Virus genome (UHGV): UHGV-0109415
Length of the DNA: 29,874 nt
From: a virus
Strand: one strand, 5' to 3'
Shown one piece after another: positions 1 through 29,874 of the stretch. How positions within the stretch are numbered: position 1 is the stretch's first letter; every line of letters starts with the position of its first letter. The notes beneath the pieces were generated by a model. That model had not been told where the DNA came from. It made no database searches and saw only the letters and a list, made by a program, of their open reading frames with translations. The position numbers were made by a program, and so were the translations under genes.

Positions 1-7791: not shown

Positions 7792-7810
7792 GGCGAGGCG
7801 GGGAAAGCAC
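7792..7810. other. cos site: 19-nt cohesive-end sequence GGCGAGGCGGGGAAAGCAC
   Basis: Exact match to the P2 cohesive-end sequence as I remember it, in the expected place just upstream of Q, with a conserved-looking GC-rich flank. Confidence 0.75.
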
Positions 7811-7952
7811 TGCGCGCTGGCGGTGGTGCTGATTTTATTTTTTCAGCGTCTGAGCGCGTCTTGATGGCGTTTAGATTGTGCGCCGGGGCGTTGGTGTGTC
7901 TGCGGGGTGTTTTGTGCGGTGGTGAGCGTGTGAGGGCGTGATGACGGGGTGT

Positions 7953-7974
7953 AAAAAAGCCGCCCGCAGGCGGC
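7953..7974 (-). terminator. Intrinsic terminator after Q on the minus strand
   Basis: Palindrome GCCGCCCGCAGGCGGC (7959-7974) with an A6 run on the + strand (T6 on the minus strand after the hairpin), 5 bp beyond the Q stop. Confidence 0.6.
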
Positions 7975-7979
7975 GATGT

Positions 7980-9014
7980 TCAGCCGTTGTCAGTGTCCAG
8001 TGAGTAGTTTTTAAAGCGGATGACCTCCTGGCCGAGCCAGCCGTTTATTTCCCGAATCCTGTCCTGTAACGGGATAAGTTCATTGCGGACAAAGACCTTT
8101 GCCACTTTCTCAATATCACCCAGCGACCCGACGTTCTCCGGCTTGCCGCCCATCAACTGAAAGGGGATGCGGTGCGCGTCCAGCAGGTCAGCGGCGCTGG
8201 CTTTTTTGATATTAAAAAAATCGTCCTTCGTTGCCACTTCACTGAGCGGGATAATTTTAATGCCGTCGGCTTTCCCCTGCGGGGCATAGAGAAACAGATT
8301 TTTAAAGTTGTTGCGGCCTTTCGACTTGACCATGTTTTCGCGAAGCATTTCGATATCGTTGCGATCCTGCACGGCATCAGTGACGTACATGATGTATCCG
8401 GCATGTGCGCCATTTTCGTAATACTTGCGGCGGAACAGCGTGGCCGACTCATTCAGCCAGGCAGAGTTAAGGGCGCTGAGATATTCCGGCAGGCCGTACA
8501 GCTCCTGATTAATATCCGGCTCCAGCAGGTGAAACACGGAGCCGGGCGCGAAGGCTGTCGGCTCGTTGAAGGACGGCACCCACCAGTAAACATCCTCTTC
8601 CACACCACGGCGGGTATATTTTGCCGGTGAGGTTTCCAGCCTGATAACTTTACCGGTGGTGCTGTAACGCTTTTCCAGAAATGCATTACCAAATACCAGA
8701 AAATCCAGCACAAAGCGGCTGAAATCCTGCTGGGAAAGCCATGGATGCGGGATAAATGTCGAGGCCAGAATATTACGTTTGACGTAAATCGGTGAACTGT
8801 GATGCACGGCAGCACGCAGGCTTTTTGCCAGACCGGTAAAGCTGACCGGCGGCTCATACCATCTGCCGTTACTGATGCATTCGACGTAATCCAGAATGTC
8901 ACGGCGGTCGAGCACCGGCACCGGCTCACCAAAGGTGAATGCCTCCATTTTCGGGGCGCTGGCGGTCATTTTTTTTGCCGCAGGTTGCGGTGTTTTCCCT
9001 TTTTTCTTGCTCAT
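7980..9014 (-). CDS. Q: Portal protein
   Basis: 344-aa ORF, same length as P2 gpQ; first gene next to cos, overlapping P start. Confidence 0.85.
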   Translation of the reverse strand: MSKKKGKTPQPAAKKMTASAPKMEAFTFGEPVPVLDRRDILDYVECISNGRWYEPPVSFTGLAKSLRAAVHHSSPIYVKRNILASTFIPHPWLSQQDFSRFVLDFLVFGNAFLEKRYSTTGKVIRLETSPAKYTRRGVEEDVYWWVPSFNEPTAFAPGSVFHLLEPDINQELYGLPEYLSALNSAWLNESATLFRRKYYENGAHAGYIMYVTDAVQDRNDIEMLRENMVKSKGRNNFKNLFLYAPQGKADGIKIIPLSEVATKDDFFNIKKASAADLLDAHRIPFQLMGGKPENVGSLGDIEKVAKVFVRNELIPLQDRIREINGWLGQEVIRFKNYSLDTDNG

Positions 9015-10786
9015 CAGTAAAACTCCAGAATGGTGGATGTCAGCGGGGTGCTGATACCGGCGGTGAGTGGCTCATTTAACAGGGCGTGCATGGTCGCCCA
9101 GGCGAGGTCGGCGTGGCTGGCTTCCTCGCTGCGGCTGGCCTCATAGGTGGCGCTGCGTCCGCTGCTGGTCATGGTCTTGCGGATAGCCATAAACGAGCTG
9201 GTGATGTCGGTGGCGCTGACGTCATATTCCAGACAGCCACGGCGGATAACGTCTTTTGCCTTGAGCACCATTGCGGTTTTCATTTCCGGTGTGTAGCGGA
9301 TATCGCGCGCGGCGGGATAGAACGAGCGCACGAGCTGGAACACGCCGACACCGAGGCCGGTGGCATCAATACCGATGTATTCGACGTTGTATTTCTCGGT
9401 GAGTTTGCGGATGGATTCCGCCTGGGTGGCAAAGTCCATGCCTTTCCACTGGTGACGCTCAAGTATTCTGAATTTCCCACCGGCCACCACCGGCGGTGCC
9501 AGTACCACGCATCCGGCGCTGTCGCCACGGTGTGACGGGTCGTAACCAATCCATACCGGACGTGAGCCGAACGGATTTGCGGCAAACGGCGCATAGTCTT
9601 CCCATTCTTCCAGCGTGTCGACCATGCAGCGTTGCAGCTCCTCGAACGGGAACACCGACGCCTTGTCGTCAACAAATTCACACATGAACAGGTTTTTAAA
9701 ATCGTCGGCGCTGTTTTCACGTTTGAGCTGCTCAATGTCGAACAGCGTGCAGCCGCCTTTCAGGGCATCCTCAATGGTGACAATCTGCCGCCACTGGCCG
9801 TCCGCACAGAGAAGACCTCCGGCAAGGGCGTTATGACTGATGTCGATTTCCACGCGTTCGGCGGCGCTGGCGCGTCCCCGGTTGAACAGTTCACCCGACC
9901 AGAACGGGTAGGCGTCGTGCGCCAGCGTGGACGGGGTGGAGAAATAGGTCGAGCGCAGGTGACTCTGTGAGGCCATACCTGATGCCACCTTACGCAGTAC
10001 CTGAAAATTCGGGATCCAGAAAATCTCGTCGACGTACAGGTCGCCGTTATGGCTCTGTGCGGTGTTGGAGTTGGTGCCGAGAAAAATCAGTTTTGCGCCG
10101 TTATTGCCCAGGACAATCGGGTCACCGGTCAGGTCAACGTCAACCAGACGGGCAAAGGCGATGATGTATTCGCGGAACACATACGCCTGCGTTTTACTGG
10201 CCGACAGAAAAATCTGGTTATGACCGGTTTTCAGGGCGCGCAGCAGCGCCTCGCGGGAAAAATAAAACGTCGCGCCAATCTGGCGGGATTTCAGGATATC
10301 GCGGACGCGGTGCTCAAGCCCGGCGCGATACCAGTGCAACTGATAGTCGAAAGACTGCTCAAAGAAAATCTGCTCCAGCTTTTCGATGGCCTCGTCACTG
10401 AAAAAATTCTTTTTCGGTTTGCGACGCCCGCCTTTGTTGCGGTTAGCGACGTTCGGATTAAGGTCTGCCTCGTTGCCGGTCTGGCTGTAGCGGTTTACCC
10501 GTGCCAGTCGTTCAATCTGGCGTCCGAGCAGGTCAATTTCCTTGAAGTCACCGCCGGTTTTCTGCGGTTTGATGATGAGCTGGGTCAGTCGCGCTTCCAG
10601 ACTCATTTCGACACGGCTGATGGGGGCAACGTTGTCCCAGCCGTCGCGCTGTTTCCAGCTCTGCACCGTCGGGCGTTTCATCTGCAACATGGCGGCAATC
10701 TGCGGCACGGAAAACCCCTGCCAGTACAGCAGCGCCGCCTGACGACGCGGGTCGTGTAAAAGAGTGGTGTCTGTGGTGATGGTCAT
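9014..10786 (-). CDS. P: Terminase large subunit (ATPase)
   Basis: 590 aa from the Met with a GAGG ribosome-binding site (ORF track extends 10 codons further to 10816); same length as P2 gpP; divergent from O. Confidence 0.85.
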   Translation of the reverse strand: MTITTDTTLLHDPRRQAALLYWQGFSVPQIAAMLQMKRPTVQSWKQRDGWDNVAPISRVEMSLEARLTQLIIKPQKTGGDFKEIDLLGRQIERLARVNRYSQTGNEADLNPNVANRNKGGRRKPKKNFFSDEAIEKLEQIFFEQSFDYQLHWYRAGLEHRVRDILKSRQIGATFYFSREALLRALKTGHNQIFLSASKTQAYVFREYIIAFARLVDVDLTGDPIVLGNNGAKLIFLGTNSNTAQSHNGDLYVDEIFWIPNFQVLRKVASGMASQSHLRSTYFSTPSTLAHDAYPFWSGELFNRGRASAAERVEIDISHNALAGGLLCADGQWRQIVTIEDALKGGCTLFDIEQLKRENSADDFKNLFMCEFVDDKASVFPFEELQRCMVDTLEEWEDYAPFAANPFGSRPVWIGYDPSHRGDSAGCVVLAPPVVAGGKFRILERHQWKGMDFATQAESIRKLTEKYNVEYIGIDATGLGVGVFQLVRSFYPAARDIRYTPEMKTAMVLKAKDVIRRGCLEYDVSATDITSSFMAIRKTMTSSGRSATYEASRSEEASHADLAWATMHALLNEPLTAGISTPLTSTILEFY

Positions 10787-10959
10787 GAATACCTCGCCGT
10801 GATGAATACACGGCAAGGCTACTGAGTCGCGCCCCGCGATTCGCTAAGGTGCTGTTGTGTCAGTGATAAGCCATCCGGGACTGATGGCGGAGGATGCGCA
10901 TCGTCGGGAAACTGATGCCGACATGTGACTCCTCTAATCACTATTCAGGACTCCTGACA

Positions 10960-11814
10960 ATGGCAAAAAAAGTCTCAAAATTCTTTCGTATCGGCGTTGA
11001 GGGTGACACCTGTGACGGGCGTGTCATCAGTGCGCAGGATATTCAGGAAATGGCCGAAACCTTTGACCCGCGCGTCTATGGTTGCCGCATTAACCTGGAA
11101 CATCTGCGCGGCATCCTGCCTGACGGTATTTTTAAACGTTATGGCGATGTGGCCGAACTGAAGGCCGAAAAGATTGACGATGATTCGGCGCTGAAAGGCA
11201 AATGGGCGCTGTTTGCGAAAATCACCCCGACCGATGACCTTATCGCGATGAACAAGGCCGCGCAGAAGGTCTATACCTCAATGGAAATTCAGCCGAACTT
11301 TGCCAATACCGGCAAATGTTATCTGGTGGGTCTGGCCGTTACCGATGACCCGGCAAGCCTCGGCACGGAATACCTGGAATTCTGCCGCACGGCAAAACAC
11401 AACCCTCTGAACCGCTTCAAATTAAGCCCTGAAAACCTGATTTCAGTGGCAACGCCTGCTGAGCTGGAATTTGAAGACCTGCCTGAAACCGTGTTCACAG
11501 CCCTGACCGAAAAGGTGAAATCCATTTTTGGCCGCAAACAGGCCAGCGATGACGCCCGTCTGAATGACGTGCATGAAGCGGTGACCGCTGTCGCTGAGCA
11601 TGTGCAGGAAAAACTGAGCGCCACTGAGCAGCGCCTTGCTGAGATGGAAACCGCCTTTTCCGCACTTAAGCAGGATGTGACTGACAGGGCGGATGAAACC
11701 AGCCAGGCATTCACCCGCCTGAAAAACAGCCTCGACCACACCGAAAGTCTGACCCAGCAGCGCCGCAGCAAGGCCACCGGCGGTGGCGGTGATGCCCTGA
11801 TGACGAACTGCTGA
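10960..11814 (+). CDS. O: Capsid scaffolding protein
   Basis: 284 aa from ATG 10960 (MAKKVSKF...); upstream ATG 10894 has its Shine-Dalgarno directly abutting, so is unlikely. Coiled-coil-like C-terminal half. Confidence 0.85.
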   Translation: MAKKVSKFFRIGVEGDTCDGRVISAQDIQEMAETFDPRVYGCRINLEHLRGILPDGIFKRYGDVAELKAEKIDDDSALKGKWALFAKITPTDDLIAMNKAAQKVYTSMEIQPNFANTGKCYLVGLAVTDDPASLGTEYLEFCRTAKHNPLNRFKLSPENLISVATPAELEFEDLPETVFTALTEKVKSIFGRKQASDDARLNDVHEAVTAVAEHVQEKLSATEQRLAEMETAFSALKQDVTDRADETSQAFTRLKNSLDHTESLTQQRRSKATGGGGDALMTNC

Positions 11815-11872
11815 CCGTCGTCAGTCAGTCCGGGAAAACCTTCACGATTAACCCTTAATTTCAGGAAAAACT

Positions 11873-12946
11873 ATGCGCCAGGAAACCCGCTTTAAATTTA
11901 ATGCCTACCTGTCCCGTGTTGCCGAACTGAACGGCATCGACGCCGGTGATGTGTCGAAAAAATTCACCGTTGAACCGTCGGTCACCCAGACCCTGATGAA
12001 CACCATGCAGGAGTCCTCTGACTTTCTGACCCGCATCAACATTGTGCCGGTCAGCGAAATGAAAGGGGAAAAAATTGGTATCGGTGTCACCGGCTCCATC
12101 GCCAGCACCACCGACACCGCCGGTGGCACCGAGCGTCAGCCGAAGGACTTCTCGAAGCTGGCGTCAAACAAGTACGAATGCGACCAGATTAACTTCGATT
12201 TTTATATCCGCTACAAAACGCTTGACCTGTGGGCGCGTTATCAGGATTTCCAGCTCCGTGTCCGTAACGCCATTATCAAACGCCAGTCCCTTGATTTAAT
12301 CATGGCCGGTTTTAACGGCGTGAGGCGTGCCGAAACCTCTGACCGCAGCAGTAATCCGATGCTACAGGATGTGGCGGTCGGCTGGCTGCAGAAATACCGC
12401 AATGAAGCACCGGCGCGCGTGATGAGCAAGGTCACTGACGAGGAAGGGCACACCACCTCTGAGGTTATCCGCGTGGGTAAGGGCGGTGATTATGCCAGCC
12501 TTGACGCACTGGTGATGGATGCGACCAACAACCTGATTGAGCCGTGGTATCAGGAAGACCCTGACCTTGTGGTGATTGTGGGACGTCAGCTACTGGCGGA
12601 CAAGTATTTTCCCATCGTCAACAAGGAGCAGGACAACAGCGAAATGCTGGCCGCTGACGTCATCATCAGCCAGAAACGCATCGGTAACCTGCCGGCGGTA
12701 CGCGTCCCGTACTTCCCGGCGGATGCGATGCTCATCACAAAGCTGGAAAACCTGTCCATCTACTACATGGATGACAGCCATCGCCGCGTGATTGAGGAAA
12801 ACCCGAAACTCGACCGCGTGGAGAACTACGAGTCAATGAACATTGATTACGTGGTGGAAGACTACGCCGCCGGTTGTCTGGTGGAAAAAATTAAGGTCGG
12901 TGATTTCTCCACACTGGCTAAAGCGACCGCAGAGCCGGGAGCGTAA
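11873..12946 (+). CDS. N: Major capsid protein
   Basis: 357-aa ORF, P2 gpN length, following O. Confidence 0.85.
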   Translation: MRQETRFKFNAYLSRVAELNGIDAGDVSKKFTVEPSVTQTLMNTMQESSDFLTRINIVPVSEMKGEKIGIGVTGSIASTTDTAGGTERQPKDFSKLASNKYECDQINFDFYIRYKTLDLWARYQDFQLRVRNAIIKRQSLDLIMAGFNGVRRAETSDRSSNPMLQDVAVGWLQKYRNEAPARVMSKVTDEEGHTTSEVIRVGKGGDYASLDALVMDATNNLIEPWYQEDPDLVVIVGRQLLADKYFPIVNKEQDNSEMLAADVIISQKRIGNLPAVRVPYFPADAMLITKLENLSIYYMDDSHRRVIEENPKLDRVENYESMNIDYVVEDYAAGCLVEKIKVGDFSTLAKATAEPGA

Positions 12947-12949
12947 CCG

Positions 12950-13693
12950 ATGACGAGTCCCGCACAGCGCCACATGATGCGGGTCTCGGCAGCGATGACC
13001 GCGCAGCGGGAAGCCGCCCCGCTGCGACATGCAACTGTCTATGAGCAGATGCTGGTTAAGCTCGCCGCAGACCAGCGCACACTGAAAGCGATTTATTCAA
13101 AAGAGCTGAAGGCCGCGAAAAAACGCGAACTGCTGCCGTTCTGGTTGCCGTGGGTGAATGGCGTGCTGGAGCAGGGCAAAGGTGCACAGGATGACATTCT
13201 GATGACGGTCATGCTGTGGCGTCTGGATACCGGCGATATTGCCGGTGCGCTGGAGATTGCCCGTTATGCCCTGAAGTACGGTCTGACCATGCCGGGTAAA
13301 CACCGCCGCACCCCGCCGTACATGTTCACCGAGGAGGTGGCGCTCGCGGCCATGCGCGCTCACGCTGTCGGTGAGTCTGTGGATACCCGCCTGCTGACGG
13401 AGACCCTTGAACTGACCGCCACGGCTGACATGCCTGATGAAGTGCGCGCAAAGCTGCACAAAATCACCGGTCTGTTTCTGCGTGACGGTGGTGATGCCGC
13501 CGGTGCGCTGGCTCACCTGCAACGTGCGACACAGCTCGACTGTCAGGCAGGCGTCAAAAAAGAGATTGAACGACTGAAGCGGGAGCTGAAACCGAAGCCG
13601 GAGCCGCAGCCCAAAGCGGCCACCCGCGCCCCGCGTAAGACCCGGAGCGTGACACCGGCAAAACGTGGACGCCCGAAAAAGAAAGCCAGTTAA
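12950..13693 (+). CDS. M: Terminase small subunit / endonuclease subunit
   Basis: 247-aa ORF, P2 gpM length, with basic C-terminal tail (KRGRPKKKAS). Confidence 0.85.
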   Translation: MTSPAQRHMMRVSAAMTAQREAAPLRHATVYEQMLVKLAADQRTLKAIYSKELKAAKKRELLPFWLPWVNGVLEQGKGAQDDILMTVMLWRLDTGDIAGALEIARYALKYGLTMPGKHRRTPPYMFTEEVALAAMRAHAVGESVDTRLLTETLELTATADMPDEVRAKLHKITGLFLRDGGDAAGALAHLQRATQLDCQAGVKKEIERLKRELKPKPEPQPKAATRAPRKTRSVTPAKRGRPKKKAS

Positions 13694-13792
13694 CAACCGA
13701 ATGCGCCCCGCGCCAGGGCGGCACGCCGGTCAGTGAGGGTGAATCACCTGACACTGCACCGGCGTCCACCGCCCGACTTTTCAGAGGTAGTC

Positions 13793-14302
13793 ATGATGAC
13801 GCTGATTATTCCGCGAAAGGAGGCTCCCGTGTCCGGTGAGGGTACGGTGGTCATCCCGCAACCGGCAGGCGACGAGCCGGTGATTAAAAACACGTTCTTT
13901 TTCCCCGATATCGAACCGAAGCGCGTCCGGGAACGTATGCGCCTTGAGCAGACCGTCGCCCCCGCTCGTCTGCGTGAGGCCATCAAGTCAGGCATGGCGG
14001 AGACGAATGCGGAGCTGTACGAGTACCGCGAACAGAAAATTGCCGCCGGTTTTACGCGTCTGGCGGACGTCCCGGCGGACGACATCGACGGTGAAAGCAT
14101 CAAGGTTTTTTACTACGAGCGCGCCGTGTGTGCGATGGCGACCGCGTCGCTTTATGAGCGTTATCGCGGCGTGGATGCCAGTGCGAAAGGCGACAAAAAG
14201 GCCGACAGCATAGACAGCACCATTGATGAGCTGTGGCGGGATATGCGCTGGGCGGTGGCGCGTATCCAGGACAAGCCGCGCTGCATCGTGAGTCAAATCT
14301 GA
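13793..14302 (+). CDS. L: Head completion / stabilisation protein
   Basis: 169 aa from ATG 13793 with GAGGT ribosome-binding site (the ORF-track start at 13733 is GTG); P2 gpL length. Confidence 0.8.
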   Translation: MMTLIIPRKEAPVSGEGTVVIPQPAGDEPVIKNTFFFPDIEPKRVRERMRLEQTVAPARLREAIKSGMAETNAELYEYREQKIAAGFTRLADVPADDIDGESIKVFYYERAVCAMATASLYERYRGVDASAKGDKKADSIDSTIDELWRDMRWAVARIQDKPRCIVSQI

Positions 14303-14505
14303 TGAAGACCTTTGCGCTACAGGGCGACACGCTCGACGCCATTTGTGTCCGGTATTACGGGCGCACTGAGGGCGTGGTTGAGACCGTGCTCGCCGCAAAT
14401 CCGGGACTGGCTGAACTGGGTGCGGTGCTGCCACACGGCACCGCCGTCGAACTGCCCGACGTTCAGACCGCGCCCGTGGCTGAAACTGTCAATCTGTGGG
14501 AGTAA
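14302..14505 (+). CDS. X: Tail protein X (LysM-like)
   Basis: 67 aa from ATG 14302 overlapping the L stop; P2 gpX length. Confidence 0.8.
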   Translation: MKTFALQGDTLDAICVRYYGRTEGVVETVLAANPGLAELGAVLPHGTAVELPDVQTAPVAETVNLWE

Positions 14506-14508
14506 CGC

Positions 14509-14790
14509 ATGACAGCAGAAGAAAAAAGCGTCCTGTCGCTTTTCATGATTGGGGTGCTGATTGTTGTCGGCAAGGTGCTTGCCGGTGGTGAACCCATCAC
14601 CCCGCGTCTGTTTATCGGGCGCATGTTGCTCGGTGGTTTTGTCTCGATGGTTGCCGGTGTTGTTCTGGTGCAGTTTCCTGACCTGTCACTGCCTGCAGTG
14701 TGCGGTATCGGCTCCATGCTGGGTATCGCCGGTTATCAGGTGATTGAGATTGCCATTCAGCGCCGTTTTAAGGGCAGGGGGAAACCGTAA
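14509..14790 (+). CDS. Y: Holin
   Basis: 93-aa ORF with hydrophobic transmembrane segments and a charged C-terminus; first gene of the lysis cassette. Confidence 0.8.
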   Translation: MTAEEKSVLSLFMIGVLIVVGKVLAGGEPITPRLFIGRMLLGGFVSMVAGVVLVQFPDLSLPAVCGIGSMLGIAGYQVIEIAIQRRFKGRGKP

Positions 14791-15287
14791 TGCCGGTAAT
14801 TAACACGCATCAGAATATCGCGGCCTTTCTCGACATGCTGGCCGTGTCCGAAGGGACGGCGAATCATCCGCTGACGAAAAACCGGGGCTATGACGTGATA
14901 GTCACCGGACTGGACGGGAAGCCGGAAATTTTCACTGACTACAGTGACCACCCGTTCGCGCATGGCCGACCGGCGAAGGTGTTTAACCGTCGCGGTGAAA
15001 AATCCACGGCCTCCGGTCGCTATCAGCAGCTTTACCTGTTCTGGCCGCACTACCGTAAACAGCTTGCCCTGCCTGATTTCAGCCCGTTGTCACAGGACAG
15101 ACTCGCCATTCAGTTGATCCGCGAACGCGGTGCACTGGATGACATCCGGGCGGGACGCATTGAGCGCGCCATTTCACGCTGTCGCAATATCTGGGCGTCC
15201 CTGCCGGGTGCCGGTTACGGTCAGCGTGAGCATTCACTGGAAAAACTGGTCACCGTCTGGCGTACCGCTGGCGGCGTACCGGCTTAA
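14790..15287 (+). CDS. K: Endolysin (lambda R-like lytic transglycosylase family)
   Basis: 165-aa ORF containing the AVSEGT catalytic-region signature; follows the holin. Confidence 0.85.
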   Translation: MPVINTHQNIAAFLDMLAVSEGTANHPLTKNRGYDVIVTGLDGKPEIFTDYSDHPFAHGRPAKVFNRRGEKSTASGRYQQLYLFWPHYRKQLALPDFSPLSQDRLAIQLIRERGALDDIRAGRIERAISRCRNIWASLPGAGYGQREHSLEKLVTVWRTAGGVPA

Positions 15288-15301
15288 ACGGAGTAAACAC
15301 C

Positions 15302-15727
15302 ATGAAGAAATTATCCCTTTCACTGATGCTGAACGTGTCGCTGGCGCTGATGCTGGCACTGTCCCTGATTTACCCGCAGAGCGTGGCCGTCAATTTTGTC
15401 GCCGCCTGGGCGATTCTGGCGACGGTTATCTGTGTGGTTGCCGGTGGTGTCGGCGTGTATGCCACTGAGTATGTGCTGGAACGCTACGGGCGGGAGCTGC
15501 CGCCGGAATCGCTGGCCGTGAAGATTGTCACGTCGCTGTTTTTGCAGCCGGTGCCGTGGCGCAGACGGGCAGTAGCTCTGGTGGTGATGGTGGCGACATT
15601 TATCTCGCTGGTCGCTGCCGGGTGGATTTTTACCGCGCTGATTTATCTCGTGGCATCGGTGTTCTTCCGGCTGATACGTACGGCCTGCCGTCAGCGTTTT
15701 GAGGGGCGGGAACCATGTCGAGGCTGA
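15302..15727 (+). CDS. lysA: Lysis-timing membrane protein LysA
   Basis: 141-aa strongly hydrophobic multi-span ORF after the endolysin, as in P2. Confidence 0.7.
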   Translation: MKKLSLSLMLNVSLALMLALSLIYPQSVAVNFVAAWAILATVICVVAGGVGVYATEYVLERYGRELPPESLAVKIVTSLFLQPVPWRRRAVALVVMVATFISLVAAGWIFTALIYLVASVFFRLIRTACRQRFEGREPCRG

Positions 15728-16140
15728 TGATTGTGCTGGTCGTGTTGTTATCGCTGGCGGTGGCGGGTCTGTTTCTGGCGAAGCATAAAAACGCCAGCCT
15801 GCGCACCTCACTGGACAGGGCAAACAACGTAGCCAGCGAGCAACAGGCGACCATCACCATGCTGAAAAATCAGCTTCATGTTGCGCTCACCAGGGCAGAC
15901 AAAAACGAGCTGGCGCAGGTGGCACTGCGTCAGGAACTGGAAAACGCCGCGAAGCGTGAAGCTCAGCGCGAGAAAACCATCACGAGATTACTCAATGAAA
16001 ACGAAGATTTCCGCCGCTGGTATGGCGCTGACCTGCCTGATGCTGTGCGCCGGTTGCACCAGCGCCCCACCTGCACCGACGCCAGTGATTGTCCACAACG
16101 CCTGCCCGAAAGTGAGTCTTTGCCCGATGCCGGGCAGTGA
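15715..16140 (+). CDS. lysB: Inner-membrane spanin (Rz-like) LysB
   Basis: 141-aa ORF with N-terminal transmembrane segment and coiled-coil periplasmic part. Confidence 0.75.
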   Translation: MSRLMIVLVVLLSLAVAGLFLAKHKNASLRTSLDRANNVASEQQATITMLKNQLHVALTRADKNELAQVALRQELENAAKREAQREKTITRLLNENEDFRRWYGADLPDAVRRLHQRPTCTDASDCPQRLPESESLPDAGQ

Positions 16141-16285
16141 CCCGCAGACGAACGGCGATTTAAGTGCCGATATCCGGCAGCTTGAGAACGCGCTGGCACG
16201 CTGTGCCAGCCAGGTAAAAATGATTAAACACTGTCAGGACGAAAACGATGCTCAAACCCGACAGCCTGCGCAGGGCGCTGACTGA
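15995..16285 (+). CDS. lysC: Outer-membrane lipoprotein spanin (Rz1-like) LysC, starting inside lysB in the +1 frame
   Basis: 96 aa from ATG 15995 with lipoprotein signal (MKTKISAAGMALTCLMLCAGC) and proline-rich mature part; extends past the lysB stop. Confidence 0.7.
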   Translation: MKTKISAAGMALTCLMLCAGCTSAPPAPTPVIVHNACPKVSLCPMPGSDPQTNGDLSADIRQLENALARCASQVKMIKHCQDENDAQTRQPAQGAD

Positions 16286-16715
16286 TGCCGTCACGGTGCT
16301 GAAAACAAGCCCCGAGATGCTGCGGATATTCGTGGATAACGGGAGTATTGCCTCCACACTGGCGACGTCGCTGTCATTCGAAAAGCGTTACACGCTCAAT
16401 GTCATTGTGACCGATTTTACCGGTGATTTTGACCTGCTCATCGTGCCGGTGCTGGCGTGGCTGCGGGAAAATCAGCCCGACATCATGACCACCGACGAAG
16501 GCCAGAAAAAAGGTTTCACGTTTTATGCAGACATCAACAATGACAGCAGCTTTGATATCAGCATTAGCCTGATGCTGACCGAGCGCACGCTGGTCAGTGA
16601 GGTGGACGGCGCGCTGCATGTGAAGAATATCCCGGAACCTCCGCCGCCGGAGCCGGTCATCCGCCCGATGGAGCTGTATATCAATCGCGAACTGGTGAGC
16701 AAGTGGGATGAATGA
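16248..16715 (+). CDS. R: Tail completion protein R
   Basis: 155-aa ORF, P2 gpR length and position. Confidence 0.8.
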   Translation: MLKPDSLRRALTDAVTVLKTSPEMLRIFVDNGSIASTLATSLSFEKRYTLNVIVTDFTGDFDLLIVPVLAWLRENQPDIMTTDEGQKKGFTFYADINNDSSFDISISLMLTERTLVSEVDGALHVKNIPEPPPPEPVIRPMELYINRELVSKWDE

Positions 16716-17160
16716 GTTTAAGCGTTTTGAAGACCGGCTGACCGGACTGATTGAGTCGCTGTCACCGTCAGGGCGTCGGCGACTGAGTGCCGAACTGGCG
16801 AAACGTCTGCGGCAGAGTCAGCAGCGTCGGGTGATGGCTCAGAAAGCCCCGGACGGCACACCCTACGCGCCACGCCAGCAGCAGAGCGCCAGAAAAAAGA
16901 CCGGTCGTGTTAAGCGAAAAATGTTTGCGAAACTTATCACCAGTCGTTTTTTGCATATCCGCGCCAGCCCGGAACAGGCATCAATGGAGTTTTACGGCGG
17001 GAAGTCGCCGAAAATCGCCAGTGTGCATCAGTTCGGTCTGTCGGAAGAAAACCGAAAAGACGGTAAGAAAATTGATTATCCGGCGCGTCCTCTGCTCGGC
17101 TTTACCGGTGAGGATGTGCAGATGATTGAAGAGATTATCCTGGCTCACCTCGACCGTTAG
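16708..17160 (+). CDS. S: Tail completion protein S
   Basis: 150-aa ORF, P2 gpS length, overlapping the R stop. Confidence 0.8.
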   Translation: MNEFKRFEDRLTGLIESLSPSGRRRLSAELAKRLRQSQQRRVMAQKAPDGTPYAPRQQQSARKKTGRVKRKMFAKLITSRFLHIRASPEQASMEFYGGKSPKIASVHQFGLSEENRKDGKKIDYPARPLLGFTGEDVQMIEEIILAHLDR

Positions 17161-17226
17161 TTGTGCCATTCCCGACACCTCATCGTCACATTGCCGCCGG
17201 TATGACCCGGCGGCATCCTTCCCGTT

Positions 17227-17862
17227 ATGAACACTCTCGCAAATATTCAGGAACTCGCGCGCGCACTGCGCAACATGATCCGCACCGGCATTATCGTCGA
17301 AACCGACCTTAACGCTGGTCGCTGCCGTGTGCAGACCGGCGGCATGTGCACTGACTGGCTTCAGTGGCTGACCCATCGCGCAGGACGTTCGCGCACATGG
17401 TGGGCACCTTCCGTGGGGGAACAGGTGCTGATTCTGGCCGTGGGTGGTGAACTCGACACGGCGTTCGTTCTGCCGGGGATTTATTCCGGCGATAACCCTG
17501 CGCCGTCTGCGTCGGCGGATGCCGTGCATATCCGTTTCCCTGACGGGGCGGTGATTGAGTATGAACCCGAAACCAGTGCACTCACGGTAAGCGGAATTAA
17601 AACGGCCAGCGTGACGGCTTCTGATTCTGTTACTGCCACGGTGCCGGTGGTCACGGTGAAAGCATCAACCCGCGTCACCCTGGACACACCAGAGGTGGTC
17701 TGCACCAACAGGCTGATTACCGGCACGCTGGAAGTGCAGAAGGGCGGGACGATGCGCGGCAACATTGAACACACCGGCGGTGAACTCTCATCAAACGGTA
17801 AGGTACTGCATACCCATAAACACCCCGGCGACAGCGGCGGCACAACCGGGAGTCCTCTATGA
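17227..17862 (+). CDS. V: Baseplate spike protein
   Basis: 211-aa ORF, P2 gpV length; first gene of the baseplate block. Confidence 0.8.
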   Translation: MNTLANIQELARALRNMIRTGIIVETDLNAGRCRVQTGGMCTDWLQWLTHRAGRSRTWWAPSVGEQVLILAVGGELDTAFVLPGIYSGDNPAPSASADAVHIRFPDGAVIEYEPETSALTVSGIKTASVTASDSVTATVPVVTVKASTRVTLDTPEVVCTNRLITGTLEVQKGGTMRGNIEHTGGELSSNGKVLHTHKHPGDSGGTTGSPL

Positions 17863-18206
17863 CAGCGCGTTATCTCGGAATGAATCGCAGTGATGGCCTG
17901 ACTGTCACTGACCTTGAGCATATCAGCCAGAGTATCGGCGATATCCTGCGTACACCGGTCGGCTCACGGGTGATGCGTCGTGATTACGGCTCGTTGCTGG
18001 CATCAATGATTGACCAGCCGCAGACCCCGGCGCTTGAGTTGCAGATTAAGGTCGCCTGTTACATGGCGGTGCTGAAATGGGAACCCCGCGTCACCCTGTC
18101 ATCCGTCACCACTGAGCGCAGCTTTGACGGGCGAATGACGGCCACGTTAACCGGCCAGCACAACGACACCGGCCAGCCACTTTCGTTAACCATCCCTGTG
18201 AGTTGA
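17859..18206 (+). CDS. W: Baseplate wedge protein (gp25-like)
   Basis: 115-aa ORF, P2 gpW length, coupled to V. Confidence 0.8.
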   Translation: MTARYLGMNRSDGLTVTDLEHISQSIGDILRTPVGSRVMRRDYGSLLASMIDQPQTPALELQIKVACYMAVLKWEPRVTLSSVTTERSFDGRMTATLTGQHNDTGQPLSLTIPVS

Positions 18207-18210
18207 AACC

Positions 18211-19119
18211 ATGCCGATTATCGACCTGAACCAGCTACCCGCACCGGATGTGGTCGAGGAGCTGGACTTTGAAACCATTCTTGCCGAACGCAAGGCGACA
18301 CTGATTTCCCTTTACCCGGAAGACCAGCAGGAGGCGGTCGCCCGTACCCTGACGCTGGAATCCGAGCCTCTCGTCAAACTGCTGGAGGAAAACGCTTATC
18401 GTGAGCTTATCTGGCGTCAGCGTGTGAATGAGGCCGCACGGGCGGTGATGCTGGCCTGTGCCGCCGGTAATGACCTTGATGTGATTGGTGCCAATTACAA
18501 CACCACGCGCCTGATTATCACCCCGGCAGATGATTCGACCCTCCCGCCGACACCGGCAGTGATGGAATCTGACACCGATTATCGTCTGCGTATTCAGCAG
18601 GCGTTTGAAGGTTTAAGCGTTGCCGGGTCGGTGGGTGCTTATCAGTATCATGGTCGCAGTGCCGACGGGCGTATCGCGGATATCTCTGTCACCAGTCCGT
18701 CTCCGGCCTGTGTCACTATCTCTGTGCTGTCTCGCGAAAATAACGGTGTCGCATCCGAAGACCTGCTGGCGGTAGTGCGCAACGCCCTTAATGGCGAGGA
18801 CGTCAGGCCGGTGGCCGACCGCGTGACCGTGCAGTCTGCCGCCATCGTTGAATACCAGATAAACGCCACGCTTTACCTTTACCCTGGTCCTGAAAGCGAA
18901 CCCATCCGCGCTGCTGCCGTGAAAAAACTGGAAGCGTACATCACGGCACAGCACCGGCTGGGGCGCGACATCCGTCTGTCTGCCATTTATGCCGCTTTGC
19001 ATGTGGAAGGCGTGCAGCGTGTCGAACTGGCTGCACCGCTGGCCGATATCGTGCTTAACAGCACGCAGGCGTCTTTCTGCACCGAATACCGCGTCGTGAC
19101 CGGAGGCTCGGATGAGTGA
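18211..19119 (+). CDS. J: Baseplate wedge protein J
   Basis: 302-aa ORF, P2 gpJ length. Confidence 0.8.
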   Translation: MPIIDLNQLPAPDVVEELDFETILAERKATLISLYPEDQQEAVARTLTLESEPLVKLLEENAYRELIWRQRVNEAARAVMLACAAGNDLDVIGANYNTTRLIITPADDSTLPPTPAVMESDTDYRLRIQQAFEGLSVAGSVGAYQYHGRSADGRIADISVTSPSPACVTISVLSRENNGVASEDLLAVVRNALNGEDVRPVADRVTVQSAAIVEYQINATLYLYPGPESEPIRAAAVKKLEAYITAQHRLGRDIRLSAIYAALHVEGVQRVELAAPLADIVLNSTQASFCTEYRVVTGGSDE

Positions 19120-19723
19120 TTCGCGCCTGCTGCCGACCGGCTCATCACCGCTTGAAGTCGCCGCCGCAAAAGCCTGTGCGGAAATTGAAAAAACGCCGGT
19201 CAGTATTCGTGAGCTGTGGAACCCGGATACCTGTCCGGCAAATCTGCTGCCGTGGCTGGCGTGGTCATTTTCGGTCGACAGGTGGGATGATAAATGGCCG
19301 GAAGCGACCAAACGCGCTGTTATCCGCGATGCGTATTTCATTCACTGCCATAAGGGCACTATTGGTGCGATTCGCCGTGTGGTGGAGCCGCTCGGCTATC
19401 TGATTGAGGTGAGGGAGTGGTGGCAACTCAACGAGGAGCCGGGGACGTTCCGTATCGTTGTTGGCGTGCTTGAGCAGGGTATTACCGAGGAAATGTATCA
19501 GGAGCTGGAGCGCCTCGTTGCTGATGCAAAACCGGCAAGCCGCCATCTGACGGGACTGGCTATCAGTTTAAGTACAACCGGCAACATTTTTGCCGGTGCG
19601 GGATGCTATCACGGCGACGCCCTGACGGTTTATCCCTACACCCCGGAGGCCATTATTGTCGGAGGGGATTATTTCCCGGCCTCGGCCATTCATTTAATTG
19701 ATAACCTGAGAGTAAACGCATGA
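19112..19723 (+). CDS. I: Baseplate protein I
   Basis: 203-aa ORF overlapping the J stop and H start; position of P2 gpI. Confidence 0.75.
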   Translation: MSDSRLLPTGSSPLEVAAAKACAEIEKTPVSIRELWNPDTCPANLLPWLAWSFSVDRWDDKWPEATKRAVIRDAYFIHCHKGTIGAIRRVVEPLGYLIEVREWWQLNEEPGTFRIVVGVLEQGITEEMYQELERLVADAKPASRHLTGLAISLSTTGNIFAGAGCYHGDALTVYPYTPEAIIVGGDYFPASAIHLIDNLRVNA

Positions 19724-21084
19724 CAGTGAAATACTACGCCATTCTGACTAATCAGGGCGCTGCACGGCTGGCTAACGCGACGATGCTCGGCAGTAAGCTG
19801 AATCTGACGCAAATGGCCGTTGGTGATGCGAATGGTGTCTTGCCGACACCAGACCCGGCACAGACAAAACTGATTAACCAGAAACGCATCGCGCCGCTGA
19901 ATCTTCTGAGTGTTGACCCGAACAACCAGAGCCAGATTATTGCGGAGCAAATCATCCCTGAGAACGAGGGCGGATTCTGGATCCGTGAGATTGGGCTTTA
20001 TGATGATGAAGGCGTACTCATTGCGGTGGCGAACTGCCCGGAAACGTACAAACCGCAGTTGCAGGAAGGCAGTGGTCGTACCCAGACTATCCGCATGATT
20101 CTGGTTGTCACGAATACCGAAGCCATCACGCTGAAAATCGACCCGTCGGTGGTACTGGCGACCCGTAAATACGTGGATGATGAAGTCCTGGAATTAAGGC
20201 TGTATGTGGATGAACAGATGAGAAACCACATTGCCGCACAGGATCCTCATACCCAGTATGCACAGAAACATAATCCGACATTTACCGGAGAACCAAAAGC
20301 GCCGACGCCTGCCGCAGGAAATAACACCACGCGGATTGCGACCACTGCGTTTGTTCAGGCTGCTATTACCGCTCTGATTAATGGTGCGCCTGCCACGCTG
20401 GACACACTGAAAGAAATTGCCGCGGCCATTAACAATGACCCGAAATTCAGCACCACCATTAACAATGCGCTGTCAGGTAAGCAGCCACTGGATGAGACGC
20501 TGACTCATTTGAGTGGAAAGGATGTAGCTGGTCTTCTCGCATACCTTGGTTTGGGAGAAGGTTCGGCATTACCCGTTGGCGTGCCTGTTCCGTGGCCTTC
20601 CGCCACTCCGCCAACAGGCTGGCTGAAATGCAACGGTGCCGCTTTTTCTGCTGAAGAATACCCGGAACTGGCAAAGGCTTACCCGACCAATAAATTGCCT
20701 GATTTACGCGGTGAATTTATTCGTGGCTGGGATGATGGACGTGGAGTGGATGCGGGGCGAGCCTTGCTAAGTCTTCAGGATGACTCTTTTGAAGCTCACA
20801 GGCATGAGTCCTTTTTTTACGCGGGTATTTCACGCAATGAAACACCATTAAAAAATCTTCCAAGTTCAGACGAGATGCTGACTTTAAGTTCCACAACTAA
20901 TGCCTTGTCCCCGGACAGTATTGATGCCACCAATTCGTTAATTGGTAATGATGATTACAACTGTTTGATTGAAGGAAAGAAAAATAACAAACGAACGGCA
21001 ACGGGGTTGAGTACCAGTATTGTCGGTGCAGCAGAGACACGCCCACGTAATATTTCATTTAATTACATTGTGAGGGCTGCATGA
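19720..21084 (+). CDS. H: Tail fibre protein: constant N-terminal part (to about aa 276) joined to the variable C-terminal part currently in the expressed orientation
   Basis: 454-aa ORF; the 26-bp crossover site lies at codons ~272-280 (LAYLGLGEG); downstream part has lower GC. Confidence 0.85.
   Translation: MTVKYYAILTNQGAARLANATMLGSKLNLTQMAVGDANGVLPTPDPAQTKLINQKRIAPLNLLSVDPNNQSQIIAEQIIPENEGGFWIREIGLYDDEGVLIAVANCPETYKPQLQEGSGRTQTIRMILVVTNTEAITLKIDPSVVLATRKYVDDEVLELRLYVDEQMRNHIAAQDPHTQYAQKHNPTFTGEPKAPTPAAGNNTTRIATTAFVQAAITALINGAPATLDTLKEIAAAINNDPKFSTTINNALSGKQPLDETLTHLSGKDVAGLLAYLGLGEGSALPVGVPVPWPSATPPTGWLKCNGAAFSAEEYPELAKAYPTNKLPDLRGEFIRGWDDGRGVDAGRALLSLQDDSFEAHRHESFFYAGISRNETPLKNLPSSDEMLTLSSTTNALSPDSIDATNSLIGNDDYNCLIEGKKNNKRTATGLSTSIVGAAETRPRNISFNYIVRAA
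20534..20559. repeat. Left 26-bp crossover site of the invertible tail-fibre segment (hix/gix-like)
   Basis: TTCTCGCATACC-TT-GGTTTGGGAGAA; shares a 15-bp core (TTGGTTTGGGAGAAG) in inverted orientation with the site at 22459-22484; resembles the Hin/Gin site half-site TTCTnnnAAACC. Confidence 0.75.
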
Positions 21085-21686
21085 TGTATAACGCCATCTT
21101 AAATAATAAATTTATTGCCACAAAGGCAGGAGAGATTACCGTTTATAACTATGACAGTGAGACACGGGAGTATATTTCTGCATCAATTGAATATCTTGCT
21201 GTGGGTGTCGGTATCCCTGCATATTCCTGTTTAGATGCTCCTGGCACACATAAGGCTGGTTATGCAATCTGCCGTTCGGCAGATTTAAACTCATGGGAAT
21301 ATGTGCCAGACCATCGCGGTGAAATCATCTATAGCACCGAAACAGGAGAATCGAAAGAAATCACAGGTCCGGGTGATTATCCTGAAAATACAACCACTAT
21401 CGCCCCGTTAACGCCATACGATGAATGGGATGGTGAGAAATGGGTAACAGATACTGTGGCACAGCATAGCGCCGCAGTAGGCGCGGCAGAAGCACAGCGT
21501 CAGTCACTGATTGATACTGCAATGGCTTCCATTAGTCTGATTCAGCTGAAATTGCAGGCCAGACGGAATCTGACGCAGGCAGAAACCGCCCGACTTAACG
21601 CTGCGCTGGATTACATTGACGCGGTGACGGCAACAGATACCAGCACCGCGCCGGATGTCATCTGGCCTGAACTGCCGGAGGCGTAG
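21081..21686 (+). CDS. G: Tail fibre assembly chaperone (expressed orientation)
   Basis: 201-aa ORF overlapping the H stop; C-terminus ...DVIWPELPEA typical of tail-fibre assembly proteins. Confidence 0.8.
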   Translation: MMYNAILNNKFIATKAGEITVYNYDSETREYISASIEYLAVGVGIPAYSCLDAPGTHKAGYAICRSADLNSWEYVPDHRGEIIYSTETGESKEITGPGDYPENTTTIAPLTPYDEWDGEKWVTDTVAQHSAAVGAAEAQRQSLIDTAMASISLIQLKLQARRNLTQAETARLNAALDYIDAVTATDTSTAPDVIWPELPEA

Positions 21687-22098
21687 GCCATTCAATATCT
21701 GGCGCACCGGAAGTATCGACCAGTTCCAGTGCGTCCAGATAATCCAGCCACAAATTATATTGCGCCAGTTCCTCACCTTTCAGACGACCAATAGCCGCTT
21801 TACCAGGCCATTGTTTACTGTTCATATAATCGTTGGCCTGATTAATCAGTTGCTGCTTTTCCTGTTCGGCTGCAGCAATCTGTTCCTCATGTGTTGGTGG
21901 TGGAATTTCAGACCATGCAGGAAAACCATTTTCTCCAGCGATACGGATTTTTCCTTTCGGCGGTAATCCGGAAAACTCAATATACACTTGCTCATCAACT
22001 TCAACAGCATCATCTGGCCATGAGTCAGCTTGAGTGTAATCCTCTTTCATTTCCAGTGGATAGAAAGAGTTTGTAGTCGCGGAATATATGTAATTCAT
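21658..22098 (-). CDS. Alternative tail fibre assembly chaperone (silent orientation)
   Basis: 146-aa ORF convergent with G; C-terminus ...DIEWPTPPAVQAR parallels G; inside the invertible segment. Confidence 0.7.
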   Translation of the reverse strand: MNYIYSATTNSFYPLEMKEDYTQADSWPDDAVEVDEQVYIEFSGLPPKGKIRIAGENGFPAWSEIPPPTHEEQIAAAEQEKQQLINQANDYMNSKQWPGKAAIGRLKGEELAQYNLWLDYLDALELVDTSGAPDIEWPTPPAVQAR

Positions 22099-22119
22099 TT
22101 TTCACTCCATATAGCTAAA

Positions 22120-22512
22120 TTAACAGCCTAACGCTAAAAATGAAGCGCCGAGGCCAGGAGTACTGGCTCTGGATATAAATTTAACCGGGTCGGGACTAAA
22201 ACCTGCACAGGCAATATAACCAACATCCCCGCTACCTGGTGTATAGTCTTGTGAGACCAAAACACGCAGACATCTGTTTGGAAATGCAATCGGAAAATGG
22301 GTTACTACATCCTGTGCAATGCCTGGTGCGCCGATTGAGCCCCACTGAAGAATAAAACCTGATGGTAATTTTTGATATCCAGTACCTGAAACAGAAAGCG
22401 TGAAGCTACCCATATCAGGTATCTGATTCGCCCCTGTCCCTACATTCCTTTTAGCCGCTTCTCCCAAACCAACGTTTATGAAAATGCAGAGATAACGGGC
22501 AACTGGCATCAT
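22120..22512 (-). CDS. Alternative tail-fibre C-terminal variable segment (promoterless in this orientation; would fuse in frame to H codon ~276 after inversion)
   Basis: Minus-strand ORF whose codons NVGLGE span the right crossover site in the same frame as LGLGE in H. Confidence 0.7.
22459..22484. repeat. Right 26-bp crossover site of the invertible tail-fibre segment
   Basis: TTCTCCCAAACC-AA-CGTTTATGAAAA; inverted copy of the site within H. Confidence 0.75.
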
Positions 22513-22539
22513 CTCCGGTTTTTATTCAGGGGGATGCTC

Positions 22540-23133
22540 ATGCTTATTGGCTATGTACGCGTGTCAACAAATGACCAGAACACGGAATTGCAGCGTAACG
22601 CGCTGGAGTGTGCAGGATGTGAGCTGATTTTTGAGGATAAAATCAGCGGCACGAAGTCCGACCGACCGGGACTGAAAAAACTGCTCAGAACATTATCAGC
22701 AGGTGACACTCTGGTGGTCTGGAAGCTGGACAGGCTGGGGCGTAGTATGCGGCATCTGGTCATTCTGGTTGAGGAACTGCGCGAACGCGGTGTTAATTTT
22801 CGCAGCCTGACAGATGCTATTGATACCAGCACGCCGATGGGGCGTTTTTTCTTTCATGTGATGGGGGCCCTGGCTGAAATGGAACGAGAACTCATTGTCG
22901 AGCGGACTCGGGCCGGGCTGGAAGCGGCCAGAGCCAAAGGTCGTATTGGTGGCAGACGACCGAAACTCACTGCGGGTGAGTGGGAGCAGGTCGGACGGTT
23001 GCTGGCTGCGGGGGAATCTCGTCAACGTGTGGCGCTGATTTTTGATATTGGCCTGTCCACGCTCTATAAAAAATTCCCCGCCTCAGTGACAAAAAATAAA
23101 TTGTGTCATCCCTTAGCCAACCGGGACAAATAG
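22540..23133 (+). CDS. Serine DNA invertase (Hin/Gin/Cin/Pin family)
   Basis: 197 aa from MLIGYVRVSTNDQ... (catalytic Ser in YVRVST), resolvase-type catalytic domain plus C-terminal HTH; directly beside the invertible segment. Confidence 0.9.
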   Translation: MLIGYVRVSTNDQNTELQRNALECAGCELIFEDKISGTKSDRPGLKKLLRTLSAGDTLVVWKLDRLGRSMRHLVILVEELRERGVNFRSLTDAIDTSTPMGRFFFHVMGALAEMERELIVERTRAGLEAARAKGRIGGRRPKLTAGEWEQVGRLLAAGESRQRVALIFDIGLSTLYKKFPASVTKNKLCHPLANRDK

Positions 23134-23192
23134 CCTGACATCTCCGGCACAACTGAAAATATCACTCACCCATTAACCACGGAGTTAAACGG

Positions 23193-24383
23193 ATGAGTGA
23201 CTATCATCACGGCGTGCAGGTGCTGGAGATTAACGACGGCACCCGCGTCATTTCCACCGTATCCACGGCCATTGTTGGCATGGTCTGCACGGCCAGCGAT
23301 GCGGATGCGGAAACCTTCCCCCTCAATAAACCGGTGCTGATTACCAATGTGCAGAGCGCAATTGCAAAGGCCGGTAAAAAAGGCACGCTGGCAGCATCGT
23401 TGCAGGCCATCGCCGACCAGTCAAAACCGGTCACCGTTGTTGTGCGCGTGGAGGACGGCACCGGCGACGACGAAGAAACGAAACTCGCGCAGACCGTTTC
23501 CAATATCATCGGCACCACTGACGAAAACGGTCAGTACACCGGACTGAAAGCCCTGCTGGCGGCAGAGTCGGTAACCGGTGTTAAACCGCGTATTCTCGGT
23601 GTGCCGGGACTGGACACCAAAGAGGTGGCTGTTGCACTGGCATCCGTCTGTCAGAAGCTGCGCGCTTTCGGATATATCAGCGCATGGGGCTGTAAGACCA
23701 TTTCCGAGGTGAAAGCCTACCGCCAGAATTTCAGCCAGCGTGAGCTGATGGTCATCTGGCCGGATTTCCTCGCATGGGATACGGTCACCAGTACCACCGC
23801 CACCGCGTATGCCACCGCCCGTGCGCTGGGTCTGCGCGCTAAAATCGACCAGGAGCAGGGCTGGCATAAAACGCTGTCCAACGTCGGGGTAAACGGTGTT
23901 ACCGGCATCAGCGCATCTGTATTCTGGGATTTGCAGGAGTCCGGCACCGATGCTGACCTGCTTAACGAGTCAGGCGTCACAACACTGATTCGCCGTGACG
24001 GTTTCCGATTCTGGGGTAACCGTACCTGCTCTGATGACCCGCTGTTCCTCTTTGAAAACTACACCCGCACCGCACAGGTACTGGCCGACACGATGGCTGA
24101 GGCGCACATGTGGGCGGTGGACAAGCCCATCACCGCAACGCTGATTCGTGACATCGTTGACGGCATCAATGCCAAATTCCGTGAGCTGAAAACAAACGGC
24201 TATATCGTGGATGCGACCTGCTGGTTCAGCGAAGAATCCAACGATGCGGAAACCCTCAAGGCCGGAAAACTGTATATCGACTACGACTATACCCCGGTGC
24301 CTCCTCTTGAAAACCTGACCCTGCGCCAGCGTATTACCGATAAATACCTGGCAAATCTGGTCACCTCGGTTAACAGCAATTAA
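23193..24383 (+). CDS. FI: Contractile tail sheath protein
   Basis: 396-aa ORF, P2 gpFI length, followed by the tube gene. Confidence 0.85.
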   Translation: MSDYHHGVQVLEINDGTRVISTVSTAIVGMVCTASDADAETFPLNKPVLITNVQSAIAKAGKKGTLAASLQAIADQSKPVTVVVRVEDGTGDDEETKLAQTVSNIIGTTDENGQYTGLKALLAAESVTGVKPRILGVPGLDTKEVAVALASVCQKLRAFGYISAWGCKTISEVKAYRQNFSQRELMVIWPDFLAWDTVTSTTATAYATARALGLRAKIDQEQGWHKTLSNVGVNGVTGISASVFWDLQESGTDADLLNESGVTTLIRRDGFRFWGNRTCSDDPLFLFENYTRTAQVLADTMAEAHMWAVDKPITATLIRDIVDGINAKFRELKTNGYIVDATCWFSEESNDAETLKAGKLYIDYDYTPVPPLENLTLRQRITDKYLANLVTSVNSN

Positions 24384-24395
24384 GGAGCCTGACCG

Positions 24396-24914
24396 ATGGC
24401 AATGCCGCGCAAACTCAAGTTAATGAACGTCTTTCTGAACGGCTACAGCTATCAGGGCGTCGCGAAGTCCGTCACGCTACCAAAACTGACCCGTAAGCTC
24501 GAAAACTATCGCGGTGCGGGAATGAACGGCAGCGCACCGGTAGACCTCGGCCTTGATGACGATGCGCTGTCAATGGAGTGGTCGCTCGGTGGCTTCCCGG
24601 ATTCGGTTATCTGGGAGCTTTACGCCGCAACCGGTGTGGATGCCGTGCCGATTCGTTTTGCAGGCTCTTACCAGCGCGACGATACCGGCGAAACGGTGGC
24701 CGTCGAAGTGGTCATGCGTGGCCGTCAGAAAGAAATCGACACCGGTGAGGGTAAACAGGGAGAAGACACCGAGTCGAAAATCTCCGTGGTCTGCACCTAT
24801 TTCCGGCTGACGATGGACGGTAAGGAGCTGGTCGAAATCGACACCATCAACATGATTGAGAAGGTGAACGGCGTCGACCGGCTGGAGCAACACCGCCGCA
24901 ATATCGGCCTGTGA
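24396..24914 (+). CDS. FII: Tail tube protein
   Basis: 172-aa ORF, P2 gpFII length. Confidence 0.85.
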   Translation: MAMPRKLKLMNVFLNGYSYQGVAKSVTLPKLTRKLENYRGAGMNGSAPVDLGLDDDALSMEWSLGGFPDSVIWELYAATGVDAVPIRFAGSYQRDDTGETVAVEVVMRGRQKEIDTGEGKQGEDTESKISVVCTYFRLTMDGKELVEIDTINMIEKVNGVDRLEQHRRNIGL

Positions 24915-24970
24915 TTTTCATCCGGTCAGCCTGGCTGACCGGTTAACCCTGATTAAGAAGTGAGAAAACC

Positions 24971-25246
24971 ATGAACAAAGAAAATGTGATTACCCTGGAC
25001 AATCCGGTCAAACGTGGTGAGCAGGTTATCGAACAGGTCACGCTGATGAAACCCAATGCCGGGACGCTGCGCGGTGTCAGTCTGGCTGCGGTCGCAAACT
25101 CCGAAGTCGATGCACTGATTAAGGTGCTGCCGCGCATGACGGCACCGATGCTGACCGAGCAGGAGGTCGCCGCACTGGAACTGCCTGACCTTGTGGCGCT
25201 GGCCGGTAAGGTGGTCGGTTTTTTGTCGCCGAACTCGGTGCAGTGA
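24971..25246 (+). CDS. E: Tail assembly chaperone E
   Basis: 91-aa ORF directly upstream of the tape-measure gene, P2 gpE length. Confidence 0.8.
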   Translation: MNKENVITLDNPVKRGEQVIEQVTLMKPNAGTLRGVSLAAVANSEVDALIKVLPRMTAPMLTEQEVAALELPDLVALAGKVVGFLSPNSVQ

Positions 25247-25398
25247 CGTTTCCGAAAAATCTGTCGGTCGATGACCTGATGGCAGATGTGGCAGTGATAT
25301 TTCACTGGCCGCCATCAGAACTGTATCCCATGAGCCTGACCGAACTCATCACATGGCGCGAAAAGGCGCTCCGGCGAAGCGGAAACACGAATGAGTAA
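24971..25398 (+). CDS. E: E+E' tail assembly chaperone made by -1 programmed frameshift at GGTTTTTTG (25217-25225)
   Basis: The T6G slippery run sits 7 codons before the E stop; the -1 frame stays open to TAA at 25396-25398, overlapping the T start, as in P2 E/E' and lambda G/GT. Confidence 0.65.

Positions 25399-29874: not shown

Follow-up and report, generated by a model that had tools for sequence, protein, structure and literature searches.

Tail-fibre host range of a P2-like phage: a probable Pin/Gin-type DNA inversion switch at the Z/fun hotspot

Results

Two fibre tips and two chaperones lie on opposite strands of a P2-like late operon

The window (the whole 29,874-nt stretch of viral DNA analysed here) aligns with Peduovirus records over 90% of its length at 96–97% identity, and its genes run in the order int ... 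A ... Q P O N M L ... V W J I H G ... FI FII E T U D ogr, with the tail-fibre gene H sitting in an otherwise complete P2 late operon that retains the full set of virion genes. Classic P2 (AF063097) reads H-G-terminator-fun(Z)-pF-FI and carries no invertase, in agreement with the initial annotation, which had placed an invertible cassette here in the G-FI interval where P2 has Z/fun. On the right, P2 homology resumes at 23113, in the region upstream of the late promoter pF, and continues onward at 97.7% identity, with FI (23193-24383) lying downstream of this region. Elsewhere in the window, the replication gene A bears a TGG>TGA nonsense codon at 4248-4250. Coordinates of the features within the locus are collected in Table 1.

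Table 1. Features of the invertible tail-fibre locus and its surroundings (window coordinates)
Feature	Position	Strand	Details
H constant N-terminal part	19720..20545	+	~275 codons; outside segment; common to both fibre forms
Left crossover site	20534..20559		TTCTCGCATACC-TT-GGTTTGGGAGAA; 12-2-12; core 20546-20547
Fibre tip Hv(+), currently expressed	20560..21084	+	Pfam Collar domain, E=4.9e-15
Chaperone G, TfaE-like tail-fibre assembly protein, cognate to Hv(+)	21081..21686	+	Pfam Caudo_TAP, E=2.2e-29
Alternative chaperone G', silent in present orientation	21658..22098	-	Pfam Caudo_TAP, E=1.2e-38
Alternative tip Hv(-), silent here	22120..22470	-	Pfam Gp53-like_C, E=2.2e-15
Right crossover site	22459..22484		TTCTCCCAAACC-AA-CGTTTATGAAAA; core 22471-22472
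Serine DNA invertase, Gin/Pin/Cin/Hin family	22540..23133	+	197 aa; outside segment
Probable recombinational enhancer	22558..22629		Invertase 5' coding region
Right insertion boundary: pF late-promoter region common with P2, upstream of FI	23113..23192	+	P2 alignment

All five open reading frames listed by the initial annotation (H, G, a minus-strand chaperone, a minus-strand fibre C-terminus and the invertase) were recovered, as was its arrangement of two tip-plus-chaperone cassettes on opposite strands. The H frame (19720-21084, + strand) encodes 454 aa, and its first 150 residues form the Pfam Phage_tail_fib N-terminal domain (E=2.8e-62) within a constant part that is unchanged in both orientations of the locus (sequences L016 and L017). 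The tip now joined to it, Hv(+), falls into the PHROG tail collar fibre families and matches the structures of the T4 gp37 tip (PDB 2XGF, E=1e-17) and T4 gp12. The minus-strand frame of the alternative tip extends over 22120-22512, of which 22120-22470 would become part of a fused fibre; the ATG at 22512 falls beyond the segment and is a chance start codon. The two tips thus belong to unrelated domain families, Collar/gp37-like and Gp53-like_C, and each is followed by an assembly chaperone of its own, since a Caudo_TAP domain is found on both strands. G is assigned to PHROG 105, with PHROG 188 also matched in the chaperone pair, and the convergent G and G' overlap at their 3' ends by 29 nt. 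G' is 98% identical in amino acid sequence to the copy in an enteropathogenic E. coli (EPEC) P2-like prophage whose flipping was shown, and the silent cassette as a whole differs from that copy at dS of about 0.025, with substitutions too few for an informative dN/dS. In NCBIfam, neither the fibre nor the chaperone proteins matched a specific family.

The cassettes are bracketed by two invertase-type crossover sites that preserve the reading frame

The H C-terminus with G on the + strand, and G' with the alternative H C-terminus on the - strand, make up a 1,925-bp segment bracketed by two 26-bp sites in inverted orientation. Both are of the hix/pix type, composed of imperfect inverted 12-bp half-sites around a common AA/TT core dinucleotide, so that the initial description of hix/gix-like sites, and of their positions, holds on exact alignment, where the core is shared. 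The repeat arms (20534-20560 and 22458-22484) match at 22 of 27 positions, and perfect inverted repetition is confined to the inner 15 nt (20546-20560 and 22458-22472). The 14-mer TTCTCCCAAACCAA occurs exactly twice in the window, once in each site and on opposite strands, where chance predicts 0.28 matches even with two mismatches allowed. The left site lies within H, coding for ..LLAYLGLGE.., and was compared in reverse complement (TTCTCCCAAACC-AA-GGTATGCGAGAA) with Mu gix and the e14 sites; the right site agrees at 26 of 26 positions with the site that adjoins pinE in the e14 element of E. coli K-12. A third crossover site, as in a shufflon like that of the three-site EPEC P2 prophage, was also considered and rejected, the sole other weak half-site match (21414-21439) having an unmatched CA core and lying in conserved chaperone coding sequence.

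Inverting the segment in silico at any point of the shared 15 nt yields a single open frame. The initial annotation was therefore right about the in-frame H fusion and slightly off in its length, which is 392 aa rather than about 393. In genomes carrying the locus in one or the other orientation, the corresponding fibre (454 aa or 392 aa) is annotated as a whole gene.

The adjacent invertase is an intact member of the Gin/Pin family

Next to the right site lies the serine invertase that had been assigned to the Hin/Gin family, an assignment borne out by domain, structure and sequence comparisons. Briefly, its product contains Pfam Resolvase (PF00239, E=3e-52) and HTH_7 (PF02796, E=6e-13) domains, belongs to PHROG 125 (DNA invertase, E=5e-100), matches the Gin structure 3UJ3 at E=8e-94 (gamma-delta resolvase at 3e-32) and is 85.9% identical to PinE and 77.5% identical to Gin; NCBIfam returned invertase matches below threshold only. 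We prefer the start at 22540, which has GGGGG 6 nt ahead of it and gives a product whose alignment with Gin and Pin begins at residue 1. The catalytic residues Y5, R7, S9, D64, R65 and R68 are present, and the gene is under purifying selection (dN/dS 0.07–0.09). In Hin, residues that contact Fis or the enhancer and are kept only in invertases comprise Q151, R154 and L155 together with basic helix B positions 47, 48 and 51 (PMC3798978); the window invertase has Q150, R153 and L154, and K46, K47 and R50, the numbering offset of 1 being taken from an alignment to the Hin DNA-binding domain. In the interval that separates the right site from the invertase, a terminator flagged at 22501-22520 by a consensus scan folds no better than shuffled sequence (z = -0.68), and a consensus scan of 22485-22539 found no sigma-70 promoter for the invertase.

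Since the initial annotation had suggested looking for a Fis-bound recombinational enhancer in the 5' region of this gene, the region was examined, and two Fis-like cores were found 48 bp apart, TGTCAACAAATGACC (22562-22576) and GTGCAGGATGTGAGC (22610-22624), to which Fis would bind. Both fit the pattern G/T..YA......TR..C, and 97.5 bp separate the first from the middle of the right site, a geometry that agrees with the hin enhancer of ~65 bp, with two Fis sites ~48 bp apart and ~100 bp from the crossover site (PMC3798978). The region corresponds to the annotated “enhancer of Cin-mediated C-segment inversion” of P1 (cin nt 19-90, AF234172). Furthermore, among six invertase genes, synonymous third positions are invariant at exactly both candidate cores, with a third-position identity of 0.57 compared to 0.41 elsewhere (p=0.006). 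The Fis-site cores of hin were assumed from the hin sequence. In the distal candidate core the centre is G-rich (GGATG); this core resembles the sequences of Mu and e14 but agrees only modestly with the Fis consensus. Matches to a plain Fis consensus whose centre is restricted to A/T (GNNNNWWWWWNNNNC) lie at 22633-22647 and 22670-22684; they were dropped because they are not conserved in register between invertase genes, and the candidate cores were preferred because the P1 enhancer annotation and the synonymous-site conservation support them. A string search of the literature for hin/gin enhancer sequences returned primer lists and unrelated papers only. Collectively, these features are strongly suggestive of an enhancer in the 5' part of the invertase gene, which we regard as probable.

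Both orientations of the segment occur in public data

Both orientations of the window sequence were found among a public contig, complete genomes and isolate pairs. A 30-kb public metagenome contig matches the in-silico inverted window over 20,155 bp with 0 mismatches; against the window as given it is 100% identical over 20 kb save for the exact inversion of the 1,925-bp segment, and it carries the exact 392-aa H(-) protein that we predicted. The window orientation was found in an E. coli genome, and complete E. coli genomes aligning at ≥80% coverage divide into 32 with the window orientation and 31 with the flipped one. In two pairs of co-deposited E. coli isolates (GPEC1209/GPEC1210 and SC455/SC477), the inversion is the sole difference over 9.4 kb, with 0 mismatches, and the crossover maps to TTGGTTTGGGAGAA(G), that is, to the core plus the inner half-site. 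Given the mismatch-free contig of opposite orientation and these isolate pairs, the inversions must be very recent relative to point mutation.

These observations bear on two other ways of accounting for the locus. The first would regard it as a frozen relic, an inherited architecture that no longer inverts, with the orientations in the databases being old events fixed in separate lineages, and the nonsense codon in gene A, which suggests a decaying prophage, would fit such a history. We consider this reading highly improbable, as the invertase frame is intact with all catalytic residues and under purifying selection, the sites are intact with a common core, and neither the opposite-orientation contig, free of mismatches over 20 kb, nor the isolate pairs that differ by the flip alone are what old, fixed events would leave. 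The second would attribute the inversion to general RecA-dependent homologous recombination between the repeats, with the neighbouring invertase uninvolved. Although any inverted repeat can in principle recombine in this way, perfect identity here spans only 15 nt, far below the length of efficient RecA substrates, and the repeats are built 12-2-12, exactly as invertase sites are, one of them identical to the e14 site beside pinE. The crossovers at core plus inner half-site in independent isolate pairs and the ~1:1 ratio of orientations across genomes, which fits frequent site-specific flipping, likewise argue against it, and we judge it extremely improbable.

Discussion

Very probably, the locus is a switch of the Pin/Gin type in which programmed DNA inversion sets the host range of the tail fibre; it occupies the Z/fun hotspot of a genome of the P2-like (Peduovirus) kind. 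Invertases of the Hin/Gin/Cin/Pin family depend on Fis protein and DNA supercoiling for inversion, and the window invertase would do likewise. In the mechanism that we propose, the invertase (22540-23133) would bind the two 26-bp sites as dimers and, assisted by host Fis on the enhancer inside the 5' end of its own gene, would cut both sites at the central AA/TT dinucleotide, whereupon the strands would be rotated and rejoined and the 1,925 bp between 20547 and 22471 inverted. The late V-W-J-I-H operon would then read only the cassette facing the constant 5' part of H. In the present orientation the products would be chaperone G and H(+), a fibre of 454 aa ending in a collar / T4 gp37-like tip; in the flipped orientation they would be chaperone G' and H(-), a fibre of 392 aa whose tip is gp53-like. 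As the tips are presumed to differ in receptor specificity, flipping would change host range, and a population of lysogens would release mixed particles with two receptor specificities.

The switch might instead mainly serve the host, with the flipped fibre chimera blocking the adsorption of other phages or the invertase acting in trans on segments of other prophages. A precedent exists in e14, where Pin-driven (PinQ) inversion produces the chimeric fibre StfE2, which blocks T2 adsorption (PMC12529663). The right site is identical to that of e14 and the invertase 86% identical to PinE, making cross-reaction plausible, and the nonsense codon in gene A suggests domestication or decay; because of this codon, the window copy may be a defective prophage, in which case the host-range switch would bring no benefit to the phage. 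Against a main role in the host, the P2 late operon around H is otherwise complete, its virion genes all present, and the fibre genes of P2 are late genes whose expression is not expected in a repressed lysogen. We regard such a role as unlikely, and it would in any case add to the host-range mechanism rather than exclude it. The invertase stop codon (23131-23133) falls inside a stretch aligning with the annotated pF activator-binding site of P2, and because the gene ends within this Ogr-binding site, invertase expression or termination could be coupled to late activation by Ogr; we consider it quite unlikely that such a coupling at the pF overlap operates, combined with a domesticated prophage whose invertase and fibre chimera serve the host.

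A host-range switch of this kind, the class of Mu G, P1 C, e14 P and p15B Min, is not new, contrary to what the initial annotation implied: P2-like phages and prophages that carry it are common, annotated and published, and the biology is that of a textbook bet-hedging switch that raises no new question. The practical consequences concern annotation and typing. Pipeline calls in such segments, namely the 130-aa “gp53-like domain-containing protein” and its stand-alone equivalent “phage tail protein”, represent silent cassettes, not genes of their own, and what constitutes the true fibre gene depends on the orientation. Where phages are typed or their host range predicted from sequence, a single assembly displays only one of two receptor-binding tips, and both should be reported.

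Among known systems, the closest relative is the P segment with PinE of e14, a cryptic prophage of E. coli K-12 (stfP-tfaP / tfaE-stfE / pinE), rather than the Mu G segment named in the initial annotation. e14 and the window share one layout, in which the constant part of the fibre is followed by a site, a tip with its chaperone, an opposite-strand chaperone' and tip', a second site and an invertase outside the segment. Inner half-site and core are the same in both, and G and the start of Hv(+) are ~88% identical in nucleotide sequence to tfaE and stfE, respectively; flipping of the e14 segment was shown experimentally (PMC4272514). They differ in that e14 is a defective lambdoid remnant, whereas the window switch is placed between G and pF in a late operon of the P2 type that is complete. 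The window invertase also has a 13-aa C-terminal extension reaching into the pF upstream region, and the second tip of the window (gp53-like) is not the StfP tip of e14.

Cassettes at the same Z/fun position with the same gene content occur in other P2-like elements, including the P2 prophages of EPEC E2348/69 and Peduovirus KC618326, pro483, S164 and MET_P1_103_31, and Egorov et al. 2024 described invertases at the P2 Z/fun hotspot whose neighbouring genes are inverted. Goldberg et al. 2014 demonstrated by experiment that a homologous cassette flips in a P2-like prophage, and both orientations of the homologous EPEC segment (NC_011601:2977580-2979467) coexist in clonal cultures (PMC4272514 Table S1). 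The EPEC locus is 84% identical in nucleotide sequence to window 21032-24400, with G' and Hv(-) 97–98% identical in amino acid sequence, whereas the two invertases share only 77% amino acid identity. Tip alleles are mosaic from record to record, and another P2 prophage of EPEC carries three sites and occurs in four states, compared to two sites in the window.

More distantly, the Mu G/Gin and P1 C/Cin systems share the logic of Sc joined to Sv/U or Sv'/U', an adjacent invertase outside the segment, 26-bp sites and a Fis enhancer at the 5' end of the invertase gene, which in the window is a candidate. Their segments are larger (~3 kb in Mu and 4.2 kb in P1, compared to ~1.9 kb here), the gix sites of Mu have a TC/GA core where the window has AA/TT, the fibre tips show no homology in their DNA, and the phage backbone is another one. 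The Hin/hix flagellar switch of Salmonella likewise shares with the window the invertase family, the 26-bp site architecture and the geometry of the candidate enhancer, but Hin lies inside its own segment and flips a promoter, whereas the window invertase lies outside its segment and the flip exchanges coding 3' ends.

Crossover sites and the fused fibre

Within positions 19000-24000 of the window, a repeat finder returned a single long inverted pair (arms 20534-20560 and 22458-22484, matching at 22 of 27 positions across a 1,897-nt spacer), whose arms read in the same sense as TTCTCGCATACCTTGGTTTGGGAGAAG and TTTTCATAAACGTTGGTTTGGGAGAAG and are identical over the inner 15 nt. Across the window there are exactly two copies of the 14-mer TTCTCCCAAACCAA, one per site and on opposite strands, against a chance expectation of 0.28 matches even with two mismatches permitted. 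Inner half-sites and core dinucleotide are the same in both sites, and each outer half-site is an imperfect copy; because the AA dinucleotide is identical in left and right site, the two share a crossover core, a point on which the proposal of an invertible cassette turned. Inversion mediated by RecA is unlikely, since identity extends over just 15 nt and the sites show exact invertase architecture.

The observation behind the initial annotation is confirmed: all of its open reading frames are present, and in-silico inversion anywhere within the common 15 nt yields a single open frame of 392 aa that retains ...LLAYLGLGE before continuing AAKRNVGTG.... The anticipated in-frame fusion of H (the tail-fibre gene) thus stands, its length of 393 aa being the sole number corrected.

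Positions of the genes, crossover sites, candidate Fis cores and related loci
Feature	Location	Strand	Description
H	19720-21084	+	454 aa
G, chaperone	21081-21686	+	ORF
G′, alternative chaperone	21658-22098	-	ORF, 146 aa
Alternative fibre C-terminus	22120-22512	-	ORF, 130 aa
Invertase	22540-23133	+	ORF, 197 aa; sensible start 22540
Left site (reverse complement)	20534-20559		TTCTCCCAAACC-AA-GGTATGCGAGAA (12-2-12)
Right site	22459-22484		TTCTCCCAAACC-AA-CGTTTATGAAAA (12-2-12)
Candidate Fis core 1	22562-22576		TGTCAACAAATGACC; within P1-equivalent stretch
Candidate Fis core 2	22610-22624		GTGCAGGATGTGAGC; within P1-equivalent stretch
EPEC three-site locus, sites	3184-3209, 3623-3648, 5184-5209 of NC_011601:1888500-1896500
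MS 198-1 copy, plasmid	NZ_CP146689.1 31719-35169
MS 198-1 copy, chromosome	NZ_CP146687.1 2010648-2014098

Pfam searches placed a P2-type fibre domain (E=2.8e-62) at the N-terminus of H and a Collar domain 3′ of the site, and assigned G and G′ to the Caudo_TAP family of tail-fibre assembly chaperones (E=2e-29 and 1e-38, respectively), the 130-aa product to the Gp53-like fibre C-terminal domain (E=2e-15) and the last gene to Resolvase plus HTH_7; PHROGs were concordant for all five proteins. The plus-strand tip resembles the collar region of T4 gp37/gp12 (2XGF, E=1e-17), and the minus-strand tip shows weak likeness to R-type pyocin fibre tips. As a stand-alone frame, the 130-aa ORF consists of the silent fibre cassette and a fortuitous ATG outside the invertible segment; RefSeq names it ‘gp53-like domain-containing protein’ in related genomes, and the equivalent artefact in flipped genomes is a ‘phage tail protein’ of 172-191 aa. 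G and G′ are convergent and their 3′ ends overlap by 29 nt (21658-21686), which leaves no space for a counterpart of the V-operon terminator found downstream of G in P2.

Both orientations in public assemblies

An exact-sequence look-up located the predicted flipped fibre on a 30,001-bp contig (ENA ERZ27235253 k119_131326). Over 20,155 bp compared directly, this contig differs from the window only within 20561-22457, and against the window inverted in silico it shows zero mismatches. The window orientation is found in E. coli assembly GCA_028436285.1, which is identical as far as the prophage end; public data thus contain both states of this very phage. Furthermore, chicken isolates GPEC1209 and GPEC1210 share the chromosomal location of a related prophage, and their sole difference over 9,424 bp is an exact inversion with crossover in TTGGTTTGGGAGAAG; SC455 and SC477 likewise differ over 9,455 bp solely by an exact inversion, with crossover in TTGGTTTGGGAGAA (core plus inner half-site). 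A search of 5,426 complete E. coli genomes gave, over at least 80% of 19720-23200, 32 matches for the window orientation and 31 for the flipped query, the best matches in either orientation being 98.0% identical in one piece. Two copies of the cassette family in E. coli MS 198-1 are assembled in opposite orientations, and in E. coli PCP06173 (NZ_CM129873.1 1745228-1749735) an IS903B transposase is annotated within the matched cassette region.

The invertase and a candidate enhancer

The invertase matches two Gin crystal-structure sequences (E=8e-94 and 2e-92) far better than gamma-delta resolvase (3e-32), is 85.9% identical to PinE of e14 and 77.5% to Gin of Mu, and carries Y5, R7, S9, D64, R65 and R68. 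Two residue sets kept only in Fis-dependent invertases (McLean et al. 2013, PMC3798978) are found as Q150, R153 and L154 (Hin Q151, R154 and L155) and as the basic helix-B residues K46, K47 and R50. Its dN/dS is 0.07-0.09 relative to PinE, Gin and an EPEC homologue. That the cassette is a frozen relic is therefore unlikely, given opposite-orientation counterparts with zero mismatches and an invertase that is intact and constrained. At its 3′ end, the ORF is 13 codons longer than PinE (23096-23133), and its stop codon (23131-23133) lies within the stretch aligning to P2's annotated pF activator-binding site, so that the invertase 3′ end and the upstream element of the late FI promoter overlap.

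The initial annotation had called for a search of the 5′ region of this gene for a Fis-bound recombinational enhancer. In the P1 record AF234172, nucleotides 19-90 of cin carry the annotation ‘enhancer of Cin-mediated C-segment inversion’ and correspond to 22558-22629 in the window; this stretch contains two candidate Fis cores, 48 bp apart, the first 97.5 bp from the right-site centre. The enhancer of hin spans 65 bp, lies about 100 bp from a hix site and has its two Fis sites 47 bp apart, centre to centre (PMC3798978). Six invertase genes, comprising that of the window, PinE, Gin, Cin and two EPEC P2 copies, were aligned by codon: invariant synonymous third positions fell at codons 9-11 (TCA ACA AAT) and codon 26 (GGA), corresponding to the two cores, and third positions between the cores varied freely; third-position identity was 0.57 in codons 7-30 compared to 0.41 elsewhere (Mann-Whitney p=0.006). 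This pattern points to a DNA-level constraint added to that on the protein, and we infer Fis binding at both candidate cores. The placement of the Fis cores in hin is partly assumed.

The explanation we hold with high confidence to be the best is Pin/Gin-type site-specific inversion, which would exchange the 3′ end of H along with its cognate chaperone and yield two virion types; the proposal of an invertible fibre cassette with its own invertase is supported. In addition, the system could serve the host, by trans-inversion of other prophage segments or by adsorption blocking, as described for e14 StfE2 after PinQ action (PMC12529663). Practical value lies in annotation and host-range prediction, because one assembly displays just one of two receptor-binding tips.

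Comparison with P2 and known inversion systems

The window is a P2-type genome from int to ogr, its first 25 kb being 96-97% identical to Peduovirus records over 84-90%. Gene A (replication; 3627-5951, +) has an in-frame TGA at 4248-4250 where phage fiAA91-ss has TGG (Trp), the sole difference in 60 nt compared; the frame is split into 3627-4250 and 4272-5951, and this copy may thus be replication-defective. Gene A and the packaging genes are separated by the second cargo hotspot of P2-type genomes, which holds tin/old in P2 and here encodes a 368-aa Fic/DOC-family protein (6322-7428, -; Pfam E=6.5e-17); in related phage records a gene under the wider match is named vbhT, AMP transferase.

P2 (AF063097) has H (669 aa) and G followed by a terminator, an oppositely oriented fun(Z), the pF activator site and FI and, unlike the window, is without an invertase. 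Homology to P2 is lost inside H and regained at 23113, within the stretch aligning to the pF site. The switch fills the space between G and FI that Z/fun takes up in P2, as first described. The e14 site adjoining pinE in E. coli K-12 equals the right site at 26 of 26 positions, and the e14 left site agrees with it in inner half-site and core; an equivalent architecture is found in Mu gix, with a TC/GA core. In e14 and in two P2 prophages of EPEC E2348/69, both orientations coexist in clonal cultures (Goldberg et al. 2014, PMC4272514). The simpler EPEC segment (NC_011601:2977580-2979467) has the gene layout of the window, 84% nucleotide identity to 21032-24400, and G′ and silent tip 97-98% identical in amino acids; in the second prophage, core AA and half-site TTCCCCCAAACC recur at three sites. 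This agrees with the published four-state shufflon and shows that the architecture varies, the two-site layout of the window being its simple form. In P2-like phages the Z/fun hotspot often encodes a DNA invertase, with adjacent genes inverted (Egorov et al. 2024, bioRxiv 10.1101/2024.10.15.618418), and in several Peduovirus GenBank records fibre, two assembly proteins and DNA invertase are already annotated in that order; neither the type of system nor the presence of this cassette family in P2-like phages is new.
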